Of a stretch of DNA of 44,769 nucleotides, positions 1-44,769 are shown piece after piece. This stretch comes from a virus. Lineage: Duplodnaviria > Heunggongvirae > Uroviricota > Caudoviricetes. The position numbers and the translations under genes were made by a program. Within the stretch, counting starts at the first letter, position 1; each line of letters starts with the position of its first letter. The stretch lies in IMG/VR virus record IMGVR_UViG_2909298281_000003. One strand, given 5' to 3'. The notes below the pieces were generated by a model. It did no database searches. It was not told where the DNA came from and saw only the letters and a list, made by a program, of their open reading frames with translations.

Positions 1-3349
<3,349 letters not shown>

Positions 3350-3350
<1 letters not shown>

Positions 3351-3655
3351 TATTTCACCTCTTGCTGTGTCATTGTTGAAAAATGGATACCAGCTCGTTG
3401 CTGCCAGACGATCCAACCGAGAGTCATATCCCATGCCATGTATTCGTTATCGCCGTTTTTTACTCTCCGACGATCTACTAAGTCACCGAAACGCTTTTCC
3501 ATGAATAATTCATAGGCTTCGCGTTCATCTGGCTCTACTTCCAGAGATACGAGTGCGATTTCATAAGCACGGCGCTCAATATCGTCTCGAACCTCTAGGC
3601 TGCTGATTCGTTCTTTGATTTCTTTAATCAGTTCTTTATTGGTAAATGTGGTCAT
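3350..3655 (-). CDS. yfdT: Early-left operon protein, YfdT-like (101 aa)
   Basis: ORF length and position match the CPS-53 yfdPQRST block; acidic small protein. Confidence 0.55.
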
Positions 3656-4017
3656 TATGCTCCAGCCTCCGGTGCTTTTGGCATTACTGCCCAGTGAGTG
3701 ATATTGACGTTTTCAAGGTCCCCGACCTGAAATGTCCACTGCCATTCTCCGGTTTCTTTTTGTCCCCAGGTGTACCAGAGAGAACGCCAGCCAATCAGCC
3801 AGCCTTCTCCATTAGCATCAAATAACAGAACACTTTCATTTGCTGGTGGCAGTTCAGCTGACACTGGTATTATTTTGTTTTCCAGTGCCGCACATTTAGC
3901 TTCAAGCGCGTCGAATTTACGTAACAGGTACTCAGCATTTGTTTCATTCACTTTCAGATCTCGCGGTACACATTTCCCGCGAAGAAACCCTTCCATTTCG
4001 AAAACATTCATGCGCAT
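3655..4017 (-). CDS. yfdS: Early-left operon protein, YfdS-like (120 aa)
   Basis: 120-aa ORF, start overlaps upstream gene stop (translational coupling). Confidence 0.55.
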   Translation of the reverse strand: MRMNVFEMEGFLRGKCVPRDLKVNETNAEYLLRKFDALEAKCAALENKIIPVSAELPPANESVLLFDANGEGWLIGWRSLWYTWGQKETGEWQWTFQVGDLENVNITHWAVMPKAPEAGA

Positions 4018-4544
4018 TTGCGTAACTCCGATAAATCGTTAAAACGTTCCATAAACATCCCGTAGGCATGACCCGGTGCCAGTGGAATCACGTTGAACAT
4101 CTCTGTTGCCGGGATGCCTTCCAGTACAGGCCAGAAAGAGCCATCATCAAGCCCGAGAGCGCGGCGTTCGGTTGCCAGCATGATGAGATCGGCATATTTC
4201 ACGGGTGTACTCATAACTGGGGGTAACCCGTATTTCTCACGGATTACGGCGTCTATTTTTTCTTCCATCCGTTTATAGTCAGGAAGAAGGCGTTTCAGTG
4301 GTGCGGGAATGTCCTGGCAATACGCTTCTGTTGCATCATGCATTAACGCTTCAAAAGCAAATTCCTGCGGCACCAGCTGGCTGCAAAGAACCGCATGTTG
4401 GGCGACGCTGTAGAAGTGCGAAAGATGACCGGCAAAGCGACAGATATTTGAAAGGGAAACCGCGATATCGTTAATATCGATGTCGTCTTTATTTATCCTG
4501 TCATAATAAAAATGCTTCCCGGAAAAAGTTTTAATAAATGACAT
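4008..4544 (-). CDS. yfdR: HD-domain phosphohydrolase, YfdR-like (178 aa from the internal ATG)
   Basis: Conserved H..HD motif (ALMHDATEAY); GGAGAA ribosome-binding site before ATG at 4544. Confidence 0.65.
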   Translation of the reverse strand: MSFIKTFSGKHFYYDRINKDDIDINDIAVSLSNICRFAGHLSHFYSVAQHAVLCSQLVPQEFAFEALMHDATEAYCQDIPAPLKRLLPDYKRMEEKIDAVIREKYGLPPVMSTPVKYADLIMLATERRALGLDDGSFWPVLEGIPATEMFNVIPLAPGHAYGMFMERFNDLSELRKCA

Positions 4545-4671
4545 TTTGTTCTCCACGTATATGCACTGCACCGCGCTGAATTCTGGTAAAAGGAAGCCCT
4601 CACCATCCGGTGATTATTGAGTTAATTACGTTTCCATAAATGCCCCCGCAGGGGCATTTGCAGTAATGAAA

Positions 4672-5496
4672 TCAGGCGGTGAAAGTACCAATAAAGGTTT
4701 CTACTTTGCTGTCCTTGAATTTCTCAACAAGCAGATCACGAAATTCGTTAGCCATTTCTTCCTGCACCGCTTCCAGCTGAATAATGCGCAGAACCAGTAC
4801 AGGACGATCGCCAGTGATAATGCTGAGGCGTAATTTAAACGGACGTTCTTTCAGACCTTCAAACGGAACGCATTTAAATTCAAATGCCACTGGCATAATG
4901 TCTTTGGTCTTCGCTTCGACAGACTCCATCAGGGAGCGTTTGCCGCTGAAGTCATTATCTTCAAAATCAGCGGTCTGGTTTGCTTCAATCGTGATTTTAC
5001 GGACTGCCGCAGCCGCTTTTGTTGCCTGAATGGTGTCACCATTAGCATCAAAGCCCACAAGGTAGTCGGCCCAGTCTTCGATCCATTCTGCCAGTGACTT
5101 CTGGGAGTTACGCTCGCCGTTAACAGACAACAGAGCAGAGAACGGTGCTGTCTTTTTCAGTTTGAGAGTGGCAGTGTTATCTGCGTGACCTGGCTCATCA
5201 ATAGTACCCAGGTTAAGCACACTGATGGCACGCATATTATCGGCATCGATAAAGCAGCGGGTGCCTTCATCTGCAAGATCTTTAGAATAACGGGTAAAAT
5301 CATCGATGCTGGCAGTGGAAAGTGCACCACGGAAACGGAAGCGATTTAAATTAAATTTTTCCAGATCATGAATGCGGAAATTCTCAGGCAATGCCACAGC
5401 ATCGGCACCAATCTTACTGATAATTTCATTAACACCCTGAGCAGAAATAAGGGCATGGATTTGATTAATTGCGGTTGCGTCTAAGTTCTGAGACAT
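4672..5496 (-). CDS. yfdQ: DUF2303-family protein, YfdQ-like (274 aa)
   Basis: 274-aa ORF in a codon-consistent frame; length matches YfdQ. Confidence 0.6.
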
Positions 5497-5561
5497 AATA
5501 AGTCCTCACTATATAAAGATATTCAGTGATGAGATAAATAATCAGTTTATTACGAACGATA

Positions 5562-5924
5562 TTAACGACCTGCTGCGCGGAGTTTTCCGTCAGGTTCACC
5601 GGCAAGAGTCAGTAATTGTCCCTGGTCTTCCTGCAGAATAGTCAGGCGACCACCGCGATTGACATACATCGGCGTTTCGGTGGTGTCTTCTTCGGAAATT
5701 TTCCCGCGGTTAGTCGGGCGAACATATGAGAGTTTGTGTTTGATTTTCACACGGTTCTCATCAAACGGTTCGATTTCCAGATTGAGTGAGACCTTCCCTT
5801 TGGTTTTCGTGTTCATCACACCGGAAGCGACTTCACTGAGAACTGCGCCGATTTTGGTTTCAAATACGCCGCCGTCCAGCTCCCCGATAAATGCCTGCAC
5901 ATCAGTACTGCGTTCGCTAGCCAT
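5562..5924 (-). CDS. yfdP: Early-left operon protein, YfdP-like (120 aa from internal ATG MASERS...)
   Basis: GAGGAG ribosome-binding site 7 nt upstream of ATG at 5924-5922; the upstream 55 codons of the track ORF look non-coding. Confidence 0.55.
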   Translation of the reverse strand: MASERSTDVQAFIGELDGGVFETKIGAVLSEVASGVMNTKTKGKVSLNLEIEPFDENRVKIKHKLSYVRPTNRGKISEEDTTETPMYVNRGGRLTILQEDQGQLLTLAGEPDGKLRAAGR

Positions 5925-6394
5925 TTTGCTGCTCCTCATCATATCGACCCTGCAAGGTCGGTTGGTTTCTCCACAAAACAGAGAAGAACACCTGCGGTGG
6001 CAGCCGCCCGGATGGATTGGGTTATGAGCCCGTCGTCCGGTGATGCTCTTCTCTGTTTTGCAAAAAAGGACGGTACCAGCCGGAAGCAAGGGTACAAACT
6101 GGTACCGCCAGGACTACACACAGCATAAAGTTGTGGTGCCGGGTGCCTCCCGGTGCCTGGCGAAGGTTGCACACTAGGCGGGTGGGTATCCACAGAAGGT
6201 CGACTGTCAGCCTCAACCTTAACCCGCGTGCGCTGAGCCGCATTCACCACAACGCTAAGGATTCTCTCTGGTTGAAAATACTTAGCTGTTATGTGCCTGC
6301 TTTTAGCCACATCAGGCGAGGTGGACCTGGTTATTCCCCAACAACAAGGATTCGGTTAATCTGGATATCCCCAACAACAATAAGAGTATTCAAT

Positions 6395-6910
6395 GTGATC
6401 GCTGAATTAACGGCAGCAATGACGGCTATTCGTGAAACAGCCCAGATTGCAAAACTAATGAACGAGGCAAAAACTCAAGCTGAAGTAAATGCGGCTATTG
6501 GTGAGCTGAACTCAAAGCTTGCGTCTATTCAGCGCGAATGCGTGTCTCTCGTTGAACTGGTGGGCTCTTATCAAGAAATAAATGCTTCTCTCAAAGCTAA
6601 AATTGCAGAATTCGAAAACTTTGAGGCTCAGACGGAAGGCTATATCCTTAACCAACTTGAGTCGGGTACTTTTGTATACTCGAAGGAGGTAATCGTGAAC
6701 GGTGGCAGCATAACCATGCATCTTTGCCCAAAATGTTTTGGACAAAAGATAGTATCGATACTTCAACCATTCCCAGTTAGCGAAGATGAGCTTTTTCATA
6801 AAAGCAGATGCCTCCACTGTGAAAATAAGTTTCTGATGAATAAAAATCCGGATTACGTATCGCCTCCATCCATTGAGGAGTTGTCCAGAAAACTTAACGG
6901 CAATCTGTAG
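6395..6910 (+). CDS. Hypothetical coiled-coil protein with a C-terminal CxxC...CxxC zinc ribbon; candidate immunity-region accessory (moron) gene
   Basis: Coding-like sequence starts near GTG 6395 or ATG 6419; motifs CPKCFGQK and CLHCENK; followed by an intrinsic terminator; opposite strand to the early-left operon. Confidence 0.5.
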   Translation: MIAELTAAMTAIRETAQIAKLMNEAKTQAEVNAAIGELNSKLASIQRECVSLVELVGSYQEINASLKAKIAEFENFEAQTEGYILNQLESGTFVYSKEVIVNGGSITMHLCPKCFGQKIVSILQPFPVSEDELFHKSRCLHCENKFLMNKNPDYVSPPSIEELSRKLNGNL

Positions 6911-6950
6911 ATTACTACTGTTGTGGATATCCAGATTGTTAAAGAGCTAA

Positions 6951-6972
6951 GCGTCCTGTAGGGCGCTTTTTT
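6951..6972 (+). terminator. Rho-independent terminator after the coiled-coil gene
   Basis: Stem gcgtcc/gggcgc with tgta loop, followed by TTTTTT. Confidence 0.55.
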
Positions 6973-7058
6973 GTTGCTAACGAATCATCCTGGACTTCAT
7001 ATGCCCCAGGCGGCTACTTCGTGGGCGTCCTGCCTGTTCGTTATCTTTGATATAAAAT

Positions 7059-7121
7059 CTAACTTAACTTAGTTATCATGGCAAGAGAAAACACCAAACT
7101 TTTCTTAGTTCGGTGCCTTAG
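7059..7121. promoter_or_regulatory. OL-like operator cluster, with presumed leftward promoter
   Basis: Repeated half-site palindromes CTAAC-N4-CTTAG (7059-7072), CAAAC-N4-CTTAG (7095-7108) and a further CTTAG at 7117-7121, just 3' of cI. Confidence 0.45.
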
Positions 7122-7137
7122 TTAGAGAAGAGAGGTC

Positions 7138-7764
7138 TTAGAGTTCGTATTGAACTCCTTTGACTACACCAATGATAAGGCAATTACCATTGATAGGGAT
7201 GTTGGGATACCGAGGATTTAATGGCACTAAAAACTTTTGAGGGCCATCGATGACTAATTTTTTTACTGTAGCTTCGTTTGTTCCATCAAGTCGAGCGATG
7301 ACTATTTTTCCATGACGAGGTTCTGCATCTGGATCTACAATCACTGTTGCGCCTTCTGGTATTGTTGGGAGGCCATTAGGGTTAGTCATGGAGTCACCTT
7401 TAACCTCTAATGCAAATGAGTTATCACCAACCTTTAATGATGTATCTACCCACTTGTCCACTTCACTAAACACTTCTGCTGCCCTGCACTCAGTAAACTG
7501 CCCAGCCTGAACCCACGATATTACAGGAACTCTGCGCATGTTTGTGACGAGTTTGCCTTCAAACTCAGCACCATAAAGAATGTAATCTATTGACGTATTG
7601 AAGAACTTCGCTAATTTCGAAAGTGCCTCCCCGCCAGGGGTATTGATGTCTTTCTCCCAGTACCCCACAGCAACGTCGCTTACTCCACAAAATTTACCCA
7701 ATTCTTTCTGGGACGTTCTGGTAACTCTTCTCAGAGCTTTTATACGCTGACCAACCGTTTCCAT
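7138..7764 (-). CDS. cI: CI-type prophage repressor (HTH_XRE N-domain plus S24 LexA-like peptidase C-domain)
   Basis: 208-aa ORF; Ser/Lys dyad context (GDSM ... VKKL); divergent from cro. Confidence 0.85.
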   Translation of the reverse strand: METVGQRIKALRRVTRTSQKELGKFCGVSDVAVGYWEKDINTPGGEALSKLAKFFNTSIDYILYGAEFEGKLVTNMRRVPVISWVQAGQFTECRAAEVFSEVDKWVDTSLKVGDNSFALEVKGDSMTNPNGLPTIPEGATVIVDPDAEPRHGKIVIARLDGTNEATVKKLVIDGPQKFLVPLNPRYPNIPINGNCLIIGVVKGVQYEL

Positions 7765-7786
7765 AGGAGCACCATTTCTTTAATTG

Positions 7787-7849
7787 CTAAGTAATCTTAG
7801 TTTTTATTGACCAAAGATAGATTTGTAATTAGCATCTAACAAAACTTAG
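7787..7849. promoter_or_regulatory. OR-like operator/promoter region (PRM/PR) between cI and cro
   Basis: Perfect palindrome CTAAGtaatCTTAG at 7787-7800 and CTAACaaaaCTTAG at 7836-7849; TTGACC -35-like at 7807-7812; GGAGGG ribosome-binding site before cro. Confidence 0.5.
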
Positions 7850-7861
7850 TTTGGAGGGCGT

Positions 7862-8062
7862 ATGACAACTGACGATATCGAAAGCTACTTCGGCAGTATT
7901 GAGAAAGTTGCTGCTTTTTTCGGCATAACAACTGAAGCCGTTTATCAGTGGCGAAACCGTCCGGGCCAGTTAATTCCAAAAGGACGTGCAGCAGAAGCTG
8001 CATATAGAACTTGCGGACGGTTGCCATTTAAACCTGAGCTTTATGAAAAATCTAATGGATAA
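7862..8062 (+). CDS. cro: Cro-like HTH regulator (66 aa)
   Basis: Small HTH ORF divergent from the repressor, ribosome-binding site GGAGGG. Confidence 0.75.
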   Translation: MTTDDIESYFGSIEKVAAFFGITTEAVYQWRNRPGQLIPKGRAAEAAYRTCGRLPFKPELYEKSNG

Positions 8063-8651
8063 ATCGATTAACAGAAACCACAGAACGATGAGGCTAACCG
8101 TGGGTAAGCATCACTGGAAAGTAGAAAAACAGCCTGAGTGGTACGTGAAAGCTGTCAGAAAAACTATCGCAAAGTTGCCGGGTGGTTACGCTGAAGCAGC
8201 TGACTGGCTGGATGTAACAGAGAACGCATTATTTAACCGCCTTCGTGCCGATGGCGATCAGATTTTCCCGCTGGGATGGGCAATGATTTTGCAACGTGCT
8301 GGTGGAACTCACTTCATTGCTGACGCAGTGGCGCAGTCTGCAAATGGCGTCTTTGTGTCTCTTCCTGACGTCGAGGATGTGGACAACGCCGATATTAACC
8401 AGCGCCTGCTGGAAGTCATTGAACAGATCGGCAGTTATTCAAAACAGATTCGTTCAGCAATTGAAGACGGTGTAGTGGAACCGCATGAGAAGACAGCAAT
8501 TAACGACGAGCTGTACCTCTCAATTTCGAAGCTGCAGGAGCATGCAGCACTGGTCTATAAAATTTTTTGCATTTCAGAAAGTAATGACGCCCGCGAGTGT
8601 GCAGCTCCGGGCGCCGTGGCGTGTCGTGACTGTGGAGAAACTAACGCATGA
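8043..8651 (+). CDS. CII-like regulatory protein (CP76-type, about 202 aa)
   Basis: Start ATG 8043 overlaps the cro stop; position downstream of cro; family assignment from memory. Confidence 0.45.
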
Positions 8652-8986
8652 ACAGTTTAACAACACACTACCGTCGCTCGCAACTGATTGCGCTTCCTGT
8701 ACCGGGTGGAAAAGCGAAGGTGGAGTATTGCTATGCAGTAAATGTACCAGGTGACAGGGAAATTGTAACCCACAGCTTTGCAGAGTGGGCTGTGGGTGAT
8801 TTCAACCGGCAGAAGGAGACAGTCCTTTGCGACAAGTTAACCGCTGGTTCAAAGATCACTACGGAGTGCCCGTCAGAGTCATTCGTTGGGAGCCGGAAAC
8901 ACAACGTGTTATCTACCTCCGCGAAGGCTATGAGCATGAGTGCTTCAGCCCGCTCGAACAGTTTCGTCGTAAATTCAGGGAAATAG
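8648..8986 (+). CDS. Hypothetical protein; probable frameshift, with the C-terminal half continuing in another frame to 9006
   Basis: N-terminal 57 aa look protein-like, then the frame becomes Ser-rich junk while the adjacent frame 8800-9006 reads [44 protein letters not shown]. Confidence 0.4.
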
Positions 8987-8995
8987 AGGTCGGTC

Positions 8996-9922
8996 ATGAG
9001 CACTAAATTAACCGGCTATGTATGGGATGGTTGCGCTGCATCAGGCATGAAATTATCCAGCGTGGCAATTATGGCCCGCCTGGCTGATTTCAGTAATGAC
9101 GAAGGTGTGTGCTGGCCATCAATTGAAACCATTGCCCGCCAGATTGGCGCGGGGATGAGTACCGTCAGAACGGCTATCGCACGGCTGGAAGCAGAAGGCT
9201 GGTTAACGCGTAGGGCGCGTCGCCAGGGTAACCGCAATGCGTCGAATGTTTATCAGCTTAACGTTGCGAAGCTTCAGGCAGCGGCATTTTCTCAACTGTC
9301 AGATTCTGACCCGTCAAAATCTGACCCGTCAAAATTTGATGCGTCGAAATCTGGCAAAAAAGCGGGTTTTCACCCGTCAGAATCTGGTGGGGATCCGTCA
9401 GTAAAATCAAAACATGATCCGTCAGATAAAAAAACTTCTCGTCCGGACGCTTCGCAACCGGACACGCAGACGGCTGAACAGGATTTTTTAACTCGCCATC
9501 CTGATGCGGTTGTATTCAGCCCTAAAAAGCGCCAGTGGGGGACGCAGGATGATTTGACCTGCGCACAGTGGCTCTGGAAAAAAATCATCGCCCTGTACGA
9601 GCATGCCGCCGAATGTGACGGCGAGGTGGTTCGTCCCAAAGAACCGAACTGGACAGCCTGGGCAAACGAAATTCGCCTGATGTGTGTGCAGGATGGTCGT
9701 ACTCATAAACAAATCTGCGAGATGTACAGCCGCGTCAGTCGCGATCCGTTCTGGTGCCGTAACGTGCTCAGCCCGTCGAAGCTGCGGGAAAAATGGGATG
9801 AGCTTTCCCTGCGCTTATCGCCGTCCGTCAGCACGTACACCGAAAAACGCGAAGACCCGTACTTCAAAGCCAGTTACGACAACGTGGACTACAGCCAGAT
9901 CCCGGCAGGATTCAGGGGGTGA
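8996..9922 (+). CDS. Replication initiator, O-like (HTH N-domain, iteron-containing linker)
   Basis: 308-aa ORF; N-terminal winged-helix region; internal iteron array encoding the DPSKSDPSKFDASKS repeats. Confidence 0.75.
   Translation: MSTKLTGYVWDGCAASGMKLSSVAIMARLADFSNDEGVCWPSIETIARQIGAGMSTVRTAIARLEAEGWLTRRARRQGNRNASNVYQLNVAKLQAAAFSQLSDSDPSKSDPSKFDASKSGKKAGFHPSESGGDPSVKSKHDPSDKKTSRPDASQPDTQTAEQDFLTRHPDAVVFSPKKRQWGTQDDLTCAQWLWKKIIALYEHAAECDGEVVRPKEPNWTAWANEIRLMCVQDGRTHKQICEMYSRVSRDPFWCRNVLSPSKLREKWDELSLRLSPSVSTYTEKREDPYFKASYDNVDYSQIPAGFRG
9305..9430. repeat. Iteron array (putative replication origin) inside the O-like gene
   Basis: Six direct copies of core CCGTCA(A/G)(A/T)AAT: ctgacccgtcaaaat x2, gcgtcgaaatctg, cacccgtcagaatctg, gatccgtcagtaaaatc, gatccgtcagataaa. 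Confidence 0.65.
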
Positions 9923-9924
9923 TC

Positions 9925-10413
9925 ATGAGTCTTTTGAATGACGTTCAGAAATTCATTGAAGCCCATCCGGGGTGTACTTCCGGAGACATTGCGGATGCTT
10001 TTGCAGGTTACTCACGACAGCGCGTTCTGCAGTCAGCAAGCAAGTTACGTCAGAGTGGGCGTGTGGCTCACCGTTGTGAAGGGGATACACGCAGACATTT
10101 CCCGCGGCTGACTGAGATACCGCAGGAGCCGGAACCGCAACCAGTTCGTGAATCCAGACCTGTGCGCAATTTCTATGTCGGCACTAACGATCCCCGGGTG
10201 ATTTTGTGCCTGACCCGCCAGGCGGAAGAACTGGAGTCCAGGGGCTTATACCGTCGTGCTGCAACGGTGTGGATGGCGGCATTCCGTGAAAGCCACTCCC
10301 AGCAAGAGCGAAACAATTTTCTTGCGCGTCGTGAGCGGTGTTTACGGAAAAGCAGCAAGCGCGCTGTATCGGGTGAAGAGTGGTATCTGTCAGGGAATTA
10401 CGTGGGGGCTTAA
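9925..10413 (+). CDS. Hypothetical protein, possibly a PerC-like regulator
   Basis: 162-aa ORF, ATG at 9925 just after the O-like stop; C-terminal LYRRAATVW motif. Confidence 0.4.
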   Translation: MSLLNDVQKFIEAHPGCTSGDIADAFAGYSRQRVLQSASKLRQSGRVAHRCEGDTRRHFPRLTEIPQEPEPQPVRESRPVRNFYVGTNDPRVILCLTRQAEELESRGLYRRAATVWMAAFRESHSQQERNNFLARRERCLRKSSKRAVSGEEWYLSGNYVGA

Positions 10414-10739
10414 TGACGACGTTAACTCAATGCCAGCAGCAGGTGCTGGATATGCTGATTTCTTACCAGAAAGAACGTGGCTTCCCGCCAACCAATCAGG
10501 AGGTGGCTACCATGCTGGGATACCGTTCAGTGAATGCAGCGGTGGAGCATCTTCGCGCACTGGAGAAAAAAGGCGTCATCACGATAAAGCGTGGCGTGGC
10601 CCGGGGCATCACGCTTCATACCGCGGTGAAGGACGACGACAGCGAGGTGGCCGGGATTATCCGCGCACTGCTTGCTGGTGAGGAAAACGCCAGGCTGCGT
10701 GCAGCCCACTGGTTACATGAGAGGGGGCTGAAAGTATGA
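10413..10739 (+). CDS. LexA-N-terminal-like DNA-binding protein without peptidase domain
   Basis: Start overlaps previous stop (TAATG); winged-helix motif QEVATMLGYRSVNAAVEHLRALEKKGVI. Confidence 0.5.
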   Translation: MTTLTQCQQQVLDMLISYQKERGFPPTNQEVATMLGYRSVNAAVEHLRALEKKGVITIKRGVARGITLHTAVKDDDSEVAGIIRALLAGEENARLRAAHWLHERGLKV

Positions 10740-11125
10740 AGCTGATTCTGCCTTTTCCACCCAGCGTGAACACCTACTGGCGACACCCCAACAAAGGGGC
10801 ATTTGCTGGTAAGAGCCTGATAAGCGCGGCGGGGCGAAAATTCCAGAGTGCGGCGTGCACAGCAATAGTTGAGCAGTTACGTCGTCTGCCGAAACCAACG
10901 TCGGCACCTGCTTCAGTGGAGATCGTGTTGTTTCCTCCGGATAACCGGATCCGCGATCTGGACAACTATAACAAGGCGCTGTTTGACGCCCTGACCCACG
11001 CGGGTGTGTGGGAAGACGACAGCCAGGTGAAAAGAATGCTGGTGGAGTGGGGACCGGTTATCCCGGAAGGGAAGGTCGAGATCACTATCAGTAAGTACGA
11101 GAAAACGGCGGGTGCAGCCGCCTGA
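10736..11125 (+). CDS. rusA: Holliday-junction resolvase RusA
   Basis: YWRH ... DLDNYNKALFDALTHAGVWEDDSQV signature. Confidence 0.85.
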   Translation: MKLILPFPPSVNTYWRHPNKGAFAGKSLISAAGRKFQSAACTAIVEQLRRLPKPTSAPASVEIVLFPPDNRIRDLDNYNKALFDALTHAGVWEDDSQVKRMLVEWGPVIPEGKVEITISKYEKTAGAAA

Positions 11126-11144
11126 TCAAGAGGAGAAACGAAGT

Positions 11145-11942
11145 ATGAATAATCTGATGGTCATTGATGGTATTGAAGTTCGTCGTGATGCTTATGGGCG
11201 TTACAGCCTGAACGATCTGCACAGGGCTGCCGGTTCTCTGGATAAGCATAAGCCTGCATTCTGGCTCCGCAATGAGCAAACTGAACGTTTAATAAGCGAG
11301 TTGCAGATTTGCAACTCGGTCAATATAGAGCCAGTTAACGTTATTCGTGGCGGAAATAACCAGGGGACGTATGTCTGCAAAGAACTGGTGTATGCCTATG
11401 CAATGTGGATCAGCCCGTCATTCCATCTGAAGGTGATCCGTACTTTCGATATGGTAACCAGCGCATCGGAAAAATTATCCGGGCAGGCTGCTGACAAGAT
11501 GCAGGCTGGCGTGATTCTGCTGGACTTTATGCGCCGGGAGTTAAACCTGTCTAACTCTTCAGTGCTTGGTGCCTGTCAGAAACTCCAGGAGGCTGTTGGC
11601 TTACCGAATCTGGCACCGCGCTATGCCATTGATGCTCCTGCTGACGCGCCTGATGGCTCAAGCCGTCCCACGCTGTCACTGAGTGCACTGCTGAAGCAGT
11701 ATGGTATCCGCCTGACAGCTAATCAGGCATATCACCAGATGGTGAAGCTGGGGATCGTCGAGCAGCGCGAACGATACAGCCGTACCGCTATTAACAACAT
11801 CAAAAAATTCTGGTCGCTGACAGCGAAAGGCTGCATGTTCGGCAAGAACATCACCAGTCCCGCAAATCCGCGCGAGACGCAGCCGCATTTCTTCGAATCC
11901 CGATTCCCTGAGCTGTTAAAGCTGCTCGATACCGTTCATTGA
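11145..11942 (+). CDS. KilA-N domain protein
   Basis: ATG 11145 with AGGAGA ribosome-binding site; N-terminal KilA-N-like region. Confidence 0.6.
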   Translation: MNNLMVIDGIEVRRDAYGRYSLNDLHRAAGSLDKHKPAFWLRNEQTERLISELQICNSVNIEPVNVIRGGNNQGTYVCKELVYAYAMWISPSFHLKVIRTFDMVTSASEKLSGQAADKMQAGVILLDFMRRELNLSNSSVLGACQKLQEAVGLPNLAPRYAIDAPADAPDGSSRPTLSLSALLKQYGIRLTANQAYHQMVKLGIVEQRERYSRTAINNIKKFWSLTAKGCMFGKNITSPANPRETQPHFFESRFPELLKLLDTVH

Positions 11943-11943
11943 G

Positions 11944-12939
11944 GTGACCGTGAGAGCACTACTGACCCCTGAAATTGCCCCGCGTATGGGGATCGTATTG
12001 TTCAGGCCCGGTTCAGAGCTGATGCCCCTGTTTATGCAGGGGCGTGTACTGCTGGAGCCTGAGCCGGAGCATTATTCATCTTTCGCCAGTGGTGCCGTTC
12101 CCGCGGCATCACAACCGCTGGCGGATGATCCTGCCGTTCGGGCCGTGTTCCGTAATGAGGCAGTGATTCGTCGTGCTGGTGGGGTGGAATGTCTTGAAAG
12201 CTGGTTACTTCGTGAAAAAGGCTGCCAGTGGCCTCATTCCGACTGGCACAGCGAGAACATGACCACAATGCGACACGCGCCGGGCGCAATCCGTCTGTGC
12301 TGGCACTGCGATAATCAGTTACGTGATCAGTTCACGGAGCGGCTGGAATCAATGGCAACGGATAACTGTGCCCATTGGGTGTTGTCTGTAGTCCGTCGGG
12401 ATCTCGATTTTAATGATAACCATGCCGTGACAATGCCGGAACTGTGCTGGTGGCTGGTTCGTAATGACCTGGCGGATGCCTTACCGGAAAGCGCAGCCCG
12501 TAAGGCACTGAGATTACCGAAGTCTGTTTTGCCGTCTGTCACCCGGGAAAGTGACCTTGTGCCTTCGGTTCCTGCCACCAGCATTATCCAGGATAAAGCG
12601 AAAAAGGTGCTGGCGCTGAAAGTGGATCCGGAGTCGCCGGAGTCTTTTATGTTACGCCCCAAACGTCGTCGCTGGGTTAATGAACAGTACACGCGCTGGG
12701 TTAAGACGCAGCCGTGTGCATGTTGTGGAAAGCTAGCTGATGATCCGCATCATCTGATAGGCCATGGTCAGGGTGGAATGGGTACAAAAGCGCATGACCT
12801 TTTTGTGCTGCCTTTGTGCAGAAAACACCACGACGAACTGCATGCGGATACCGTGGCATTTGAAGAGAAGTATGGCTCCCAGCTGGAGCTGATATTTCGT
12901 TTTATCGATCGCGCACTGGCGATTGGTGTGCTGGCCTGA
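11944..12939 (+). CDS. DUF968-family protein (YdfU/YbcO-like) with Cys/His-rich C-terminus
   Basis: C-terminal CACCGK ... [30 protein letters not shown] motif. Confidence 0.6.
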
Positions 12940-12956
12940 TTTTGTGGAGAAAGTTA

Positions 12957-13340
12957 ATGCGTGATATTCAGATGGTTCTTGAACGTTGGGGAGCGTGGGC
13001 GGCTAATAATCATGAAGATGTGACCTGGTCGTCCATTGCCGCCGGTTTTAAGGGATTAATTCCTTCAAAAGTAAAATCTCGCCCGCAATGTTGTGACGAT
13101 GACGCGATGATCATTTGCGGGTGCATGGCCCGTCTGAAAAAGAACAACAGCGATTTGCACGATTTATTAGTAGATTATTATGTAGTCGGTATGACATTCA
13201 TGTCACTGGCAGGTAAGCATTGCTGCTCTGATGGTTATATCGGGAAAAGGTTACAGAAGGCTGAGGGCATAATTGAAGGGATGTTAATGGCATTAGATAT
13301 CCGGTTAGAGATGGATATCGTTGTTAATAACTCTAATTAA
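12957..13340 (+). CDS. Q: Late-gene antitermination protein Q
   Basis: Position immediately before the lysis region; GGAGAAAG ribosome-binding site before ATG 12957; family assignment from memory. Confidence 0.6.
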
Positions 13341-13361
13341 TATGCCAATTGTTTACTGAAA

Positions 13362-13391
13362 GTTATTAAAAATGGGGCGTTGCAACGCCCC
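13362..13391 (-). terminator. Rho-independent terminator of the porin transcript
   Basis: Perfect stem ggggcg/cgcccc followed on the minus strand by ATTTTT. Confidence 0.6.
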
Positions 13392-13529
13392 CAAAAATAA
13401 AGGGTAATATATAACAGAAGGTTTATATAGTTAGAAGCAAGGTTGTGCTCCTAAAGGAAGTGGCTTGAGGGAGCCACTTATATGTTGGGGAGGCAACGCC
13501 TCCCGCAACATATCTTTTTCGTAATCAGA
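13362..13529 (-). ncRNA. ipeX: IpeX-like 3'-UTR RNA of the prophage porin gene
   Basis: 168-nt untranslated, hairpin-rich stretch between the porin stop and its terminator, the arrangement described for ipeX downstream of nmpC. Confidence 0.35.
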
Positions 13530-14627
13530 TTAGAACTGGTAAACCAGACCTACAGCAACGATGTCATCAGTGCTTACACCGAGTGCTTTAGTGAAGTCAT
13601 TTTTGTCAAGCAGGTTGATTTTGTAATCAACGAAAGTAGACATATTTTTGTTGAAGTAATAGGTTGCACCTACATCAACATATTTGACTAAGTCCTGATC
13701 GCCCCATACTCCAAGATCCTTACCTTTAGATTGCAGGTAAGCAACGGACGGACGCAGACCGAAATCGAACTGATATTGTGCAACAGCTTCGAAGTTTTGA
13801 GCTTTATTAGCAACGAAGTGATCAGCAAATACAGTCATATTCTGGGTTTCAGAATAGGTAGTGGCCAGGTAAATGTTGTTAGCGTCATATTTCAGACCTG
13901 CGGCCCAAACTTCTGCATTTTTACCGGAAGCAAATACTTCAGGAAGAACTTTCCCTGCATTAACTTGAGTGTCGGTACGATCAGATTTCGCATAAGTTGC
14001 ACCGATACCGAATCCTTCGTATTCATAGGTAGCAGAGAAACCGAAGCCATCACCGTTACCTTCGGTGTAGTTATCGAAATCGCTACGATCGTTTTTGCCT
14101 TGGTACTGAGCAGCAAAGTTCAGACCATCAACCAGACCAAAGAAGTCGTTGTTACGATAGGTTGCAACACCAGTGGTGCGACCAGTCATGAACACATCTG
14201 TTTGGGTCCAGGTATCGCCACCGAATTCTGGCAGAACGTCAGTCCACGCACCGATGTCGTATGCTACACCGTAGTTACGGCCGTAATCGATTGAGCCGTA
14301 GTCACCGAATTTCAGGCCTGCAAATGCAAGACGGGTTTTGTCTTTGGAGGAACCTTGAGATTCAGCGCGGTTGCCTTTGAATTCATATTCCCACTGACCG
14401 AAACCAGTCAGCTGATCGTTGATTTGGGTTTCGCCTTTGAAGCCCAGACGAACATAAGTAGTATCACCATCATCTGCATCGTTAGAGGAAAAGTAGTGCT
14501 TGGCATTAACTTTCCCGTACAGATCCAGCTTGTTACTGTCTTTATTATAAATTTCAGCTGCCTGAGCAGACATCGCCATCAGTACTGATGCAGCTACAGC
14601 AGAAATTGCCACTGTTAATTTTTTCAT
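13530..14627 (-). CDS. nmpC: Phage-encoded OmpC-family porin (NmpC/Lc-like)
   Basis: 365-aa ORF with signal peptide and C-terminal aromatic residue (…YQF). Confidence 0.9.
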
Positions 14628-15215
14628 CGTGAGCCCTTTTTTTTGAACTATTATTAAAAAATGATGTCACTGCGCGATAAATATTCATCTAATCAATGTG
14701 ATTATTTCAAGATGTAAGTTTTAGTTTCTCATTTAATTTGTGAAGTAGATCTCTATTTTTATCTGAACTTTTTCTATCGAAACCTATTTATGGCTCTTAT
14801 TTGAACAAAAATAAATCTATTAGCTAATTTATATTAATGGCTGTTATTTATGGTGGTTCTATAATTCGTCTGTTTAATTTAAACCAGCTAAAAATAACAC
14901 TGGAAATTATTTATTGGTTATTTGTTGAAGTTTTCTTATGTATTTGTGGTGATGTTTTGAACACTCGGTAGCATTCTCATAAATATCATTCAGTGGTTTA
15001 CGTACGTAAAAAATTGGTTATGCTGTTAAGAGTGGTTACTTCGTCACACAGCTTAAACCCGCCGTCGAGCTGGTTTTTCCATTTTTTGAGTCTCGATATT
15101 AGCTGATAACTCAATACCTGAGTTATTCACTGACTCGGAGTCAGTTACGTTTCTGCTTTTTTGCGATACGTTGTATTCCCTCAATTTACACCCGCTTTGT
15201 CTGCGAGGTGGGGTT

Positions 15216-15431
15216 ATGAAATTCATGGATAAGTTAACAACTGGAGTCGCCTATGGCACCTCAGCAGGTAGTGCCGGTTACTGGTTTTTACAGCTGCTCG
15301 ATAAAGTCACTCCCTCACAGTGGGCAGCAATAGGTGTGCTGGGTAGCCTGGTATTTGGCCTGCTGACGTACCTGACAAACCTTTATTTCAAGATTAAAGA
15401 AGATAAGCGCAAGGCCGCGAGAGGTGAATAA
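15216..15431 (+). CDS. S: Phage-21-type class II holin (pinholin S21-like), dual-start motif MKFM
   Basis: 71-aa product [26 protein letters not shown]…; two transmembrane segments. Confidence 0.85.
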
Positions 15432-15928
15432 TGCCTCCATCATTACGAAAAGCCGTTGCTGCTGCTATTGGTGGCGGAGCAATTGCTATAGCATCAGTGT
15501 TAATCACTGGCCCAAGTGGTAACGATGGTCTGGAAGGTGTCAGCTACATACCATACAAAGATATTGTTGGTGTATGGACTGTATGTCACGGACACACCGG
15601 AAAAGACATCATGCTCGGTAAAACGTATACCAAAGCAGAATGCAAAGCACTCTTGAATAAAGACCTTGCCACTGTCGCCAGACAAATTAACCCGTATATC
15701 AAAGTCGATATACCGGAAACAACGCGCGGCGCTCTTTACTCATTCGTTTACAACGTGGGTGCTGGCAATTTTAGAACATCGACGCTTCTTCGCAAAATAA
15801 ACCAGGGCGATATCAAAGGCGCATGTGATCAGCTGCGTCGCTGGACATACGCTGGCGGTAAGCAATGGAAAGGCCTGATGACTCGTCGTGAGATTGAGCG
15901 TGAAGTCTGTTTGTGGGGGCAACAGTGA
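15431..15928 (+). CDS. R: SAR endolysin (lysozyme with N-terminal signal-anchor-release domain)
   Basis: 165-aa ORF with Gly/Ala-rich N-terminal transmembrane segment. Confidence 0.85.
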
Positions 15929-16385
15929 GCAGAGTAACCGCGATTATATCCGCTCTGATTATCTGCATCATCGTCAGCCTGTCATGGGCGGTCAATCATT
16001 ACCGTGATAACGCAATCGCCTACAAAGTCCAGCGCGACAAAAATGCCAGAGAACTGAAGCTAGCGAACGCGGCAATTACTGACATGCAGATGCGTCAGCG
16101 TGATGTTGCTGCGCTCGATGCAAAATACACGAAGGAGTTAGCTGATGCGAAAGCTGAAAATGATGCTCTGCGTGATGATGTTGCCGCTGGTCGTCGTCGG
16201 TTGCACATCAAAGCAGTCTGTCAGTCAGTGCGTGAAGCCACCACGGCCTCCGGCGTGGATAATGCAGCCTCCCCCGACTGGCAGACACCGCTGAACGGGA
16301 TTATTTCACCCTCAGAGAGAGGCTGATCACTATGCAAAAACAACTGGAAGGAACCCAGAAGTATATTAATGAGCAGTGCAGATAG
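15913..16385 (+). pseudogene. Rz: Spanin Rz (i-spanin), frameshifted by loss of one C in the run at 16271-16275
   Basis: N-terminal frame reads lambda-like Rz to …GVDNAASP then fuses to the Rz1 C-terminus; the Rz C-terminus [36 protein letters not shown] is open in the adjacent frame to 16385. Confidence 0.7.
16145..16326 (+). pseudogene. Rz1: Spanin Rz1 (o-spanin lipoprotein) embedded in Rz, disrupted by the same single-base deletion
   Basis: [25 protein letters not shown]… lipobox; in this sequence the frame ends early at 16294 while the expected C-terminus [16 protein letters not shown] is in the Rz N-terminal frame. Confidence 0.65.
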
Positions 16386-16416
16386 AGCTGACCATATCGA
16401 TGGGCAACTCATGCAA

Positions 16417-16710
16417 TTATTTTGAGCAATACACACGCGCTTCCAGCGGAGTATAAATGCCTAAAGTAATAAAACCGAGCAATCCATTTACGAATGTTTG
16501 CTGGGTTTCTGTTTTAACAACATTTTCTGCGCCGCCACAAATTTTAGCTGCATCGACAGTTTTCTTCTGCCCAATTCCAGAAACGAAGAAATGATGGGTG
16601 ATGGTTTCCTTTGGTGCTACTGCTGTCTGTTTGTTTTGAACAGTAAATGTCTGTTGAGCACATCCTGTAATAAGCAGGGCCAGCGCAGTAGCGAGTAGCA
16701 TTTTTTTCAT
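16417..16710 (-). CDS. bor: Bor lipoprotein (serum-resistance moron)
   Basis: 97-aa ORF MKKMLLATALALLITGCAQQ… matching lambda Bor. Confidence 0.9.
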   Translation of the reverse strand: MKKMLLATALALLITGCAQQTFTVQNKQTAVAPKETITHHFFVSGIGQKKTVDAAKICGGAENVVKTETQQTFVNGLLGFITLGIYTPLEARVYCSK

Positions 16711-17000
16711 GGTGTTATTCCCGATGCTTTTTGAAGTTCGCAGAATCGTATGTGTAGAAAATTAAACAAACCCTAAACAATGAGTTGAAATTTCATATTG
16801 TTAATATTTATTAATGTATGCCAGGTGCGATGAATCGTCATTGTATTCCCGGATTAACTATGTCCACAGCCCTGACGGGGAACTTCTCTGCGGGAGTGTC
16901 CGGGAATAATTAAAAACGATGCACACAGGGTTTAGCGCGTACATGCATTGTATTATGCCAACACCCCGGTGCTGACACGGAAGAAACCGGACGTTATGAT

Positions 17001-17411
17001 TTAGCGTGGAAAGATTTGTGTAGTGTTCTGAATGCTCTCAGTAAATAGTAATGAATTATCAAAGGTATAGTAATATCTTTTATGTTCGTGGATATTTGTA
17101 ATCCATCGGAAAACTCCTGCTTTAGCAAGATTTTCCCTGTATTGCTGAAATGTGATTTCTCTTGATTTCAACCTATCATAGGACGTTTCTATAAGATGCG
17201 TATTTCTTGAGAATTTAACATTTACAACCTTTTTAAGTCCTTTTATTAACACGGTGTTATCGTTTTCTAACACAATGTGAATATTATCTGTGGCTAGATA
17301 GTAAATATAATGTGAGACATTGTGACGTTTTAGTTCAGAATAAAACAATTCACAGTTTAAATCTTTTCGCACTTGATCGAATATTTCTTTAAAAATGGCA
17401 ACCTGAGCCAT
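17001..17411 (-). CDS. ybcV: DUF1398-family protein (YbcV / lambda p78-like), AT-rich
   Basis: 136 aa from the internal ATG; position between bor and cos as in lambda and DLP12. Confidence 0.55.
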
Positions 17412-17696
17412 TGGTAAAACCTTCCATGTGATACGAGGGCGCGTAGTTTGCATTATCGTTTTTATCGCTTCAATCTGGTCTGACCTCTTTGTGTTTTGTT
17501 GATGATTTATGTCAAATATTAGGAATGTTTTCAATTAATAGTATTGGTTGCGTAACAAAGTGCGGTCCTGCTGGCATTCTGGAGGGAAATACAACCGACA
17601 GATGTATGTAAGGCCAACGTGCTCAAACCTTCATACAGAAAGATTTGAAGTAATATTTTAACCGCTAGATGAAGAGCAAGCGCATGGAGCGACAAA

Positions 17697-17903
17697 ATGA
17701 ATAAAGAACAATCTGCTGATGATCCCTCCGTGGATCTGATTCGTGTAAAAAATATGCTTAATAGCACCATTTCTATGAGTTACCCTGATGTTGTAATTGC
17801 ATGTATAGAACATAAGGTGTCTCTGGAAGCATTCAGGGCAATTGAGGCAGCGTTGGTGAAGCACGATAATAATATGAAGGATTATTCCCTGGTGGTTGAC
17901 TGA
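17697..17903 (+). CDS. ybcW: Small protein, YbcW / lambda p79-like (68 aa)
   Basis: 68-aa ORF at the lambda-equivalent position, about 560 bp before cosN. Confidence 0.5.
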
Positions 17904-18067
17904 TCACCATAACTGCTAATCATTCAAACTACTTAACCTGTGACAGAGCCAACACGCAGTCTGTCACTGTCAGGAAAGTGGTAAAACTGCAACTCAATTA
18001 CTGCAATGCCCTCGTAATTAAGTGAATTTACAATATCGTCCTGTTCGGAGGGAAGAACGCGGGATGT

Positions 18068-18262
18068 TCATTCTTCATCACTTTTAATTGATGTATATGC
18101 TCTCTTTTCTGACGTTAGCCTCCGACGGCAGGCTTCAATGACCCAGGCTGAGAAATTCCCGGACCCTTTTTGCTCAAGAGCGATGTTAATTTGTTCAATC
18201 ATTTGGTTAGGAAAGCGGATGTTGCGGGTTGTTGTTCTGCGGGTTCTGTTCTTAGTTGACAT
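18068..18262 (-). CDS. Small basic protein, YlcI-like (DUF3950)
   Basis: 64-aa ORF, Arg/Thr-rich N-terminus. Confidence 0.4.
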   Translation of the reverse strand: MSTKNRTRRTTTRNIRFPNQMIEQINIALEQKGSGNFSAWVIEACRRRLTSEKRAYTSIKSDEE

Positions 18263-18439
18263 GAGGTTGCCCCGTATTCAGTGTCGCTGATTTGTATTGT
18301 CTGAAGTTGTTTTTACGTTAAGTTGATGCAGATCAATTAATACGATACCTGCGTCATAATTGATTATTTGACGTGGTTTGATGGCGTAGATGCACGTTGT
18401 GACATGTAGATGATAATTATTATCATTTTGTGGGTCCTT

Positions 18440-18650
18440 TCCGGCGATCCGACAGGTTACGGGGCGGCGACCTCGCGGGTTTTCGCTATTTATGAAAATT
18501 TTCCGGTTTAAGGCATTTCCGTTCTTCTTCGTCGTAACTTAATGTTTTTATTTAAAATACCCCCTGAAAAGAAAGGAAACGACAGGTGCTGAAAACGAGC
18601 TTTTGGGCCTCTGTCGTTTCCTTTCTCTGTTTTTGGCCGTGGAATGAACA
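18440..18650 (+). promoter_or_regulatory. cos: cos site (cosN with 12-nt cohesive end GGGCGGCGACCT at 18462-18473, plus cosB) for terminase
   Basis: Matches the lambda left-end sequence gggcggcgacctcgcgggttttcgctatttatgaaaattttccggtttaagg as recalled. Confidence 0.85.
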
Positions 18651-19196
18651 ATGGAAGTCAACAAAAAGCAGCTGGCTGACATTTTCGGTGCGAGTATCCG
18701 TACCATTCAGAACTGGCAGGAACAGGGAATGCCCGTTCTGCGAGGCGGTGGCAAGGGTAATGAGGTGCTTTATGACTCTGCCGCCGTTATAAGATGGTAT
18801 GCCGAAAGGGATGCTGAAATTGAGAACGAAAAGCTGCGCCGGGAAGTTGAAGAACTGCGGCAGGCCAGCGAGACAGATCTCCAGCCAGGGACTATTGAGT
18901 ACGAACGCCATCGACTTACGCGTGCGCAGGCCGACGCACAGGAGCTGAAAAATGCCAGAGACTCCGCTGAAGTGGTGGAAACCGCATTCTGTACTTTCGT
19001 GCTGTCGCGGATCGCAGGTGAAATTGCCAGTATTCTCGACGGGATCCCCCTGTCGGTGCAGCGGCGTTTTCCGGAACTGGAAAACCGACATGTTGATTTC
19101 CTGAAACGGGATATCATCAAAGCCATGAACAAAGCAGCCGCGCTGGATGAACTGATACCGGGGTTGCTGAGTGAATATATCGAACAGTCAGGTTAA
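18651..19196 (+). CDS. nu1: Terminase small subunit Nu1
   Basis: 181-aa ORF MEVNKKQLADIFGASIRTIQNWQEQGMPV… as lambda Nu1. Confidence 0.95.
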   Translation: MEVNKKQLADIFGASIRTIQNWQEQGMPVLRGGGKGNEVLYDSAAVIRWYAERDAEIENEKLRREVEELRQASETDLQPGTIEYERHRLTRAQADAQELKNARDSAEVVETAFCTFVLSRIAGEIASILDGIPLSVQRRFPELENRHVDFLKRDIIKAMNKAAALDELIPGLLSEYIEQSG

Positions 19197-19723
19197 CAGG
19201 CTGCGGCATTTTGTCCGCGCCGGGCTTCGCTCACTGTTCAGGCCGGAGCCACAGACCGCCGTTGAATGGGCGGATGCTAATTACTATCTCCCGAAAGAAT
19301 CCGCATACCAGGAAGGGCGCTGGGAAACACTGCCCTTTCAGCGGGCCATCATGAATGCGATGGGCAGCGACTACATCCGTGAGGTGAATGTGGTGAAGTC
19401 TGCCCGTGTCGGTTATTCCAAAATGCTGCTGGGTGTTTATGCCTACTTTATAGAGCATAAGCAGCGCAACACACTTATCTGGTTGCCGACGGATGGTGAT
19501 GCCGAGAACTTTATGAAAACCCACGTTGAGCCGACCATCCGCGATATTCCGTCGCTGCTGGCGCTGGCTCCGTGGTATGGCAAAAAGCACCGGGATAACA
19601 CGCTCACTATGAAGCGTTTTTCCAATGGTCGTGGCTTCTGGTGCCTGGGCGGTAAAGCGGCAAAAAACTACCGTGAAAAGTCGGTGGATGTGGCGGGTTA
19701 TGATGAACTTGCTGCCTTTGATG
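19171..19723 (+). pseudogene. A: Terminase large subunit A, N-terminal fragment, interrupted by an IS66-family insertion
   Basis: Lambda gpA N-terminus up to …GYDELAAFD, then reading continues into IS sequence. Confidence 0.9.
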
Positions 19724-19724
19724 G

Positions 19725-19800
19725 TAACCGGCTCATTTAAACCGTCTGGTCTGTTTCCTCCGTAACCGGCTCATTTAAACCGTCTGGTCTGTTTCCTCCG
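19725..19800 (+). repeat. Tandem duplication of the 38-bp IS66 left-end sequence
   Basis: taaccggctcatttaaaccgtctggtctgtttcctccg occurs twice back to back (19725-19762, 19763-19800). Confidence 0.8.
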
Positions 19801-19814
19801 GCTCTACAAAAATA

Positions 19815-20492
19815 ATGTCCATCATTTTTAATGGACACTATCGTATGAAACACCGGACCTGGATCACTGAAGCTTTACGTCTTCACTTTGAAGAACATTT
19901 ACCCCGGGTTGTGGCCGGGCGTCGCCTGGGTGTACCAAAATCAACAGTTTGTAGTATGTTCGTGCGCTTTCGGAGAGCTGGCCTTTCGTGGCCTTTGCCC
20001 GCAGGCATGTCGGAGCAGGAACTTGATGCCTGCCTTTACGGACAATTTTCCACGGTACCAGTCGTACGTCCTGAAAGCACCGTTATATCCGAAGCCCCCG
20101 TGGTAAAAAAACGTCCCCGGCGGCCCAACTTCCCTTATGAGTTTAAAATCGCCTTAGTGGAGCAGTCACTGCAGCCCGGAGCCTGTGTGGCGCAGATCGC
20201 CCGGGAAAACGGAATCAACGATAACCTGCTCTTCAACTGGCGCCATCAATACCGGAAAGGTGGCCTGCTGCCTTCCGGAAAAAATATGCCGGCACTGCTT
20301 CCCGTGACGTTAACGCCGGAGCCGGATAATAAAATCCCGGCCCCCGCACAGGAACCAGAGCAGATAAATACACCGTCCGACAGTCTGTGTTGTGAGCTGG
20401 TTCTGCCGGCCGGAACTCTCAGGCTTAAAGGTAAACTGACGCCTGCGTTATTACAGACACTTATCCGCGAAATAAAAGGGAGCAGCCACTGA
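19815..20492 (+). CDS. tnpA: IS66-family accessory protein TnpA (orf1); start uncertain
   Basis: HTH region FKIALVEQSLQPGACVAQIARENGINDNLLFNWRHQY typical of IS66 orf1. Confidence 0.7.
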   Translation: MSIIFNGHYRMKHRTWITEALRLHFEEHLPRVVAGRRLGVPKSTVCSMFVRFRRAGLSWPLPAGMSEQELDACLYGQFSTVPVVRPESTVISEAPVVKKRPRRPNFPYEFKIALVEQSLQPGACVAQIARENGINDNLLFNWRHQYRKGGLLPSGKNMPALLPVTLTPEPDNKIPAPAQEPEQINTPSDSLCCELVLPAGTLRLKGKLTPALLQTLIREIKGSSH

Positions 20493-20839
20493 TGATATCT
20501 CTCCCTGCAGGTTCGCGTATCTGGCTGGTTGCAGGTATCACCGATATGCGAAATGGCTTTAACGGCCTGGCATCAAAAGTTCAGAACGTCCTGAAGGATG
20601 ACCCGTTCTCCGGACACCTGTTCATCTTCCGCGGACGCCGGGGTGACCAGATAAAAGTGTTGTGGGCTGACAGTGACGGACTGTGCCTCTTCACCAAACG
20701 CCTGGAGCGGGGCCGCTTCGTCTGGCCAGTCACCCGTGACGGCAAGGTGCACCTTACTCCGGCTCAGTTATCCATGCTTCTTGAAGGTATCAACTGGAAG
20801 CACCCGAAACGAACGGAACGCGCTGGAATCCGCATATAA
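20492..20839 (+). CDS. tnpB: IS66-family TnpB (orf2)
   Basis: 115-aa ORF MISLPAGSRIWLVAGITDMRNGFNGLA…, start overlaps the tnpA stop. Confidence 0.8.
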   Translation: MISLPAGSRIWLVAGITDMRNGFNGLASKVQNVLKDDPFSGHLFIFRGRRGDQIKVLWADSDGLCLFTKRLERGRFVWPVTRDGKVHLTPAQLSMLLEGINWKHPKRTERAGIRI

Positions 20840-20858
20840 CCCGTTGTAAAGTGAGGAT

Positions 20859-22429
20859 ATGGACACCTCACTTGCTCATGAGAACGCCCGCCTGCGGGCA
20901 CTGTTGCAGACGCAACAGGACACCATCCGCCAGATGGCTGAATACAACCGCCTGCTCTCACAGCGGGTGGCGGCTTATGCTTCCGAAATCAACCGGCTGA
21001 AGGCGCTGGTTGCGAAACTGCAACGTATGCAGTTCGGTAAAAGCTCAGAAAAACTTCGTGCAAAAACCGAACGACAGATACAGGAAGCACAGGAGCGAAT
21101 CAGCGCACTTCAGGAAGAAATGGCGGAAACGCTGGGTGAGCAATATGACCCGGTACTGCCATCCGCCCTGCGCCAGTCTTCAGCCCGTAAACCGTTACCG
21201 GCCTCACTTCCCGTGAAACCCGGGTTATCCGGCCGGAAGAGGAATGCTGTCCTGCCTGTGGTGGTGAACTCAGTTCTCTGGGATGTGATGTGTCAGAGCA
21301 ACTGGAGCTTATCAGCAGCGCCTTTAAGGTTATCGAAACACAACGTCCGAAACTGGCCTGTTGCCGGTGCGACCATATCGTGCAGGCACCAGTACCTTCA
21401 AAACCCATTGCACGCAGTTATGCCGGAGCGGGGCTTCTTGCCCATGTTGTCAGCGGGAAATATGCAGACCATCTGCCGTTATACCGCCAGTCAGAAATAT
21501 ACCGTCGTCAGGGAGTGGAGCTGAGCCGTGCCACACTGGGGCGCTGGACAGGTGCTGTTGCTGAACTGCTGGAGCCGCTGTATGACGTCCTGCGCCAGTA
21601 TGTGCTGATGCCCGGTAAAGTCCATGCTGATGATATCCCCGTCCCGGTCCAGGAGCCGGGCAGCGGTAAAACCCGGACAGCCCGGCTGTGGGTCTACGTC
21701 CGTGATGACCGTAACGCCGGTTCACAGATGCCCCCGGCGGTCTGGTTCGCGTACAGTCCGGACCGGAAAGGTATCCATCCACAAAATCACCTGGCCGGTT
21801 ACAGCGGTGTGCTTCAGGCCGATGCTTACGGTGGTTACCGGGCGTTATACGAATCCGGCAGAATAACGGAAGCCGCGTGTATGGCTCATGCCCGGAGAAA
21901 AATCCACGATGTGCATGCAAGAGCGCCCACCTACATCACCACGGAAGCCCTGCAGCGTATCGGTGAACTGTATGCCATCGAGGCAGAGGTCCGGGGCTGT
22001 TCAGCAGAACAGCGTCTGGCGGCAAGAAAAGCCAGAGCCGCGCCACTGATGCAGTCACTGTATGACTGGATACAGCAACAGATGAAAACACTGTCGCGTC
22101 ACTCAGATACGGCAAAAGCGTTCGCATACCTGCTGAAACAGTGGGATGCACTGAACGTGTACTGCAGTAATGGCTGGGTGGAAATCGACAACAACATCGC
22201 AGAGAACGCCTTACGGGGAGTGGCCGTAGGCCGGAAAAACTGGATGTTCGCGGGTTCCGACAGCGGTGGTGAACATGCGGCGGTGTTGTACTCGCTGATC
22301 GGCACATGCCGTCTGAACAATGTGGAGCCAGAAAAGTGGCTGCGTTACGTCATTGAACATATCCAGGACTGGCCGGCAAACCGGGTACGCGATCTGTTGC
22401 CCTGGAAAGTTGATCTGAGCTCTCAGTAA
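20859..22429 (+). pseudogene. tnpC: IS66-family transposase TnpC, frameshifted by loss of one C at 21210-21212
   Basis: Two overlapping ORFs (20859-21524, 21290-22429); the continuous reading …LPASLP|[20 protein letters not shown]… needs one extra C in cttcccgtg. Confidence 0.7.
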
Positions 22430-22460
22430 ATATCAATACGGTTCTGACGAGTCGCTTACC

Positions 22461-25621
<3,161 letters not shown>

Positions 25622-25641
<20 letters not shown>

Positions 25642-26941
25642 TCTCCCGCATATTGCCAGTATGGCCTTTAATGAGCCGCTGATGCTTGAACCCGCCTATG
25701 CGCGGGTTTTCTTTTGTGCGCTTGCAGGCCAGCTTGGGATCAGCCGCCTGACGGATGCGGTATCCGGCGACAGCCTGACTGCCGGAGAGGCACCCGCGGC
25801 GCTGGCGTTATCCGTTGATGATGACGGACCACGACAGGCCCGCAGTTATCAGGTCATGAACGGCATCGCCGTGCTGCCGGTGTCCGGCACGCTGGTCAGT
25901 CGGACGCGAGCGCTGCAGCCGTATTCGGGGATGACCGGTTACAACGGCATTATCGCCCGTCTGCAACAGGCTGCCAGCGACCCGATGGTGGACGGCATTC
26001 TGCTCGATATGGATACGCCAGGCGGGATGGTGGCAGGGGCATTTGACTGCGCTGACATCATCGCCCGTGTGCGTGACATAAAGCCGGTATGGGCGCTGGC
26101 CAACGACATGAACTGCAGTGCAGGTCAGTTGCTTGCCAGCGCCGCCTCCCGACGTCTGGTCACGCAGACCGCCCGGACAGGCTCCATCGGCGTCATGATG
26201 GCTCACAGTAATTACGGTGCTGCGCTGGAGAAACAGGGCGTGGAAATCACGCTGATTTACAGCGGCAGCCATAAGGTGGATGGCAACCCCTACAGCCATC
26301 TACCGGATGATGTCCGGGAAACACTGCAGTCCCGGATGGATGCAACCCGCCGGATGTTTGCACAGAAGGTGTCGGCATATACCGGCCTGTCCGTGCAGGC
26401 TGTGCTGGATACCGAGGCTGCAGTGTACAGCGGTCAGGAGGCCATTGATGCCGGACTGGCTGATGAACTTGTTAACAGTACCGATGCGATCACCGTCATG
26501 CGTGATGCACTGGATGCACGTAAATCCCGTCTCTCAGGAGGGCGAATGACCAAAGAGACTCAATCAACAACTGTTTCAGCCACTGCTTCGCAGGCTGACG
26601 TTACTGGCGTGGTGCAAGCGACGGAGGGCGAGAACGCCAGCGCGGCGCAGCCGGACGTGAACGCGCAGATCACCGCAGCGGTTGCGGCAGAAAACAGTCG
26701 CATTATGGGGATCCTCAACTGTGAGGAGGCTCACGGACGCGAAGAACAGGCACGCGTGCTGGCCGAAACCCCCGGTATGACCGTGGAAACGGCCCGCCGC
26801 ATTCTGGCAGCTGCACCACAGAGTGCACAGGCGCGCAGTGACACTGCGCTGGATCGTCTGATGCAGGGGGCACCGGCACCGCTGGCTGCAGGTAACCCGG
26901 CATCTGATGCCGTTAACGATTTGCTGAACACACCAGTGTAA
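25622..26941 (+). CDS. C: Head protease/scaffold protein C (with the in-frame Nu3 scaffold region)
   Basis: GTG start at 25622 after a GGAGGAG ribosome-binding site; ClpP-like protease domain; lambda gpC-like. Confidence 0.9.
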
Positions 26942-26950
26942 GGGATGTTT

Positions 26951-27283
26951 ATGACGAGCAAAGAAACCTTTACCCATTACCAGCCGCTGGGCAACAGTGA
27001 CCCGGCACATACGGCAACCGCGCCCGGCGGATTGAGTGCGAAAGCGCCTACAATGACCCCGCTGATGCTGGACACCTCCACCCGTAAGCTGGTTGTGTGG
27101 GATGGCACCACCGACGGTGCTGCCGTTGGCATTCTGGCGGTTGCTGCTGACCAGACCAGCACCACGCTGACGTTCTACAAGTCCGGCACGTTCCGTTATG
27201 AGGATGTGCTCTGGCCGGAGGCTGCCAGCGACGAGACGAAAAAACGGACCGCGTTTGCCGGAACGGCAATCAGCATCGTTTAA
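26951..27283 (+). CDS. D: Head decoration protein D
   Basis: 110-aa product [12 protein letters not shown]… as lambda gpD. Confidence 0.9.
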
Positions 27284-27303
27284 CCTTACCCTTCATCACT
27301 AAA

Positions 27304-27325
27304 GGCCGCCTGTGCGGCTTTTTTT
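27304..27325 (+). terminator. Hairpin plus T-run between D and E (attenuator-like structure)
   Basis: Stem gccgc/gcggc with ctgt loop, followed by TTTTTTT. Confidence 0.35.
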
Positions 27326-27338
27326 ACGGGATTTTTTT

Positions 27339-28364
27339 ATGTCGATGTACACAACCGCCCAGCTGCTGGCGGCAAATGAGAAGAAATTTAAGTTTGATCC
27401 GCTGTTTCTGCGTCTCTTTTTCCGTGAGAGCTATCCCTTCACCACGGAGAAAGTCTATCTCTCACAAATTCCGGGACTGGTAAACATGGCGCTGTACGTT
27501 TCGCCGATTGTTTCCGGTGAGGTTATCCGCTCCCGTGGCGGCTCCACCTCTGAATTTACACCGGGATATGTCAAGCCGAAGCATGAGGTGAATCCGCAGA
27601 TGACCCTGCGTCGCCTGCCGGATGAAGATCCACAGAATCTGGCGGACCCGGCTTACCGCCGCCGTCGCATCATTCTGCAGAACATGCGAGACGAAGAGCT
27701 GGCCATTGCTCAGGTCGAAGAGATGCAGGCCGTTTCTGCCGTGCTTAAGGGCAAATATACCATGACCGGTGAAGCCTTCGATCCGGTTGAAGTGGATATG
27801 GGCCGCAGTGTGGCGAACAACATCACGCAGTCCGGCGGTACGGAGTGGAGCAAGCGTGACAAGTCCACGTATGACCCGACCGACGATATCGAAGCCTACG
27901 CGCTGAACGCCAGCGGTGTGGTGAATATCATCGTGTTTGATCCGAAAGGCTGGGCGCTGTTCCGTTCCTTCAAAGCCGTCAAGGAGAAGCTGGATACCCG
28001 TCGCGGCTCTCATTCCGAGCTGGAGACAGCGGTAAAAGACCTGGGCGAAGCGGTGTCCTATAAGGGGATGTATGGCGATACGGCGATCGTCGTGTATTCC
28101 GGACAGTACGTGGAAAACGACGTCAAAAAGAACTTCCTGCCGGACAACACGATGGTGCTGGGGAACACTCAGGCACGCGGTCTGCGCACCTATGGCTGCA
28201 TTCAGGATGCGGACGCACAGCGCGAAGGTATTAACGCCTCTGCCCGCTACCCGAAAAACTGGGTGACCACCGGCGATCCGGCGCGTGAGTTCACCATGAT
28301 TCAGTCAGCACCGCTGATGCTGCTGGCTGACCCTGATGCGTTCGTGTCCGTACAACTGGCGTAA
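27339..28364 (+). CDS. E: Major capsid protein E
   Basis: 341-aa product MSMYTTAQLLAANE… as lambda gpE. Confidence 0.95.
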   Translation: MSMYTTAQLLAANEKKFKFDPLFLRLFFRESYPFTTEKVYLSQIPGLVNMALYVSPIVSGEVIRSRGGSTSEFTPGYVKPKHEVNPQMTLRRLPDEDPQNLADPAYRRRRIILQNMRDEELAIAQVEEMQAVSAVLKGKYTMTGEAFDPVEVDMGRSVANNITQSGGTEWSKRDKSTYDPTDDIEAYALNASGVVNIIVFDPKGWALFRSFKAVKEKLDTRRGSHSELETAVKDLGEAVSYKGMYGDTAIVVYSGQYVENDVKKNFLPDNTMVLGNTQARGLRTYGCIQDADAQREGINASARYPKNWVTTGDPAREFTMIQSAPLMLLADPDAFVSVQLA

Positions 28365-28405
28365 TCATGGCCCTTCGGGGCCATTTTCTCTCTGTGGAGG
28401 AGTCC

Positions 28406-28801
28406 ATGACGAAAGATGAACTGATTGCCCGTCTTCAGGTGCTGGGTGAGCAACTGAACCGTGATGTCAGCCTGACGGGGACGAAAGAAGAACTGGCACT
28501 CCGTGTGGCAGAGCTGGAAGAGGAGCTTGATGACACGGATGACGCTGCTGGTCAGGACACATCTGTCAGCCCGGAAAATGCGCTGACCGGACATGAAAAT
28601 GAGGTTGTATCAGCGCAGCCGGATACCGTGACTGATACGGCTGATCTGGTCACGGTTGTGGCACTGGTGACGCTGCATACTGATGCACTTCACGCCACGC
28701 GGGATGAGGCTGTGGCATTTGTGCTGCCGGGAACGGCGTTCCGTGTCTCTGCCGGTGTGGCAGCTGAAATGACAGAGCGCGGCCTGGCCAGAATGCAATA
28801 A
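28406..28801 (+). CDS. FI: DNA-packaging protein FI
   Basis: 132-aa product MTKDELIARLQVLGEQLNRD…. Confidence 0.9.
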   Translation: MTKDELIARLQVLGEQLNRDVSLTGTKEELALRVAELEEELDDTDDAAGQDTSVSPENALTGHENEVVSAQPDTVTDTADLVTVVALVTLHTDALHATRDEAVAFVLPGTAFRVSAGVAAEMTERGLARMQ

Positions 28802-28812
28802 CGGGAGGCGCT

Positions 28813-29166
28813 GTGGCTGATTTCGATAACCTGTTCGATGCTGCCATTGCCCGCGCCGATGAAACGATACGCGGGTACATGGGAACGTCAGCCACCATGA
28901 CATCCGGTGAGCAGTCCGGTGCTGTGATACGTGGTGTTTTTGATGATCCTGAAAATATCAGCTATGCCGGACAGGGCGTGCGCGTTGAAGGCTCCAGCCC
29001 GTTCCTGTTTGTCCGGACTGATGATGTGCGGCAGCTGCGGCGCGGCGACACGCTGACCATCGGTGAGGAAAACTTCTGGATAGACCGGATTTCGCCGGAT
29101 GATGGCGGAAGCTGTCATCTCTGGCTTGGGCGGGGCGTACCGCCTGCCGTTAACCGTCGCCGCTGA
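28813..29166 (+). CDS. FII: Head-tail connector protein FII
   Basis: 117-aa ORF matching lambda gpFII. Confidence 0.9.
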   Translation: MADFDNLFDAAIARADETIRGYMGTSATMTSGEQSGAVIRGVFDDPENISYAGQGVRVEGSSPFLFVRTDDVRQLRRGDTLTIGEENFWIDRISPDDGGSCHLWLGRGVPPAVNRRR

Positions 29167-29177
29167 AAGGGGGATGT

Positions 29178-29756
29178 ATGGCCATAAAAGGTCTTGAGCA
29201 GGCCGTTGAAAACCTCAGCCGTATCAGCAGAACGGCGGTGCCCGGTGCCGCCGCAATGGCCATTAACCGCGTTGCTTCATCCGCGATATCGCAGTCGGCG
29301 TCACAGGTTGCCCGTGAGACAAAGGTACGCCGGAAACTGGTAAAGGAAAGGGCCAGGCTGAAAAGGGCCACGGTCAAAAATCCGCAGGCCAGAATCAAGG
29401 TTAACCGGGGGGATTTGCCCGTAATAAAGCTGGGTAACGCGCGGATTGTCCTGTCCCGACGCAGGCGTCGTAAAAAGGGGCAGCGTTCAGCCCTGAAAGG
29501 TGGCGGCAGCGTGCTTGTGGTGGGAAACCGTCGTATTCCCGGCGCGTTTATTCAGCAACTGAAAAATGGCCGCTGGCATGTCATGCAGCGTGTGGCCGGG
29601 AAAAACCGTTACCCCATTGATGTGGTGAAAATCCCGATGGCGGTGCCGCTGACCACGGCGTTTAAACAGAATATTGAGCGGATACGGCGTGAGCGTCTTC
29701 CGAAAGAGCTGGGCTATGCGCTGCAGCATCAACTGAGGATGGTAATAAAGCGATGA
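29178..29756 (+). CDS. Z: Tail completion protein Z
   Basis: 192-aa ORF matching lambda gpZ. Confidence 0.9.
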   Translation: MAIKGLEQAVENLSRISRTAVPGAAAMAINRVASSAISQSASQVARETKVRRKLVKERARLKRATVKNPQARIKVNRGDLPVIKLGNARIVLSRRRRRKKGQRSALKGGGSVLVVGNRRIPGAFIQQLKNGRWHVMQRVAGKNRYPIDVVKIPMAVPLTTAFKQNIERIRRERLPKELGYALQHQLRMVIKR

Positions 29757-30148
29757 AACATACTGAACTCCGTGCAGCCGTACTGGATGCACTGGAGAAG
29801 CATGACACCGGGGCGACGTTTTTTGATGGTCGCCCCGCTGTTTTTGATGAGGCGGATTTTCCGGCAGTTGCCGTTTATCTCACCGGCGCTGAATACACGG
29901 GCGAAGAGCTGGACAGCGATACCTGGCAGGCGGAACTGCATATCGAAGTTTTCCTGCCTGCTCAGGTGCCGGATTCAGAGCTGGATGCGTGGATGGAGTC
30001 CCGGATTTATCCGGTGATGAGCGATATCCCGGCACTGTCAGATTTGATCACCAGTATGGTGGCCAGTGGCTATGACTACCGGCGCGACGATGATGCGGGC
30101 CTGTGGAGTTCTGCCGATCTGACTTATGTCATTACCTATGAAATGTGA
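29753..30148 (+). CDS. U: Tail terminator protein U
   Basis: 131-aa ORF matching lambda gpU. Confidence 0.9.
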
Positions 30149-30155
30149 GGACGAT

Positions 30156-30896
30156 ATGCCTGTACCAAATCCAGCAATACCGGTGAAAGGTGCCGGAACC
30201 ACCCTGTGGGTTTATAACGGGAGCGGCGACCCTTATGCGAACCCGCTTTCAGACGTTGACTGGTCGCGTCTGGCTAAAGTTAAAGACCTGACGCCCGGCG
30301 AACTGACCGCTGAGTCCTATGACGACAGTTATCTCGATGATGAAGATGCGGACTGGACCGCGACCGGGCAGGGGCAGAAATCCGCCGGAGATACCAGCTT
30401 CACGCTGGCGTGGATGCCCGGAGAGCAGGGGCAGCAGGCGCTGCTGGCGTGGTTTAATGAAGGTGATACCCGTGCCTATAAAATCCGCTTCCCGAACGGC
30501 ACGGTCGATGTGTTCCGTGGCTGGGTCAGCAGTATCGGTAAGGCGGTGACGGCGAAGGAAGTGATCACCCGTACGGTGAAGGTCACCAATGTGGGCCGTC
30601 CGTCAATGGCAGAAGATCGCAGTACGGTGACGGCGGCAACCGGTATGACTGTGACGCCTGCCAGCTCCTCGGTGGTGAAAGGGCAGAGCACCACGCTGAC
30701 CGTGGCATTCCAGCCGGAGGGCGCAACTGACAAGAGCTTCCGTGCGGTGTCAGCGGATAAAACAAAAGCCACCGTGTCGGTCAGTGGTATGACCATCACC
30801 GTGAAAGGCGTTGCTGCAGGTAAGGTCAACATTCCGGTTGTATCCGGTAATGGTGAACTTGCTGCGGTTGCAGAAATCACTGTCACCGACAGTTAA
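30156..30896 (+). CDS. V: Major tail tube protein V (with C-terminal Ig-like domain)
   Basis: 246-aa product MPVPNP…; GAGGA ribosome-binding site. Confidence 0.95.
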
Positions 30897-30911
30897 TCCG
30901 GAGAGTCAGCG

Positions 30912-31334
30912 ATGTTCCTGAAAACCGAATCATTTGAACATAACGGCGTGACCGTCACGCTTTCTGAACTGTCAGCCCTGCAGCGTATTGAGCATCTCGC
31001 CCTGATGAAACGGCAGGCAGAACAGGCGGAGTCAGACAGCAACCGGAAGTTTACAGTGGAAGACGCAATCAGAACCGGTGCTTTTGTGGTGGCTATGTCC
31101 CTGTGGCATAACCATCCGCAGAAGACAAAGCAGCCTTCCATGAATGAAGCCGTTAAACAGATTGAGCAGGAAGTGCTTACCACCTGGCCCACAGAGGCAA
31201 TTTCTCATGCTGAAAACGTGGTGTACCGGCTGTCTGGTATGTATGAGTTTGTTGTGAATAATGCCCCTGAACAGACAGAGGTCGCCGGGCCCGCAGAGCC
31301 TGTTTCTGCGGGAAAGTGTTCGACGGTGAGCTGA
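30912..31334 (+). CDS. G: Tail assembly chaperone G
   Basis: 140-aa ORF matching lambda gpG. Confidence 0.9.
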   Translation: MFLKTESFEHNGVTVTLSELSALQRIEHLALMKRQAEQAESDSNRKFTVEDAIRTGAFVVAMSLWHNHPQKTKQPSMNEAVKQIEQEVLTTWPTEAISHAENVVYRLSGMYEFVVNNAPEQTEVAGPAEPVSAGKCSTVS

Positions 31335-31750
31335 GTTTTGCCCTGAAACTGGCGCGTGAGATGGGGCGACCCGACTGGCGTGCCATGCTTGCCGGGATGT
31401 CATCCACGGAGTATGCCGACTGGCACCGCTTTTACAGTACCCATTATTTTCATGATGTTCTGCTGGATATGCACTTTTCCGGGCTGACGTACACCGTGCT
31501 CAGCCTGTTTTTCAGCGATCCGGATATGCATCCGCTGGATTTCAGTCTGCTGAACCGGCGCGAGGCTGACGAAGAGCCTGAAGATGATGTGCTGATGCAG
31601 AAAGCGGCAGGGCTTGCCGGAGGTGTCCGCTTTGGCCCGGACGGGAATGAAGTTATCCCTACTTCCCCGGATGTGGCGGACATGACGGAGGATGACGTAA
31701 TGCTGATGACAGTATCAGAAGGGATCGCAGGAGGAGTCCGGTATGGCTGA
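30912..31750 (+). CDS. T: Tail assembly chaperone G-T fusion made by programmed -1 ribosomal frameshift at the slippery heptamer GGGAAAG (31310-31316)
   Basis: T-frame ORF 31316-31750 overlaps the end of G in the -1 frame; slippery sequence gcGGGAAAGtg present. Confidence 0.8.
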
Positions 31751-34304
31751 ACCGGTAGGCGATCTGGTCGTTGATTTGAGTCTGGATGCGGCCAGATTTG
31801 ACGAGCAGATGGCCAGAGTCAGGCGTCATTTTTCCGGTACGGAAAGTGATGCGAAAAAAACAGCGGCAGTCGTTGAACAGTCAATGAACCGGCAGGCGCT
31901 GGCTGCACAGAAAGCGGGGATTTCCGTCGGGCAGTATAAAGCCGCCATGCGTATGCTGCCTGCACAGTTCACCGACGTGGCCACGCAGCTTGCAGGCGGG
32001 CAAAGTCCGTGGCTGATCCTGCTGCAACAGGGTGGTCAGGTTAAGGACTCCTTCGGCGGGATGATCCCCATGTTCAGGGGGCTTGCCGGTGCGATCACCC
32101 TGCCGATGGTGGGGGCCACCTCGCTGGCGGTGGCGACCGGTGCGCTGGCGTATGCCTGGTATCAGGGCAACTCAACCTTGTCCGATTTCAACAAAACGCT
32201 GGTCCTTTCCGGCAATCAGTCGGGGCTGACGGCAGATCGTATGCTGGTCCTGTCCAGAGCCGGGCAGGCGGCAGGGCTGACGTTTAACCAGACCAGCGAG
32301 TCACTCAGCGCACTGGTTAAGGCGGGGGTAAGCGGTGAGGCTCAGATTGCGTCCATCAGCCAGAGTGTGGCGCGTTTCTCCTCTGCATCCGGCGTGGAGG
32401 TGGACAAGGTTGCTGAAGCCTTCGGGAAGCTGACCACTGACCCGACGTCGGGGCTGACAGCGATGGCGCGCCAGTTCCATAACGTGACGGCGGAGCAGAT
32501 TGCGTATGTTGCTCAGTTGCAGCGTTCCGGCGAAGAAGCCGGGGCATTGCAGGCGGCGAACGAGGCCGCGACGAAAGGGTTTGATGACCAGACCCGCCGC
32601 CTGAAAGAGAACATGGGCACGCTGGAGACCTGGGCAGAGAGGACAGCACGGGCATTCAAATCCATGTGGGATGCGGTGCTGGATATTGGTCGTCCTGATA
32701 CCGCGCAGGAGATGCTGATTAAGGCAGAGGCTGCGTTTAAGAAAGCAGACGACATCTGGAATCTGCGCAAGGATGATTATTTTGTTAACGATGAAGCGCG
32801 GGCGCGTTACTGGGATGATCGTGAAAAGGCCCGTCTTGCGCTTGAAGCCGCCCGAAAGAAGGCTGAGCAGCAGACTCAACAGGACAAAAATGCGCAGCAG
32901 CAGAGCGATACCGAAGCGTCACGGCTGAAATATACCGAAGAGGCGCAGAAGGCTTACGAACGCCTGCAGACGCCGCTGGAGAAATATACCGCCCGTCAGG
33001 AAGAACTGAATAAGGCACTGAAAGACGGGAAAATCCTGCAGGCAGATTACAACACGCTGATGGCGGCGGCGAAAAAGGATTATGAAGCGACGCTGAAAAA
33101 GCCGAAACAGTCCGGCGTGAAGGTGTCTGCGGGCGATCGTCAGGAAGACAGTGCTCATGCTGCCCTGCTGACGCTTCAGGCTGAACTCCGGACGCTGGAG
33201 AAGCATGCCGGAGCAAATGAGAAAATCAGCCAGCAGCGCCGGGATTTGTGGAAGGCGGAGAGTCAGTTCGCGGTACTGGAGGAGGCGGCGCAACGTCGCC
33301 AGCTGTCTGCACAGGAGAAATCCCTGCTGGCGCATAAAGATGAGACGCTGGAGTACAAACGCCAGCTGGCTGCACTTGGCGACAAGGTCACGTATCAGGA
33401 GCGCCTGAACTCGCTGGCGCAGCAGGCGGATAAATTCGCACAGCAGCAACGGGCAAAACGGGCCGCCATTGATGCGAAAAGCCGGGGGCTGACTGACCGG
33501 CAGGCAGAACGGGAAGCCACGGAACAGCGCCTGAAGGAACAGTATGGCGATAATCCTCTGGCGCTGAATAACGTCATGTCAGAGCAGAAAAAGACCTGGG
33601 CGGCTGAAGACCTGCTTCGCGGGAGCTGGATGGCAGGCCTCAAGTCCGGCTGGAGCGAGTGGAAAGAGAGCGCCACGGACAGTATGTCGCAGGTTAAAAG
33701 TGCTGCCACGCAGACCTTTGATGGTATTGCACAGAATATGGCGGCGATGCTGACCGGCAGTGAACAGAACTGGCGCAGCTTCACCCGTTCCGTGCTGTCC
33801 ATGATGACAGAAATTCTGCTTAAGCAGGCAATGGTGGGGATTGTCGGGAGTATCGGCAGCGCCATTGGCGGGGCTGTTGGTGGCGGCGCATCCGCGTCAG
33901 GCGGTACAGCCATTCAGGCCGCTGCGGCGAAATTCCATTTTGCAACCGGAGGATTCACAGGAACCGGCGGCAAATATGAGCCAGCGGGGATTGTTCACCG
34001 TGGTGAATTTGTCTTCACGAAGGAGGCAACCAGCCGGATTGGCGTGGGGAATCTCTACCGGCTGATGCGCGGCTATGCCACCGGTGGTTATGTCGGTACA
34101 CCGGGCAGTCTGGCTGACAGCCGGTCGCAGGCGTCCGGGACGTTTGAGCAGAATAACCATGTGGTGATTAACAACGACGGCACGAACGGGCAGATAGGTC
34201 CGGCTGCTCTGAAGGCGGTGTATGACATGGCCCGCAAGGGTGCCCGTGATGAAATTCAGACACAGATGCGTGATGGTGGCCTGTTCTCCGGAGGTGGACG
34301 ATGA
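31743..34304 (+). CDS. H: Tail tape measure protein H
   Basis: 853-aa ORF matching lambda gpH. Confidence 0.95.
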   Translation: MAEPVGDLVVDLSLDAARFDEQMARVRRHFSGTESDAKKTAAVVEQSMNRQALAAQKAGISVGQYKAAMRMLPAQFTDVATQLAGGQSPWLILLQQGGQVKDSFGGMIPMFRGLAGAITLPMVGATSLAVATGALAYAWYQGNSTLSDFNKTLVLSGNQSGLTADRMLVLSRAGQAAGLTFNQTSESLSALVKAGVSGEAQIASISQSVARFSSASGVEVDKVAEAFGKLTTDPTSGLTAMARQFHNVTAEQIAYVAQLQRSGEEAGALQAANEAATKGFDDQTRRLKENMGTLETWAERTARAFKSMWDAVLDIGRPDTAQEMLIKAEAAFKKADDIWNLRKDDYFVNDEARARYWDDREKARLALEAARKKAEQQTQQDKNAQQQSDTEASRLKYTEEAQKAYERLQTPLEKYTARQEELNKALKDGKILQADYNTLMAAAKKDYEATLKKPKQSGVKVSAGDRQEDSAHAALLTLQAELRTLEKHAGANEKISQQRRDLWKAESQFAVLEEAAQRRQLSAQEKSLLAHKDETLEYKRQLAALGDKVTYQERLNSLAQQADKFAQQQRAKRAAIDAKSRGLTDRQAEREATEQRLKEQYGDNPLALNNVMSEQKKTWAAEDLLRGSWMAGLKSGWSEWKESATDSMSQVKSAATQTFDGIAQNMAAMLTGSEQNWRSFTRSVLSMMTEILLKQAMVGIVGSIGSAIGGAVGGGASASGGTAIQAAAAKFHFATGGFTGTGGKYEPAGIVHRGEFVFTKEATSRIGVGNLYRLMRGYATGGYVGTPGSLADSRSQASGTFEQNNHVVINNDGTNGQIGPAALKAVYDMARKGARDEIQTQMRDGGLFSGGGR

Positions 34305-34630
34305 AAACCTTCCGCTGGAAAGTGAAACCCGGTATGGATGTGGCTTCGGCCCCTTCTGTAAGAAAGGTGCGCTTTGGTGATGGCTATTCCCAGCGAGCGC
34401 CTGCCGGGCTGAATGCCAACCTGAAAACGTACAGCGTGACGCTTTCTGTCCCCCGTGAGGAGGCCACGGTACTGGAGTCGTTTCTGGAAGAGCACGGGGG
34501 CTGGAAATCCTTTCTGTGGACGCCGCCTTATGAGTGGCGGCAGATAAAGGTGACCTGCGCAAAATGGTCGTCGCGGGTCAGTATGCTGCGTGTTGAGTTC
34601 AGCGCAGAGTTTGAACAGGTGGTGAACTGA
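34301..34630 (+). CDS. M: Minor tail protein M
   Basis: 109-aa ORF. Confidence 0.9.
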   Translation: MKTFRWKVKPGMDVASAPSVRKVRFGDGYSQRAPAGLNANLKTYSVTLSVPREEATVLESFLEEHGGWKSFLWTPPYEWRQIKVTCAKWSSRVSMLRVEFSAEFEQVVN

Positions 34631-35328
34631 TGCAGGATATCCGGCAGGAAACACTGAATGAATGCACCCGTGCGGAGCAGTCGGCCAGCGTGGTGCTCTG
34701 GGAAATCGACCTGACAGAGGTCGGTGGAGAACGTTATTTTTTCTGTAATGAGCAGAACGAAAAAGGTGAGCCGGTCACCTGGCAGGGGCGACAGTATCAG
34801 CCGTATCCCATTCAGGGGAGCGGTTTTGAACTGAATGGCAAAGGCACCAGTACGCGCCCCACGCTGACGGTTTCTAACCTGTACGGTATGGTCACCGGGA
34901 TGGCGGAAGATCTGCAGAGTCTGGTCGGCGGAACGGTGGTCCGGCGTAAGGTTTACGCCCGTTTTCTGGATGCGGTGAACTTCGTCAACGGAAACAGTGA
35001 CGCCGATCCGGAGCAGGAGGTGATCAGCCGCTGGCGCATCGAGCAGTGCAGCGAACTGAGCGCGGTGAGTGCCTCCTTTGTACTGTCCACGCCGACGGAA
35101 ACGGATGGCGCTGTTTTTCCGGGACGTATCATGCTGGCCAACACCTGCACCTGGACCTATCGCGGCGATGAGTGCGGTTATCACGGTCCGGCGGTCGCGG
35201 ATGAATATGACCAGCCAACGTCCGATATCACGAAGGATAAATGCAGCAAATGCCTGAGCGGTTGTAAGTTCCGCAATAACGTCGGCAACTTTGGCGGCTT
35301 CCTTTCCATTAACAAACTTTCGCAGTAA
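34630..35328 (+). CDS. L: Minor tail protein L
   Basis: 232-aa ORF. Confidence 0.9.
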   Translation: MQDIRQETLNECTRAEQSASVVLWEIDLTEVGGERYFFCNEQNEKGEPVTWQGRQYQPYPIQGSGFELNGKGTSTRPTLTVSNLYGMVTGMAEDLQSLVGGTVVRRKVYARFLDAVNFVNGNSDADPEQEVISRWRIEQCSELSAVSASFVLSTPTETDGAVFPGRIMLANTCTWTYRGDECGYHGPAVADEYDQPTSDITKDKCSKCLSGCKFRNNVGNFGGFLSINKLSQ

Positions 35329-35333
35329 ATCCC

Positions 35334-36077
35334 ATGACACAGACAGAATCAGCAATTCTGGCGCACGCCCGGCGATGTGCGCCAGCGGAGTCGTGCGGCT
35401 TCGTGGTAAGCACGCCGGAGCGGGAAAGATATTTCCCCTGCGTGAATATCTCCGGTGAGCCGGAGGCGTATTTCCGGATGGCTCCGGAGGACTGGCTGCG
35501 GGCAGAAATGCAGGGTGAGATTGTGGCGCTGGTCCACAGTCACCCCGGTGCTCTGCCCTGGCTGAGTGAGGCCGACCGGCGGCTGCAGGTGCAGAGTGAT
35601 TTGCCGTGGTGGCTGGTCTGCCGGGGGGCGATTCACAAGTTCCGCTGTGTGCCACATCTTACCGGGCGGCGCTTTGAGCACGGGGTGACGGACTGTTACA
35701 CGCTGTTCCGGGATGCTTACCATCTGGCGGGAATTGAGATGCCTGATTTTCATCGTGAGGATGACTGGTGGCGTCACGGTCAGAATCTCTATCTGGATAA
35801 TCTGGAGGCCACAGGGCTGTATCAGGTGCCGTTGTCAGCGGCGCAGCCGGGCGACGTGCTGCTGTGCTGCTTTGGTTCATCGGTGCCGAATCATGCCGCC
35901 ATTTACTGTGGTGACGGCGAGCTGCTGCACCATATTCCTGAACAACTGAGCAAACGAGAGAGGTATACCGACAAATGGCAGCGACGCACACACTCCCTCT
36001 GGCGTCACCGGGCATGGCGCGCATCTGCCTTTACGGGGATTTACAACGATTTGGCCGCCGCATCGACCTTCGTGTGA
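35334..36077 (+). CDS. K: Tail assembly protein K (MPN/JAMM plus NlpC/P60-like); the classical lambda annotation may begin at the internal ATG 35478
   Basis: HSHPG JAMM motif; overlaps I by about 100 nt as in lambda. Confidence 0.85.
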   Translation: MTQTESAILAHARRCAPAESCGFVVSTPERERYFPCVNISGEPEAYFRMAPEDWLRAEMQGEIVALVHSHPGALPWLSEADRRLQVQSDLPWWLVCRGAIHKFRCVPHLTGRRFEHGVTDCYTLFRDAYHLAGIEMPDFHREDDWWRHGQNLYLDNLEATGLYQVPLSAAQPGDVLLCCFGSSVPNHAAIYCGDGELLHHIPEQLSKRERYTDKWQRRTHSLWRHRAWRASAFTGIYNDLAAASTFV

Positions 36078-36646
36078 AAACGGGGGCTGAAGCCATTCGG
36101 GCGCTGGCCACACAGCTCCCGGCGTTTCGTCATAAACTGAGCGACGGCTGGTATCAGGTACGGATTTCCGGGCGGGACGTCAGCACGTCCGGATTGACGG
36201 CGCAGTTACATGAGGTTCTGCCTGACGGCGCTGTGATTCATATTGTTCCCAGAGTCGCCGGGGCCAAGTCAGGGGGCGTATTCCAGATTGTTCTGGGGGC
36301 TGCCGCCATTGCCGGATCATTCTTTACTGCCGGAGCCACCCTTGCAGCATGGGGGGCAGCCATTGGGGCCGGTGGTATGACCGGTATCCTGTTTTCTCTC
36401 GGTGCCAGTATGGTACTTGGTGGTGTGGCGCAGATGCTGGCACCGAAAGCCAGAACTCCCCGTACACAGACAACGGATAACGGTAAGCAGAACACCTATT
36501 TCTCCTCACTGGATAACATGGTTGCCCAGGGCAATGTTCTGCCTGTTCTGTACGGTGAAATGCGCGTGGGGTCACGTGTGGTTTCTCAGGAGATCAGCAC
36601 GGCAGACGAAGGGGATGGTGGTCAGGTTGTGGTGATTGGTCGCTGA
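35975..36646 (+). CDS. I: Tail assembly protein I
   Basis: 223-aa ORF matching lambda gpI. Confidence 0.9.
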   Translation: MAATHTLPLASPGMARICLYGDLQRFGRRIDLRVKTGAEAIRALATQLPAFRHKLSDGWYQVRISGRDVSTSGLTAQLHEVLPDGAVIHIVPRVAGAKSGGVFQIVLGAAAIAGSFFTAGATLAAWGAAIGAGGMTGILFSLGASMVLGGVAQMLAPKARTPRTQTTDNGKQNTYFSSLDNMVAQGNVLPVLYGEMRVGSRVVSQEISTADEGDGGQVVVIGR

Positions 36647-36664
36647 TGCAAAACATTTTATGTG

Positions 36665-36690
36665 AAACCGCCTGCGGGCGGTTTTGTCGT
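36665..36690 (+). terminator. Hairpin plus T-run between I and J
   Basis: Stem ccgcc/ggcgg followed by TTTT. Confidence 0.35.
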
Positions 36691-36703
36691 TTATGGAGCG
36701 TGA

Positions 36704-40104
<3,401 letters not shown>

Positions 40105-40122
40105 ATTTTATAACCCATAACG

Positions 40123-40146
40123 GGCGTCAGAAATGACGCCTTTTTT
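40123..40146 (+). terminator. Rho-independent terminator after J
   Basis: Stem ggcgtca/tgacgcc with gaaa loop, followed by TTTTTT. Confidence 0.6.
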
Positions 40147-40170
40147 ATTGCAGAAAAGCGGGAGGTAATT

Positions 40171-40770
40171 ATGCGTAAACTTTATGCCGCCATTTTGTCC
40201 GCAGCCATTTGTCTGGCCGTATCCGGTGCGCCTGCATGGGCGTCTGAACATCAGTCCACGCTGAGCGCGGGGTATCTTCATGCCTCGACGAACGTTCCCG
40301 GCAGCGATGATCTGAACGGGATTAACGTGAAATACCGTTATGAGTTTACGGACACACTGGGGATGGTGACGTCATTCAGCTATGCAGGAGACAAGAATCG
40401 CCAGCTGACCCATTACAGCGATACCCGCTGGCATGAAGATTCCGTGCGTAACCGCTGGTTCAGCGTGATGGCGGGGCCGTCTGTGCGCGTGAATGAATGG
40501 TTCAGCGCGTATGCGATGGCGGGTGTGGCTTACAGCCGTGTGTCGACTTTCTCCGGGGATTATCTTCGCGTAACTGACAACAAGGGGAAAACGCACGATG
40601 TACTGACCGGAAGTGATGACGGTCGCCACAGCAACACGTCTCTGGCGTGGGGAGCTGGCGTGCAGTTTAACCCGACCGAATCCGTGGCCATTGATATTGC
40701 TTATGAAGGCTCCGGCAGTGGCGACTGGCGCACTGACGGTTTCATCGTGGGTGTCGGTTATAAGTTCTGA
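40171..40770 (+). CDS. lom: Outer-membrane protein Lom (Ail/Lom family moron)
   Basis: 199-aa ORF with signal peptide and C-terminal …GVGYKF beta-barrel terminus. Confidence 0.9.
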   Translation: MRKLYAAILSAAICLAVSGAPAWASEHQSTLSAGYLHASTNVPGSDDLNGINVKYRYEFTDTLGMVTSFSYAGDKNRQLTHYSDTRWHEDSVRNRWFSVMAGPSVRVNEWFSAYAMAGVAYSRVSTFSGDYLRVTDNKGKTHDVLTGSDDGRHSNTSLAWGAGVQFNPTESVAIDIAYEGSGSGDWRTDGFIVGVGYKF

Positions 40771-40797
40771 TTAGCCAGGTAACACAGTGTTATGACA

Positions 40798-40823
40798 GCC
40801 CGCCGGTTCAGGCGGGCTTTTTT
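40798..40823 (+). terminator. Rho-independent terminator after lom
   Basis: Stem gcccgcc/ggcgggc followed by TTTTTT. Confidence 0.65.
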
Positions 40824-40834
40824 GTGGGGTGAAT

Positions 40835-43800
40835 ATGGCAGTAAAGATTTCAGGTGTACTGAAAGACGGCACAGGAAAACCGGTACAGAACTGCACAATC
40901 CAGCTGAAAGCAAAACGTAACAGCACCACGGTGGTGGTGAACACGCTGGCCTCAGAAAATCCGGATGAAGCCGGGCGTTACAGCATGGACGTTGAGTACG
41001 GTCAGTACAGCGTTATTCTGTTGGTGGAAGGATTCCCGCCGTCACATGCCGGGACCATCACCGTGTATGAAGATTCTCAACCCGGTACGCTGAATGATTT
41101 TCTCGGTGCCATGACGGAGGATGATGCCCGTCCGGAGGCACTGCGCCGTTTTGAACTGATGGTGGAAGAGGTGGCGCGTAACGCGTCCGCGGTGGCACAG
41201 AACACGGCAGCCGCGAAGAAGTCAGCCAGTGATGCCAGCACATCAGCCCGTGAGGCGGCAACCCATGCGGCTGATGCTGCGGACTCAGCACGCGCAGCCA
41301 GCACGTCAGCCGGACAGGCCGCGTCGTCGGCTCAGTCAGCGTCTTCCAGCGCAGGAACGGCATCAACAAAGGCCACTGAAGCATCAAAAAGTGCTGCCGC
41401 TGCAGAGTCCTCAAAAAGCGCGGCGGCCACCAGTGCCGGTGCGGCGAAAACGTCAGAAACGAATGCTTCAGCGTCACAACAATCAGCAGCCACATCTGCA
41501 TCCACCGCGACCACGAAGGCATCAGAAGCTGCGACCTCGGCCCGGGATGCGGCGGCCTCAAAAGAAGCGGCAAAATCATCAGAAACGAACGCATCATCAA
41601 GCGCCAGTAGTGCAGCTTCCTCGGCAACGGCGGCAGGAAATTCCGCGAAGGCGGCAAAAACGTCCGAGACGAACGCCAGGTCTTCTGAGACGGCAGCGGG
41701 ACAGAGCGCCTCAGCTGCGGCAGGCTCAAAAACAGCGGCTGCGTCGTCTGCCAGTGCCGCGTCAACAAGTGCCGGGCAGGCCTCAGTCAGTGCCACCGCA
41801 GCCGGAAAATCGGCCGAAAGCGCCGCATCATCCGCTTCAACAGCCACAACGAAGGCTGGCGAAGCCGCTGAACAGGCCAGCGCAGCAGCGAGGTCTGCAT
41901 CCGCAGCGATGACATCCGAAACGAACGCGAAAGCCTCGGAAACCAGTGCAGAATCCTCAAAAATGGCAGCTGCATCGTCCGCCAGTTCGGCGGCGTCATC
42001 GGCATCATCTGCGTCTGCTTCAAAAGATGAGGCGAGCAGACAGGCATCAGCAGCGAAAGGCAGCGCCACGACGGCATCCACGAAGGCGACAGAGGCAGCT
42101 GGTAGTGCGACGGCGGCAGCTCAGAGCAAAAGTACGGCGGAATCCGCGGCAACGCGCGCCGAGACAGCAGCAAAACGGGCAGAGGATATTGCATCCGCCG
42201 TGGCGCTTGAGGATGCGAGCACGACGAAAAAGGGGATAGTACAGCTCAGCAGTGCGACCAACAGCACGTCTGAAACGCTGGCGGCAACGCCAAAGGCAGT
42301 AAAAGCAGCCAATGACAATGCTGAGAAACGTCTGCAGAAAGACCAGAACGGCGCTGATATACCCGATAAGGGACGCTTCCTGAACAACATTAACGCGGTC
42401 AGTAAAACAGACTTTGCTGATAAGCGTGGTATGCGTTATGTGCGGGTTAACGCTCCTGCAGGTGCAACATCTGGAAAATATTACCCTGTTGTTGTTATGC
42501 GTTCTGCTGGCTCAGTAAGCGAACTGGCATCAAGGGTCATTATCACCACGGCAACGCGAACCGCAGGCGATCCGATGAATAACTGCGAGTTTAACGGATT
42601 TGTTATGCCTGGTGGCTGGACTGACAGGGGGCGTTATGCTTATGGAATGTTCTGGCAATATCAAAACAATGAACGAGCCATCCACTCAATAATGATGAGT
42701 AATAAGGGCGATGATTTGCGCTCTGTGTTCTATGTTGATGGCGCTGCTTTCCCTGTTTTTGCGTTTATCGAAGATGGCCTGTCAATATCCGCACCTGGTG
42801 CTGATCTCGTTGTTAATGATACGACCTATAAGTTTGGGGCAACAAATCCGGCGACTGAATGTATCGCGGCGGACGTTATCCTTGATTTTAAGAGTGGGCG
42901 TGGTTTTTATGAGTCTCATTCGTTAATCGTTAACGATAACTTGTCGTGCAAAAAACTTTTTGCCACAGACGAAATTGTAGCGCGTGGTGGTAATCAGATT
43001 CGAATGATAGGTGGGGAGTATGGTGCATTATGGCGTAATGATGGCGCTAAAACTTACCTGCTGCTTACCAATCAAGGTGATGTTTATGGTGGCTGGAATA
43101 CATTAAGACCGTTTGCTATTGATAACGCAACCGGCGAACTGGTTATTGGAACCAAACTGTCCGCAAGTCTGAACGGTAATGCATTAACAGCAACAAAGCT
43201 GCAAACGCCAAGACTGGTTTCTGGTGTTGAGTTTGATGGTTCCAAAGATATTACTTTAACCGCCGCGCATGTGGCTGCTTTTGCCAGAAGGGCAACGGAT
43301 ACGTATGCCGATGCGGATGGGGGCGTTCCATGGAATGCCGAATCAGGCGCTTACAATGTCACCCGCTCTGGCGACAGCTATATTCTGGTTAACTTCTATA
43401 CCGGAGTCGGAAGTTGCCGGACCTTGCAGATGAAGGCACATTACAGAAATGGAGGTCTGTTCTACCGTTCCTCAAGAGATGGCTATGGTTTTGAGGAAGA
43501 CTGGGCAGAAGTTTATACCTCGAAAAATCTTCCACCAGAAAGCTACCCAGTCGGTGCACCAATCCCGTGGCCATCAGATACCGTTCCGTCTGGTTATGCC
43601 CTGATGCAGGGGCAGACTTTTGACAAATCTGCATACCCGAAACTTGCAGCCGCTTATCCGTCAGGCGTGATCCCTGATATGCGTGGCTGGACGATTAAGG
43701 GCAAACCTGCCAGTGGTCGTGCCGTATTGTCTCAGGAACAGGACGGCATTAAATCGCACACCCACAGCGCCAGCGCATCCAGTACGGATTTGGGGACGAA

Positions 43801-44188
43801 AACCACATCGTCGTTTGATTACGGCACTAAATCCACGAATAACACCGGGGCGCATACGCACAGTGTGAGCGGTACAGCCGCAAGTGCCGGAAACCATACT
43901 CATAGTGTCACAGGCGCATCAGCAGTCAGCCAGTGGTCACAAAATGGGTCAGTACATAAGGTAGTGTCTGCGGCCAGTGTGAATACAAGTGCTGCAGGAG
44001 CGCACACTCATAGTGTCAGCGGCACAGCCGCATCTGCAGGTGCTCACGCACATACTGTCGGTATTGGTGCTCATACGCACTCTGTTGCGATTGGCTCACA
44101 TGGACACACCATCACCGTTAACGCTGCTGGTAACGCGGAAAACACCGTCAAAAACATCGCATTTAACTACATTGTGAGGCTTGCATAA
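40835..44188 (+). CDS. stf: Side tail fibre protein Stf (long Ala/Ser/Thr-rich repeat shaft, His-rich C-terminal repeats)
   Basis: 1117-aa product [26 protein letters not shown]…; C-terminal HTHSVSG/HxH repeats. Confidence 0.9.
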
Positions 44189-44769
44189 TGGCATTCAGAA
44201 TGAGTGAACAACCACGGACCATAAAAATTTATAATCTGCTGGCCGGAACTAATGAATTTATTGGTGAAGGTGACGCATATATTCCGCCTCATACAGGTCT
44301 GCCAGCAAACAGTACCTATATTGCACCGCCAGATATTCCGGCTGGCTTCGTGGCTGTTTTCAACAGTGATGAGTCATCGTGGCATCTCGTTGAAGATCAT
44401 CGGGGTAAAACGGTTTATGACGTGGCTTCCGGCGACGCGTTATTTATTTCTGAACTCGGCTCATTACCGGAAAATGTTACCTGGTTATCGCCGGAAGGGG
44501 AGTTTCAGAAGTGGAACGGCACAGCCTGGGTGAAAGATGCAGAAGCAGAAAAACTGTTCCGGATCCGGGAGGCGGAAGAAACAAAAAACAGCCTGATGCA
44601 GGTAGCCAGTGAGCATATTGCGCCACTTCAGGATGCTGTAGATCTGGAAATCGCAACGGAGGAAGAAACCTCATTGCTGGAAGCCTGGAAAAAGTATCGG
44701 GTGTTGCTGAACCGTGTTGATACATCAACTGCACCTGATATTGAGTGGCCTGTAATACCTGAAGTTTAA
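44188..44769 (+). CDS. tfa: Tail fibre assembly protein Tfa
   Basis: 193-aa ORF, start overlaps the stf stop (TAATG); ends with a stop at the window edge. Confidence 0.85.

Follow-up and report, generated by a model that had tools for sequence, protein, structure and literature searches.

The genes yfdP, yfdQ, yfdR, yfdS and yfdT are known from CPS-53 (KplE1), a prophage inserted at argW in Escherichia coli K-12, where they occupy b2359-b2363, with yfdP facing the truncated initiator gene yfdO and with the recombination directionality factor TorI following the block. The pair yfdPQ is listed as an operon in this strain (PMC9181523). At the functional level, it has been demonstrated that multicopy yfdQ and yfdR together with either yfdS or yfdT suppress over-initiation in hda-185, dnaAcos and seqA mutants and inhibit initiation in the wild type, yfdP being dispensable for this oriC-inhibition phenotype (PMC4776307). 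In the same study, purified YfdR bound domain I of DnaA in a Phe46-dependent manner and was a moderate competitor of DiaA and DnaB, oriC replication in vitro was inhibited in extracts containing an excess of YfdQRST, and the authors proposed a role in phage growth analogous to that of lambda P (PMC4776307). These replication phenotypes all derive from multicopy overexpression in a strain that carries the cryptic prophage; deletion of yfdQRST left initiation unaffected, an artefact is not excluded by the authors' own account, and YfdQ, YfdS and YfdT failed to co-purify with YfdR or DnaA (PMC4776307).

Phages with a yfdPQRST-type cluster that lack a Rec module have already been described (PMC12315714), and the early-left operons of SfV, SfIV, ST64B (sb35-37), phiNP and LLS (gp37-39) make up the "no Rec module" class of Zheng et al. 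2025. The locus analyzed here is very close to these systems. SfV (orf28-32) shares the whole block with it at 97.4% DNA identity, together with the same leader, and ST64B and LLS likewise carry the trio of yfdP, yfdQ and an HD-domain gene between cI and xis-int without a Rec module, with other accessory genes in place of yfdS and yfdT. Unlike the SfV/ST64B-type phages compared, the prophage studied here has been inactivated by two IS elements.

Identity and organization of the block

The window, that is, the whole analyzed stretch of 44,769 nucleotides (IMG/VR record IMGVR_UViG_2909298281_000003), holds a defective lambdoid prophage in which an IS21-family element interrupts int and an IS66-family element interrupts terL. 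The features of its early-left region are the following:

7138-7764: cI
7056-7084, minus strand: pL candidate TTGCCA-17-TAGATT, just downstream of cI, from a consensus scan only
6060-6283, minus strand: STnc100/PasD-like structured RNA, immediately upstream of the long helix
5966-6067, minus strand: long RNA helix of ~26 bp with a branched apex in the yfdP 5' leader, fold z about -4.8 to -4.9
5562-5924, minus strand: yfdP, 120 aa, Pfam PF27127 and PHROG 204, function not assigned; first gene of the block
4672-5496, minus strand: yfdQ, 274 aa, DUF2303 (PF10065), PHROG 210 of no assigned function
4638-4659, minus strand: GC-rich hairpin AAAUGCCCC-UGC-GGGGGCAUUU within the 127 nt that separate yfdQ from yfdR, read from the sequence
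4008-4544, minus strand: yfdR, 178 aa, phosphohydrolase of the HD-domain type with a 5'-deoxynucleotidase annotation
3655-4017, minus strand: yfdS, 120 aa, coiled-coil N-terminal part and DUF551 C-terminal domain
3350-3655, minus strand: yfdT, 101 aa, without a Pfam family
2979-3350, minus strand: xis-like gene (HTH_17, E-value 2e-8), beginning MEPYSLT, translationally coupled to yfdT

According to the listing of open reading frames, minus-strand frames of 120, 274, 178, 120 and 101 codons fill exactly positions 3350-5924, and the original prediction of five such genes proved exact when compared with these frames, the RefSeq start and the alignment of homologues. The yfdP frame as a whole extends over 5562-6089 (175 aa from a TTG) and yields 120 aa from the ATG at 5924, a start supported by the alignment of 40 homologues, while the yfdR frame covers 4008-4571 (187 aa from a GTG) and yields 178 aa from the ATG at 4544, which is the RefSeq start. 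The products differ from their K-12 counterparts by two (YfdP), four (YfdQ), three (YfdR), one (YfdS) and three (YfdT) amino acids, with no internal stop, equal lengths, 97-99% protein identity and dN/dS values mostly of 0.05-0.2. The equal lengths, the one to four changes per protein, the low dN/dS and the hundreds of homologues indicate that these are real genes and not chance frames. Judged by its protein sequences, the block is the orthologue of yfdP-yfdQ-yfdR-yfdS-yfdT of CPS-53, with the same five genes in the same order; the label "yfdPQRST-like" used for it in the original prediction thus had the identity right and understated it, the genes being alleles of those of K-12. The observation is therefore correct but not new, as it re-identifies named genes and an already described class of phages. 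CPS-53 has lost the immunity region and the structured leader, whereas cI, the pL region and the leader are all still present in the window, and homology between the two begins ~25 nt upstream of the yfdP ATG. A near-identical prophage of strain RM10042 lies at the argU/DLP12 site.

The block is located between the cI/pL region and xis-int, and its distal genes are tightly packed. yfdS begins 10 nt before yfdR ends, and TAATG overlaps join the yfdS stop to the yfdT start and the yfdT stop to the start of the xis-like gene, whose SfV counterpart is annotated as xis and after which the IS-disrupted integrase comes next. The operon accordingly reads as a structured leader RNA, the obligate gene pair yfdP-yfdQ, a hairpin, the translationally coupled genes yfdR-yfdS-yfdT-xis, and int. 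The hairpin between yfdQ and yfdR, which lacks a U-run and was for this reason missed by the terminator scan, is a candidate partial terminator that may split a yfdPQ unit from yfdRST-xis. Together, yfdPQRST constitute the entire accessory part of the leftward early operon in an SfV/ST64B-type lambdoid prophage without a recombination module.

A conserved leader RNA upstream of yfdP

The 3' arm of the long leader helix ends with the invariant motif UGUG(G/A)AG (5975-5969) and is followed downstream by a small hairpin (5960-5945) and by the Shine-Dalgarno sequence GAGGAG (5937-5932). Pairs were tallied with the invariant motif as anchor across 43 different sequences drawn from numerous genera of Enterobacterales. 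Most stem positions were paired in 85-93% of these sequences, with 3-6 types of canonical pair at each position and with many G-U pairs that are valid on the minus strand only. Owing to the high variability and the many gaps of the apical region, RNAalifold derived no consensus from the MAFFT-aligned leaders, and the ~26-bp helix is covered by no Rfam family. By nhmmer, the leader was found in 36 of 87 loci, invariably just upstream of yfdP.

The element preceding the helix has an intrinsic terminator at its end (stem 6109-6068, U-run 6067-6062) and matches the full length of the STnc100 model (Rfam RF02076) with 41.1 bits and an E-value of 4.6e-7, without reaching the gathering score of 47; the same element precedes yfdP in SfV and ST64B (39.5 and 35.1 bits, respectively). 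STnc100 and PasD are prophage-encoded sRNAs, and the element in the yfdP leader, with its full-length but sub-threshold match, is related to them but no certified member of the family. A gene resembling N was not seen in the window. The lambda N leader carries an RNase III hairpin. In parallel with it, the first early-left gene of the window is preceded by a long perfect helix in its 5' leader, and by this analogy the helix would probably tune yfdP-yfdQ expression, for instance as an RNase III site.

Distribution of the cluster and its possible domestication

The block is matched in 3596 of 5426 complete E. coli genomes, which makes it one of the commonest prophage gene sets of this species, and it is also present in serotype-converting Shigella phages and in Stx2c phages. 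SfV, SfIV, PhiR49_1 and Stx2c phages match the block directly, and the same genes in the same order are found in active carriers comprising these phages as well as Kati and ST64B, and also in Xanthomonas and Vibrio phages. A search of viral contigs for related loci returned nothing but E. coli prophages at 99-100% identity, and the comparison set consisted of 86 diverse loci taken from a scan of genome contigs. A yfdP homologue stands directly upstream of yfdQ in 85 of these 86 loci, including those of Xanthomonas, Vibrio and Pseudomonas phages, and yfdR follows the pair in 61. The 25 loci without yfdR include all the Vibrio and Xanthomonas phages and the Stx phage TL-2011c, and homologues of yfdS (6/86) and yfdT (4/86) are rare add-ons. 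The most conserved part of the module is therefore yfdP-yfdQ and not yfdR. Further downstream, the early-left accessory genes are hypervariable (310 clusters, mostly singletons), and a Pfam census of 115 cluster representatives detected no recurrent family beyond integrase, YqaJ (2) and SSB (1).

That roughly two in three complete E. coli genomes have the block would fit genes that have been domesticated in the lysogen for stress tolerance and are kept for the benefit of the bacterium, not of the phage. In this prophage, dead through the insertions in int and terL, the five frames are nonetheless intact and under purifying selection. Experimental data from K-12 point in the same direction, as survival to H2O2 is lowered by deleting yfdS, yfdK, yfdO or the whole of CPS-53 (PMC3105296), and the host regulator SrsR, which binds in the spacer between yfdO and yfdP, increases the amount of yfdPQ mRNA in stationary phase (PMC9181523). 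However, the stress phenotypes are modest, come from single-gene knockouts and have no mechanism attached to them, and the "SrsR boxes" are iterons of a phage origin, which makes the K-12 arrangement a deletion artefact. Since active phages carry the same genes in the same order, primary selection acts on the phage, and domestication as the explanation for the block is highly doubtful.

The missing recombination module

The position of the block, from cI/pL to xis-int, is that of the recombination genes of lambda, and the claim that it stands there in place of exo/bet/gam was confirmed at several levels. Searches against Pfam and PHROGs detected no Rec-module or RecBCD-inhibitor family in the five proteins; exo/bet/gam, Erf, RecT and Abc2 were absent both from them and from the early-right operon; and neither profiles nor RefSeq annotation placed any Exo/YqaJ, Bet/RecT/Erf/Sak4, SSB or Gam/Abc2 family member between int and Q. 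The early-right (nin-type) region holds only a RusA resolvase and a DUF968/HNH protein of that kind, and no Rec-module gene is annotated in a RefSeq comparison prophage with 95-99.8% identity to most of the window. The window contains 6 Chi sites (GCTGGTGG), 5 of them on the plus strand, against 2.1 expected, a number reached in 1 of 100 shuffles. Their spacing of one per 7.5 kb compares with one per 4.6 kb in the E. coli chromosome and one per 1.9 kb in LLS (23 sites), and this enrichment is too modest for a firm assignment of the window to the "high Chi" class.

Both the lack of a Rec module in the window phage and its modest excess of Chi are compatible with yfdP-yfdQ encoding an accessory of DNA transactions, namely an oligomeric complex binding DNA or DNA ends that would assist or protect phage replication and recombination intermediates, together with host RecBCD/RecA or a phage Rec module, YfdR and the effect on DnaA being secondary. 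In agreement with this, yfdP-yfdQ lie inside or beside recombination or ssDNA genes wherever the phage has such genes. The order is yfdP-yfdQ-ORF36-Erf-exonuclease-endonuclease-SSB in CP2, gam-recT-exo-ssb-yfdP-yfdQ in TL-2011c, and a DEDD exonuclease followed further on by yfdP-yfdQ-x-SSB in VvAW1, and an Rv2179c-like 3'-5' exonuclease is encoded downstream in ST64B, pAN and 25 species loci. Structural data are available for one YfdQ homologue, PDB 9o7m, whose 36 chains in the entry would be compatible with a large ring or filament. On the whole, such a DNA-binding accessory is a somewhat unlikely account of the block. The literature search found no paper on 9o7m, and the possibility that this entry is the virion structure of its source phage was rejected, because neither the major capsid protein of that phage nor the product of the gene downstream of yfdQ has been deposited in the PDB.

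YfdQ matches DUF2303 over residues 7-272 of 274 with 308.1 bits against a gathering score of 26.6, which bears out the DUF2303 protein announced in the original prediction. The AF2 model of YfdP consists of a long helix, a 3-stranded sheet and a C-terminal tail (residues ~78-105) that is conserved but disordered. Neither YfdP nor YfdQ has any detectable fold relative, and YfdP, YfdS and YfdT matched nothing among PDB sequences. A bolder and, in our judgment, unlikely proposal is that yfdP-yfdQ represent an unrecognised two-component phage machine that targets the replication or repair of DNA, be it of the host or of the phage, and in which YfdQ would form a large homo-oligomer. In Enterobacterales this machine would have recruited a DnaA-targeting HD hydrolase, and it would be controlled by a dedicated structured leader. 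The block would then be a functional stand-in for the Rec module in "no Rec" lambdoids and not a collection of unrelated accessory genes.

YfdR and a proposed takeover of host replication

The HD-domain hydrolase foreseen in the block is the 178-aa YfdR. It matches the PHROG 318 "dNMP phosphatase" with an E-value of 2e-109 and PDB 2gz4 (the HD protein Atu1052) with 4.5e-14, and its Pfam matches are weak (HD_3, and YfbR-like PF12917 with 24.1 bits against a cut-off of 25.9). The H...HD...D metal site, formed by H50, H68-D69 and D119, is invariant in 55 homologues down to 38% identity, as is E72. Both this metal site and the HD fold are common to YfbR, the HD-domain 5'-deoxynucleotidase of E. 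coli; unlike YfbR, YfdR is phage-borne, and its label of 5'-deoxynucleotidase comes from RefSeq and PHROGs. The NCBIfam equivalog PRK03826 gave 19.9 bits, its cut-off of 122 not being reached, and YfdR is accordingly a remote relative of YfbR, not its equivalog. The conservation of the catalytic residues would imply a genuine nucleotide substrate as well.

This raises the question of whether the block acts on nucleotide pools or against host defences, with YfdR hydrolyzing a nucleotide relevant to immunity or metabolism (dNMPs, modified or signalling nucleotides) and with YfdP and YfdQ sequestering or inhibiting a defence component. The strict conservation of the HD residues argues for an enzymatic activity under selection, and YfdR reportedly has an affinity for ordinary nucleotides far below that of YfbR, suggesting another true substrate. 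By second-hand evidence on a dNMP phosphatase activity, CMP catabolism was also unchanged in a yfdR deletion. An early-left site with hypervariable downstream accessory genes is typical of counter-defence regions, and large homo-oligomers are common among sponge-type inhibitors. Against these points, no family, fold or literature tie links the proteins to any defence or anti-defence system, and their very wide conservation, which extends to long-resident cryptic prophages, and their low dN/dS are unusual for fast-evolving counter-defence genes. The five proteins gave no match at E <= 0.01 in PADLOC-DB, a database of defence systems and not of anti-defence proteins. The anti-defence role once suggested for the block found nothing in its favour among the defence systems, folds and families searched, and this explanation is quite unlikely.

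The suggestion of host takeover fared better, as it fits the published binding of YfdR to DnaA and the oriC-inhibition phenotype of yfdQRST (PMC4776307). These same data qualify the description of the functions as poorly defined, which holds for YfdP, YfdQ, YfdS and YfdT but not entirely for YfdR. The profile and structure searches that had been proposed for each frame left these four proteins without a fold match and in PHROGs of no assigned function, and identified YfdR as HD-type; four of the five yfdPQRST proteins thus remain without an assigned function. For the live phage, the reading favored here is that the operon is a module for taking over host replication after induction, based on the YfdR-DnaA interaction, to which a tentative probability of about 0.4 is assigned. 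YfdR, as a metal-dependent phosphohydrolase of HD fold, would dock at Phe46 of DnaA domain I, and since this is the site used by DiaA and by the DnaB helicase, its occupation would block new initiation at oriC. YfdQ and either YfdS or YfdT would be required in vivo, and YfdP would not. Host DnaB/DnaC and replisome parts would thereby be freed for the phage initiator, a DnaD-like protein of the HTH_36 family, which would act at iterons inside its own gene without a phage helicase or loader.

The replication genes of the window are consistent with this scheme. The early-right operon encodes the HTH_36 initiator (8996-9922), with ~5 iteron repeats at 9299-9417 inside the gene, and no helicase or loader gene was found in it. 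Candidate SrsR boxes upstream of yfdP were rejected for the window, where they are located at 9299-9417 within the initiator gene. Initiators of the HTH_36 family are found alongside the cluster in 62 of the 86 loci. Of the 50 loci that contain yfdR and extend far enough upstream, 47 have such an initiator, a link between yfdR and initiator type that is confounded by shared ancestry.

YfdR would not be the first protein directed at DnaA domain I, which is also bound by DiaA, Dps and the Bacillus subtilis protein SirA; YfdR uses Phe46 of DnaA, which is the site of DiaA and DnaB, and SirA uses the equivalent Phe49. Lambda P is also a phage protein that inhibits host DnaA, but it binds domain III and is itself a helicase loader. 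YfdR has no sequence or fold relationship to any of these proteins, being an HD phosphohydrolase, and unlike these inhibitors it needs YfdQ and YfdS or YfdT in vivo. If DnaA targeting is a real phage function, it would amount to a widespread shutdown of host initiation by temperate phages lacking a helicase loader, and it would help to explain how replication is organized in phages without a Rec module. Nevertheless, since yfdP-yfdQ are the most conserved genes, the phenotype does not require yfdP and 25 of the 86 loci lack yfdR, the effect on DnaA may be a side activity instead of the core function of the module. The literature searched yielded no experiment on an active phage. The tight pairing of yfdP with yfdQ and the conserved leader RNA provide testable handles.

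YfdS and YfdT, either of which suffices in the published assay, showed no significant similarity when compared with each other. Residues 50-117 of YfdS pass the gathering score of DUF551 (PF04448) only marginally (22.1 bits against 22.0), and the protein is a mosaic in PHROGs, its residues 1-49 and 46-118 hitting separate families. YfdT matches PHROG 660 and shares its N-terminal 50 residues with other PHROGs.

Identity of the Block

The early-left operon was predicted to consist of yfdPQRST-like genes rather than exo/bet/gam. This is borne out by the position of the block between cI and xis-int, without genes of the lambdoid recombination (Rec) module. It comprises the following ORFs (ORF list):

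3350-3655, minus strand: yfdT, 101 aa
3655-4017, minus strand: yfdS, 120 aa
4008-4544, minus strand: yfdR, 178 aa from ATG (187 aa from a GTG further upstream)
4672-5496, minus strand: yfdQ, 274 aa
5562-5924, minus strand: yfdP, 120 aa from ATG (longest ORF reaches 6089, with a TTG start)

The yfdP start at 5924 is set by an alignment of 40 homologues and the 178-aa start of YfdR is that chosen by RefSeq, so the predicted coordinates and codon counts are exact. The expected DUF2303 protein is YfdQ (Pfam, 274 aa, 308 bits). The expected HD-domain hydrolase is YfdR, an assignment that stands through its residues H50, H68-D69, E72 and D119, which do not vary among 55 homologues as distant as 38% identity, and its alignment to the HD protein Atu1052 (2gz4; E-value 4.5e-14); its Pfam matches, YfbR-like and HD_3, are weak and each lies under the curated cut-off. 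By this evidence, its enzymatic activity is under selection. YfdR falls in the PHROG 'deoxyribonucleoside 5' monophosphate phosphatase' (E-value 2e-109). One rival to the takeover of host replication discussed below is that the HD enzyme acts in anti-defence or on the nucleotide pool. YfdR was ruled out as a YfbR equivalog (NCBIfam, 19.9 bits vs a cut-off of 122). YfdP, YfdQ, YfdS and YfdT belong to PHROGs of unknown function, and the DUF551 match in YfdS is marginal (Pfam, 22.1 bits vs a cut-off of 22).

In RefSeq the genes carry the names yfdP, yfdQ, yfdR and yfdT, with yfdS entered as 'phage protein'. Many E. coli chromosomes share 99.7% identity with the 2.9-kb stretch containing the block, which is matched in 3596 of 5426 complete E. 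coli genomes (over at least 80% of its length in 1931). Among phages, PhiR49_1, PhiR29, Kati, SfV, SfIV, 2H10 and a number of Stx2c phages share 97-99.7% identity with it. Compared with the cryptic prophage CPS-53 of K-12 MG1655, the protein lengths are identical and the amino-acid differences number 2 in YfdP, 4 in YfdQ, 3 in YfdR, 1 in YfdS and 3 in YfdT. dN/dS is 0.05-0.2 in most comparisons; the 0.78 of yfdT vs K-12 derives from 4 nucleotide differences only. Judged by sequence, the block genes are alleles of yfdPQRST, and 'like' is therefore too weak a label.

Prophage Setting

The window, a lambdoid prophage, is for the most part matched (95-99.8%) by the prophage at the argU/DLP12 site in strain RM10042. 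Leftward, the order is cI, candidate pL, a convergent plus-strand ORF, leader, yfdP, yfdQ, hairpin, yfdR, yfdS, yfdT, xis and int:

7138-7764: cI, Peptidase_S24 and HTH (Pfam)
7084-7056: candidate pL promoter, a consensus match only
4659-4638: GC-rich hairpin between yfdQ and yfdR

Through the 10-nt overlap of yfdR with yfdS and the TAATG overlaps of yfdS/yfdT and yfdT/xis, R-S-T-xis are translationally coupled. The convergent 171-aa ORF (6395-6910, plus strand; PHROG 1244, function unknown) has its own terminator at 6949-6968 and separates cI/pL from the yfdP leader, so that transcription from pL has to traverse it antisense. At this place SfV instead carries a different, 98-aa minus-strand ORF with terminators on both sides. 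The product of the 171-aa ORF is coiled-coil in its N-terminal half and bears the cysteine pairs CPKC...CLHC. No N-like antiterminator gene was seen.

The early-right operon carries cro, a CII-like gene, DUF4222, an HTH_36 initiator, PerC, a LexA-type DNA-binding protein, RusA, KilA-N and DUF968. Family searches of the early operons found no exo, bet, gam, erf, recT, abc2 or ssb in this prophage, nor any helicase or helicase loader gene in these operons. The number of Chi sites (GCTGGTGG) is modest, with 6 in the window vs 2.1 expected, three of them clustered within 12175-12582:

3842, 8298, 11038, 12175 and 12446, plus strand: five Chi sites in the same orientation
12575, minus strand: Chi site

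One of them sits inside yfdS, on the opposite strand.

It has been reported that the HD-yfdQ-yfdP trio is common in lambdoid early-left operons and also occurs in a 'no Rec module' class including LLS, ST64B and phiNP (Zheng, Casjens, Davidson, Amundsen and Smith, PMC12315714). These authors judged a hidden recombinase unlikely because in ArgO145 the trio occurs together with a Rec module (PMC12315714). In the TL-2011c and CP2 loci compared here, yfd genes likewise coexist with Rec genes. Both the observation and the interpretation of the original prediction are right, with the genes named and the phage class without a Rec module on record (PMC12315714). These genes are near-ubiquitous and partly studied.

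The prophage is defective, since both int and the large terminase gene are split by insertion sequences:

762-2715: IS21-family element inserted in int (C-terminal part 1-789, N-terminal part 2656-3123)
1607-2629, minus strand: istA of this element
828-1610, minus strand: istB of this element
762-789 and 2688-2715: its 28-nt inverted repeats
about 19724-22459: IS66-family element inserted in the large terminase gene (halves 19171-19740 and 22563-23840)
19815-20492: IS66-family orfA
20492-20839: IS66-family tnpB
20859-21524 and 21290-22429: IS66-family transposase, two ORFs
19724-19799: 38-nt tandem duplicate in the IS66-family element

Conservation of the Block

Conservation was assessed in 86 loci, 80 from different GTDB species and six from diverse phages (ST64B, TL-2011c, Vibrio VvAW1, Pseudomonas pAN, Xanthomonas CP2 and MET23-P3). 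A YfdP homologue lies directly 5' of YfdQ on the same strand, with a gap of 0-70 nt, in 85 of the 86; the remaining locus is truncated where its contig stops. The Xanthomonas homologue shares 39% identity with YfdP of the window (E-value 9e-18, profile probability 99%). YfdR comes next after YfdQ in 61/86 loci, usually 20-140 nt away. Within this set it is lacking in the loci of Marinobacter, Photobacterium and Hahella, in the phages of Vibrio and Xanthomonas and in TL-2011c, an Stx phage. YfdS-like and YfdT-like proteins occur in 6 and 4 loci, respectively. These counts describe an invariant P-Q core, a frequent third gene R and a lineage-specific mosaic of S and T, the last also visible as split PHROG matches. 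The accessory genes downstream are hypervariable (310 clusters, mostly singletons), and Rec-module families are scarce among them (YqaJ in 2 clusters, SSB in 1). The DUF2303 family is itself large, with 1816 clusters at 50% identity (E <= 1e-3); the best 150 listed are all single-domain and nearly all about 265-285 aa. That yfdP and yfdQ form an obligate pair even in distant phages is a handle for future work. Another rival reading makes P-Q an accessory of DNA transactions, in agreement with its adjoining Erf, RecT, exonuclease and SSB genes.

At the structural level, PDB 9o7m 'YfdQ Protein' has 36 chains about 40% identical to YfdQ of the window and corresponds in sequence to Xanthomonas phage MET23-P3 / CP2 ORF37; a literature search found no publication on it. 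That this entry also holds the capsid protein of the source phage or the product of the gene downstream of yfdQ was excluded, as neither is deposited in the PDB. In CP2-type phages (CP2 2639-8241; MET23-P3), yfdP-yfdQ open an operon in which a 511-aa protein of unknown function is followed by genes for an Erf-type annealing protein, an exonuclease, an endonuclease and SSB.

A Structured Leader Upstream of yfdP

The 400 nt 5' of yfdP fold far better than shuffled sequences (z = -4.8) and contain:

6283-6060, minus strand: STnc100/PasD-like RNA, full-length (Rfam, 41.1 bits, below the gathering score of 47; E-value 4.6e-7)
6109-6068 (stem) and 6067-6062 (U-run), minus strand: intrinsic terminator closing this RNA
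6067-5966, minus strand: covarying helix of about 26 bp right after the terminator, its 3' arm ending in an invariant UGUG(G/A)AG

The STnc100-like element also precedes yfdP in SfV and ST64B, and STnc100 and PasD have been described as one prophage sRNA lineage (2026 preprint). Past the helix come a small hairpin and a Shine-Dalgarno sequence. At most stem positions, 85-93% of 43 distinct sequences from Enterobacterales, spanning Escherichia to Proteus, Morganella, Xenorhabdus, Yersinia and Serratia, are paired, as counted from per-sequence MFE folds anchored on the UGUG(G/A)AG motif. Per position, 3-6 kinds of canonical pair occur, with many G-U pairs valid on the yfdP sense strand only. No Rfam family covers this helix. 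The leader was found by nhmmer in 36 of 87 loci, each time just 5' of yfdP, and is deleted in K-12 CPS-53. We infer that it acts in post-transcriptional control, possibly as an RNase III site comparable to that of the lambda N leader. This conserved structured leader is a second handle for future work.

Possible Role in Host Replication

Functional evidence was obtained when yfdQRST was found as a multicopy suppressor of hda-185 over-initiation, the minimal set being yfdQ and yfdR plus yfdS or yfdT, with yfdP dispensable (Noguchi and Katayama, PMC4776307). In wild-type, dnaAcos and seqA cells, initiation is inhibited when yfdQRST is oversupplied; binding of purified YfdR to DnaA depends on Phe46, and extracts with YfdQRST inhibit oriC replication in vitro (PMC4776307). 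The authors proposed a lambda P-like role in an ancestral phage, conceding that deletion has no phenotype and that overexpression may mislead (PMC4776307). The best-supported reading is that the block serves to take over host replication: YfdR would occupy the DiaA/DnaB docking site of DnaA, which would thus be blocked, with YfdQ and YfdS or YfdT as its co-factors. This reading is tentative (probability about 0.4) because all functional data come from overexpression, and P and Q are the most conserved yet least explained members. A further rival holds that these are domesticated stress-tolerance genes; deletion of yfdS reduces survival to H2O2 (PMC3105296).

Circumstantial support for the takeover of host replication comes from the initiator and its iterons:

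8996-9922: initiator gene, HTH_36 family
9299-9417: iteron cluster inside it, about 5 repeats of TCAGATTTTGA and variants, at 15-nt spacing

The iterons are probably the phage origin, and given an initiator without phage helicase or loader, DnaB must come from the host. The HTH_36 family accompanies the block in 62/86 loci. Where yfdR is present and the sequence extends far enough upstream, it does so in 47 of 50 loci, an association confounded by common descent. In K-12, SrsR binds the yfdO/yfdP spacer, and the iteron 11-mer is the 'SrsR box' footprinted there (PMC9181523); the strongest SrsR site of K-12 thus looks like a relic phage origin. The same iterons encode SDPSK peptide repeats of the initiator.

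Elsewhere in the window, the immunity region (7042-8075; cI, cro and operators) is the sole early segment unmatched in the otherwise 99%-identical RM10042 prophage, a typical immunity-module swap, and CTAAG...CTTAG-type repeats flank cI. Near the right end lies a full-length match to IS009 (Rfam RF02111; 44531-44729, plus strand; 229.5 bits vs a gathering score of 117).

Follow-up and report, generated by a model that had tools for sequence, protein, structure and literature searches.

The stretch under study (5925-6394) lies between the cI/PL region and yfdP in a window of 44,769 nucleotides, the whole of the viral DNA that was analysed, and is adjoined by an inserted plus-strand gene (6395-6910). 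It most likely represents the untranslated leader of the PL operon, the leftward early operon, and is read from the minus strand (6324..5925). Along that strand, a small H-type pseudoknot is followed by a hairpin, a domain of 124 nt, a terminator, a hairpin of 87 nt and the ribosome site of yfdP. An earlier note on the same DNA had described the stretch as GC-rich and rich in repeats, and these observations are upheld: the GC content is 0.56-0.585 over 6000-6300 as against 0.41-0.45 in the flanks, the long inverted repeat is present (arms of 24 nt at 5974-5997 and 6037-6060, 83% complementary), and the palindromic GC segment corresponds to a hairpin at 6139-6153 (helix P5 below). The minus-strand RNA 6300..5926 folds with -156.5 kcal/mol (z = -6.7 relative to dinucleotide shuffles, 0 of 100 being equally stable), and mosaic breakpoints fall at about 5944, 6110, 6325 and 6379. 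The suggestion that a structured RNA is encoded here is borne out by the fold, the covariation and an Rfam match; the RNA is non-coding and belongs to the strand of the leftward operon, which was assigned on the basis of G-U pairs and the U-tail.

The earlier statement that no frame reads as a protein overlooked an open reading frame (ORF) of 123 amino acids on the minus strand (5939-6310), while its non-coding conclusion stands, as this ORF fails every coding test. In RefSeq, the homologue in e14 of E. coli K-12 is annotated as ymfH, and an identical E. coli copy as a frameshifted pseudogene; induction of the e14 genes ymfH, xisE and intE accompanies the SOS response (PMC11228462), which speaks indirectly for expression of this region. 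Among copies that are more than 95% identical, the frame is interrupted by 1-nt indels (at 6067, 6300, 6148 and 6095 in close homologues), and an insertion of 20 nt is present in ST64B. Variable sites are distributed over the codon positions as 19/22/18, with no excess at the third. Neither a conserved open frame nor a coding substitution pattern is seen. The 123 codons matched no family in Pfam or NCBIfam, and the ORF traverses both the terminator and the region of the RNA family match. The databases mislabel the stretch as a protein gene.

The central element is a core domain of 124 nt with five helices and a pseudoknot (6253..6130, minus strand, as are all elements of the leader), supported by the Rfam match and by covariation and referred to as Y-type. 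Helix P1, in which GUUGUGGUG (6253-6245) pairs with CACCACAAC (6138-6130), closes the domain and is followed by the junction AAU (6244-6242). Within it lie P2 (GCG-GCUCAG-CGC, 6241-6230), P3 (GGGU at 6225-6222 with ACCC at 6183-6180), P4 (GCCUAGUG at 6179-6172 with CGCCAGGC at 6162-6155) and P5 (CCGGG-AGGCA-CCCGG, 6153-6139), and the pseudoknot is formed by AAGGUUG (6220-6214) with CAACCUU (6169-6163) in the loop of P4. Comparative alignment across related prophages, which had been proposed as a check, revealed compensatory changes in P1, P4 and the pseudoknot. Five P1 pairs are altered on both sides, and the observed score was reached by 0 of 500 shuffles. As the variable middle of the domain defies structural alignment by MAFFT, the pairing in P3, P4 and the pseudoknot was evaluated by means of an anchored-stem script combined with shuffles; over 15 lineages, Fisher p was 5e-14 for P4 and 3e-8 for the pseudoknot. 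P1, P3, P4 and the pseudoknot differ in sequence among about 15 lineages with pairing retained. The window copy itself carries a substitution at 6175 which disrupts a P4 pair retained elsewhere. A pseudoknotted core so conserved is more typical of a protein- or ligand-binding RNA than of a base-pairing sRNA. No second copy of the core (as an analogue of putR or nutR) occurs in the window at up to 3 mismatches to its 20-nt motif.

Upstream of the core, the fold gives a hairpin P0 (GCUAAG...CUUAGC, 6286-6254), the strands of which covary in four lineages (L081, L178, L242 and L235), as judged by eye and without statistics. A “boxA-like” element GUGCUCUUUCC, located directly 5' of P1 in several lineages, was considered as a nut-like boxA and rejected, as it covaries as the 3' strand of P0. 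P0 is preceded by the octamer CACAUAAC (6295-6288), with which the 5' strand of P1 is predicted to pair as an alternative. On its 5' side, next to the breakpoint at about 6325, the conserved module is bounded by the small H-type pseudoknot (CCAC-CUC-GCCUG-AU-GUGG-CUAAAAG-CAGGC, 6295..6324), which has an A-rich third loop. A motif search recovered this element in 8 of 21 Y-type upstream regions as compared with 7 of 420 shuffles. In one lineage (L129), its stems are replaced by the compensating CCACC/GGUGG and GCCC/GGGC, and its variable positions lie in loops, none in stems.

Downstream of the core lies a predicted intrinsic terminator (6062..6109) with an 11-bp stem (GGCGGUACCAG / CUGGUACCGUC(C)), a loop of 19 nt and six U (6067-6062); it was overlooked by the automatic terminator scan, whose loop limit is 8 nt. 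Across homologues, the stem is retained while the loop varies (it holds the ST64B insertion) and the U-tract counts 5 or 6. A terminator directly follows the core in only about 5 of 15 Y-type lineages, the rest leading straight to a ribosome site, and therefore the conserved job of the core cannot hinge on the terminator; some of the lineages lacking an adjacent terminator have a P1 of 20 bp. The next element, formed by the long inverted repeat, is a hairpin of 87 nt (5974..6060); its outer stem counts 19 bp, and its branched top carries the conserved GACGGGCUCAUAACCCAAUCCAUCCGG. It could serve as an RNase III or stability element within the yfdP 5' UTR. Its stem is kept in e14 and in ST64B, the latter with a compensatory change of G-C to A-U, and the same module precedes yfdP in mEp460, Stx2c phages and cdtI. 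In its last part, the leader carries a conserved motif GUGGAGAAACC (5974-5964) and a small hairpin CGACCUUGCAGGGUCG (5960-5945); these are followed by GAGGAG (5937-5932) as the Shine-Dalgarno sequence and by the ATG of yfdP (5924-5922). A GUGGAG motif recurs in other lineages after the core or the hairpin.

The transcription of this leader would start well upstream. That the stretch lies in the path of any leftward transcript starting on the OL side agrees with a candidate PL promoter on the minus strand (TTGCCA at 7084-7079, a spacer of 17 nt and TAGATT at 7061-7056), proposed from its consensus elements and from its overlap with an operator copy CTAACTTAACTTAG (within 7053-7078), of a kind found twice in OR (7781-7806 and 7830-7855). 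ST64B has PL and its operators at a distance of 350 nt upstream, with no gene in between. Within 5900-6400, a consensus scan for promoters was negative and inspection by eye gave weak candidates only; hence, a discrete small RNA would need either processing of the PL transcript of about 1 kb or an undetected promoter. The earlier note saw no N-like antiterminator gene. The ORF list indeed holds no N-like ORF between PL and yfdP, but the same transcript carries an exact rrn-type boxA GCUCUUUAACAA (6947-6936), preceded by a hairpin AAGCGCCCUACAGGACGCUU (6968-6949); the boxA lies outside the stretch and is the sole exact copy in the window. Such a hairpin and boxA occur 700-950 nt upstream of 14 of the 37 Y-type cores, with differing inserted genes between, and upstream of none of 177 canonical STnc100 copies. 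The boxA probably shields the long untranslated transcript from Rho. Complexes formed on rrn-type boxA are known to counter Rho rather than intrinsic terminators, and would therefore leave read-through at 6109-6062 to be explained.

The covariance-model search, likewise suggested earlier, places the core with a known RNA family. The Rfam STnc100 model (RF02076) matches 6283..6060 on the minus strand with 41.1 bits (E 3.5e-7), which is below its curated gathering score of 47 bits; a gathering-threshold Rfam scan of the whole window listed IS009 alone. Other Y-type copies score 29.2-41.9 bits as against 88.8 for one canonical copy, from a Klebsiella phage and located between PR' and tR'. The alignment covers model positions 1-206, including the two strands that form the closing helix as well as the 3' hairpin and the terminator (6109..6062 falling on the terminator portion of the model), and the STnc100 core architecture of closing helix, GGUGAAU junction, 3' hairpin CCGGGAGGCACCCGG and terminator is present. 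By this model match and shared architecture, the core domain is a divergent, unannotated relative of the STnc100/PasD family. STnc100 and PasD have been judged to be related (bioRxiv 10.64898/2026.05.13.724894), and PasD is an Hfq-dependent sRNA detected on Northern blots (PMC8550237).

The genomic position sets the window copy apart from the late region (near Q, lysis genes or stx), as it lies between cI/PL and yfdP, while canonical STnc100 copies are leaders of late operons downstream of Q. Among 35 assessable Y-type copies, a co-oriented cI-like gene is located upstream in 26 and Q in 2, and the genes downstream are yfdP/yfdQ or xis/int; in the P1-like phage SJ46, tciA (tciABC-dnaB operon) follows 27 nt after the core. 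A third kind, the mEp460-like Z-type, has no Rfam match and is found in both the PL and the late leader. The Q of the window belongs to PF06530, and its late region has no such RNA. An action of the RNA as cofactor or site for the lambda-type Q (PF03589) is unlikely, as HK022 has that Q and a lambda-like leader without the RNA. An invariant 22-mer occurs in more than 120 viral contigs and in many Enterobacterales genera, and a near full-length copy of the stretch (at least 80% of the query covered) in 1324 of 5426 complete E. coli genomes, about a quarter.

Taken together, these observations favour, with a probability of roughly 0.55, a structured non-coding leader in which an attenuator terminator releases an STnc100/PasD-like RNA whenever transcription stops there. 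Upon loss of repressor, initiation would occur at the operator-overlapped promoter near 7056-7084; the transcript would pass the hairpin and the rrn-type boxA, run antisense across the inserted plus-strand gene, and then yield the folded leader of about 400 nt. The boxA, together with host Nus factors, would prevent Rho from stopping RNA polymerase along an untranslated RNA that exceeds 1 kb. The terminator would act as the attenuator, so that stopped transcripts free a compact and stable RNA that ends in a hairpin plus U-tail and may act in trans, while transcripts reading through express yfdP to int. The released RNA would then parallel the origin of STnc100, PasD, lambda 6S and PreS from phage operon leaders. 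It is also conceivable, though more tentatively, that STnc100/PasD (X-type), Y-type and Z-type make up one large, unrecognised superfamily of compact RNAs, each stabilised by a pseudoknot or by kissing loops, in the leaders of the two antitermination-dependent operons of lambdoid phages, PL (after cI) and PR' (after Q). Their invariant core would bind a conserved host or phage factor, and the RNA would serve as a regulatory element or decoy and not as an ordinary base-pairing sRNA; candidate partners would be RNA polymerase, Nus factors, a nuclease, and proteins of defence or regulation.

Of the other explanations, the one that fares best, albeit an unlikely one, is that the core is a cis-acting processive antiterminator of the HK022 put kind, the nascent RNA of which binds RNA polymerase, with or without Nus factors brought in by boxA, and carries it past 6109-6062 and later terminators to int. 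The site is that of putL and nutL/N, between PL and the first gene of the left operon and always co-oriented; no N-like gene is seen before yfdP; the compact fold with its invariant nucleotides is what a binder of a conserved host machine would show; the many Y-type copies directly before genes and devoid of an adjacent terminator fit an action at a distance; and the place of the core before tciA in SJ46 also speaks for this explanation. Nevertheless, sequence and architecture are unlike those of putL, and canonical and Z-type relatives are located between PR' and tR' after a lambda-type Q, where an autonomous antiterminator would render the lysis genes constitutive. Furthermore, HK022 and lambda-type Q function without such an RNA, and in ST64B a terminator-like hairpin also precedes the core. 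The earlier idea of an antitermination element is thus retained as regards a structured RNA, while the antiterminator itself is not borne out, given the lack of similarity to HK022 put and the relatives in PR'-tR' leaders.

A sensor, either riboswitch-like or protein-binding, appears rather improbable. Here, the choice of the P1 5' strand between CACAUAAC (6295-6288) and CACCACAAC (6138-6130) would set termination or the translation of yfdP. The multi-helix pseudoknotted fold with invariant junction nucleotides, its place in a 5' leader ahead of a terminator or ribosome site, and the competing upstream partner of P1 in the window (CACA(C/U)AAC in several lineages) are consistent with such a switch. 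However, inspection found no convincing overlap of P1 with the terminator or the Shine-Dalgarno sequence that would couple fold to output, the anti-P1 octamer is missing in ST64B and the Y2 lineages, P1 is already formed in the minimum-energy fold of the 276-nt leader, and no Rfam riboswitch family matches.

The stretch might instead matter mainly as DNA, holding promoter or regulator sites for the plus-strand gene and conserved “boundary” sequence for lambdoid recombination, with incidental folds. Two copies of TCCCCAACAACAA (6335-6347 and 6368-6380) confirm the direct repeats described earlier, apart from a second coordinate that was off by one base; they lie just upstream of the plus-strand gene, which is bracketed by the arms of a 26-nt inverted repeat (6358-6383 and 6912-6937). 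The repeats are still present where another gene is inserted instead; it is quite conceivable that those at 6335-6380 serve as DNA sites or belong to a hairpin next to the inserted plus-strand gene. The four mosaic breakpoints fit this proposal, and the absence of a sigma-70 consensus promoter makes an activator site conceivable. Compensatory changes that preserve helices are not explained by DNA sites, however, and G-U pairs are strand-specific; the proposal could hold for 6330-6394 only and is a poor prospect for the stretch as a whole. Lastly, that the stretch encodes a small protein YmfH, as the annotation of e14 and the existence of the ORF would have it, is ruled out for practical purposes by the frame-breaking indels, the 19/22/18 variation and the lack of a Pfam or NCBIfam family.

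The stretch is currently annotated as a hypothetical protein, as a pseudogene or not at all. Its recognition as a structured leader RNA corrects the ymfH annotation and widens the STnc100/PasD family by a second context, that of an early operon, and by sequence types missed by current models. Apart from this, the covariation-supported pseudoknotted core argues for a specific binding partner, and the leader provides a testable handle on the control of the leftward operon, including int and xis, in N-less lambdoid phages of the e14/SfV/ST64B/mEp460 kind.

Among known systems, HK022 putL/putR likewise comprise a cis-encoded structured RNA that directly follows PL in a lambdoid phage without N and that bears, towards its 5' end, a small element of pseudoknot or triplex type (PMC9378689). 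A put site measures about 70 nt with two stem-loops (PMC9378689), whereas the Y-type core has 124 nt and five helices in a leader of about 400 nt, lacks sequence similarity and a second copy in the PR operon, and has relatives in Q-controlled late leaders. Homology to putL is rejected, as direct inspection of the putL region found none of the conserved motifs. With lambda nutL and the rrn antiterminators, the transcript shares the exact boxA beside a hairpin early in the PL transcript; the boxA is about 700 nt upstream of the stretch and outside it, and unlike in nutL, neither an N gene nor a boxB-type 15-nt hairpin was identified. The order of hairpin and then boxA is rrn-like rather than lambda-like. 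Lambda 6S, StxS and PreS are also RNAs from the head of a phage operon ended by the leader terminator, and some of them bind Hfq and act in trans (Hfq binding is reported for PreS of the early-left operon and 6S of the PR' leader; bioRxiv 10.1101/2024.10.31.621285); their sequences are unrelated, and none has a known conserved pseudoknotted multi-helix core. From STnc100/PasD, the Y-type differs in its scores (29-42 bits, below the curated cut-off, vs 89 for canonical), in its second helix (GCGGCUCAGCGC vs CCCCCUnnGCGGnGGGG) and rearranged middle, and in its position in the PL leader after cI rather than late after Q or stx, where canonical copies often have their own near-consensus promoter. 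Nevertheless, both are prophage-borne RNAs of Enterobacterales and have in common the closing helix (..GUGGUG / CACCAC..) with the GGUGAAU junction, the invariant 3' hairpin CACCGGGAGGCACCCGGCACCA, and a helix with a loop that base-pairs to a strand further upstream, followed by a terminator hairpin and U-tail.

The stretch at 5925-6394 very probably (roughly 0.85) encodes a non-coding, structured leader RNA of the PL operon that is related to STnc100. The surrounding genome is that of a lambdoid prophage, which is 99.8% identical to Escherichia phage PhiR49_1 over this stretch. Its left neighbour is yfdP (minus strand, ATG 5924-5922), and its right neighbour is an inserted plus-strand gene (6395-6910) whose product, with a coiled coil and then Cys-x-x-Cys pairs (CxxC...CxxC), matched no family model. 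Farther rightward, a LexA/S24-type repressor gene (cI; 7138-7764, minus strand) is followed by cro (7862-8062) and the rightward operon. An operator-like repeat (CTAA-N6-TTAG) is present in three copies, two between cI and cro and one at 7053-7078; the latter is overlapped by TTGCCA-17-TAGATT (7084-7056), the sole leftward promoter-like site in the region and, judging from sequence, the candidate PL/OL. The hairpin CACCGAAC...GUUUGGUG followed by UUUUCUCUU (7085-7120, minus strand), located directly after the cI stop and just before the -35 element of the candidate PL, probably terminates the repressor transcript.

The instinct of the earlier note, which had described a GC-rich, non-coding stretch that could encode a structured RNA, was sound and the finding is real. 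The GC content peaks at 0.56-0.585 vs 0.41-0.45 in the flanks, and the inverted repeat (arms 5974-5997 and 6037-6060), the GC palindrome (6139-6153) and the two copies of TCCCCAACAACAA (6335-6347 and 6368-6380) are all present. The minus-strand RNA 6300..5926 has a fold energy of -156.5 kcal/mol (z = -6.7). Since both strands of 6055-6330 fold about equally well (plus -97.8, minus -100.5 kcal/mol), the strand was not chosen by energy; the minus strand was assigned because the covarying helices contain G-U pairs, a U-tail follows the terminator and the operon is read in this direction.

Read on the minus strand, the RNA comprises an H-type pseudoknot (CCAC-CUC-GCCUG-AU-GUGG-CUAAAAG-CAGGC; 6324-6295), CACAUAAC (6295-6288), hairpin P0 (6286-6254), a 124-nt core domain (6253-6130), an intrinsic terminator with an 11-bp stem, 19-nt loop and U6 (6109-6062), an 87-nt hairpin (6060-5974), GUGGAGAAACC (5974-5964), a small hairpin (5960-5945) and the Shine-Dalgarno sequence GAGGAG (5937-5932), followed by the yfdP start codon. 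The core consists of P1 (GUUGUGGUG / CACCACAAC), the junction AAU, P2 (GCG-GCUCAGCGC..., stem GCG / CGC), P3 (GGGU / ACCC), P4 (GCCUAGUG / CGCCAGGC) and P5 (CCGGG-AGGCA-CCCGG), with AAGGUUG inside P3 pairing with CAACCUU of the P4 loop as a pseudoknot. A C-to-T substitution at 6175 (G-to-A in the RNA) breaks a P4 pair kept by at least 16 other loci and shifts the predicted stability of the core from -58.0 to -52.4 kcal/mol. In the copy of the K-12 prophage e14 (L001 4125-4346), P5 has decayed and one loop base and one stem base of the hairpin are gone; these P5 losses fit the decay of a defective prophage.

The comparison across related prophages for compensatory changes, proposed in the earlier note, supports this fold. 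Among 19 sequences of the window's own kind (Y-type), pairing of P1 holds in 86% of cells, five pairs being changed on both sides, and none of 500 shuffles and no slid register came near the observed value. P2 and P5 do not vary, the invariance of P5 being partly due to the selection of sequences by its motif. Because the MAFFT alignment is wrong in the variable middle of the domain, P4 and the pseudoknot were located separately: for P4, the best stem with an anchor directly 5' of P5 was used, and for the pseudoknot, the 35 nt that follow P2 were searched for the best complement to the P4 loop. Both are present in 15/15 lineages with quite different sequences, for example GCCUGGUG/CGCCAGGC, GCUCUGG/CCAGAGC, GAACGUAAU/GUUACGUUC and GGCAGUAGUUG/UGACUACUGUC for P4, and AAGGUUG/CAACCUU, AGACUGACAAA/UUUGUCAGUCU, CAGUUAA/UUAACUG and UGGUUAU/AUAACCA for the pseudoknot. 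The combined shuffle p-values (P4, 5e-14; pseudoknot, 3e-8) overstate independence because the lineages are related to one another; despite this kinship, change of sequence with pairing kept is plain. P3 varies yet pairs (GGGU/ACCC, GGAA/UUCC, GGUGA/UCACC, GAUGA/UCAUC), the long hairpin stem persists in e14 and in ST64B, where one G-C pair has become A-U, and the upstream H-type pseudoknot occurs in 8/21 upstream regions vs 7/420 shuffles, one lineage having compensating stems.

The covariance-model search, likewise suggested earlier, places this RNA near a known family: a permissive Rfam scan gave one meaningful match, STnc100 (RF02076; 6283..6060, minus strand; 41.1 bits, E 3.5e-7), below the curated cut-off of 47 bits. 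At gathering thresholds, the scan of the window returned no STnc100 call and IS009 near the window end only (44531-44729, plus strand, full length, 229.5 bits), the sole family above its gathering score. STnc100 and the Hfq-dependent EPEC sRNAs PasD1/PasD2 have been judged related and are placed near Q and lysis genes (bioRxiv 10.64898/2026.05.13.724894; PMC8550237). An invariant 22-mer, CACCGGGAGGCACCCGGCACCA, is found in >120 viral contigs, and its 18-base sub-string CCGGGAGGCACCCGGCAC in Kosakonia, Citrobacter, Enterobacter, Salmonella, Raoultella, Pantoea, Erwinia, Rahnella and other Enterobacterales genera. Two sequence types carry the 22-mer: the canonical or X-type (GGUGAAUCCCCCUnnGCGGnGGGG), of which a Klebsiella phage copy scores 88.8 bits against STnc100, and the Y-type (GGUGAAUGCGGCUnAGCGCACGCGG), including the window copy, which scores only 29-42 bits. 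Canonical copies also form tandem arrays of 2-3 copies with ~250 nt spacing and a terminator each (loci L184, L019, L058, L182 and others).

A third kind, Z-type (GGUGAAUGCGCAGGCUGAUGCGCG ... GCCGGAGAUCAGCACCGGUCACCAC), fills the PL-leader slot in mEp460; it shares P1 with the window copy, and downstream the terminator and long hairpin of mEp460 and the window are near-identical (97.6% over window 5900-6110). This type occurs in >120 further viral contigs and had no Rfam match at E <= 0.1. In mEp460 (L250, minus 2857-2722) and loci L251-L370, the conserved halves GGUGAAUGCGCAGGCUGAUGCGCG and GCCGGAGAUCAGCACCGGCCACC flank a very variable middle, and the second-helix loop GCUGAU is complementary to the last-helix loop AUCAGC; in L366, one of these pairs is compensatory. 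The variable middle holds a nested tRNA-Pro-like ARAGORN call (581-666) in one locus (L313 527-750) and a T-arm-like GGUUCGAUUCC in two others (L344 and L326).

All Y-type copies with a recognisable repressor have a cI-like gene 480-1200 nt upstream and yfdP/yfdQ or xis/int downstream, on the same strand. ST64B displays the uninterrupted order: cI, terminator, PL and operators, 350-nt leader, core, terminator, long hairpin and yfdP homologue. Among copies whose upstream sequence extends for at least 1.5 kb, a cI-like gene, a lambda-type Q or neither lies upstream of 26, 2 and 7 Y-type, 0, 30 and 117 canonical, and 28, 9 and 33 Z-type copies, respectively, with an opposite-strand cI-like or Q gene in none. 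The canonical copy of the Klebsiella phage has a near-consensus PR' (TTGAAA-17-TAAATT) at its start, and two terminators separate it from the holin gene. These counts, together with the ST64B, Klebsiella and mEp460 placements, tie the family to PL and PR' operon leaders. In the P1-like phage SJ46 (L124 2506-2630), a Y-type core is separated from tciA downstream (tciABC-dnaB operon) by 27 nt without a terminator. Parts of the core are also matched by ~440 plasmid records, most of them P1-like phage-plasmids with a size of about 95 kb. ST64B, itself harbouring a Y-type leader, also has Rfam C4 antisense RNA and isrK side by side near sb40/sb41 (L125 909-1097, minus strand), an immI-like antirepressor control region.

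Right after a hairpin (6968-6949) and ~100 nt downstream of the candidate PL lies GCUCUUUAACAA (6947-6936, minus strand), which we take to be the rrn boxA consensus and which has its sole exact copy in the window here. The hairpin doubles on the plus strand as the terminator of the inserted gene, and the hairpin-boxA unit is conserved upstream of Y-type cores, whichever gene is inserted between. The gene at 6395-6910 is bracketed by a 26-nt inverted repeat (85% complementary; arms 6358-6383 and 6912-6937), and since the same arms persist in relatives around other genes, the inserted genes appear to occupy the loop of a leftward-transcript hairpin following boxA; the gene in the window looks like a moron in such a loop. 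The right-hand 60 bp (6330-6394), with two direct repeats and one inverted-repeat arm, lie outside the conserved RNA module, and the repeats at 6335-6380 may also serve as protein sites for the promoter of the plus-strand gene.

The e14 stretch homologous to the finding is SOS-induced together with xisE and intE (PMC11228462), which fits transcription from a repressor-controlled PL. Such a transcript, with hairpin and boxA early in it, would cross ~1.1 kb without a translated frame, including the antisense of the inserted gene, and the known biology of boxA, NusB and NusE leads us to infer that boxA shields it from Rho. The intrinsic terminator directly after the core would then serve as an attenuator, at which stopped transcripts would be released as STnc100/PasD-like RNA, with read-through proceeding from yfdP to int; this specific mechanism is the favoured reading, put forward tentatively. 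Alternatively, the leader RNA could be an antiterminator acting on polymerase, a reading to which we do not commit: its position matches putL and nutL, but it has nothing in common with put, the HK022 antiterminator RNA (PMC9378689). An RNA acting on polymerase would also suit the lack of an evident N gene, the lack of a terminator beside the core in most Y-type lineages and, in some, a 20-bp P1 that closes the core with a ribosome site directly after; however, relatives lie between PR' and tR', where lysis would become constitutive under autonomous antitermination, and lambda-type Q works without such an RNA, as is seen in HK022, where this Q goes with a lambda-like leader. For the structured leader itself, the strongly conserved pseudoknotted core suggests a specific binding partner.

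A protein gene in the 123-codon ORF (5939-6310, minus strand), whose e14 homologue is named ymfH in RefSeq, was rejected: among 21 distinct homologous stretches, >95% identical copies differ by single-base indels (U-tract at 6067, insertion at 6300), the e14 copy has additional deletions at 6148 and 6095 and the ST64B copy a 20-nt insertion, variable sites at codon positions 1/2/3 number 19/22/18, and no Pfam or NCBIfam model matched the ORF, which is non-coding. The copy identical to the window is a frameshifted pseudogene in RefSeq owing to the extra U after the terminator (six vs five in most relatives).

The structured RNA, which had no earlier annotation as such, belongs as a divergent variant to a known family of prophage RNAs, here in an operon context new to that family; the wider family of which it is part is covered only partly by current models. 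The predicted transcripts ending at its terminator have the same form as the STnc100/PasD sRNAs as well as lambda 6S and PreS (bioRxiv 10.1101/2024.10.31.621285), all of which arise from the heads of phage operons.

Follow-up and report, generated by a model that had tools for sequence, protein, structure and literature searches.

Rip1 is a single-protein prophage defence that, according to a review (PMC13434031, which cites Patel et al. 2026 Nature 651:1060), forms a membrane pore around portal or small-terminase rings. In the same review the protein is described as non-toxic by itself and two parts are distinguished in it, an amphipathic helix at the N-terminus and a contact domain at the C-terminus. 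Twelve Rip1 are placed around 11 small-terminase subunits, pore formation and dye release are described, the escape mutants map to the portal or to the small terminase, and homologues are reported as widespread across proteobacterial prophages (PMC13434031). A solved structure is found in PDB 9oox, "ring interacting pore 1 (Rip1)" of phage HK446 together with the T6 small terminase, with 12 Rip1 chains.

In phage lambda, the rexAB genes are located between cI and OL/PL and are co-transcribed with cI. It was this slot to which a preliminary description had assigned a gene of the window analysed here, the window being the whole stretch of 44,769 nucleotides. In the present work the gene was compared with the described systems, and we conclude that the ORF probably encodes a single-gene prophage defence of the Rip1 family, located in another slot, that of sieB.

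Results

The Gene Is Real and Conserved

The gene occupies positions 6395 to 6910 of the plus strand and was read as an ORF of 171 codons with a GTG start and a TAG stop (6908-6910), near enough to the approximately 165 codons given before. The frame is open on this strand from 6131, and the GTG at 6395 was taken as the start. A Shine-Dalgarno sequence, AAGAG, was read at 6382-6386 (plus strand), 8 nt 5′ of the GTG, and it is kept in the leaders of the homologues. Among 19 enterobacterial loci of the subfamily the start codon was GTG in 18 and TTG in the remaining one, all the encoded proteins starting at the same residue, and the 171-aa product is also annotated by RefSeq in an O157:H7 genome. 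An internal start of the Esc type in the window gene was not supported, Met9 not being conserved among the homologues.

Taking into account the match of the protein to PHROG 1244 (E 9e-60), the many homologues (123 in the first search, 2741 cluster representatives at E<=1e-3), and the dN/dS values of 0.13-0.24 obtained for the window gene against five homologues, the ORF was confirmed as a real, conserved gene and not a chance ORF. The gene is under purifying selection. It was present in 650 of 5426 complete E. coli genomes (12%), O157:H7 included, and intact in 645 of these 650 carriers; in all the matches listed the annotation was "hypothetical protein" (RefSeq, September 2026). No second member of the Rip1 family was found in the window.

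Protein Architecture and Assignment to the Rip1 Family

The AlphaFold2 model (pLDDT 90.9) has helices at residues 2-23 and 28-79 and a beta-rich domain at residues 84-150, so that both the N-terminal helical part and the C-terminal four-cysteine ribbon noticed previously are present in model and sequence. The residues C111, C114, C139, and C142 (CPKC...CLHC) were invariant across 61 homologues and were also found in the distant proteins HK620 HkaP and DMS3 gp25; G91, Y95, and L123 were likewise invariant in the 61 close and the 2 distant homologues. Both CxxC pairs were aligned with cysteines of 9oox, and the C-terminal beta domain that carries them is predicted to be a zinc ribbon. Residues 1-25 are Ala-rich and 60% hydrophobic, and the hydrophobic moment of the N-terminal helices reached a maximum of 0.44 (residues 7-24), which corresponds to a moderate amphipathicity. 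The helical half is conserved as strongly as the ribbon. The window protein has no hydrophobic stretch of membrane-span length and gave no match to SieB (PF14163) at E<=10 in the Pfam scan; a genuine SieB encoded behind the same leader scored 49.9 bits against the SieB model.

A profile built from 27 family members was matched to chain L of PDB 9oox with an E value of 3.3e-27 (positions 4-151 against residues 14-160), and the window protein alone, as a single sequence, gave 2.7e-7. By BLASTP the window protein was related to HK446 gp37 with an E value of 4e-11 and 27% identity, and the hhalign probabilities were 98.8% for HK446 gp37 and 99.2% for DMS3 gp25. When the AlphaFold2 model was searched against the PDB with Foldseek, the sole significant matches were chains M and L of 9oox (E 5.7e-7 and 3.3e-7, respectively; probability 1.00), the next PDB entry having an E value of 0.18. 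With chain M, the TM score was 0.54 when normalised by the query and 0.70 when normalised by the target, over 120 aligned columns; this is a comparison of a predicted model with a solved structure, not of two structures. The scans of the protein against Pfam, NCBIfam, and PADLOC yielded sub-threshold coiled-coil and zinc-ribbon noise and nothing more, and PADLOC (2023) has no model for the Rip1 family.

The profile and structure-prediction search that the preliminary description had suggested thus gave a confident match, Rip1 (profile E 3.3e-27, Foldseek probability 1.0), and its statement that the protein belonged to no recognisable family and had an undescribed function is not supported, the protein belonging to a family with a solved structure (9oox) and a mechanism published in 2026. 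By these comparisons, the window protein and Rip1 are distantly related, the former being a diverged homologue with 27-29% identity. The family was already known, and the window gene adds a member to it, not an undescribed function. Considering that the identity to the experimentally studied Rip1 proteins is just 27-29%, the trigger specificity and even the outcome could differ from theirs. Independently of this, the subfamily of the window, which starts with GTG and occurs in 12% of E. coli genomes, may respond to a ring protein other than the published ones.

Position in the Early-Left Operon

The cI-type repressor gene (7138-7764, minus strand; "LexA family protein" in RefSeq) lies outside the cassette and is mentioned as context. 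The region between it and the gene under study contains OL/PL (7056-7108), where a promoter-like sequence, TTGCCA-17-TAGATT, is read on the minus strand at 7084-7056 and is overlapped by operator-like repeats, CTAAC-TTAA-CTTAG at 7059-7072 and CAAAC-TTTT-CTTAG at 7095-7108. The pattern CTAASnnnnSTTAG has four matches in the window, all of them at OL/PL or at OR (7787-7800 and 7836-7849). The homology with phage PhiR29_1 stops at 7042, as expected for the boundary of the immunity region. The strand had been described correctly as opposite to cI and the early-left genes. The gene was, however, taken to be inside the immunity region, and this is not the case: since OL/PL separates it from cI, it is inside the early-left transcription unit. 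The analogy with the rexAB slot fails for the same reason and also because the sequence 5′ of the gene shares homology with the leader of sieB in lambda and P22, which identifies the slot as the sieB slot of the PL operon. The gene therefore runs against the PL operon within which it lies, in the place taken by sieB in lambda and P22, and it moves from the "rex-like" category to this slot. Other homologues were found antisense in early-left or early-right operons. Relative to PhiR29_1, the window prophage has insertions of the IS21 and IS66 families that lie in the integrase region and the large-terminase gene.

Leader with Putative Promoter and Putative Antisense RNA

The alignment of leaders revealed a conserved block, GCCTGCTTTTAGCCACATCAGGCGAGGTGG, at 6295-6324 of the plus strand. 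It is common to the sieB leaders of lambda and P22, to HK446 rip1, to HK620 hkaP, and to many unrelated cargo genes. The lambda and P22 leaders were retrieved with the leader query, and the leader of the window is located at the same distance from the start codon as the sieB leader in both phages. The conservation of the leader is higher than that of the coding sequence.

A sieB-type promoter was placed at 6332-6360 (plus strand) by alignment to the P22 feature "promoter; sieB RNA start site" (TGTACC-17-GATAAA). It would consist of a -35 hexamer TATTCC (6332-6337), a 17-nt spacer, and a -10 hexamer GTTAAT (6355-6360); transcription is predicted to start near 6367, leaving about 28 nt of 5′ UTR. 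The -10 hexamers of the homologues in the same place are better (TATAAT, GATAAT, and TAAAAT). Since a consensus sigma-70 scan upstream of the gene called no promoter, we infer for the window a weak one with poor hexamers.

In P22, the sas RNA was located by RNA-seq at 11387-11513 of the minus strand (PMC13397905 Table 2). Its sequence matches, base for base, the opposite strand of the homologous sieB leader of P22 as far as the ATG of sieB. By homology with that leader, a putative sas-like antisense RNA would be encoded in the window at 6289-6397 of the minus strand, antisense to the gene from its start codon through the 5′ UTR and the hairpin region to the leader block. When each sequence was folded separately, the leader hairpin was clear in many leaders (24 of 79 with z<-2); it was strong in leaders of the P22/HK446 type and weak in that of the window (z +0.7). 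RNAalifold on 28 leaders recovered the invariant GCCUG/CAGGC stem alone, because MAFFT could not register the length-variable hairpin. A test of the two strands by MFE and G-U counts singled out neither of them as the structured RNA. The characterised Rip1 genes of E. coli phages also have the leader of sieB, and this sharing leads to the idea that antisense silencing in lytic growth spares the prophage its own abortive-infection protein.

Terminator, Inverted Repeat, and boxA-Like Element

The clean intrinsic terminator noticed previously is present at 6949-6974 (plus strand), with a stem at 6949-6968 of 8 bp (5 G-C) and a 4-nt loop, followed by TTTTTT. A terminator is conserved 3′ of the homologues, in two versions of the hairpin. 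The gene is also bracketed by a 26-nt inverted repeat (85% complementary), both arms of which are conserved across homologues. The left arm (6358-6383) overlaps the -10 region and the 5′ UTR, and the right arm (6912-6937) includes the palindrome TGGATATCCA and abuts a boxA-like dodecamer. A covarying 5′-3′ pairing of the two arms in RNA was rejected, there being no compensatory changes between them as judged by eye in about 19 loci. The right arm was also seen behind unrelated cargo in loci L056 and L113; for this reason and because it abuts the boxA-like element, the 3′ arm more likely belongs to the backbone.

The dodecamer, GCTCTTTAACAA, is located at 6936-6947 of the minus strand, which is that of the PL transcript, directly after the antisense of the terminator hairpin. 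There is one exact copy of it in the 44.8-kb window, and it is conserved in loci L006, L008, L010, L012, and L013. It is identical to the consensus of the E. coli rrn boxA. We consider this element a candidate for a nutL-like signal that would mediate antitermination in the early-left operon around the gene.

Cargo behind the Leader Block

The exact leader block was found in viral contigs at no fewer than 120 loci (>=120), of which 80 were analysed. The cargo following the block was SieB in 9 of the 80 and a Rip1-like protein in 6, and where an ORF could be called in the remaining loci, it mostly belonged to one of more than 20 further unrelated families of small ORFs. Overall, the leader stands before more than 25 unrelated families of small cargo ORFs in viral contigs. 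Eight of those further families were scanned and gave no significant match in Pfam or PADLOC. The possibility of a block specific to Rip1-like genes was rejected, such an ORF being downstream in just these 6 analysed loci. The survey is compatible with a hotspot of cargo exchange in lambdoid phages for which the sieB promoter and leader form the fixed frame, a proposal that we make tentatively and hold to be somewhat less probable than its opposite.

Discussion

The prior view of the gene as a self-contained piece of accessory cargo, with its own terminator and encoded against the flow of a lytic operon, is supported by these results, and the exclusion or defence role that had been supposed for it is the one to which homology points. 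By analogy with the published mechanism, the homologue of the window, in spite of its 27% identity, is taken to act in the same way as Rip1. In the lysogen, the weak sieB-type promoter of the gene would sustain a low level of transcription, and translation from GTG would yield a protein of about 19 kDa, harmless alone. When an infecting phage reaches late gene expression, its small-terminase or portal rings would be bound by the C-terminal zinc-ribbon/beta domain, and the phage ring would serve as the template for the Rip1 oligomer, whose N-terminal helices would form the lining of a membrane pore. The inner membrane would then be broken before the virions are complete and the cell would die without release of progeny, that is, by abortive infection. 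In P22 the sas antisense RNA is complementary to the corresponding leader, so the gene may be silenced by leftward transcription or by an RNA of the sas type produced when the prophage or one of its relatives enters lytic growth.

This defence reading has to be weighed against others that use part of the same evidence. One of them retains the binding to phage rings and gives the protein another job, either in the service of the resident phage (lysis timing or packaging control via its own portal or terminase) or in the exclusion of superinfecting phages by sequestering terminase or portal, without a pore. We judge it unlikely. The low identity to the characterised Rip1 proteins (27-29%) and the moderate amphipathicity of the N-terminal helices agree with it, and the location within lytic operons in all the contexts seen would suit an accessory of the phage cycle too; but an orientation antisense to the lytic operon, with a promoter-like leader and a terminator of its own, is the arrangement of a moron expressed in the lysogen, as opposed to a gene of the lytic cycle. 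Moreover, the gene has been retained in a prophage with IS elements interrupting its integrase and large-terminase genes, conservation is as strong in the helical half as in the ribbon, and the leader is that of sieB, an exclusion gene.

A very improbable reading is that of a zinc-ribbon nucleic-acid-binding regulator, which would bind the flanking palindromic TGGATATCCA sites or the RNA corresponding to them and control early-left expression or its own. Four-cysteine ribbons often bind nucleic acids, and the gene is indeed bracketed by a conserved 26-nt inverted repeat with a 10-bp palindrome, adjoined by a boxA-like element. Against this, the repeat and the boxA also follow unrelated cargo (L056 and L113), which makes them part of the cassette frame or of the backbone and not of the Rip1-like protein, and HK446 rip1 lacks the 3′ repeat. 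The ribbon itself matches the Rip1 domain reported to contact the protein ring, and the profile scans matched no DNA-binding family. We assign equally little probability to a silent passenger, an intact but unexpressed ORF of a decaying prophage with no current function in the host. The decay is suggested by the IS21-family and IS66-family insertions of the window prophage with respect to PhiR29_1, and lack of expression by the GTG start and a promoter that is weak by consensus. These last two features are, however, conserved and would fit a deliberately low expression of a potentially lethal protein, while the dN/dS of 0.13-0.24 across homologues, the 645 intact copies in 650 carrier genomes, and a leader conserved beyond the coding sequence all speak against the loss of function.

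The filing of the gene under Rip1 provides a testable mechanism and a predicted class of trigger, portal or small-terminase rings, and the latter bears on host range in phage therapy. If the cargo-exchange frame were true, genomes could be screened cheaply for undiscovered single-protein defences by means of the leader, the shared antisense RNA or read-through from PL could act as a generic self-immunity switch, and any phage with the same frame could silence the abortive-infection cargo of the resident.

Comparison with Known Systems

Among the systems compared, Tab of the Pseudomonas phage JBD26 is likewise directed, as a defence, against proteins of virion morphogenesis (Patel et al. 2024, PMC10884400). 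It is an unrelated protein of 83 residues, which acts through the tape measure protein to block tail assembly and has an anti-Tab gene as its partner (PMC10884400). The idea that the Pseudomonas homologue of the window gene was Tab, suggested by the same slot between the terminase genes, was rejected on these grounds of size and sequence. RexAB of lambda can be likened to the window protein as an abortive infection system expressed by the prophage near the repressor and ending in membrane permeabilisation; in contrast to rexAB, the window gene is beyond OL/PL and on the other strand from cI, and the sequences are unrelated. SieB of lambda and P22 shares with the window gene the slot antisense in the PL operon and a homologous promoter and leader, and its abortive-type prophage exclusion is of the kind proposed here, but SieB is a membrane protein (PF14163) to which the window protein is unrelated.

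The remaining systems are homologues. HkaP of HK620, HK629, and HK630, named "putative superinfection exclusion protein", has 26-28% identity to the window protein and the same slot, orientation, and leader, though it belongs to a different subfamily; in HK620, hkaP is antisense between N and cIII/ral. A literature search found no experimental data on HkaP. The casadabanvirus group comprises DMS3 gp25, D3112 orf25, MP38 ORF25, and the JBD30 homologue, with 29% identity to the window protein. DMS3 gp25 was aligned with the latter over 154 columns (hhalign 99.2%) and has the same invariant residues. Its gene is antisense between DMS3-24 ("DNA binding protein") and the large terminase gene, and in our reading DMS3-24 sits where the small terminase of this phage group is described. 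It is inside a late (packaging) operon and lacks a sieB-type leader, whereas the window gene is in the early-left operon. The position given for the original P. aeruginosa Rip1 in the review (PMC13434031) is that of the casadabanvirus gene, and we infer that the Pseudomonas Rip1 of the literature belongs to this group.

The last of these homologues is Rip1 of HK446 (gp37, YP_007111990). Like the window protein, it has a length in the range of 164-171 aa, a helical N-terminal half, and the same predicted fold, and both have in common the GY..L....G..VY hairpin and the CxxC...SILQ...CxxC pattern. Each is encoded by a single gene on the strand opposite to a lambdoid PL operon, with the conserved leader block and a duplicated C-rich motif before the start. 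At 27% identity between the products, the start codon is ATG in HK446 rip1 and GTG in the subfamily of the window. HK446 rip1 is antisense between N and ral/cIII, while the window phage has no N gene there. Finally, the cassette of the window abuts a boxA-like site near PL, unlike HK446 rip1, and the 3′ arm of the inverted repeat, absent at the latter, is present in the window.

Gene and Gene Product

The Rip1-family ORF runs on the plus strand from a GTG at 6395 to a TAG at 6908–6910 (171 codons), in a frame that is open from 6131 in the window, with an AAGAG Shine-Dalgarno sequence 8 nt 5′ of the GTG. The identical 171-aa product is called by RefSeq in an O157:H7 genome. The 242-aa version annotated in the closely related phage PhiR29_1, which begins at an upstream TTG, was rejected as over-extended. 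Among 19 enterobacterial loci of the subfamily (range L006–L030 of the loci collected for comparison), the start codon was GTG in 18 and TTG in one, with the same first residue throughout, whereas the HK446, HK620, and DMS3 relatives start with ATG. The non-ATG starts suggest that selection keeps down the translation of a protein that could be lethal. The gene itself is under purifying selection (dN/dS 0.13–0.24 against five homologues, synonymous divergence 0.2–2.8), and it is followed by a plus-strand intrinsic terminator with an 8-bp stem (6949–6968; 5 G-C), a tetraloop, and T6.

Scanning of the window protein against Pfam, NCBIfam, and PADLOC gave no match above noise, and in PHROGs it matched over its full length phrog_1244, "unknown function" (E 9e-60). 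The homologue search returned 123 Enterobacterales homologues, every one unnamed. Distant relatives with 28–30% identity were found by tblastn in phage genomes, namely, HkaP of HK620, HK629, and HK630 and a gene of the Pseudomonas Mu-like phages DMS3, D3112, MP38, and JBD30; in the joint alignment G91, Y95, C111, C114, L123, P125, C139, and C142 were invariant. The AlphaFold2 model (pLDDT 90.9, 61-sequence alignment) was formed by helices 2–23 and 28–79 and then a beta-rich domain, 84–150, where the two CxxC pairs are located.

The single strong PDB match of the family profile, nearly full length, was chain L of 9oox (164 aa, E 3.3e-27), which is Rip1, ring interacting pore 1; the entry has 12 chains and is titled as the cryo-EM structure of HK446 Rip1 with the Enterobacteria phage T6 small terminase. 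The window protein by itself matched the same chain with E 2.7e-7 and the cysteines aligned. When the model was compared with the PDB by Foldseek, only chains M and L of 9oox were significant (probability 1.00, E about 5e-7), with a TM of up to 0.70 on the target for this predicted model against the structure. HK446 Rip1 is gp37 of that phage, with which the window protein shares 27% identity (BLASTP, E 4e-11), and profile comparison gave probabilities of 98.8% for HK446 gp37 and 99.2% for DMS3 gp25. The family comprises 2741 representatives at E ≤ 1e-3 and 1038 at E ≤ 1e-10 (50% clustering). The window gene is thus a diverged member of the already described Rip1 defence family. The preliminary description had read a plus-strand gene of about 165 codons (close to the 171 given here), a coiled-coil-like N-terminal segment, a C-terminal four-cysteine ribbon, and a clean intrinsic terminator, and this is borne out; it had also recognised no family and named the gene as a candidate for an undescribed function, and neither point is supported, given the match to 9oox.

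Position in the Early-Left Region

The operator-like pattern CTAAS-N4-STTAG was searched across the window, and all 4 matches fell in two clusters, 7059–7108 and 7787–7849. The former consists of operator-like repeats that overlap a minus-strand, promoter-like TTGCCA-17-TAGATT, and the latter is located between cI (7138–7764) and cro. Therefore, the early-left operator and promoter (OL/PL) lie between cI and the Rip1-family gene, which is in consequence antisense within the early-left transcription unit. Homology to PhiR29_1 ends at 7042, as expected of an immunity-region boundary. The cI-cro region 7043–8075 is replaced with respect to PhiR29_1 (breakpoints 7042 and 8076) in a classic exchange of the immunity module, with the Rip1 cassette staying on the conserved side. 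The noncoding stretch of about 60 nt from the terminator to OL/PL (6977–7042) is 86–95% identical in Klebsiella, Citrobacter, Pantoea, and Yersinia phages that have no other similarity to the query, and the PL transcript would begin with it.

Leader and Trailer

About 100 nt 5′ of the start are 74–90% identical among homologues, versus 55–94% for the coding DNA, and beyond −110 the DNA is unrelated (25–42%). The leader is formed by the block GCCTG(T)CTTTTnACCACnTCAGGCnnnGTGG, a hairpin region, and two copies of the C-rich motif TCCCCAACAACAA at 6335 and 6368. Block and layout are the same in front of HK446 rip1 and hkaP, where the repeated motif is a different one. With one cargo leader as the BLAST query, the regions immediately 5′ of the exclusion gene sieB in lambda and P22 were found. 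The P22 record carries, between two motif copies, the annotation "promoter; sieB RNA start site" (TGTACC-17-GATAAA), and alignment to these hexamers gives a putative sieB-type promoter on the plus strand (TATTCC, 6332–6337; GTTAAT, 6355–6360), which puts the predicted transcript start near 6367 and leaves a 5′ UTR of 28 nt. In P22, the antisense RNA sas switches sieB translation from SieB to Esc, according to reviews, and the sequence given for it by an RNA-seq study (PMC13397905, Table 2) agrees exactly with the complementary strand of the P22 leader between the sieB ATG and the far end of the block. A known element, a sieB-type promoter with a putative antisense RNA locus, therefore accounts for the conservation of the window leader. 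By analogy, we infer that sieB/sas regulation would apply to Rip1-like cargo, and a sas-like RNA may be encoded opposite the gene start (6289–6397, minus strand).

On its left, the leader block adjoins a minus-strand stretch, 6060–6283, with a full-length but sub-threshold Rfam match to STnc100 (41.1 bits, gathering score 47, E 7.5e-7); E. coli K-12 genome records, that of strain PG20180173 among them, annotate the same stretch as "ymfH", and a 2026 preprint relates STnc100 to PasD sRNAs.

On the 3′ side, the conserved stretch 6912–6947 is complementary to the leader. The gene is bracketed by a 26-nt inverted repeat (6358–6383 and 6912–6937; 22/26 complementary, 85%) with the palindrome TGGATATCCA within it. 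The two arms are each conserved, compensatory changes for an RNA 5′-3′ duplex were not seen, and the 3′ arm is also present after unrelated cargo (loci L056 and L113). On the PL-transcript (minus) strand, the antisense of the terminator hairpin is immediately followed by a boxA-like dodecamer, GCTCTTTAACAA (6936–6947), which has a single exact copy in the window and is identical to the rrn-type boxA core. This stretch is conserved 3′ of homologues across different backbones and also after unrelated cargo, and we read it as a candidate nutL-like signal that belongs to the enclosing operon rather than to the gene. As no N-like gene is evident, the site may be one of rrn-style antitermination (hairpin and then boxA).

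Cargo Framed by the Leader

An exact-pattern scan of IMG/VR for the leader block gave at least 120 stretches, and 80 loci (within L033–L152) were analysed. A Rip1-specific role of the block was discarded, a Rip1-like ORF being downstream in only 6 of the 80; 60 others had a callable ORF, their cargo being spread over more than 25 unrelated small ORF families, and the other 14 lacked a callable ORF. One cargo family is true SieB (PF14163, 49.9 bits), and nine other cargo representatives matched no Pfam or PADLOC family, two of them showing weak sub-threshold matches. The block has the look of a constant frame in a hotspot where cargo is exchanged, and this framing of many unrelated genes by the sieB/sas leader is the most interesting matter that the analysis leaves.

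An IMG/VR contig with the same leader (L082) carries a cargo protein of 136 aa whose layout, one half coiled coil plus a CPNC...CSFC ribbon, is that of Rip1; it was undetected by the Rip1-family profile and could be a very distant Rip1 relative or a convergent design. In the same slot of SfV (U82619.2, L002; 2702–3010) there are the leader block, a hairpin, and an unannotated plus-strand 81-aa ORF (MTFDEKELDN...); in the record, that hairpin is given as a terminator of the minus strand, and orf33 is annotated opposite to this ORF.

Proposed Mechanism and Alternatives

Rip1 was described by Patel, McCarthy, Taylor et al. (Nature 651:1060, 2026). [quoted passage not shown] Twelve subunits encircle the 11-mer small-terminase ring, the ring being contacted by the C-terminal half and an amphipathic helix forming the N-terminal part, and the assembly is pore-like, with dye release from liposomes and holes in cells (PMC13434031). 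The same summary has homologues as common in proteobacterial prophages, and the picture agrees with a meeting report and an Avs2 paper.

In the lysogen, the window protein would be expressed constitutively at a low level, which fits the weak promoter and the conserved GTG. The zinc-ribbon domain would recognise a late-made ring oligomer of the infecting phage, this ring would template the assembly of the Rip1 ring, and the N-terminal helices would form a pore, so that the membrane would fail prematurely and the infection would be abortive. The resident or a related phage might be protected if leftward transcription crossed the gene and a sas-like RNA was made.

Taking into account that identity to Rip1 is just 27%, a protein of the same fold with a non-pore or phage-internal role has to be considered, although we regard it as unlikely. 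A nucleic-acid-binding regulator, which the flanking repeats could bring to mind, is disfavoured because these repeats go with the frame and not with the protein. Against a silent remnant, also disfavoured, stand the purifying selection and the presence of the gene in 650 of 5426 complete E. coli genomes.

With respect to PhiR29_1, the window has an IS21-family insertion (IstB and rve-domain transposase; 762–2715) in the integrase region and an IS66-family insertion (TnpA/TnpB/DDE; 19724–22460) in the large-terminase gene, and outside them both are 97–99% identical. The prophage is probably defective yet retains the defence gene, and owing to these insertions the question of self-protection is partly moot for it.

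Comparison with Known Loci

The preliminary description had assigned the gene to the slot of lambda rexAB; OL/PL separates it from cI, and the position matches sieB instead. Its overall interpretation is kept as regards defence-type cargo, but not as regards a new family or the rex slot. Homologues are antisense in the sieB position of Rac-like prophages; one, also antisense, is between xis and cI, and one in a Salmonella prophage is antisense in the early-right operon, just downstream of cro. In lambda, sieB (34485–35036, plus strand) is located between ral and N, the same position as the window gene, and this position is shared by P22 sieB, HK446 rip1, and HK620 hkaP. In DMS3, gp25 is located on the opposite strand in the inter-terminase position that the review (PMC13434031) gives for the original P. 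aeruginosa Rip1, and in JBD26 that slot is occupied by the unrelated Tab defence.

Follow-up and report, generated by a model that had tools for sequence, protein, structure and literature searches.

A P22-like immunity region with putative CTAAG-type CI/Cro operators in a lambdoid E. coli prophage

The region around cI in this 44,769-bp stretch of viral DNA (the window, meaning the whole stretch that was analysed) most probably (roughly 85%) serves a lambdoid E. coli prophage as its immunity switch, on the plan of immC of phage P22, and its CTAAG-N4-CTTAG sites (CTAAGNNNNCTTAG) are supported as putative operators for CI and Cro within such a P22-type region. The sequences compared show directly that the sites exist, that their placement is non-random, that they are conserved and that they covary with recognition helices. 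The immunity type is an ordinary, previously unstudied one, and its predicted specificity, far from being unrelated to that of the P22/21 operator, differs from it by one base pair per half-site. The region is laid out as follows.

7056..7084, minus strand: predicted PL, with -35 TTGCCA (7084-7079), a 17-bp spacer and -10 TAGATT (7061-7056)
7057..7074, unstranded: OL1-like operator, core CTAACTTAACTTAG at 7059-7072, between the PL -10 and -35; matrix score 25.9
7083..7115, minus strand: probable intrinsic cI terminator, a hairpin (7115-7092) capped by the OL2-like site and followed by a U tract (7091-7083)
7093..7110, unstranded: OL2-like operator, core CAAACTTTTCTTAG at 7095-7108; two mismatches, matrix score 14.3
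7138..7764, minus strand: cI repressor gene, 208 aa, Pfam HTH_3 and Peptidase_S24
7785..7802, unstranded: OR3-like operator, nearest cI, core CTAAGTAATCTTAG at 7787-7800; no mismatches, matrix score 22.3
7794..7799, minus strand: predicted PRM -10 TAAGAT, inside the OR3-like site
7807..7835, plus strand: predicted PR, with -35 TTGACC (7807-7812), a 17-bp spacer and -10 TAGCAT (7830-7835)
7810..7827, unstranded: weak OR2-like operator, core CAAAGATAGATTTG at 7812-7825, overlapping the PR -35; matrix score 4.0
7834..7851, unstranded: OR1-like operator, core CTAACAAAACTTAG at 7836-7849; one mismatch, matrix score 24.2
7862..8062, plus strand: cro gene, 66 aa, divergent from cI, Pfam P22_Cro (PF14549)

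The protein products of both regulatory genes point to the P22 family. CI consists of an HTH DNA-binding domain and an S24 autocleavage domain and is 47% identical to P22 c2 over 205 aa. Its N-terminal domain matches the P22 c2 NTD structures 2R1J, 1ADR and 3JXB (E ~5e-10), which include solved NTD-operator structures, and the 434 repressor is absent from the PDB matches. The C-terminal domain matches the homologous domain of lambda cI (E = 5e-28) with the VQAG, GDSM and KKL motifs aligned, VQA87-G88, GDS125M and VK168K lying opposite A111-G112, S149 and K192 of lambda cI, which predicts an Ala87-Gly88 cleavage site and a Ser125/Lys168 catalytic dyad. By sequence, CI carries the hallmarks of the LexA/CI-type repressors whose autocleavage is stimulated by RecA (peptidase S24). 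Cro scores 42.8 bits against PF14549 (cut-off 30.2), is 30% identical to P22 Cro and has a recognition helix, EAVYQWR, that is kept in relatives.

P22 immC comprises c2, cro, OR1-3, OL1-3, PR, PRM and PL, and the window repeats the gene order and orientation of P22 and of coliphage 21, a phage of co-specific immunity, together with the pairing of a c2-type repressor with a P22_Cro-family Cro. The OR-like sites are spaced 25 and 24 bp from centre to centre (25 and 23 bp in P22) and the OL1-like and OL2-like sites 36 bp (35 bp in P22). In both phages the PR -35 TTGAC is fused to OR2, the PRM -10 TAAGAT lies within OR3, OL comes immediately 3′ of the repressor gene, OL1 being placed between the two hexamers of PL, and the operators have an A/T-rich centre of 4 bp enclosed by 5-bp arms that end in AAG/CTT. 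By contrast, the window has a predicted cI mRNA leader of ~24 nt rather than 4 nt, two recognisable OL sites rather than three, a cI terminator merged with the OL2-like site where P22 has a separate GC-rich one, and, unlike P22, no recognised gene-24/N homologue or boxB downstream of PL.

Lambda shares the logic of the arrangement, with three operators between divergent cI and cro, OL and PL across cI, and PR and PRM back to back with starts ~80 bp apart, whereas its 17-bp operators are of unrelated sequence, its N-terminal domain matches a different fold family, rex genes lie between its cI and PL, and its cI mRNA is leaderless. Phage 434 has 14-bp two-fold operators whose outer arms are read directly and whose uncontacted centre is read indirectly (PMC2995052), a likeness to the 14-bp cores in the window and to the way in which their arms and centre would be read, but the 434 arms are ACAA/TTGT and the centre spans 6 bp.

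All five strings on which the original prediction was built occur where it had placed them (7787-7800, 7836-7849, 7059-7072, 7095-7108 and CTTAG at 7117-7121). The string at 7787-7800, described there as a perfect 14-bp palindrome, has symmetric 5-bp arms, but its centre, TAAT, is not self-complementary, leaving 10 of the 14 positions symmetric; the near-copy at 7836-7849 indeed departs from CTAAG-N4-CTTAG by a single mismatch. The two sites proposed between cI and cro correspond to OR3 and OR1, and a third, weak OR2-like site at 7812-7825 had been missed. This site aligns to P22 OR2 (TTGACTAAAGATTCCTTTAGT versus TTGACCAAAGATAGATTTGTA), and its matrix score of 4.0 (rank 10 in the window, within noise) is a poor consensus match that we counted against the overall reading. 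Among the related sites proposed 3′ of cI, 7059-7072 and 7095-7108 lie at the positions of P22 OL1 and OL2, while the pentamer at 7117-7121 is not conserved and does not belong to the system.

The claim that the sites place PL, PRM and PR is borne out by their P22-like positions relative to the predicted promoters and genes, although promoter-like matches in the region were no commoner than in shuffles (3 versus 3.3). The promoter scan puts the PR start near 7842, upstream of a Shine-Dalgarno sequence GGAGGG (7854-7859), and the OR1-like site abuts the PR -10 and spans this start; among relatives the -35 TTGAC is invariant and the -10 reads TAATAT or TAGTAT. For PRM, a predicted start at ~7788 gives the ~24-nt cI leader, and the annotated P22 PRM has the same -10 hexamer at the same place (677-682 of L004; RM start 688). 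The centre dinucleotide AT that completes this -10 is invariant in 17 of 17 OR3-like sites, though centres vary elsewhere. The PRM -35 region, ATCTAT (7817-7822), lies within the OR2-like site and is very poor, which we likewise counted against the reading.

Taking these features together, we propose that the c2-like, RecA-cleavable repressor and the P22-type Cro, each as a dimer, would bind 18-bp two-fold sites of the form AACTAAG-N4-CTTAGTT, the recognition helix reading the 5-bp arms and the A/T-rich 4-bp centre probably remaining uncontacted. Repressor on the OR1-like and OR2-like sites would cover the PR start and -35, switching off cro and the rightward operon, and from the OR2-like site it would sit over the weak PRM -35 and probably activate PRM. 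Filling of the OR3-like site, which holds the PRM -10, by Cro or by excess repressor would switch off cI. On the left, the OL1-like and OL2-like sites flank the PL -35, so that repressor there would block the early-left transcript, and the promoter-distal OL2-like site presumably also forms the end of the cI terminator hairpin. The steps of this scheme (binding, the order in which sites fill, activation and cooperativity) are modelled on the P22/lambda paradigm.

In the motif search across the window that the original prediction had proposed, matches to CTAAGNNNNCTTAG with at most one mismatch numbered three in 44,769 bp, all beside cI, against 0.53 expected from shuffles (3 of 100 shuffles reached three). 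With up to two mismatches the pattern was not enriched (seven matches, below the shuffle mean of 10.4); 7095-7108 is therefore not significant by pattern alone, and it is the matches with one mismatch or none, the clustering and the conservation that carry the significance. The half-site is far from evenly spread: of 17 CTTAG/CTAAG pentamers in the whole window, seven are found in the non-coding flanks of cI (7040-7137 and 7765-7861, 195 bp in all), where 0.074 were expected (Poisson P = 2e-12) and where shuffled flanks gave 0.41 on average and never more than 4. A weight matrix trained solely on OR3-like and OR1-like sites from genomes other than this one ranked 7057-7074, 7834-7851, 7785-7802 and 7093-7110 as the top four of ~44,750 window positions, at 25.9, 24.2, 22.3 and 14.3; the best score per shuffle averaged 10.2 and reached 16.4, so the OL2-like site, although fourth in the window, falls within the shuffle range. 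Candidates for further CI sites at 14822 (12.2) and 14687 (5.6), in AT-rich sequence upstream of a porin gene, were set aside as within the shuffle range.

The sites are also kept in related phages, as the original prediction had suggested checking: they persist in 17 distinct relatives (repressor identity 64-90%, from E. coli phages and from Enterobacter to Proteus) while the flanks diverge. These relatives align across OR without any gap, retaining spacing, half-sites and the CI recognition helix, and mean information across OR is 1.66 bits in the arms, 1.39 in the site centres and 1.21 elsewhere. The OR3-like site is kept beside a cI leader that is unalignable among the 17; the OR1-like site has conserved arms and a variable centre; and the OR2-like position comes nearer the consensus than in the window (CTAATAAAGATTAG in L011, TCAACATAACTTAG in L012, CTAAGATAGATTGA in L003). 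On the left, the OL1-like site is identical within divergent flanks in L002, L003, L005-L009, L011, L021, L023 and L024.

The OL2-like site requires separate consideration, for its sequence forms part of an RNA structure. The cI terminator hairpin folds at -15.1 kcal/mol (RNAfold) and is followed by UUUUCUCUU; it was found by folding, not being flagged by a simple terminator scan. Hairpins at the equivalent place (-11 to -21 kcal/mol), in most cases with a U-rich tract after them, recur in the closer relatives, and one (L005) carries a compensatory change from CACC/GGTG to CATC/GATG. Hence 7095-7108 might be kept solely as the hairpin apex, with no operator function, leaving PL under the control of the single OL1-like site; the two mismatches and the score within the shuffle range would agree with this, and we counted it against our own reading that the overlap with a conserved hairpin could explain part of the conservation of the OL2-like site. 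However, the right arm, CTTAG, falls in the loop, whose sequence is free to change as far as termination is concerned; even so, most relatives preserve this arm (ATTAG in L007), whereas the centre differs among them. Relatives from Yersinia, Providencia and Proteus have a full consensus site at this position, the spacing fits P22 OL2, and the roles of terminator and operator are compatible, so that we regard the terminator-only explanation as unlikely, though deserving some weight, and retain 7095-7108 as a putative operator.

No convincing third OL site was found 3′ of cI, where two OL1/OL2-like sites and a PL-like promoter lie; P22 has three, and this too was counted against the reading. The candidates rejected for this role were the CTTAG at 7117-7121 and the sequence at 7137-7141, which overlaps the cI stop codon, neither being conserved in L003 and L006-L009, which have the same repressor, and GTTCGTTATCTTTG (7036-7049), which has four mismatches and is not conserved.

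The left promoter itself is open to another interpretation, in which the sites 3′ of cI would be operators of an auxiliary kind, serving for instance OL-OR looping, with no functional promoter among them, and the true early-left promoter would lie at ~6290-6350, beyond the convergent ORF. The predicted PL, whose leftward start the promoter scan puts near 7049, has hexamers (TTGCCA/TAGATT) that match at only 9 of 12 positions, and it awkwardly faces a convergent ORF (6395-6910, plus strand) with a terminator hairpin (6949-6968) before the left-operon genes, an arrangement that we counted against our reading; the yfdP/Q/R-type genes and an STnc100-like RNA begin only left of 6283. Yet the hexamers stand exactly where P22 PL is annotated, its -10, TAAATT, overlapping OL1 at the homologous place, and in LLS and most relatives the -35 is TTGACC at a fixed distance from the OL1-like site. 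In addition, a conserved 69-nt element follows the predicted start within ~5-10 nt, in phages with many different repressors, with a minus-strand ORF directly after it in some of them (such as mEp460_4F5 and SfV), while neither a CTAAG-N4-CTTAG site nor a good promoter was found near 6290-6350. An early-left promoter at that more distant location thus seems improbable to us, and we favour PL at the OL-like sites.

Across the wider family, half-site sequence covaries with the recognition helices of both CI and Cro. TTAAG arms go with the CI helix S[NH]VAISQWE and Cro SDAAVSQWK (P22, Photorhabdus, Xenorhabdus), CTAAG arms with SDVAVGYWE and Cro EAVYQWR, and GTAGG/GTAAG arms with the CI helix NRVTVTGWE, all three clades sharing the 5-N4-5 geometry. 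This covariation, the P22 positions and the conservation in the 17 relatives argue for the view, put forward in the original prediction, that the motif is the likely CI/Cro operator specificity of this immunity type. The P22/21 operator itself (TTAAG, with T at position 3) was not what we found, and the window's specificity is by sequence related but distinct: its arms are CTAAG, with C:G at position 3/16 in place of T:A, and its strong sites carry C at that position, or G at the symmetric one. The CI helix, SDVAVGYWE, has D30, G34 and Y35 for N32, S36 and Q37 of the P22 c2 helix (SNVAISQWE), and the Cro helix, EAVYQWR, has Y for S of AAVSQWK. The P22 repressor touches operator positions 2-7 and 12-17 but makes no contact with the central 4 bp; when T at position 3 is replaced by C its specific binding is lost, the 3C operator being bound only non-specifically (PMC4267663).

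Given the change at position 3/16 and the changes in both recognition helices, the phage should be heteroimmune to P22 and 21, and the immunity type may represent a natural one-base-pair switch from P22 (T to C at position 3) via parallel Tyr substitutions in CI and Cro. It would provide a natural test of how a P22-type repressor and Cro are retuned at a single contacted base pair, one that has already been studied quantitatively in P22. Of 5,426 complete E. coli genomes, 517 contain the module, ST131 strains among them, and known operators would allow prediction of which prophages are co-immune and support the design of reporter and induction assays. The operators are unannotated in the records inspected, and their sequences were not found in the searchable literature, where titles and abstracts mention mEp460 in passing only.

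Several DNA-binding proteins are encoded nearby, and the motif could in principle be bound by a regulator other than CI or Cro, such as the cII-like protein (8091-8651), the small LexA-like protein (10380-10739) or a host factor. That half-sites covary with the CI and Cro helices across clades, that the geometry is that of the solved P22 c2-operator complexes (PMC4267663), and that L010 and L013-L016 keep cI and the sites while their neighbouring rightward genes differ, make another regulator very unlikely. Chance likeness among AT-rich promoter sequences, with which the two-mismatch count (7 versus 10.4) would agree, is effectively refuted by the comparative data, given the clustering (P ~1e-12), the matrix ranks and the conservation across genera.

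As a P22-type switch, the region adds nothing conceptually new to the lambda/P22 paradigm, and the adjacent leader RNA is the more open question. Two elements lie there, the first of them outside the coordinates of the original prediction.

6976..7044, minus strand: conserved 69-nt structured element, candidate PL leader RNA, directly downstream of predicted PL
6938..6947, minus strand: boxA-like GCTCTTTAAC, from a regular-expression search of both strands

The 69-nt element was detected in 49 phage records, and over 100 phage contigs share it, in both cases across phages whose repressors are unrelated. Its covariance model, R1, gave 82 matches, 70 of them distinct, with 95.3% of cells paired and 209 double-change cells; shuffles gave 54 such cells and slid controls 16-29. 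Wobble pairs gave no preference for its strand (12 G:U versus 15 A:C), a search of 5500-9000 yielded no Rfam match at the element at E up to 1, and its core sequence was not found in the searchable literature.

In position and size the element resembles HK022 putL and the HK639 putL-like RNA: all are structured RNAs of ~65-70 nt directly downstream of PL, whatever gene comes first after them (PMC9378689 and the HK639 annotation). Unlike HK022 put, it is present as a single copy, without a putR-like counterpart. We rejected identity with put, as R1 detects no copy in HK022, and its one match in HK639 is at chance level (11 bits) and falls outside the immunity region, the HK639 putL-like sequence being unrelated. 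The transcript from PL under these operators would begin with this undescribed, strongly covarying RNA, and we speculate, as a rather doubtful possibility, that it could be a put-analogous cis element modifying RNA polymerase or Rho. If so, it would account for the passage of PL transcripts through the convergent ORF and the terminators in a phage that has no recognisable N gene.

For the convergent ORF 6395-6910 and the yfdP-like ORF, PADLOC returned no match and PHROGs only families of unknown function. The boxA-like sequence is the sole copy in the window, ~30 nt downstream of the 69-nt element, and similar sequences lie downstream of the element in L001, L008, L009, L030 and L032, the last of which combines the element with a boxA and P22-like boxB nut site. 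Farther left, the STnc100-like RNA (RF02076, a prophage sRNA family; 6060-6283, minus strand) is a full-length match at 41.1 bits (E = 9e-7), below the gathering threshold of 47 bits, and is the only Rfam match in 5500-9000 at E up to 1; the related PasD/STnc100 families are the subject of bioRxiv 10.64898/2026.05.13.724894.

The region flanking and including cI is an immunity region of the P22/21 family whose operators probably differ in specificity, an identification that holds no surprise for a specialist. The sites on either side of cI are, with a probability of roughly 0.85 as judged from sequence, the CI/Cro operators of this phage, and their placement, conservation and covariation with the recognition helices support the original prediction, which had read them as such.

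Features of the immunity region
7059-7072: predicted OL1-like operator core
7084-7079 (−35, TTGCCA) and 7061-7056 (−10, TAGATT), − strand: PL, predicted by promoter scan
7083-7115, − strand: probable intrinsic cI terminator, with the OL2-like operator (predicted core 7095-7108) at its apex and a U tract running into the PL −35
7138-7764, − strand: cI repressor, 208 aa, HTH_3 and Peptidase_S24 domains
7787-7800, 7812-7825 and 7836-7849: predicted OR3-like, OR2-like and OR1-like operator cores
7807-7835, + strand: PR (TTGACC-17-TAGCAT), predicted by promoter scan
7862-8062, + strand: cro, P22_Cro family member
8091-8651: CII (CP76)-like protein, by domain match

The closest characterised repressors in the phage collection were those of phage 21 (48% identity) and P22 (c2, 47% over the full length); identity of at least 89% was found in only five phage records of that collection (vB_EcoS-569R4, Kati, vB_EcoM-689R6, mEp460_4F5 and LLS). 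The N-terminal domain matched the solved P22 c2 DNA-binding domain (2R1J, 1ADR, 3JXB), and the C-terminal domain aligned with lambda cI, including at the Ala-Gly site and the Ser/Lys dyad. Among 5,426 complete E. coli genomes, 517 carry module 7040-7870, in which the only annotations are "LexA family protein" and "Cro/CI family transcriptional regulator"; the module is of modest value, as annotation for a common prophage and as a natural specificity variant at an operator position with existing quantitative data. A 119-aa protein resembling the LexA N-terminal DNA-binding domain, without the protease domain, is encoded in the replication/nin region (10380-10739, +) and is labelled "LexA-like protein" in related phages.

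We compared the layout, in matching orientation, with the curated P22 record, in which OR1-3, PR, PRM with its start, OL1-3 and PL are annotated. P22 OR3 corresponded to 7787-7800, both adjoining the repressor gene, P22 OR1 corresponded to 7836-7849, abutting the PR −10, and P22 OR2 aligned with CAAAGATAGATTTG (7812-7825) between the OR3-like and OR1-like sites, giving centre-to-centre spacings of 25 and 24 bp in the window and 25 and 23 bp in P22. In both, the PR −35 TTGAC continues directly into the OR2 or OR2-like site (TTGACTAAAGATTCCTTTAGT in the window, TTGACCAAAGATAGATTTGTA in P22). The PRM −10 TAAGAT annotated inside P22 OR3 recurs as the same hexamer in the same place in the window (7799-7794, −), which would put the start near 7788 and make the cI leader ~24 nt long, compared with 4 nt in P22. 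On the other side of cI, 7059-7072 lies between the PL −35 and −10 precisely as OL1 sits in P22 PL, with an OL1-OL2 spacing of 36 bp (7059-7072 to 7095-7108) against 35 bp in P22. This P22-like layout bears out the earlier placing of PR, PRM and PL, all three as predicted promoters.

Each of the five strings reported earlier was present where it had been located, the one described as a perfect 14-bp palindrome being symmetric in its 5-bp arms and not in the remainder, so that the wording was loose. CTAAG-N4-CTTAG at up to one mismatch was confined to the cI flanks, with three occurrences in 44,769 bp against 0.53 expected from shuffles, all in non-coding DNA either side of the 7138-7764 (−) ORF. 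The half-site pentamer CTTAG/CTAAG is rare, and 7 of its 17 copies in the whole window fell within the 195 non-coding bp flanking that ORF (Poisson P = 2e-12; mean 0.41 and maximum 4 in shuffled flanks). At two mismatches the pattern was not enriched in the window (7 observed, 10.4 in shuffles), so 7095-7108 is unsupported by pattern matching alone. When the window was scanned with a weight matrix trained solely on OR3-like and OR1-like sites from other genomes, the four full sites reported earlier took ranks 1-4 (25.9, 24.2, 22.3 and 14.3; best score in shuffles 10.2 on average, maximum 16.4), and the middle OR site (7812-7825) scored just 4.0. The half-site at 7117-7121, previously counted with the system, is excluded because mEp460_4F5 and several prophages that share the helix have lost it.

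The short stretch linking the cI stop codon to the PL −35 contains a hairpin (7115-7092, −; −15.1 kcal/mol) followed by UUUUCUCUU. Closer relatives have equivalent hairpins, and the one in comparison locus L005 shows a compensatory change; most simply, this is the cI terminator with the OL2-like site at its apex, unlike P22, which has a separate GC-rich terminator hairpin. That 7095-7108 forms the apex of a recurring hairpin would fit a role as terminator only, which we consider unlikely: the CTTAG of the right arm is in the loop, free of terminator sequence constraint, yet most relatives retain it (locus L007 has ATTAG), and the Yersinia, Providencia and Proteus relatives carry a full consensus site at this position. 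For these two reasons, we think that operator and terminator functions probably coexist at the OL2-like site.

A single scan of species-representative genomes yielded prophage repressors of graded identity (64-90%) in Enterobacter, Kosakonia, Kluyvera, Serratia, Rahnella, Yersinia, Rouxiella, Providencia and Proteus, all with GVSDVAVGYWEKD or a minor variant of it as recognition helix. Among the relatives, 17 distinct OR regions aligned without gaps from the OR3-like through the OR1-like site, with the arms, the PR hexamers and the AT completing the PRM −10 nearly invariant, the site centres variable and the cI leader unalignable. The OR2-like site was nearer consensus in several relatives (CTAATAAAGATTAG, TCAACATAACTTAG, CTAAGATAGATTGA), the OL1-like site was identical in eleven loci with divergent flanks, and the PL −35 was TTGACC in most relatives.

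Covariation was assessed in more distant homologues from the same scan, independently of the window. P22 and Photorhabdus/Xenorhabdus prophages combine the CI helix S[NH]VAISQWE and Cro helix SDAAVSQWK with TTAAG arms, the window's clade combines SDVAVGYWE and EAVYQWR with CTAAG, and Morganella/Proteus prophages combine the repressor helix NRVTVTGWE with GTAGG/GTAAG, all three groups retaining the 5-N4-5 geometry in the same places. The P22 repressor touches operator positions 2-7 and 12-17 and leaves the central 4 bp uncontacted, and replacing T by C at position 3 lowers its binding to the non-specific level (PMC4267663); position 3 is the exact point at which the window's operators differ from those of P22. 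The P22 c2 residue packing on the methyl groups of TTAA, Val33 (PMC2995052), is retained as Val31 in the window's repressor, and nearby residues differ (N32D, S36G, Q37Y). From these sequences we infer that the immunity specificity is a separate one that arose from the P22/21 type; the operator sequences had no match in the searchable literature.

Six related prophage loci, including Serratia and Rouxiella (L010, L013, L015, L016, L017, L026), carry the same repressor clade and OR3/OR1-like sites, with no P22-type cro after the OR-like sites; in its place, L010, L015 and L016 encode a protein that begins MRD...W(G)... and by eye resembles a Q-type antiterminator. In the Rouxiella group (L013, L015-L017, L026) OL sites are missing 3′ of cI, suggesting that the switch is built differently there while its operator specificity is the same.

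Site placement, conservation and covariation are the observed steps of the switch, which by analogy we take to be P22-like. Repressor dimers on the OR1-like and OR2-like sites would block PR, repressor at the OR2-like site would help a weak PRM, and PRM would be shut when Cro, first, or repressor in excess occupies the OR3-like site; the binding order, cooperativity and activation are modelled on P22. Repressor at both OL sites would block PL, and RecA-stimulated autocleavage at Ala87-Gly88 would induce the prophage.

Features downstream of PL
6976-7044, − strand: 69-nt conserved element, within a few bases of the predicted PL start (~7049)
6949-6968: terminator of ORF 6395-6910
6938-6947, − strand: boxA-like GCTCTTTAAC, sole copy in the window, ~30 nt downstream of the 69-nt element
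6395-6910, + strand: ORF convergent with cI and PL, phrog_1244, a PHROGs family with no assigned function
6358-6383 and 6912-6937: 26-nt inverted repeats bracketing this ORF, 85% complementary
6060-6283, − strand: STnc100/PasD-like sRNA, full-length, sub-threshold Rfam-family match

The 69-nt element occurs in at least 49 phage records (SfV, SfII, SfIV, ST64B, ZF40, mEp237 and YeP1 among them) and more than 80 viral contigs whose repressors are unrelated. In the records inspected it shares the strand of the repressor gene and lies just past that gene's 3′ end, with no feature annotated there. A covariance model built from 14 copies gave 82 matches (70 distinct) among viral contigs and loci, in which 95.3% of cells were paired and 209 double-change cells were counted, compared with 54 in shuffles and 16-29 with partners slid; covariation was strong in two helices, the 24-nt core GGCAGGACGCCCACGAAGUAGCCG was nearly invariant, and wobble pairs favoured neither strand. 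Rfam gave no match at E up to 1, and the core had none in the searchable literature. The model found no match in HK022 and one chance-level match in HK639, elsewhere than the immunity region, and the putL-like RNA annotated in HK639 is unrelated in sequence. The element is a candidate new leader or antitermination RNA, and a candidate for what lets PL transcription reach the yfdP/Q/R-like genes.

The boxA-like sequence continues as AGCTCTTTAACAA, closely resembling the rrn boxA consensus. It also occurs in loci L001, L008, L009, L030 and L032, with a P22-like boxB added in L032; no boxB or N-like gene was recognised in the window. The 171-aa product of ORF 6395-6910 has CxxC...CxxC motifs and a coiled coil at its N-terminus and gave no PADLOC match. 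The ORF occupies a slot filled by different genes in other phages and is possibly a moron or an invertible cassette. Upstream of it lies an exact 13-nt direct repeat, TCCCCAACAACAA (6335-6347 and 6368-6380), and the similar CCCCATCAACAAG follows boxA in L001 on the other strand. The match to STnc100, which is related to PasD sRNAs (2026 preprint, bioRxiv 10.64898/2026.05.13.724894), scored 41.1 bits (E = 9e-7), below the gathering score of 47, and this segment ends in a terminator-like hairpin upstream of a yfdP-like gene.

Elsewhere in the window, a phage-borne OmpC/Lc-like porin gene (13530-14627, −; 365 aa) is preceded by very AT-rich DNA (14628-15000), where the best off-target operator-matrix matches (12.2 and 5.6) fell within the shuffle range.

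What the first reader, a model, noticed from the sequence alone, without database searches (positions are those of the whole stretch)
9305..9430. Replication origin iterons embedded in the O-like initiator gene
Six direct repeats with core CCGTCA(A/G)(A/T)AAT sit inside the coding sequence and encode the repetitive DPSKSDPSKFDASKS linker, the same design as ori-lambda inside gene O. There is no P-like helicase loader downstream; instead a 162-aa protein and a LexA-N-domain protein follow, so the replication module may recruit host factors differently.
Basis: partly seen in the sequence, partly recalled or inferred. Interest (0 to 1): 0.4.

Follow-up and report, generated by a model that had tools for sequence, protein, structure and literature searches.

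The report
Phage replication origin inside initiator gene
The repeats are very probably the replication origin of a lambda-like prophage, built into its own initiator gene as in phage lambda; this design is ordinary, but the initiator ends in a short peptide copied from the host protein DnaT, and that ending is found only where the usual phage helicase-loader gene is missing.

Summary
The repeats are real and sit inside a 308-aa O-like initiator gene (8996-9922, +) of an SfIV/SfII-type prophage.

The conserved unit is not CCGTCA. It is an 11-bp palindromic box, TCARAWTCTGR. Four boxes stand 15 bp apart (9299-9354) and a fifth lies at 9377-9387. Next comes a DNA block conserved even at silent codon positions. 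The most AT-rich, least stable 40-mer of the gene (9398-9439) starts 11 bp after box 5. This is the geometry of ori-lambda.

All 51 related loci from other Enterobacterales keep 4-10 boxes at the same place. There the serine codon is TCA in 81% of cases, against 9% in the N-domain of the same genes. Initiators with other N-terminal domains carry other repeats at that position.

The protein has a winged-helix N-domain, a disordered linker encoded by the origin, a true lambda-O C-terminal domain (E = 2e-26), and a tail ...SQIPAGFRG that matches the C-terminus of E. coli DnaT in 8 of 9 residues.

No P, DnaC or helicase gene accompanies any of 48 tail-bearing initiators. All five relatives with a different ending that were checked are followed by a lambda-P gene.

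Origin function is inferred, not shown. The design is known; the DnaT-tail link is the interesting lead.

The parts
8996..9922 (+). O-like replication initiator gene (308 aa). It has an N-terminal winged helix, a disordered linker, a lambda-O-type C-domain and a DnaT-type tail.
   Evidence: ORF. PF13730 HTH_36 at aa 23-70. phrog_391 'replication initiation O-like', 3e-134. 96-98% DNA identity to the initiator genes of phages PhiR29_1, SfIV and SfII.
8996..9289 (+). Codes for the N-terminal winged-helix DNA-binding domain (aa 1-98), the presumed iteron reader.
   Evidence: AlphaFold2 model shows helices plus a beta-hairpin wing; block-mean pLDDT 62-87. Foldseek matches only MarR/ArsR-type winged helices. 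HTH_36/GntR/MarR Pfam hits.
9299..9354 (.). Four tandem palindromic iteron boxes with a 15-bp period: 9299 TCAGATTCTGA, 9314 TCAAAATCTGA, 9329 TCAAAATTTGA, 9344 TCGAAATCTGG.
   Evidence: The same boxes occur at the same offset in 51 loci. Position matrix.
9377..9387 (.). Fifth box, TCAGAATCTGG, set apart by 33 bp. It is the best conserved box in the family.
   Evidence: In 51 loci one box always stands 33-63 bp after the last tandem box, except in L055 and L060. It lies in the conserved block.
9367..9412 (.). DNA block conserved across genera, including at third codon positions: TTTSACCCGTCAGAATCTGGNGGGGATCCGTCAGTAAAWTCAAAAC.
   Evidence: Information content per column in 52 sequences. The commonest synonymous codon has frequency 0.90 here against 0.52 in the N-domain.
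9392..9430 (.). Two GATCCGTCAG repeats (9392-9405 and 9416-9430). They are half-sites without the TCTGA arm and lie inside the AT-rich segment.
   Evidence: the repeat finder family D7. The first is near-invariant in relatives.
9398..9439 (.). A-rich, AT-rich segment, the candidate DNA-unwinding element. It starts 11 bp downstream of box 5.
   Evidence: Most AT-rich 40-mer of the gene (72.5% AT, 50% A on the top strand). Least stable 40-mer in 8600-10400. Top 1.8% of all 40-mers in the window. In lambda the equivalent 40-mer (80% AT, 62% A) starts 3 bp after iteron 4.
9491..9811 (+). Codes for the lambda-O-type C-terminal domain (aa 166-272).
   Evidence: BLASTP against lambda O: E = 2e-26, with the conserved part at lambda aa 162-270. 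Helical; block-mean pLDDT 74-93. No Pfam model hits it.
9848..9919 (+). Codes for the C-terminal tail REDPYFKASYDNVDYSQIPAGFRG. It ends in the DnaT-type peptide and is predicted disordered.
   Evidence: 8 of 9 residues identical to the extreme C-terminus of E. coli DnaT, [9 protein letters not shown]. pLDDT <50 for aa 279-289 and 304-308. The same tail occurs on initiators with other N- and C-domains. A mosaic junction lies at about 9847.
9925..10739 (+). Context, not part of the origin: a PerC-family protein (9925-10413) and a LexA_DNA_bind protein (10413-10739). They occupy the place where lambda has gene P.
   Evidence: PF06069 at 9e-10 and PF01726 at 4e-19. The gene directly after the initiator is not conserved among tail-bearing relatives.
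7807..7835 (+). pR-like promoter candidate upstream of cro. Rightward transcription from it would run through the origin, as in lambda.
   Evidence: Consensus scan only, 9 of 12 matches. Gene order is cI(-), cro, cII-like, then the initiator.

Best explanation
This is the vegetative replication origin of an SfIV/SfII-type lambdoid prophage. It is embedded in the gene of its own initiator, with the same design as ori-lambda in gene O.

Inferred mechanism. The initiator's N-terminal winged-helix domain binds, probably as dimers, to five 11-bp palindromic boxes TCARAWTCTGR (9299-9387). The resulting nucleoprotein complex destabilises the adjacent A-rich, AT-rich segment (9398-9439). The origin lies exactly in the stretch that codes for the disordered linker (aa 102-155), so the peptide there is largely a passenger of the DNA signal.

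Unlike lambda, the module encodes no helicase loader. The lambda-O-type C-domain is followed by a disordered tail that ends in the conserved C-terminal peptide of the host primosomal protein DnaT (IPxGFRG). I infer that this peptide docks the initiator onto the host helicase-loading machinery, either DnaB-DnaC directly or through a primosome component, and so makes a phage P protein unnecessary.

What is shown: the anatomy, its conservation, the DNA-level constraint, the covariation with the N-domain, the domain homologies, and the association between tail and loader gene.

What is inferred: binding, unwinding, origin activity and the partner of the tail.

Sub-confidences: it is the origin, about 0.8; the tail is what replaces P, about 0.4.
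For: Anatomy. Five boxes lie within 89 bp, with a 15-bp tandem array. The AT-rich, least-stable 40-mer starts 11 bp after the last box. In lambda the iterons lie 348-432 nt into O and the AT-rich 40-mer starts 3 bp after iteron 4; here the boxes lie 303-391 nt into the gene.

Conservation. Loci were retrieved with the N-domain alone, which avoids selecting on the repeats. All 51 loci from other Enterobacterales have 4-10 boxes at the same offset.

DNA-level rather than peptide-level constraint.
- The serine codon in the repeats is TCA in 222 of 274 cases (81%), against 44 of 497 (9%) in the N-domain of the same genes.
- The lysine codon is AAA in 91% of cases against 55%.
- The commonest synonymous codon has frequency 0.90 in the block around box 5, against 0.52 in the N-domain.
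- Relatives encode quite different peptides (RPETE, SERSAS, DPSNI) over similar palindromes.

Covariation.
- mEp460_4F5 has the same C-domain but a different N-domain, and carries a different 23-bp repeat family. SfV carries yet another.
- Distant HTH_36 initiators carry their own 4-7 repeats 180-430 nt after the start.
- In L094 a changed recognition helix goes with boxes changed symmetrically to TCAAM-N-KTTGA.
- Mosaic junctions fall right after the origin block, at about 9426.

Protein. The N-domain is a winged helix, aa 102-155 are disordered and the C-domain is helical. The C-domain is homologous to lambda O at 2e-26.

Loader.
- 0 of 48 initiators with the DnaT-type tail have a lambda-P, DnaC or DnaB homologue within about 2-3 kb downstream, against 6 of 18 without the tail.
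- All five non-DnaT-tail relatives that were checked are followed directly by PF06992 Phage_lambda_P: L044, L091, L093, L097 and L098.
- The complete SfIV genome has no loader or helicase even at E = 0.1.

Tail.
- 8 of 9 residues match the DnaT C-terminus.
- The longer match is KRERDINAISRPDTSIPPGFRG against DnaT [20 protein letters not shown].
- The tail of DnaT is as conserved as its folded domain, 0.89 against 0.88.
- In about 560 kb of fetched DNA only initiators and DnaT carry it.
Against: There is no experimental evidence for binding, unwinding or origin activity in this family. I found no paper on it in the searchable library.

The AT-rich segment is only moderately AT-rich: 72.5% against 80% in lambda.

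A 15-bp spacing of 11-bp palindromes is tighter than in lambda and puts neighbouring sites on different faces of the helix, so the real binding register is uncertain.

Repeat homogenisation by slippage or gene conversion could inflate codon uniformity within a locus. It does not explain uniformity across genera.

For the tail:
- The partner is unknown.
- A 2026 structural study proposes the DnaT N-terminal domain, not the tail, as the DnaB/DnaC recruiter (PMC13377028).
- Removing DnaT residues 154-179 only halves ssDNA affinity in vitro (PMC4132743).
- Twelve YeP1-type initiators lack both the tail and a loader gene, so the tail is not the only loader-free solution.
- The loci are phylogenetically related, and five of the non-tail loci were picked because of their endings. 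The Fisher p = 2e-4 is therefore only indicative.
Confidence: 0.75

Rival explanations
1. The repeats are only a low-complexity protein linker, a product of replication slippage in a Ser/Asp/Lys-rich spacer, with no function as DNA.
For: The region encodes a segment predicted to be disordered (aa 102-155, pLDDT <50). Copy number varies among near-identical relatives, from 3 to 5 units, as expected for slippage.
Against: Synonymous codons are fixed: TCA 81% against 9%, AAA 91% against 55%, and commonest-codon frequency 0.90 against 0.52. The peptide changes while the palindrome stays. The unit is a palindrome, which a peptide constraint does not predict. Unrelated N-domains carry unrelated repeats at the same place. 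An AT-rich segment always follows.
Confidence: 0.07
2. The boxes are binding sites of the initiator, or of another regulator, used for control such as autoregulation, copy-number handcuffing or incompatibility. The actual start site of replication lies elsewhere.
For: Iterons of plasmids serve both initiation and control (established knowledge of R6K, RK2 and P1). No direct mapping of the origin exists here.
Against: The boxes lie mid-gene, about 1.5 kb downstream of the only promoter-like site for this operon, which is a poor position for autoregulation. The boxes, the AT-rich segment and the position after the N-domain reproduce ori-lambda. No other comparable repeat cluster of this box exists in the window.
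Confidence: 0.08
3. The origin reading is right, but helicase loading depends on an unrecognised phage-encoded factor, for example the PerC-like 162-aa protein or another early gene. The DnaT-like tail would then have another role, such as ssDNA contact or turnover.
For: The function of the tail is unknown. In vitro it contributes modestly to ssDNA binding in DnaT. The 2026 preprimosome study favours the DnaT N-domain for DnaB/DnaC recruitment. YeP1-type initiators manage without the tail or a loader.
Against: The gene after the initiator is not conserved among tail-bearing loci: it can be a methyltransferase, a PAPS-reductase-like protein, a PerC-like protein, a DUF968 protein or something else. 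Tail type predicts presence or absence of P on the same N-domain and C-domain background. The tail is attached to at least three unrelated C-domains.
Confidence: 0.2

Closest known systems
ori-lambda within gene O of phage lambda (O-some, with P-mediated DnaB loading)
   Same: [quoted passage not shown] An A-rich, AT-rich segment follows immediately downstream. The gene sits in the pR operon after cro and cII. The C-terminal domain is homologous, E = 2e-26.
   Different: The N-domain is HTH_36 (PF13730), not Phage_rep_O (PF04492). The boxes are 11 bp at 15-bp spacing, against 18 bp at 20-24-bp spacing in lambda. There is no P gene. The lambda-type end ...TDWIYG is replaced by a DnaT-type end ...IPAGFRG.
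Origins inside gene 18 of P22 and phage L, and the six-iteron origins of Stx phages
   Same: Each initiator type has its own repeat family inside its coding region, and copy number varies between relatives (PMC8022706; PMC7466680 listed).
   Different: P22 and L pair the initiator with their own DnaB-type helicase (gp12). Stx phages keep O together with P. Here neither is present.
E. coli DnaT (primosomal protein I), which is the source of the 'primosomal protein' annotation on these phage genes
   Same: The extreme C-terminal peptide is shared...(K)RD(I/V)N..S.PD..IPxGFRG. It is highly conserved in DnaT.
   Different: There is no DnaT N-terminal domain and no DnaT ssDNA-binding domain: PF17948 hits DnaT but not this protein. 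The phage protein is a sequence-specific dsDNA origin binder, not a restart factor.
Relatives with the same N-domain and boxes that do keep a loader: Pantoea and Rahnella prophages (L091, L093, L097, L098), Lonsdalea (L044) and phage phiP27 (L17-L18-L19)
   Same: The same winged-helix N-domain and, where the DNA was read (L044 and phiP27), the same box family. Four of them (L091, L093, L097, L098; all hits of the homology search) also have the same lambda-O-type C-domain.
   Different: They end in ...TDWIYGIEE...HWNSPEGW..L or another ending. They are followed by Phage_lambda_P, or in phiP27 by DnaC-like and DnaB-like genes.
Iteron-type plasmid replicons (pSC101, R6K, RK2, P1)
   Same: Direct repeats bound by a winged-helix initiator lie next to an AT-rich region.
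   Different: In plasmids the iterons are intergenic, the Rep proteins have two winged-helix domains (Rep_3 and similar), and DnaA boxes are usual. Here the origin is intragenic, there is a single winged helix, and there is no DnaA box near the origin.

Membership tests
lambda-type intragenic origin (ori embedded in the initiator gene) | [quoted passage not shown] | tested here: met
   Five boxes at +303 to +391 nt of the gene, against +348 to +432 in lambda. Present in all 51 relatives.
lambda-type intragenic origin (ori embedded in the initiator gene) | Each iteron has internal dyad symmetry | tested here: met
   TCAGA-N-TCTGA. Found as inverted repeats I1 and I10 and on both strands.
lambda-type intragenic origin (ori embedded in the initiator gene) | An AT-rich, strand-asymmetric segment directly downstream of the iterons | tested here: met
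   9398-9439: 72.5% AT, 50% A, least stable 40-mer in the region, 11 bp after box 5. It is weaker than in lambda (80% AT).
lambda-type intragenic origin (ori embedded in the initiator gene) | Iteron sequence changes together with the initiator's N-terminal domain in mosaic relatives | tested here: met
   mEp460_4F5, SfV and distant HTH_36 initiators each carry their own repeats. L094 shows a changed recognition helix with symmetrically changed boxes.
lambda-type intragenic origin (ori embedded in the initiator gene) | The initiator binds the iterons and the region supports replication when the initiator is supplied | not testable with these tools
   This needs EMSA or footprinting and a plasmid origin assay.
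lambda O/P replication module | A P-type helicase loader gene directly downstream of the initiator | tested here: not met
   tblastn with lambda P, two other P proteins, two DnaC proteins and a DnaB-like helicase finds nothing in the module or in the whole SfIV genome. The downstream genes are PerC-like and LexA_DNA_bind.
lambda O protein family | N-terminal Phage_rep_O domain (PF04492) | tested here: not met
   The Pfam scan gives HTH_36, not PF04492. Lambda O itself scores 5.7e-36 on PF04492.
lambda O protein family | C-terminal domain homologous to lambda O aa 162-270 | tested here: met
   BLASTP E = 2e-26, 30% identity over 210 aligned positions, with conserved WG..DLT.A.W, PN..WAN.IRLM..DGR.H and NVLSP.KLR.KW.
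DnaT / primosomal protein I (the database label on close relatives) | DnaT ssDNA-binding domain (PF17948) and N-terminal oligomerisation domain | tested here: not met
   PF17948 is absent from this protein even at E up to 1, but is found in E. coli DnaT at 3.7e-21. Only the last 9-20 residues are shared.
Iteron plasmid Rep family | A Rep_3/RepA-type double winged-helix initiator with intergenic iterons and DnaA boxes | tested here: not met
   No such Pfam hit. The repeats are intragenic. The only two DnaA-box matches in the window are more than 20 kb away.
Loader-less ('initiator-solo') phage replication module. The term is recalled from Weigel and Seitz 2006, which is not held in the library. 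| An origin-binding initiator with no phage-encoded helicase, loader, primase or polymerase | tested here: met
   None of the 54 annotated SfIV genes is named helicase, loader, primase or polymerase; tblastn for loader and helicase homologues is also negative. The window has only IstB of an IS.

The most novel reading that the evidence does not exclude
The conserved C-terminal peptide of DnaT (...PD.xIPxGFRG) may be a portable docking motif for the host helicase-loading machinery. Phage initiators appear to have captured it repeatedly. It occurs on at least three unrelated C-domains and in both DnaT flavours, ...GFRG and ...GFRGAK. Capturing it would dispense with their own P, DnaC or helicase genes.

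If this is right, the phage data point to the still-unknown element by which DnaT hands DnaB-DnaC to the restart primosome. They also provide a simple genetic system, a one-gene replicon, in which to test it.
Probability: 0.35. Interest if true: 0.7.

Novelty: new member of a known kind. Interest (0 to 1): 0.4.

Why it matters
As an origin this is a textbook design. Its value is practical. It gives the correct box and the extent of the origin for a very common family of enterobacterial prophage initiators: 2353 database proteins at E <= 1e-5, mostly labelled only 'helix-turn-helix domain-containing protein' or, misleadingly, 'primosomal protein'.

The less ordinary part is the natural experiment around it. 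On the same N-domain and box family, and for four of the relatives the same C-domain, the last 10-20 residues predict whether a lambda-P gene follows. The loader-free ending is the conserved tail of host DnaT. How DnaT recruits DnaB/DnaC is stated to be unknown in 2026 (PMC13377028). The phage tail gives a specific peptide to test.

Tried and rejected
- A CGTCR search was too short to be informative.
- The DnaC-like tblastn hit in the window (993-1292, minus strand) raised the possibility of a nearby loader. It is IstB of an IS21-family element inserted in the integrase gene, so it was rejected.
- No DnaA box lies near the origin.
- Pfam, NCBIfam and a PDB sequence search gave nothing for the C-domain. 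The Foldseek search of the AlphaFold model matched only the N-terminal winged helix. Homology of the C-domain came from a direct comparison with lambda O.
- Membership in the DnaT family was rejected, because only the terminal peptide is shared.
- phi80 gene 15 was considered because one homologue is named 'Replication protein 15'. phi80 does not appear among the phages listed for this N-domain; 50 of the 69 matching records were shown.
- Literature searches on the PGFRG motif, on iterons of SfII/SfV, and on 'initiator-solo' modules found nothing specific. The Weigel and Seitz 2006 review is not held.
- The small hairpin at 9363-9376 found by the terminator scan is not conserved as a hairpin in relatives and was not pursued.
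Full report
**What is in the window.** Positions 9305-9430 lie inside a 308-codon ORF, 8996-9922 on the plus strand. Upstream are a cI-type repressor on the minus strand, a Cro, a CII/CP76-type protein and two small ORFs. Downstream are a PerC-family protein, a LexA_DNA_bind protein, RusA, a KilA-N protein, a DUF968 protein and the antiterminator Q. This is the early-right operon of a lambdoid prophage. The region is 96-98% identical to phages PhiR29_1, SfIV and SfII, where the gene is annotated as 'replication protein O' or 'primosomal protein'. The protein has an HTH_36 domain at aa 23-70 and matches phrog_391, 'replication initiation O-like', over its full length.

**The observation.** The repeats are real. 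TRF reports a 15-bp period array at 9305-9353. The repeat finder reports 4-5 copies in register between 9289 and 9386, plus two GATCCGTCAG copies at 9392 and 9416.

Comparison with relatives shows that the conserved unit is an 11-bp palindromic box, TCARAWTCTGR (TCAGA-N-TCTGA). In the window it occurs at 9299, 9314, 9329, 9344 and 9377. Only four other sites with at most one mismatch exist in 44.8 kb.

**Is it more than a repetitive peptide?** I retrieved loci with the N-terminal domain alone (aa 1-92), so the repeats played no part in the selection. All 51 usable loci from other Enterobacterales genera carry 4-10 boxes at the same offset. The usual pattern is a tandem block followed by one separate box.

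Several measures show that the constraint acts on the DNA:
- Within these genes, the serine of the repeat, defined at the protein level, is coded by TCA in 222 of 274 cases. In the N-domain of the same genes the figure is 44 of 497.
- Lysine is coded by AAA in 91% of cases in the repeats, against 55% in the N-domain.
- Around the fifth box a 46-bp block is almost invariant, including third codon positions, while a GGN codon inside it varies freely.
- For conserved residues with four or more codons, the commonest codon has frequency 0.90 in this block and 0.52 in the N-domain.
- More diverged relatives encode quite different peptides (RPETE, SERSAS, DPSNI) over similar palindromes.

Copy number differs among near-identical relatives, from three to five tandem units, and reaches nine in a Providencia locus.

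**Covariation with the DNA-binding domain.**
- Phage mEp460_4F5 has the same C-terminal half but an unrelated N-domain. At the same place it carries a different repeat family with a 23-bp period. SfV has a third N-domain and a third repeat family.
- Distant HTH_36 initiators, with 34-49% identity in the N-domain, each have their own 4-7 repeats 180-430 nt after the start.
- In L094 the recognition helix differs (RTAIARLE becomes KSAIAELA), and the boxes change symmetrically in both arms to TCAAM-N-KTTGA. phiP27 keeps the helix and keeps the boxes.
- The mosaic junction with mEp460_4F5 falls at about 9426, right after the conserved origin block.

**The adjacent unwinding element.** The most AT-rich 40-mer of the gene is 72.5% AT with 50% A on the top strand. 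It is also the least stable 40-mer between 8600 and 10400. It lies at 9398-9439, starting 11 bp after the last box, and is in the top 1.8% of all 40-mers in the window. In lambda the annotated iterons lie 348-432 nt into gene O, and the most AT-rich 40-mer (80% AT, 62% A) starts 3 bp after iteron 4. Here the boxes lie 303-391 nt into the gene. No DnaA box is nearby. A pR-like promoter candidate upstream of cro would send transcription through the origin (this is a consensus match only).

**The protein.** An AlphaFold2 model built from 28 homologues shows four parts:
- a winged-helix N-domain, aa 1-98;
- a segment with pLDDT <50 at aa 102-155;
- a helical C-domain, aa 157-274, with block-mean pLDDT of 74-93;
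- a mostly low-confidence tail.

Residues 102-155 correspond to nt 9299-9460. The boxes and the AT-rich segment therefore occupy exactly the part that codes for the disordered linker. Foldseek matches only MarR/ArsR-type winged helices.

The C-domain has no Pfam model, but it is a clear homologue of the lambda O C-terminal domain (BLASTP 2e-26). 'O-like' is therefore right for the C-domain. The N-domain is a different family from lambda's Phage_rep_O.

**No loader, and a DnaT-type ending.** The last nine residues, SQIPAGFRG, match the extreme C-terminus of E. coli DnaT, [9 protein letters not shown], in 8 of 9 positions. In another mosaic variant the match extends to about 20 residues: KRERDINAISRPDTSIPPGFRG against [20 protein letters not shown]. 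This stretch lies outside the Pfam DnaT DNA-binding domain, which covers residues 89-154. The protein is therefore not a DnaT homologue, despite the 'primosomal protein' label.

Among 104 enterobacterial DnaT sequences the tail is as conserved as the folded domain, 0.89 against 0.88. The tail occurs on initiators with at least three unrelated C-domains: lambda-O type, Phg_2220_C type and SfV type. Both DnaT flavours...GFRG and ...PDKxIPxGFRGAK, are found on phage initiators. In all the fetched DNA only initiators and DnaT carry it.

The tail tracks the absence of a loader gene:
- tblastn with lambda P, two further P proteins, two DnaC proteins and a DnaB-type helicase finds no loader within about 2-3 kb downstream of any of 48 tail-bearing initiators. 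It finds one after 6 of 18 initiators without the tail.
- Four relatives have the same N-domain and the same lambda-O-type C-domain but end in ...TDWIYGIEE (as lambda O does) or ...HWNSPEAW..L. I predicted that they would have a P gene. All four are followed directly by PF06992 Phage_lambda_P. So is L044.
- phiP27, which has yet another ending, is followed by DnaC-like and helicase genes.
- The complete 39.8-kb genome of SfIV has no gene annotated as a helicase, loader, primase or polymerase, and no tblastn hit to a loader or helicase at E = 0.1.
- The only DnaC-like ORF in the window is IstB of an IS21-family element that splits the integrase gene.

There are caveats. The loci are related to one another, and five of the non-tail loci were chosen because of their endings. 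Twelve YeP1-type initiators have neither the tail nor a loader.

**Most likely mechanism.** The N-terminal winged helix binds the five palindromic boxes. The complex opens the adjacent A-rich segment. The host helicase is then brought in without a phage loader. The tail is the best candidate for that last step, because it is the only feature that distinguishes loader-free initiators from P-dependent ones on the same N-domain and C-domain background.

The tail's partner is unknown. The 2026 preprimosome structures state that the way DnaT recruits DnaB/DnaC remains unknown, and they favour the DnaT N-domain (PMC13377028). Removing DnaT residues 154-179 only halves ssDNA affinity (PMC4132743). 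I found nothing on this motif in the searchable literature.

**Comparison with what is known, and novelty.** Iterons inside the initiator gene, specific to each initiator type, are established for lambda and P22 and are inferred in the same way for phage L (PMC8022706). Stx phages vary the number of iterons (PMC7466680). This locus is a new, well-supported member of that kind. Its particulars are a different N-domain family, 11-bp boxes at 15-bp spacing, and no P gene. The family is very common: 2353 homologues at E <= 1e-5.

The association between a DnaT-type ending and the absence of a loader gene is the part I could not find described. It is a lead, not a result.

**Verdict.** Origin function and the role of the tail still need experiments.

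Noticed in passing
window 828-2629 (minus strand), with flanks 1-789 and 2656-3123: An IS21-family insertion sequence (istA 1607-2629, rve; istB 828-1610, IstB_IS21) splits the prophage integrase gene into a C-terminal piece (1-789, Phage_integrase) and an N-terminal piece (2656-3123). The prophage is therefore probably defective for excision. IstB is the only DnaC-like ORF in the window.
   Followed up: yes
window 8648-9006: Two ORFs with significant family matches overlap by 160 nt in different frames. ORF 8648-8986 matches phrog_1170 over its full length, and ORF 8827-9006 is DUF4222 (PF13973, 8.6e-19). A 63-aa PHROG (phrog_20047) matches only the first 63 residues of the longer ORF. The C-terminal half of the longer ORF may be an annotation by-product or a real dual-coding stretch.
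   Followed up: no
window ~9426 and ~9847: Mosaic breakpoints flank functional modules. mEp460_4F5 becomes homologous from about 9426, the end of the origin block. SfV, mEp460 and Stx2 phages become homologous from about 9847, the start of the tail-coding segment, and remain so through the downstream genes. The N-domain with its origin, the C-domain, and the tail are thus exchanged separately.
   Followed up: partly
window 9299-9354; L010; P0005; L056 (3813-3933): The copy number of the 15-bp unit is polymorphic among 95-99% identical genes: 3 units in P0005 (303 aa), 4 in the window, and 5 in SfIV, SfII and L010 (313 aa). It reaches 9 tandem units in a Providencia prophage.
   Followed up: partly
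L008 (YeP1), L026, L029, L030, L045, L050, L051, L056-L060: A third class of initiators has the same N-domain and boxes, is 335-374 aa long, and ends in W..IW.E..Q... These have neither a DnaT-type tail nor any recognisable loader gene downstream. Methyltransferase, PerC-like or DUF968 genes follow instead. How they recruit a helicase is unexplained.
   Followed up: partly
P0141, P0186, P0191, P0239 (DnaT); L038, L040 (phage initiators): DnaT tails come in two flavours, ...IPPGFRG and ...PDKxIPxGFRGAK. Both also occur on prophage initiators, for example GPDKAIPAGFRGAK in two Enterobacter prophages. This suggests repeated capture from host dnaT, or tracking of it. I did not check whether the flavour matches the DnaT of the same host.
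   Followed up: no
L014, L042, L043, L079; hit H61: Typical enterobacterial or Pseudomonas prophage loci appear in records titled Vagococcus, Martelella, Chryseobacterium, Gordonia and Elizabethkingia phage EKP1. These are probably contaminated or misassigned assemblies.
   Followed up: no
window 13530-14627 (minus strand): A complete Gram-negative porin gene (Porin_1, 1.8e-156) lies just beyond the Q antiterminator gene (12942-13340) on the opposite strand. It may be prophage cargo of the nmpC type.
   Followed up: no

Follow-up and report, generated by a model that had tools for sequence, protein, structure and literature searches.

A phage-encoded LexA-type DNA-binding domain without a protease, and its YfdN/PerC-family neighbor, in the early region of a lambdoid prophage

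Directly after the replication gene of a lambdoid prophage, two small delayed-early genes encode an orthologue of the K-12 protein YfdN (ORF-A) and a stand-alone LexA N-terminal domain that lacks the protease (ORF-B). Our best guess, to which we give a probability of roughly 35%, is that ORF-B mimics LexA at SOS-type operators of the host while being insensitive to RecA. The window, meaning the whole stretch of DNA analyzed, is 44,769 nucleotides long. The first-pass annotation had placed two small genes after the replication gene, and both are there, on the plus strand. The features referred to below are as follows:

7138-7764, prophage repressor, carrying an S24 domain
8996..9922, plus strand, O-like replication initiator gene (rep; HTH_36, phrog_391), the upstream neighbor
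9847..12951, plus strand, mosaic block holding the end of rep, yfdN, ORF-B, rusA, the KilA-N gene, and the DUF968/HNH gene
9925..10413, plus strand, ORF-A, YfdN orthologue of the PerC family, 162 aa from its ATG (164 aa from the alternative GTG start at 9919, which is the RefSeq choice)
9931..10104, plus strand, N-terminal winged helix-turn-helix of ORF-A, residues 3-60 (AlphaFold2, Foldseek)
10192..10356, plus strand, three-helix PerC domain of ORF-A, residues 90-144 (Pfam, AlphaFold2)
10413..10739, plus strand, ORF-B, stand-alone LexA N-terminal-domain protein of 108 aa without an S24 peptidase domain
10530..10568, plus strand, recognition helix of ORF-B, VNAAVEHLRALEK, residues 40-52, with S39 just before it (from the translation)
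10635..10721, plus strand, C-terminal helical hairpin of ORF-B, residues 75-103 (AlphaFold2 and conserved pattern)
10736-11125, plus strand, rusA (Pfam RusA), directly after ORF-B
11145-11942, plus strand, KilA-N gene (Pfam KilA-N)
11944-12939, plus strand, DUF968/HNH gene (Pfam DUF968)

The product of the upstream gene matches Pfam HTH_36 (E 4e-11) and phrog_391, “replication initiation O-like” (E 3e-134). In the sequence, 2 nt separate the end of this gene from the ORF-A start (TGA then ATG, 9920-9927), ORF-A and ORF-B meet in a TAATG at 10411-10415, and ORF-B overlaps rusA in an ATGA at 10736-10739. The pair is translationally coupled to the replication gene on one side and to rusA on the other. 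There is no promoter-like site on the plus strand from 7835 to 13154 and no terminator-like site on it from 7644 to 12627, and a separate transcription unit for the two ORFs was accordingly rejected. Given this coupling, and since no such site interrupts the stretch from rep to the 3′ part of the DUF968 gene, the pair is expected to be made only after inactivation of the repressor or upon infection. No Rfam family was found between positions 6000 and 16000. An IS21-family element has inserted into the prophage integrase.

ORF-B had been proposed to be a LexA-type winged helix devoid of an S24 peptidase, and the profile searches bear this out. The protein matches Pfam LexA_DNA_bind (PF01726) over residues 1-65, corresponding to model positions 1-65 of 65 (E 2.9e-19), as well as phrog_362, labeled “transcriptional repressor” (E 7e-58), and it covers only positions 1-91 of the 203 in TIGR00498 lexA, scoring 67.4 bits where the cut-off is 110.95. 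It stops at residue 108, Pfam gives no Peptidase_S24 match in it, and the S24 domain to which LexA owes its cleavability, with the residues Ser119 and Lys156, is missing. A sequence search of the PDB returns the LexA entries 1LEA, 1JHH, and 3JSO at E about 1e-15, and Foldseek places the AlphaFold2 model of ORF-B onto DNA-bound LexA (3JSO) with an rmsd of 1.0 Å over 68 residues at 50% identity, so that the N-terminal winged helix is of the same fold as that of E. coli LexA (1LEA, 3JSO). Among the PADLOC defense models, only a CARF model is matched by ORF-B, weakly and at the level of the winged helix (E 3.6e-4), and ORF-B is not a member of it.

The surface that faces DNA in LexA is largely kept. 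The LexA contact residues are S39, N41, A42, E44, and E45 (PMC3091678), and the corresponding residues of ORF-B are S, N, A, V, and E, four of the five being conserved. In the family alignment, every member has S39 and N41, 26 of 30 have A42, and 23 of 30 have E or D at position 45. K53 and the wing residues R64-G65-I66, shared with LexA, do not vary across the family. The wing of LexA is credited with setting the spacing of the half-sites (PMC8565304). The differences lie within the recognition helix, where ORF-B has V in place of both P40 and E44. E44 is never kept in the family, V, A, L, F, T, or N taking its place, and positions 40, 43, and 45 vary among subfamilies, the Klebsiella type reading NAVLLH. 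Since the hosts share one SOS box, a pure LexA mimic should be constant in its specificity, and the loss of E44 and the subfamily variation therefore count against it. Such a pattern at positions 40 and 43-45 is instead what co-evolution with an operator would predict, and it speaks for a second, rather doubtful reading in which ORF-B has lost its specificity for the SOS box and become a transcription factor peculiar to the phage, where it would activate or repress a promoter such as that of late or accessory genes. The PHROG label of the family is also in its favor.

Beyond the winged helix, ORF-B carries a conserved 40-residue tail that LexA does not have. AlphaFold2 predicts two helices in it (75-88 and 93-103), preceded by a low-confidence linker (mean pLDDT 59 for residues 71-80), and the pattern xxLLRALLxxExxARxRAxxxL is common to the homologues from Escherichia, Salmonella, Cronobacter, Klebsiella, Atlantibacter, and Kosakonia. 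From the model, we infer that this helical hairpin may be a dimerization module. The first-pass annotation had overlooked it, as it had the N-terminal winged helix of ORF-A. The tail could also be thought to act by itself, entering in trans the active site of the S24 repressor of the phage, or that of host LexA, and thereby modulating cleavage: residues 82-91 (IIRALLAGEE) align with the strand that bears the LexA cleavage site (LVGRVAAGEP, A84-G85), MAFFT sets E78-E91 on LexA E74-P87 with the A-G-E triplet included (A88-G89-E90 on A84-G85-E86), and an S24 domain is at hand in the prophage repressor. This is highly improbable, as the segment is predicted to be helical rather than a strand. G89 is an N in the Citrobacter members, and the motif is missing from the Cronobacter, Klebsiella, and Kosakonia subfamilies. 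Such a role would moreover leave the strong conservation of the DNA-binding surface unexplained.

A first candidate target is the prophage itself, the suggestion having been made that ORF-B binds the prophage operators or serves as an anti-repressor. This is disfavored. The cI/cro operators are CTAAG-N4-CTTAG palindromes without a CTGT half-site, unrelated to LexA sites, and were rejected as ORF-B targets; ORF-B moreover recombines independently of the immunity region. It is unlikely that ORF-B acts on the operators of this prophage. A search for LexA-box-like motifs, which had been put forward as a check, was run on the 44.8-kb window with a 20-bp position weight matrix made from 26 E. coli SOS operators. 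It yields no SOS box above chance, the top score of 15.3 being at the 95th percentile of shuffles. The best SOS-like site (12670-12689) lies inside the DUF968 gene and is absent as a conserved site from SfV and mEp460. In the window, CTGT-N8-ACAG with one mismatch occurs 27 times where 15 would be expected, in no case at a promoter, and CTGT/ACAG palindromes with spacers of 0-20 are not convincingly enriched: the largest excesses, at spacings 8 and 14, are of 3-4 exact copies against about 0.5-0.7 expected, and none scores as an SOS box.

The distribution of the genes narrows the search further. By blastn, positions 9847-12951 are all that the window shares with SfV and mEp460 (93-97% identity); the phages have a different immunity region, Q, and body of rep. 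The E. coli-type ORF-B is joined to unrelated immunity regions and rep genes and to three types of Q, the block being the only DNA inherited with it. Genes are packed densely in the block, no gap exceeding 20 bp, and an operator traveling along with ORF-B would have to fall inside coding sequence; neither in the block nor in the window at large was a conserved palindrome found as a candidate, a negative that falls short of proof. These results, together with the lack of conservation of the best SOS-like site and the dependence of late transcription on Q in these phages, argue against a phage-specific factor. Returning to the LexA mimic, a prophage without LexA-type sites and a mosaic block without room for an operator would leave host SOS-type (CTG-containing) operators as the likeliest targets.

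The closest characterized system is gp6 of the Bacillus tectivirus GIL01. Both gp6 and ORF-B are essentially LexA-type winged helices without a protease domain, encoded by a phage in an early operon beside the replication genes, and ORF-B has in common with the truncated-LexA phage regulators a LexA DNA-binding domain, the lack of a protease, and a phage origin. gp6 activates the late promoter P3 by binding GaCACAnnTGTGaC at -43.5 (PMC6182141), and it is the precedent for a phage-specific factor. The two proteins also differ. gp6 has 66 aa and no C-terminal hairpin, whereas ORF-B has 108 aa and a hairpin; for gp6 the phage operator is known, as is a key residue, K38, whereas no operator is detectable for ORF-B; and gp6 drives a late promoter, whereas the late genes of this prophage depend on Q. 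BLASTP gives no alignment between them at E values up to 100, and orthology was rejected on this ground. As gp6 derives from Bacillus LexA, the absence of an alignment indicates that the two arose independently. By analogy, that the only characterized truncated-LexA phage protein has diverged to a phage-specific site, where it is an activator, would weigh against a mimic. Our literature search found no experimental work on the LexA-domain proteins of enterobacterial phages, including on what ORF-B binds.

Both genes are already known: existing profile libraries recognize them, and in RefSeq one is listed as “PerC family” and the other as “LexA family transcriptional regulator.” The 815-bp stretch is 100% identical, and annotated, in many E. 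coli chromosomes, and the pair of yfdN and ORF-B is present in 2681 of 5426 complete E. coli genomes as well as in phages SfV, SfII, mEp460, and cdtI and in Stx2 phages. In these phages, ORF-B (orf42 in SfV, gp46 in mEp460) is 94-97% identical at the protein level and sits in the same place before rusA. In most carrier phages a dam methyltransferase gene separates yfdN from the LexA-like gene, whereas here the two abut. As a discovery the pair is ordinary, while the LexA-like family appears to be functionally uncharacterized. One could regard the pair as evolutionary baggage, that is, as decaying or functionless genes of a defective prophage, on account of the insertion in the integrase and of the K-12 prophage CPS-53, where the LexA-like gene is lost and yfdN alone is retained. 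This is very unlikely, since both ORFs are intact here and in the viable phages SfV, SfII, SfIV, mEp460, cdtI, and Ayreon and in Stx2 phages, and the fold-defining and DNA-contact residues of ORF-B are kept down to about 40% identity in at least seven genera.

Cronobacter, Salmonella, and mEp390 maintain the order rep, PerC, [methylases], LexA-like, RusA, DUF968, and Q, with proteins 45-55% identical. Six contexts were examined, and in every one a DUF968/HNH gene is found downstream of the LexA-like gene with 0-2 genes in between, rusA usually coming directly after the latter; in mEp390 the LexA-like gene is next to the replication gene, on its downstream side. This suggests that ORF-B could be a DNA-binding accessory rather than a transcription factor, one that recruits or positions the RusA resolvase, the DUF968/HNH nuclease, or replication. 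Two fusions of a LexA-type winged helix to a nuclease, read by eye, point in the same direction, one with a DUF968-like C-terminus (P0154) and the other with an HNH/AP2-like C-terminus (P0207). Each is a cluster of a single sequence and may be a deletion artifact, and the P0154 fusion was given little weight as evidence of a functional link. Such a role is unlikely: the nin-like mosaic synteny may mirror a shared timing of transcription alone, and the RusA and HNH nucleases of other phages work without such partners.

The neighboring ORF-A is better anchored in name than in function. It is identical to K-12 YfdN (b2357) at 155 of 162 residues (96%), over its full length and in the same place after rep/yfdO, the K-12 order being yfdO, yfdN, yfdM. 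The PerC-like C-terminal motif ascribed to it earlier is confirmed, as residues 98-150 match Pfam PerC (PF06069) with 39.1 bits for a cut-off of 22.6 (E 9.1e-10), and the protein also matches phrog_1324, “transcriptional activator” (E 1e-77); RefSeq calls it “yfdN: PerC family transcriptional regulator.” In the AlphaFold2 model, the N-terminus comprises helices 3-13, 19-25, and 31-44 and a beta-hairpin at 47-60 (pLDDT 79-90), for which Foldseek finds winged helices of the MarR/ArsR/BlaI type (rmsd about 2 Å over 60-67 residues), and there is a weak match to phrog_1687 MarR. The PerC domain is modeled as helices 90-105, 109-122, and 126-144 (pLDDT about 90). The predicted architecture is thus a winged helix, a disordered flexible linker, and a three-helix PerC domain. 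With its 162 aa, ORF-A is larger than the single-domain proteins PerC of EPEC and PchA-E of EHEC (about 90-105 aa): the group-1 pch genes, at 315 bp (~104 aa), are too short for an extra domain of this size, and PchE, which has 90 aa, is without the N-terminal winged helix and linker of ORF-A/YfdN. The core of the PerC domain is 40% identical to Sakai PchE over 52 aa only, and an identification of ORF-A as PchE was rejected. Activation of ler (LEE1) is a property of PchA-C, the short relatives PchD and PchE having little or none of it; the same study removed yfdN as a precaution (PMC5931665). ORF-A is probably a modulator of transcription like other PerC/Pch proteins, but would have a DNA-binding domain of its own; what the sequence shows is its membership in the family. 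No PADLOC model of anti-phage defense matches ORF-A. A region containing yfdN2 was recovered in a UTI89 filamentation screen, and the source paper does not ascribe the effect to yfdN.

Taken as a whole, the interpretation in the first-pass annotation is partly supported, and its proposal of a non-cleavable repressor on SOS boxes is plausible on sequence grounds. The fold, the residues S39/N41/A42/E45 and R64-G65-I66, and the Klebsiella prophages all favor it. In the latter, the homologue is in an operon with dinI, and the -10 of the promoter overlaps a consensus-like SOS box, TACTGTTTATTTATACAGTA; no dinI homologue paralleling these loci was found in the window. As a LexA mimic, ORF-B would dimerize through its hairpin and bind DNA through the recognition helix, with four of the five base-contact residues of LexA, and through a LexA-like wing, both the dimerization and the half-site geometry being predictions. 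Having no catalytic domain, it should be one in which RecA* cannot induce self-cleavage. Once host LexA has been destroyed, it may then re-repress part of the SOS regulon, or the LexA-controlled genes of rival elements. It would behave much like an undegraded N-terminal cleavage fragment, LexA(1-84), which, as ORF-B does, consists of the N-terminal domain without the protease/dimerization domain. The free N-terminal domain of LexA still binds SOS boxes and represses, unless it is removed by ClpXP (PMC10584840). ORF-B, unlike LexA, is encoded by a phage and made from an early lytic operon, and its binding to SOS boxes is a prediction. In the Klebsiella branch, with dinI behind an SOS box, the two proteins might form an SOS-induced shut-off pair. 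A wider proposal, which we put forward tentatively, is that phages make RecA-proof LexA mimics to re-silence SOS promoters after the SOS response has derepressed the prophage. The genes concerned would include those for the TisB toxin, SulA, the mutagenic polymerases, and colicins, and the LexA-controlled antirepressors of rival prophages; the phage would in this way protect its own lytic cycle and restrain its competitors.

Whichever reading holds, the present result is mainly one of clean-up, the genes being real and already named in RefSeq. If ORF-B is a phage-specific regulator or an accessory of nucleases, it is another uncharacterized gene of the nin region. If it is a LexA mimic, the SOS response would have in it a modulator of wide occurrence: binding to SOS operators would provide an SOS off-switch during induction in the prophages of about half of the sequenced E. 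coli, including Stx2-converting phages. This would have a bearing on Shiga-toxin release, on SOS-driven mutagenesis and antibiotic tolerance, and on the competition among co-resident prophages and colicin plasmids.

The window is a lambdoid E. coli prophage. ORF-A, a YfdN/PerC-type gene, and ORF-B, a LexA-like gene, lie in its early region, downstream from rep, the O-like replication initiator gene.

Features of the prophage
828-1610, minus strand: istB (IstB_IS21, E 8e-112)
1607-2629, minus strand: istA (rve integrase core)
7138-7764, minus strand: S24-type repressor
7862-8062: cro-like gene
7986-8651: CII/CP76-like gene
8996-9922: O-like replication initiator (rep)
9925-10413, plus strand: ORF-A
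10413-10739, plus strand: ORF-B
10736-11125: RusA gene, after ORF-B
11145-11942: KilA-N protein gene
11944-12939: DUF968/HNH protein gene
12954-13340: antiterminator Q
13530-14627, minus strand: OmpC/NmpC-like porin on the opposite strand, located between Q and the lysis genes
16417-16710, minus strand: 97-aa ORF, counterpart of the iss (increased serum survival) lipoprotein gene in the near-identical prophage of NCTC86

Read from the sequence, the junctions between rep, ORF-A, ORF-B and rusA overlap or almost touch. The rep TGA (9920-9922) is followed by the ORF-A ATG from 9925, the ORF-A TAA and ORF-B ATG have one base in common (TAATG, 10411-10415), and the ORF-B TGA overlaps the rusA ATG (ATGA, 10736-10739). 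No promoter-like site is seen on the plus strand from 7835 to 13154, nor any terminator-like site from 7644 to 12627. Thus ORF-A and ORF-B are part of the rightward early operon running from the immunity region into Q. The O-like gene itself contains four to five direct repeats of the TCTGACCCGTCAAAA type with a 15-bp period (9289-9386) and two GATCCGTCAG repeats (9392-9430), together encoding the protein's SDPSKSDPSKFDASKS stretch; the arrangement resembles a lambda-type origin whose iterons are embedded in the initiator gene. Elsewhere, an IS21-family element (762-2715) interrupts the integrase gene. In NCTC86, intD is uninterrupted, and positions 1-761 and 2716-6379 of the window align to contiguous DNA; probably the prophage cannot excise on its own. 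The porin and the 97-aa ORF are accessory genes among the late genes.

As a discovery the pair is ordinary, being widespread and already annotated. Of 5426 complete E. coli genomes, 2681 carry the 815-bp ORF-A/ORF-B stretch, which is 100% identical in many chromosomes (NCTC86, IHE3034, APEC O18 and others). That these are junk genes is unlikely. RefSeq names them “yfdN: PerC family transcriptional regulator” and “LexA family transcriptional regulator,” and PHROGs places them in phrog_1324 and phrog_362, respectively. They are therefore already known as sequence features, and they belong to known kinds, the YfdN/PerC proteins and the truncated-LexA phage regulators. The literature searched yielded no experiments on how either protein works. 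In UTI89, a DFI-seq fragment with rusA, the LexA-like gene, dam and yfdN1 scored as urine-induced (PMC5404293), and a yfdN2-containing region was enriched in a filamentation over-expression screen (PMC6206680), neither effect being assigned to a gene. Viable carriers include SfV (orf40/orf42), SfII, SfIV, mEp460, cdtI, Ayreon and many Stx2 and Stx2c phages, most with a dam methyltransferase gene between yfdN and the LexA-like gene. Orphan DNA methyltransferases are the cargo of this junction, a hot spot for them: a 654-bp dam in E. coli/Shigella phages, a 392-aa Dam in Cronobacter, and Dam plus a 576-aa C5-methylase in Salmonella. The stretches to compare are 4489-5142 in L001, 4826-6004 in L008 and 3403-6004 in L009; there is no methylase at 10411-10415 of the window.

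Profile searches bear out both domain calls of the first-pass annotation. The PerC-like C-terminal motif of the 162-aa ORF-A protein is above the Pfam PerC threshold (E 9.1e-10, residues 98-150), and YfdN of the K-12 CPS-53 prophage is 96% identical. The predicted model has an N-terminal winged helix (residues 3-60, ~2 Å rmsd to MarR/ArsR/BlaI domains), a proline-rich disordered linker (63-82) and a three-helix PerC domain (90-144). The Pch proteins studied in EHEC are short; because PchE has 90 aa and is 40% identical over 52 residues only, ORF-A is YfdN-type and its identification as PchE is ruled out. PchA-C activate ler while PchD and PchE hardly do, and yfdN was removed in that study merely as a guard against interference (PMC5931665). 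For ORF-A the assignment goes no further than a PerC-family protein of the YfdN type that carries a winged helix of its own.

The 108-aa ORF-B protein, read earlier as a LexA-type winged helix without a protease, matches the entire LexA_DNA_bind model (E 2.9e-19). Against the full-length lexA model it aligns to positions 1-91 alone and scores below the cut-off, and an S24 domain is absent. In the PDB it matches LexA entries best (E ~1e-15), and its AlphaFold2 model (pLDDT 82) can be superposed on LexA bound to DNA (3JSO) at 1.0 Å rmsd over 68 residues with 50% identity. LexA contacts DNA through helix 3 residues S39, N41, A42, E44 and E45 (PMC3091678). S39 and N41 do not vary among 30 family members; 26 of these retain A42, and 23 have an acidic residue at position 45. 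Position 44 is never E (V in ORF-B; A, L, F, T or N elsewhere); it is E in the retrieved full-length LexA sequences with an NAAE-type recognition helix. There is variation at positions 40 and 43 too, with NAVLLH in the Klebsiella branch. K53 and the wing R64-G65-I66 are invariant across the family, and the LexA wing is held responsible for rigid half-site spacing (PMC8565304). The surface is therefore LexA-like, with one contact systematically altered.

The winged helix is followed by a 40-residue tail, in which a flexible linker and helices at 75-88 and 93-103 are predicted. Its consensus, xxLLRALLxxExxARxRAxxxL, is kept down to ~40% identity in 105-135-aa homologues from Escherichia, Citrobacter, Salmonella, Cronobacter, Klebsiella, Raoultella, Enterobacter, Atlantibacter and Kosakonia. 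We infer that the tail is a putative dimerisation element in place of the LexA C-terminal domain; that it mimics a cleavage site instead is unlikely.

ORF-B had been proposed to act at SOS boxes or at the prophage operators, as a repressor or anti-repressor. A 20-bp matrix built from 26 E. coli SOS operators detects no LexA-box-like motif beyond chance in the 44.8-kb window: the best site (15.3, the 95th percentile of shuffles) sits within the DUF968 gene. Enrichment of CTGT/ACAG palindromes at other spacings is not convincing in the window; the largest excesses, at spacings 8 and 14, are 3-4 exact sites where chance predicts 0.5-0.7. Operators of the cI/cro region have the form CTAAG-N4-CTTAG. 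When the window is set against SfV and mEp460, the DNA that accompanies ORF-B is limited to 9847-12951. This block takes in the final 75 nt of rep and the yfdN, ORF-B, rusA, KilA-N and DUF968 genes. The immunity region, the main part of rep and the Q gene are all different, and Q is of three types across carriers. Action on the prophage operators, or as an anti-repressor, is thus unlikely. No gap in the co-travelling block exceeds 20 bp. A regulator has to be inherited along with its operator, and this argues against a phage-borne ORF-B operator and favours host-constant targets or a non-transcriptional role. The main rival, a gp6-like phage-specific regulator, we consider possible but doubtful. 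Its precedent is GIL01 gp6, the sole characterised truncated-LexA phage protein, which switches on a late promoter by way of a palindrome of its own (PMC6182141). However, gp6 has 66 aa, lacks the tail that ORF-B has and shows no BLASTP similarity to it, so the resemblance is convergent.

Another reading takes ORF-B as a DNA-binding accessory of the adjoining RusA and DUF968 nucleases. The LexA-like gene is always near DUF968, in six contexts, and in two proteins from the representative search a LexA-type winged helix is joined to a nuclease-like C-terminus: by eye, a DUF968-like Cys/His-rich motif in P0154 (240 aa) and an HNH/AP2-like part in P0207 (241 aa). Together these hint at a functional link, but both fusions are singletons, possibly deletion artefacts, and this reading is improbable.

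Relatives provide links to the SOS response. In Klebsiella prophages (L005-L007, 5360-6393), a consensus-like SOS box, TACTGTTTATTTATACAGTA, overlaps the -10 of a promoter (TTGAAC-17-TATACT) followed by dinI, a 96-codon ORF and, ~600 bp downstream, a 130-aa LexA_DNA_bind homologue, with no plus-strand terminator seen between promoter and LexA-like gene. DinI inhibits the co-protease activity of RecA. It is described in PMC9926225 as an SOS-induced, RecA-filament-binding protein. The predicted operon is SOS-inducible and pairs DinI with a truncated LexA. Other carriers of the LexA-like gene also have strong boxes (scores 22-25), but in unrelated places:

mEp460 (L001), 684-703: within the cI-like repressor gene
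SfV (L012), 34170-34189: start of the orf48 DNA methyltransferase gene
Klebsiella phage (L011), 3994-4013: upstream of a minus-strand gene

The Cronobacter, Salmonella and mEp390 segments have no strong box. The LexA N-terminal fragment retains some SOS-box binding and repression, and full SOS induction needs its removal by ClpXP (PMC10584840; PMC3159453).

The model we tentatively prefer, at a probability of roughly one in three, is that ORF-B is a LexA mimic. It would be synthesised from the early lytic operon, dimerise via its C-terminal hairpin and, insensitive to RecA, act on host SOS-type operators. The residual interest lies here: a family present in about half of E. coli genomes and in Stx phages might modulate the SOS response.

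Follow-up and report, generated by a model that had tools for sequence, protein, structure and literature searches.

Our analysis indicates that the locus between the late antiterminator gene Q and the lysis genes of this phage is very likely an lc/nmpC lysogenic-conversion cassette, placed after Q and ahead of the late promoter PR' in a lambdoid prophage of the PA-2/DLP12 type. Here the window means the whole stretch of 44,769 nucleotides that was analysed (IMG/VR record IMGVR_UViG_2909298281_000003, a virus of the Caudoviricetes), and the coordinates of the features are collected in Table 1. On the whole, the cassette would work as a self-contained minus-strand unit, whose parts are a CRP-dependent sigma-70 promoter within an AT-rich regulatory stretch, the porin gene and the ipeX 3' UTR. 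The unit would close with an intrinsic terminator on the minus strand, 22-25 bp short of the Q stop codon. Lysogens of this phage are predicted to transcribe the cassette from its own promoter, and the transcript would give both the phage porin and a UTR-derived RNA of the kind reported to lower OmpC and OmpF, so that the porin set would be exchanged. Meanwhile, the Q protein would act in trans on the PR'/qut site at 14997-15045, and late transcription, starting near 15031, would leave the porin behind and enter the genes for holin, endolysin and Rz. Our own analysis shows what the parts are, how they are structured and conserved, and that the PR' module is homologous to those of other phages, while the activity and regulators of the K-12 promoter, the size and targets of IpeX and the function of PR' in Stx phages are taken from the literature.

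Table 1. Features of the porin cassette and its neighbours in the window, with the proportion of variable columns among nine intact cassettes
Feature	Position	Strand	Variable columns	Basis
Q late antiterminator, QuuD type, 127 aa from ATG	12957..13340	+	4.7%	Pfam PF06530 Phage_antitermQ, E 8.5e-54
21-bp spacer, Q to terminator			29% (6/21)	
Porin 3' UTR, ipeX orthologue by homology; four hairpins and terminator	13362..13529	-	10.7%	164/168 vs K-12 DLP12 nmpC
Predicted intrinsic terminator of porin/ipeX transcript; hairpin 13374-13391, then AUUUUUAAU	13365..13391	-		Terminator scan, fold -13.9 kcal/mol
Terminator-like hairpin, 15-bp stem with one bulge (13480-13513), then CUUUUUCG	13480..13521	+		Fold -21.3 kcal/mol, z = -5.6
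Lc/NmpC porin CDS, 365 aa	13530..14627	-	20%	Porin_1 and 362/365 identity to PA-2 Lc
Porin signal peptide	14559-14627	-		Position per record J02580
Porin start, 5' UTR and proximal promoter	14578-14757		2-7%	
AT-rich block, 26.1% GC	14628..14960	.		Lowest-GC 333-bp stretch of the window
Conserved porin 5' UTR and promoter region	14628..14757	-		2-7% variable columns
CRP-like site TGTGA-N6-TCTCT	14739-14754	-		Homologous site annotated in PA-2 J02580
Distal AT-rich part	14758-14996		18-28%	
PR' module segment	14997-15085		2.2% (2/89)	
Predicted late promoter PR': TTTACG, 16 bp, TATGCT	14997..15024	+		Column-for-column alignment with 933W pR'
Predicted initial transcribed region	15025..15093	+		Alignment with 933W qut/terminator
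Invariant AAGAGTGGTTAC	15028-15039	+		Late-promoter module
Putative qut counterpart	15038-15045	+		qut annotated in 933W
Hairpin and T-runs after PR'	15049-15093	+		Conserved hairpin arms
Segment up to the holin	15086-15215		19%	
P21-type holin, EssD-like, 71 aa; late lysis operon gene 1	15216..15431	+	5.6%	PF04971, E 2e-35
Endolysin, lysozyme family	15431-15928	+		PF00959; follows the holin

The surroundings of the cassette are those of a lambdoid late-control and lysis region. The porin gene on the minus strand is flanked by Q and by the P21-type holin gene, both on the plus strand. To the 5' side of Q are genes for RusA, a KilA-N protein and a DUF968 protein, while the endolysin, with RrrD of K-12 and the SAR endolysin of 434B as homologues, is followed by Rz/Rz1 on the plus strand and then by Bor on the minus strand. 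The Q gene, whose mechanical open reading frame starts at TTG 12942, encodes a protein with 99% identity to K-12 QuuD; the Q proteins of H-19B (81%) and 933W (78%) belong to PF06530 as well, and the 933W record itself annotates its Q as similar to those of H-19B and DLP12.

Actually, the cassette is already known, in that the porin, the ipeX UTR and the position have all been described before. According to record J02580 and to references 84-85 as they are cited in PMC3333887, the presence of the lc/nmpC porin in the Q-S-R region of lambdoid prophages is long established. The closest case is the lc locus of phage PA-2 (GenBank J02580), which is 97.8% identical in DNA over 13303-15300 and has the same orientation, 3' UTR, CRP-annotated upstream region and downstream lysis genes. 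The difference consists of three amino acids (362 of the 365 residues are identical to Lc) and scattered bases, with no structural change; our guess is that the three amino-acid differences are errors of the original PA-2 sequencing. The DLP12 prophage of E. coli K-12 shares the gene order quuD, nmpC (reverse), essD, rrrD, rzpD/rzoD and borD, the sole difference being that its nmpC is split by IS5 while the gene in the window is intact. Both DLP12 and 434B have about 95% DNA identity to the cassette, and both carry nmpC::IS5. In complete E. coli genomes, at least 80% of the segment 13300-15300 is present in 2,465 of 5,426 (about 45%), and many E. coli chromosomes contain this segment at 100% identity.

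The minus-strand open reading frame is by homology a full-length general porin of the OmpC family, Lc/NmpC type, as the sequence-only reading had already proposed for the strand opposite to Q and the holin. It matches the Pfam profile Porin_1 (PF00267) with an E-value of 1.8e-156, residues 29-365 covering positions 1-337 of the 337 in the profile, and scores above the cut-off of the NCBIfam OmpC subfamily; the closest solved structures are OmpC/OmpK36. The N-terminus agrees with the signal peptide annotated in J02580, and the C-terminus (...VYQF) ends with Phe. In many phage records this porin is labelled OmpD. Salmonella OmpD and E. coli OmpC, OmpF and PhoE have the Porin_1 fold family in common with it, but the porin of the window differs from them in being borne on a prophage and in having its own regulatory region and the ipeX 3' UTR. 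The reading frame is intact in all nine phages compared, with alleles of 360 and 365 amino acids.

For conservation, nine intact cassettes with 89-96% overall identity were compared (variable columns in Table 1). Within the porin gene, the variable columns are distributed as 10%, 7% and 44% over the three codon positions, a pattern which indicates purifying selection, and the hypervariable patches lie in 13558-14100. On the non-coding side, 14997-15085 is the best-conserved segment of the cassette, its flanks being 17-19% variable.

The ipeX RNA was reportedly described by Castillo-Keller et al. in 2006, in the DLP12 prophage of E. coli K-12. The earlier suggestion of a structured 168-nt UTR ending in a terminator is well borne out: its minimum free energy is -62.4 kcal/mol against -33.1 ± 3.7 kcal/mol for shuffled sequences (z = -8.0), none of the 200 shuffles folds as well, and a terminator closes it at 13365-13391, where the GC-rich hairpin is accompanied by an A-run on the plus strand and is thus specific to the minus strand. 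The likeness to IpeX can be put more strongly than before. The UTR is identical to the 3' UTR of K-12 DLP12 nmpC, where ipeX was described, at 164 of 168 positions, and by this homology 13362-13529 is a true ipeX orthologue rather than an IpeX-like element. The four differences fall in hairpin 3 (where an A-U pair becomes G-U), at two bases of the terminator loop and at the last base. Among the UTR homologues (n=11), differences are few and mostly in loops, giving too little diversity for a covariation test; in the variant ev207/4C10, the top two pairs of hairpin 2 are lost without compensation.

For the K-12 RNA itself, IpeX is presented in PMC12197685 as a 167-nt DLP12 RNA that is part of the porin transcript; in the window, 157-165 nt lie between the stop codon and the T-run. 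As summarized in papers that mention it (PMC12197685, PMC5069750, PMC3617542, PMC3333887), IpeX is processed from the porin transcript and lowers OmpC and OmpF; on the involvement of Hfq and base pairing, such citing papers conflict. In addition, ipeX RNA is measurable in clinical isolates (PMC7177473). In a lysogen of the present phage, the porin and the 3' UTR should be expressed on one transcript, because the gene here is intact, unlike the IS5-split nmpC of K-12. Such an intact gene would combine a co-expressed substitute porin with an RNA lowering OmpC and OmpF, and may thereby influence phage receptor availability and antibiotic permeability.

PA-2 is said to adsorb to OmpC as its receptor, and its lysogens reportedly have reduced OmpC and OmpF. 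If OmpC is indeed the receptor of PA-2, the cassette would be a device of superinfection exclusion.

The same UTR segment carries a second structure on the opposite strand. The plus-strand hairpin at 13480..13521 is antisense to IpeX hairpin 1 and has its T-run on the plus strand only, and may terminate transcription that runs out of Q; the segment thus contains two strand-specific terminator structures facing each other. This raises the possibility, which we regard as tentative, that 13362-13529 is mainly a two-way insulator parting the Q and porin transcripts, with sRNA activity as a secondary matter. Both the minus-strand terminator and the stable plus-strand hairpin with its CUUUUU fit such a role, as does the restriction of each T-run to one strand; however, the two further internal hairpins would be superfluous for termination, and the citing papers report a trans effect on OmpC and OmpF for IpeX cloned alone. 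The two roles are in fact compatible.

Upstream of the porin, the sequence-only reading had taken some 590 bp as strongly AT-rich and connected them with H-NS-type silencing. The composition claim stands for one part of the region. The segment 14628-14960 lies at the 0.13th percentile of GC content among the 333-bp stretches of the window, whereas 14961-15215 has 41.6% GC and belongs to a separate plus-strand element; together, 14628-15215 has 32.8%, against a window mean of 52.4%. The silencing claim fares worse. It is unlikely that the cassette is a xenogeneic gene kept normally quiescent by H-NS owing to its AT-rich upstream region, although the low GC content (26% over 333 bp, the minimum of the window) is what such a view would expect and the porin gene nmpC is said to be quiescent in strains of K-12 and B. 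The defect in K-12 is the IS5 in the coding region, the promoter being unaffected, and our literature searches gave no paper linking H-NS to nmpC. Moreover, the K-12 promoter PnmpC is active: it is of the typical sigma-70 kind, lies in the 199 bp that precede the ATG, has a transcription start mapped to a G by 5'-RACE, is activated by CRP through two sites and repressed by OmpR, IHF and MprA, and is the source of the sole detectable read-through ins5A mRNA in the cell (PMC11677980). Homologues of nmpC show strong expression in CFT073 at 37 °C, and in strain AW1.7 too (PMC12890032), and the measurable ipeX RNA of clinical isolates noted above likewise argues against silencing. H-NS may still bind the cassette with a modulating, non-silencing effect.

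In the window, candidate transcription starts of the porin are the G residues at 14675, 14673 and 14670, and if the start is G14675, the CRP-like site would be centred at -71.5, a class I position.

A further consequence may be considered for the two facing terminator structures. If the plus-strand hairpin terminates, the 3' end of the Q transcript (from 13341 to about 13520) would overlap with IpeX, which spans 13529 to about 13366 on the minus strand, and the two would be complementary almost throughout, over about 150 nt. On this ground, the porin/IpeX transcript, which would be abundant in the lysogen, could restrain Q mRNA as an antisense RNA in cis, while on induction N-antiterminated transcription from PR that continues beyond Q could shut down porin and IpeX; we consider this proposal quite improbable. 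The anti-Q RNA of lambda is an analogue. If true, the lysogenic-conversion cassette would be tied to the lysis-lysogeny switch.

Some annotations of earlier records are not retained as features here. The plus-strand ORF1 at 13482-13691, annotated in PA-2 and 434B, has no Pfam match and contains stops or frameshifts in six of eight homologues. Similarly, the 44-aa frame at 14837-14971, annotated in some records, has an internal stop in seven of eight homologues and lacks the ATG in four of eight. The second CRP site of the PA-2 record (about 15031-15051) is located inside the transcribed region predicted for PR' and its half-site spacing is off the consensus, and is thus a probable coincidence. 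No tRNA genes are found within the window. Neither the Rfam scan of the whole window at gathering thresholds nor that of 12800-15600 at E ≤ 1 gave a match to an IpeX or StxS family; the two scans together returned nothing besides a chance SNORD123 match and IS009 at 44531-44729, and for IpeX there is no model in Rfam.

As for late transcription, the promoter PR' very probably comes after the porin and before the holin, so that Q and PR' enclose the porin. On the plus strand, the conserved island 14997-15085 reads TTTACG, 16 bp, TATGCT, GT, TAAGAGTGGTTAC and then the hairpin AAACCCGCCGTCGAGCTGGTTTTTCCATTTTTT, and it is found downstream of Q and the porin, about 190 bp upstream of the holin. It aligns with the pR' annotated in 933W (NC_000924, 20666-20693) and with H-19B just after Q, and over the alignment of the window, K-12, PA-2, PhiR55_1, H-19B and 933W, the hexamers, the spacing, TAAGAGTGGTTAC and the hairpin arms are conserved. 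With this piece as query, BLAST matches the 3'-terminal segment of Q in about 300 Stx phages. The module TTTACG-N16-TATNNT-...AAGAGTGGTTAC occurs in the window as a single copy (14997-15039), and none of 100 shuffles contains a match. The earlier idea that transcription from PR' must read antisense across the cassette is therefore not supported, for the pR'/qut homologue is located at 14997-15093, past the porin; with the module between porin and holin, late transcription would not cross the porin. The sole possible source of antisense transcription of the porin would be PR-initiated, N-modified read-through past Q.

Q proteins act in trans on qut sites, as in the reporter systems of lambda and H-19B, and a separation of 1.65 kb between Q and PR' would thus pose no functional problem. 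It is highly improbable that PR' lies directly after Q as in lambda, with late transcription running about 1.9 kb antisense through ipeX, the porin and its promoter to the holin: pR' does adjoin or overlap the end of Q in lambda, 933W and H-19B, and phage 1H12 has a promoter-like TTGCTG-17-TAATGT with a terminator directly after its related Q, but the promoter scan of the plus strand between Q and the porin (13341-13530) shows no promoter-like site, the spacer between Q and the UTR is the least conserved part, the pR'/qut homologue is found elsewhere, and the displaced layout recurs in PhiR55_1. The Q of 1H12 is 85% identical and yet comes without the PR' motif, which is a point against the PR' reading preferred here.

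The displaced position of PR' is in accordance with the report that the essD-rrrD-rzpD/rzoD operon of DLP12 is regulated from a region of its own immediately before essD and is subject to Q-type control (PMC7918800). The PR' module of DLP12 is identical to that of the window but for G/T at 15071. This G-to-T change weakens the hairpin after PR', which folds with -6.7 kcal/mol (z = -0.2) here against -12.2 in K-12 and -14.9 in 933W, and the terminator scan did not call it. No canonical second terminator is found between PR' and the holin. In the Sakai strain, RNA from PR' has been mapped to read beyond the equivalent hairpin, and a 258-nt PR'-tR' RNA has been mapped by dRNA-seq and Term-seq (PMC7547250). 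For the TTTACG/TATCAT promoter of Sakai Sp5, counting from a start placed 7 nt past the -10, the T-run of the second terminator is reached after about 258 nt; this match is a consistency check, as the coordinates in PMC7547250 are about 142 nt off the RefSeq version.

Compared with the Stx phages, the window differs mainly in what surrounds the module. The modules of 933W and H-19B share with that of the window the -35 TTTACG, the 16-bp spacer, TAAGAGTGGTTAC and the hairpin AACCCGCCG...GGTTTTT, while the -10 is TATGCT in the window and TATCAT in the Stx phages, and beyond the first hairpin the window has no homologue of the 258-nt StxS precursor. In Stx phages the 3' part of Q reaches into the module, and the cargo (tRNAs, stx) is located downstream of the module on the same strand, whereas in the window Q and the module stand about 1.65 kb apart, with the porin cassette on the reverse strand in between. 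PhiR55_1 carries a different gene at the equivalent place, encoding a 148-aa lipoprotein in reverse orientation between a related Q and the same PR' motif. This suggests that accessory genes in reverse orientation have entered the space between Q and PR' repeatedly. With the late promoter displaced by about 1.65 kb from Q, reverse genes in the gap would escape late transcription, in contrast to the cargo of the Stx phages, which lies downstream of PR'.

A terminator-like hairpin directly after PR' is kept throughout the Q family of the window, and strong examples lie immediately 3' of PR' in Sakai Sp5 and in phage 933W. The published length of the Sakai PR' RNA is 258 nt (PMC7547250), so the transcript passes the first hairpin and reaches a second terminator. 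No canonical second terminator was found in the window from the hairpin to the holin. The hairpin itself is polymorphic in its 3' arm at position 15071, which is T in the window, PA-2, ev099 and ev207 and G in the K-12 prophage DLP12 and the other five compared phages, and the fold is weaker with T (-6.7 kcal/mol) than with G (-12.2 kcal/mol).

The interval between Q and PR' is occupied differently in PhiR55_1, which has a related Q and shares the PR' motif: there the gap holds another reverse-strand gene, encoding a predicted lipoprotein of 148 aa with a lipobox-like LLSATIISGC. Reverse-oriented accessory genes may have settled in this gap repeatedly. Phage 1H12, whose Q is 85% identical to that of the window, has a promoter-like TTGCTG-17-TAATGT and a terminator directly after Q, followed by a reverse-strand gene for the lipocalin Blc, and the TTTACG...AAGAGTGGTTAC module is absent from its locus (L005 4016-4620). 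Closely related Q proteins may use different qut sites. Past the lysis cassette, the window carries a DUF1398 gene downstream of bor, both in reverse orientation, as DLP12 likewise has further reverse-oriented accessory genes there. A second AT-rich block, with 333-bp windows below 32% GC, overlaps the DUF1398 gene.

Coordinates of features in the window and in the comparison loci
Feature	Sequence	Position	Strand	Description
LexA-domain protein gene	window	10380-10739		119 aa, mostly LexA DNA-binding domain (PF01726, residues 12-76)
Porin hypervariable patches	window	13558-14100
Hairpin after PR'	window	15057-15074
Rz ORF	window	15913-16326
Rz1 ORF	window	16145-16294		truncated
C run	window	16265-16276
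Second AT-rich block, DUF1398 and bor genes	window	16981-17546 and 16417-16710
DUF1398 gene	window		-	YbcV-like, 177 aa
Rfam IS009 match	window	44531-44729	+	229.5 bits (gathering score 117); near right end
Hairpin 3' of PR'	933W (L006)	762-784
Hairpin 3' of PR'	Sakai Sp5 (L016)	770-795
Gap gene	PhiR55_1 (L007)	1990-2436	-

The porin varies unevenly among alleles. Its N-terminal third is nearly invariant, while in the hypervariable patches as many as 60% of the columns in a 60-bp stretch are variable. Phage alleles also differ in length by five codons (360 vs 365 aa). Diversifying selection acting on exposed loops is one possibility for these patches.

In the spanin genes, the window has a C5 run where K-12 rzpD/rzoD and 434B have C6, and this single-base deletion shifts the frame in both embedded genes: Rz1 is cut short, and the Rz ORF ends in the C-terminal sequence of Rz1. 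The shorter run is either a genuine homopolymer mutation inactivating the spanins or a sequencing error. In the nin-like region, the gene for the LexA-domain protein is located just upstream of rusA.

Follow-up and report, generated by a model that had tools for sequence, protein, structure and literature searches.

The window, which is the whole 44,769-nucleotide stretch of DNA analyzed here, contains a lambdoid lysis cassette in which the spanin genes directly follow the endolysin gene. The features of this cassette are given below by position in the window, strand, and basis of assignment.

15216..15431, + strand: essD, a phage-21/DLP12-type holin/antiholin of class II (identical gene annotated in K-12 and 434B; PF04971)
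15431..15928, + strand: SAR endolysin, rrrD, 165 aa, intact (identical gene annotated in K-12 and 434B; PF00959)
15925..16326, + strand: chimeric ORF, 133 aa, consisting of Rz/RzpD residues 1-117 (TMD, CC1, and linker) followed by Rz1/RzoD residues 45-60 (ORF table, Pfam, protein alignment A3)
16145..16294, + strand: truncated o-spanin Rz1/RzoD, 49 aa (ORF table, Pfam, A3)
16271..16275, + strand: run of five C (C5), which is a run of six (C6) in all close relatives; single-base deletion (alignment)
16275..16385, + strand: orphan Rz C terminus, residues 118-153, with CC2 and the C-terminal domain that includes Cys152 (translation, A3)
16417..16710, - strand: bor lipoprotein gene, intact, marking the end of the lysis cassette (annotation)

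The layout of the spanin genes resembled that of lambda Rz/Rz1, DLP12 RzpD/RzoD, and the phage 434B pair, in which the two genes lie after the endolysin in an S-R-Rz/Rz1-bor cassette and overlap in different frames: the Rz1 start at 16145 is in the +1 frame within the Rz gene, which begins at 15925. The GTG at 15925 is the likely Rz start, as it overlaps the endolysin stop in the manner annotated in relatives, and yields the 133-aa product; an upstream in-frame GTG at 15913 yields a 137-aa version of the same chimera, also ending at 16326.

Reading frames at the Rz/Rz1 C tract

The + strand of the window has five C at 16271-16275, in the context GCAGCCT-CCCCC-GACTGG (16264-16281). In alignment A1 it was one C short of the C6 run of K-12 DLP12 rzpD/rzoD and phage 434B, and the lambda reference also has C6 at the homologous tract. 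The K-12 rzpD/rzoD region compared with that of the window at 521 versus 522 bases (99.8%), the sole difference being one C. Because the tract lies where Rz and the embedded Rz1 overlap, one missing C shifts both reading frames. In protein alignment A3, native Rz ended at residue 117 of the chimera, and the sequence continued as Rz1 from the position after residue 44. Residues 29-117 of the chimera matched positions 1-90 of the 126-position Phage_lysis (Rz) profile of Pfam and residues 116-132 matched positions 24-40 of the 41-position Rz1 profile, with the 49-aa product matching only positions 1-25 of the latter. This shorter product consists of native residues 1-44, which retain the signal, the lipobox LVVVGC, Cys20, Cys29, and the proline-rich region, and then ends with TGRHR. 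The orphan Rz C terminus is out of frame with the Rz N terminus, and one extra C would rejoin them.

These results agree in most respects with the first-pass annotation of this DNA, which had reported five C where an intact lambda-type Rz/Rz1 has six and had asked for an alignment to lambda DNA; the comparisons with lambda, K-12 DLP12, and 434B bear out the missing base. Its fusion of an Rz N terminus to an Rz1 C terminus was recovered in the ORFs, Pfam matches, and A3, with the length corrected from 137 to 133 aa, as were its orphaned Rz C terminus, which extends to 16385 when 16275-16385 is translated, and its early Rz1 stop at 16294, which appears in the ORF table and is consistent with the partial Pfam match.

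Compared to the lambda and K-12 spanins, the window is shorter by one C in the tract where the genes overlap and has no full-length product in frame. An i-spanin has an N-terminal TMD and a periplasmic part with two coiled coils and a C-terminal domain that is required up to residue 152; the Rz of the window has the TMD and CC1 only and is without CC2 and the C-terminal domain. The Rz1 of the window has the lipobox Cys and proline-rich region of an o-spanin but not the C-terminal part through W46, since residues 45-60 are missing. In lambda, Rz consists of a TMD (residues 1-24), CC1 (27-87), CC2 (121-150), and then the C-terminal domain, and nonsense mutants throughout the gene are lysis defective, including those at codons 151 and 152, with R153 alone being dispensable (PMC5295617). 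For lambda Rz1, W46X is lysis defective and truncation to position 55 is tolerated, and a defect in either subunit produces spherical cells with an intact outer membrane boundary (PMC5295617). Lambda genetics predicts that an Rz whose native sequence ends at 117 and an Rz1 that ends at 44 would both be null. This prediction, which matches the first-pass claim that both subunits are nonfunctional, is transferred from a lambda protein that is approximately 90% identical to the chimera over A3, an alignment in which Rz 118-153 is gapped out; over A3 the chimera was 90% identical to lambda Rz and 93% identical to K-12 RzpD.

One further position in the overlap differed between the two reference types. 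Rz1 codon 34 (16244-16246) is the Arg34 (CGG) of DLP12-type RzoD, where lambda Rz1 has Pro (CCG), a change that is silent in Rz. An Arg34Pro variant is reported from an evolved K-12 strain (PMC7907822).

The D181 prophage, its insertions, and its relatives

The window was 100% identical to CP024252.1 (GCA_002741275.1) over 20,402, 13,123, and 13,935 bp (loci L013, L021, and L044), and among the loci returned for the 133-aa chimera it is CP024252.1 that has the neighbor genes of the window. CP024252 is E. coli ETEC strain D181, O182:H21, ST4493 (PMC8281228). Its accession falls among those of the CDC ETEC genomes that accompanied a PacBio-only genome announcement, from which we infer the membership of D181 in that set and its sequencing platform. 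The RefSeq complete-genome collection contained no 100% match to the window, and CP024252 is therefore absent from that collection.

The element, a lambdoid prophage of the DLP12 family, is full length and occupies argU. In D181 the flanking order is int-fimZ-sfm genes-folD (L021), and the annotations of the relatives JNU and 1504D004 place a tRNA-Arg gene between fimZ and intD. The late region reads porin-essD-rrrD-rzpD/rzoD-bor-ybcV-ybcW-nohD, as in K-12 DLP12, and a complete lambda-like set of head, tail, and fiber genes lies downstream of this block. The D181 and K-12 elements thus share the integration site by tRNA-Arg/fimZ and the porin-to-nohD block but differ in their lesions: K-12 DLP12 is annotated with an IS5 in the porin gene and a terminase gene truncated after nohD, whereas the D181 element is full length, has an intact 365-aa porin gene, and is inactivated by an IS21-family element in int and ISCro1 in terL. 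The porin gene, which is nmpC/OmpD-like, is intact at 13530-14627 on the - strand; the K-12 IS5 insertion truncates the product to 355 aa.

The two large insertions were detected by comparison with strain JNU, to which the window is 99.6% identical.

762..2715, - strand: IS21-family element, 1954 bp, in the integrase gene, encoding IstA (340 aa) and IstB (260 aa) (domains rve and IstB_IS21)
19724..22458, + strand: ISCro1 (IS66 family) in the large terminase gene (comparison with JNU, domains)

The IS21-family element lies between the two copies of a 5-bp target duplication (757-761 and 2716-2720) and leaves integrase fragments at 1-789 and 2656-3123. The same int::IS21 arrangement was found in two independent drafts, on contigs NQYK01000010.1 (GCA_002507975.1) and JAAPSG010000036.1 (GCA_049985885.1) (L023 and L024), which were compared over 10 kb of flank ending approximately 2.8 kb short of the C run, and on one Logan contig. 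Its presence in independent draft assemblies indicates that this insertion is real and can serve to mark the lineage. ISCro1 separates the ATPase part of terL (19171-19740) from the nuclease part (22563-23840), and the terL::ISCro1 junction was not found in any complete RefSeq E. coli genome. The element is unable to excise by its own integrase or to package DNA, whatever the state of Rz/Rz1. With the integrase split by the IS21-family element and terL split by ISCro1, the prophage is already dead.

The nearest relative found was L029 (GCA_037980035.1), which differed from the window by one SNP (at 5053) and the Rz indel over the 17,770 bp of prophage compared. Its 2,964 bp of chromosomal flank was identical to that of D181, for an overall difference of one SNP in 20.7 kb. 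L029 has an intact integrase, an intact terL, neither of the IS elements, and six C at the tract. Six C were also present in L025-L028, L031, JNU, 1504D004, and PhiR29_1, so that among these relatives C5 is private to the D181 assembly.

Three other differences were considered as lesions and set aside. Tail gene K, called at 199 aa and initially suspected of a fourth frameshift, has an intact 247-aa ORF at 35334-36077. At 35327, the A2/A3 difference lies between genes and is a polymorphism common to relatives. At 9314, a repeat unit of 15 bp varies in number, without loss of frame, in the O-like replication gene (8996-9922), whose 308-aa form occurs in 569 index blocks; the gene has one 15-bp repeat, TCAAAATCTGACGCA, fewer than in JNU, 1504D004, and PhiR29_1. 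These repeats may be iteron-like origin repeats.

Private single-C deletions in the D181 assembly

Within approximately 62 kb of D181, five private single-base indels were identified, three of them in the 44.8-kb window and two in its right flank.

16271: C6 to C5, CCT-CCCCCG, in Rz/Rz1
21210..21212, + strand: C4 to C3, CTT-CCCG, splitting the ISCro1 transposase (tnpC) into 221 + 379 aa
39721..39724, + strand: C5 to C4, TTT-CCCCG, splitting tail-tip protein gpJ into 1017 aa (36707-39760) and 102 aa (39796-40104)
L044:18888, approximately 5 kb right of the window end: C5 to C4, TAT-CCCCA, splitting a 494-aa alpha/beta-hydrolase into 296 + 195 aa
L044:20584, approximately 6.6 kb right of the window end: C3 to C2, ATT-CCAG, in ompT, approximately 20 nt into the coding sequence

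Each of the five indels shortens a C run that follows a T by one base, and the strand is the same in every case. Calculated from the run composition of the window, the chance that five of five would be C was approximately 2e-4 over all runs of at least 3 and approximately 0.02 when G:C runs alone were counted. The 40 A/T runs of 6 to 8 nt in the window were all unaltered. The 7.3-kb left flank of D181 had no private indel, which carries little weight with approximately 0.5 expected at the observed rate. The gpJ frameshift falls just ahead of the C-terminal domain PF12421 (Ig_GpJ_C) of a protein that is 1132 aa in its intact form. The C3 form of ISCro1, in place of the C4 of other copies, was present in only 3 of the 2211 matching E. 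coli records, and the hydrolase gene and ompT were intact in all relatives examined.

We consider it probable that the consensus of a long-read-only assembly under-called this homopolymer and that the five-C run is not a mutation of the strain; both the technical cause and the PacBio-only origin of the assembly are presumed. This explanation is favored because five private single-C losses occur in one assembly and the near-clonal L029 has C6, and because the ISCro1 insertion is private, and hence recent, and yet its transposase is already frameshifted. The four other losses are errors of the same kind in the same assembly under this explanation, and they include conserved genes. Homopolymer deletions that fragment genes are a typical residual error of long-read assemblies (PMC12007338). 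The D181 events resemble these in that there are several per assembly, they pseudogenize conserved genes, and they are absent in relatives, but differ in that all are C, on one strand, and in T-C(n) runs, from a platform that is itself presumed. If so, the D181 assembly appears to drop one C per approximately 10 to 15 kb in T-C(n) runs, and the true D181 sequence probably has C6, which would encode an intact 153-aa RzpD and 60-aa RzoD, an ordinary embedded two-component spanin. With Rz1 wholly inside Rz in the +1 frame, one error in the shared C6 tract would be sufficient to wreck both genes.

Some points count against an assembly error. The window has only three single-base indels in 44.8 kb and the left flank has none, and the assembly is thus not grossly error ridden, and strand-specific consensus errors are not obviously expected. 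The mechanism behind the strand and base bias of the five T-C(n) deletions is not explained by our reading.

A real replication slippage event, in which a -1 slip in C6 followed int::IS21 and then terL::ISCro1 under relaxed selection on the late genes, seems to us rather unlikely, although several observations are consistent with it. The IS insertions are real, as judged from the independent int::IS21 drafts, and point to ongoing decay; frameshifts are expected in an IS-inactivated prophage under relaxed selection, and lambda genetics indicates that both truncations would be null (PMC5295617). Three deposited phage genomes (phi349, PhiR30_1, and PhiR63_2) have the C5 allele as well. It is moreover the sole indel in several otherwise clean sequences (C600 CM181231, FDAARGOS_1058, and L017-L019, described below), so that genuine slippage of the tract probably also happens. 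For D181, however, this explanation would need single-C losses to have arisen independently three times at the least, and probably five times, in approximately 62 kb despite only one SNP in 20.7 kb relative to L029. In wild-type E. coli, substitutions accumulate about ten times as often as indels, and slippage is expected to favor longer runs. The losses also struck ompT and a non-phage hydrolase gene, both intact in the relatives examined, and all five involved one base and one strand. A mismatch-repair mutator is expected to strike long A/T runs first, but no A/T-run indels were present.

If the deletion were real and the late operon were expressed, wall degradation by the pinholin and SAR endolysin would go ahead and the outer membrane would be neither fused nor ruptured. 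Cells would round up and persist where divalent cations stabilize this membrane, but virions would not be produced either way. The first-pass claim that lysis is impaired is not supported by these results: the deletion is probably not biological, and if it is real, no lytic cycle is left to impair, because the integrase, terL, and gpJ are already broken. A real deletion would then represent routine pseudogenization in a prophage inactivated by two IS elements. Removal of DLP12 rzpD/rzoD from K-12 changes outer-membrane vesicle output only slightly, approximately 1.7-fold (PMC7918800), and because of this shift a host-physiology phenotype is the only one that would be possible.

Five-C calls in other records

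The exact C5 67-mer was found in 3 of 4435 matching records from complete E. coli genomes. The exact 133-aa chimera was found on 44 contigs and the intact 153-aa protein on at least 1000; in IMG/VR there were 5 C5 contigs, 3 of these from one metagenome, and at least 120 C6 contigs. These frequencies bear on a functional role of the tract, as a switch in which programmed or transcriptional slippage restores Rz and Rz1 or as a phase-variable locus. Tract length does change recurrently in independent backgrounds, and through the embedded architecture one event controls two genes (PMC5295617). Nevertheless, we regard such a role as very improbable, given that C6 is overwhelmingly dominant in both collections and that many of the C5 records are within demonstrably error-rich assemblies. 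The tract is only 5 to 6 bases long, and phase-variable tracts are usually at least 7 to 8 nt. Neither a slippery site nor a long tract with both lengths common was found: the Rz-frame sequence TCC CCC GAC does not fit the X XXY YYZ pattern of a canonical slippery heptamer, and rescue by -1 ribosomal frameshifting was rejected on this basis. No C7 or C4 allele came up among the records recovered here.

The K-12-type C5 loci varied widely in quality. MG1655 and the other K-12 strains compared have C6. Compared to MG1655, L011, L012, L014, and L016 had 8 to 67 indels per 13 to 20 kb, nearly all single-base, with many at GATC or CCWGG sites and homopolymers. L015, also C5, was counted with these K-12-type assemblies full of single-base deletions, and the NCTC K-12-type assembly L010, likewise C5, showed two indels relative to MG1655. 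For the Logan K-12-type contigs L017-L019 (runs SRR28534346, SRR28534685, and DRR676932), C5 was the sole change; no mention of these three runs was found in the literature. The RefSeq assemblies C600 CM181231 (NZ_CM181231.1) and FDAARGOS_1058 (NZ_CP065970.1) had no indel other than C5 over 20 kb, and rzpD is labeled "frameshifted" by PGAP in both. These pseudogenes carry exactly the C6-to-C5 change of the window in other strains and prophage backgrounds, and differ from the D181 case in having no other indel in 20 kb, versus four sister deletions near the D181 site. The clean C600, FDAARGOS_1058, and Logan cases suggest either that real slippage also occurs or that this is the hardest homopolymer of the region.

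Phage records with C5 comprised phi349, PhiR30_1, PhiR63_2, and two lambda "isolates" (OR974321 and OR974322). The latter two (OR974321.1, L007, and OR974322.1, L006), whose stated source is chicken cloacal swabs and whose deposited name is "Escherichia phage Lambda isolate P6/P5/2022/SA," both have C5, and sibling records of the same submission have C6. OR974321.1 is 3.46 kb long and covers lambda 45,042-48,488 with one mismatch, and its only indel relative to lambda is C5. From its coordinates, this footprint looks like the Oxford Nanopore DCS control amplicon (described in 10.1101/2023.08.05.552089), present as a spike-in, rather than an environmental phage. The tract has been miscalled in several long-read assemblies, among them probably the nanopore lambda control. 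That the same C5 appears in error-rich K-12-type records and in lambda-control-like records, in which the true DNA sequence is known, further favors an assembly error in D181.

The other three phage records are of a different kind. In phi349 and PhiR30_1 the downstream sequence is identical to that of the window and the same 402-nt Rz CDS is present, and the C5 of PhiR63_2 rests on a 67-base match only. The first-pass annotation had raised the prospect of related intact phages sharing the five-C arrangement with a different C terminus; C5 phages do exist, but phi349 and PhiR30_1 share the same chimeric C terminus. PhiR30_1 (PV340558.1, L003) is a deposited, plaque-propagated phage whose porin gene is annotated as two overlapping pieces. 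Either this record also has homopolymer errors of its own or routine plating can recover phages with a defective spanin.

The recurrence of C5 could also mean that the C6 tract is a genuine slippage hot spot, each event of which abolishes both spanin subunits. In that case, C5 would have had independent origins in lambdoid prophages and plaque-forming phages (phi349, PhiR30_1, PhiR63_2, FDAARGOS_1058, and C600), and its loss of function might be tolerated or even favored, for example, through blunted lysis or altered vesicle release from a domesticated DLP12 module. We view this as improbable. If, as we favor, the D181 call is an under-call, it illustrates a caution for lambdoid annotation: with one spanin gene nested in the other, one miscalled homopolymer is enough to mimic a double knockout with a plausible chimeric protein. 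The Rz/Rz1 C tract could in turn offer a rapid check on the quality of lambdoid sequences.

The feature itself is not novel. The frameshift has already been annotated as a pseudogene, and the chimera has public protein accessions: STE93067.1, STL87438.1, and VTQ23408.1, each a 133-aa "lysis protein," are identical to the chimeric product of the window.
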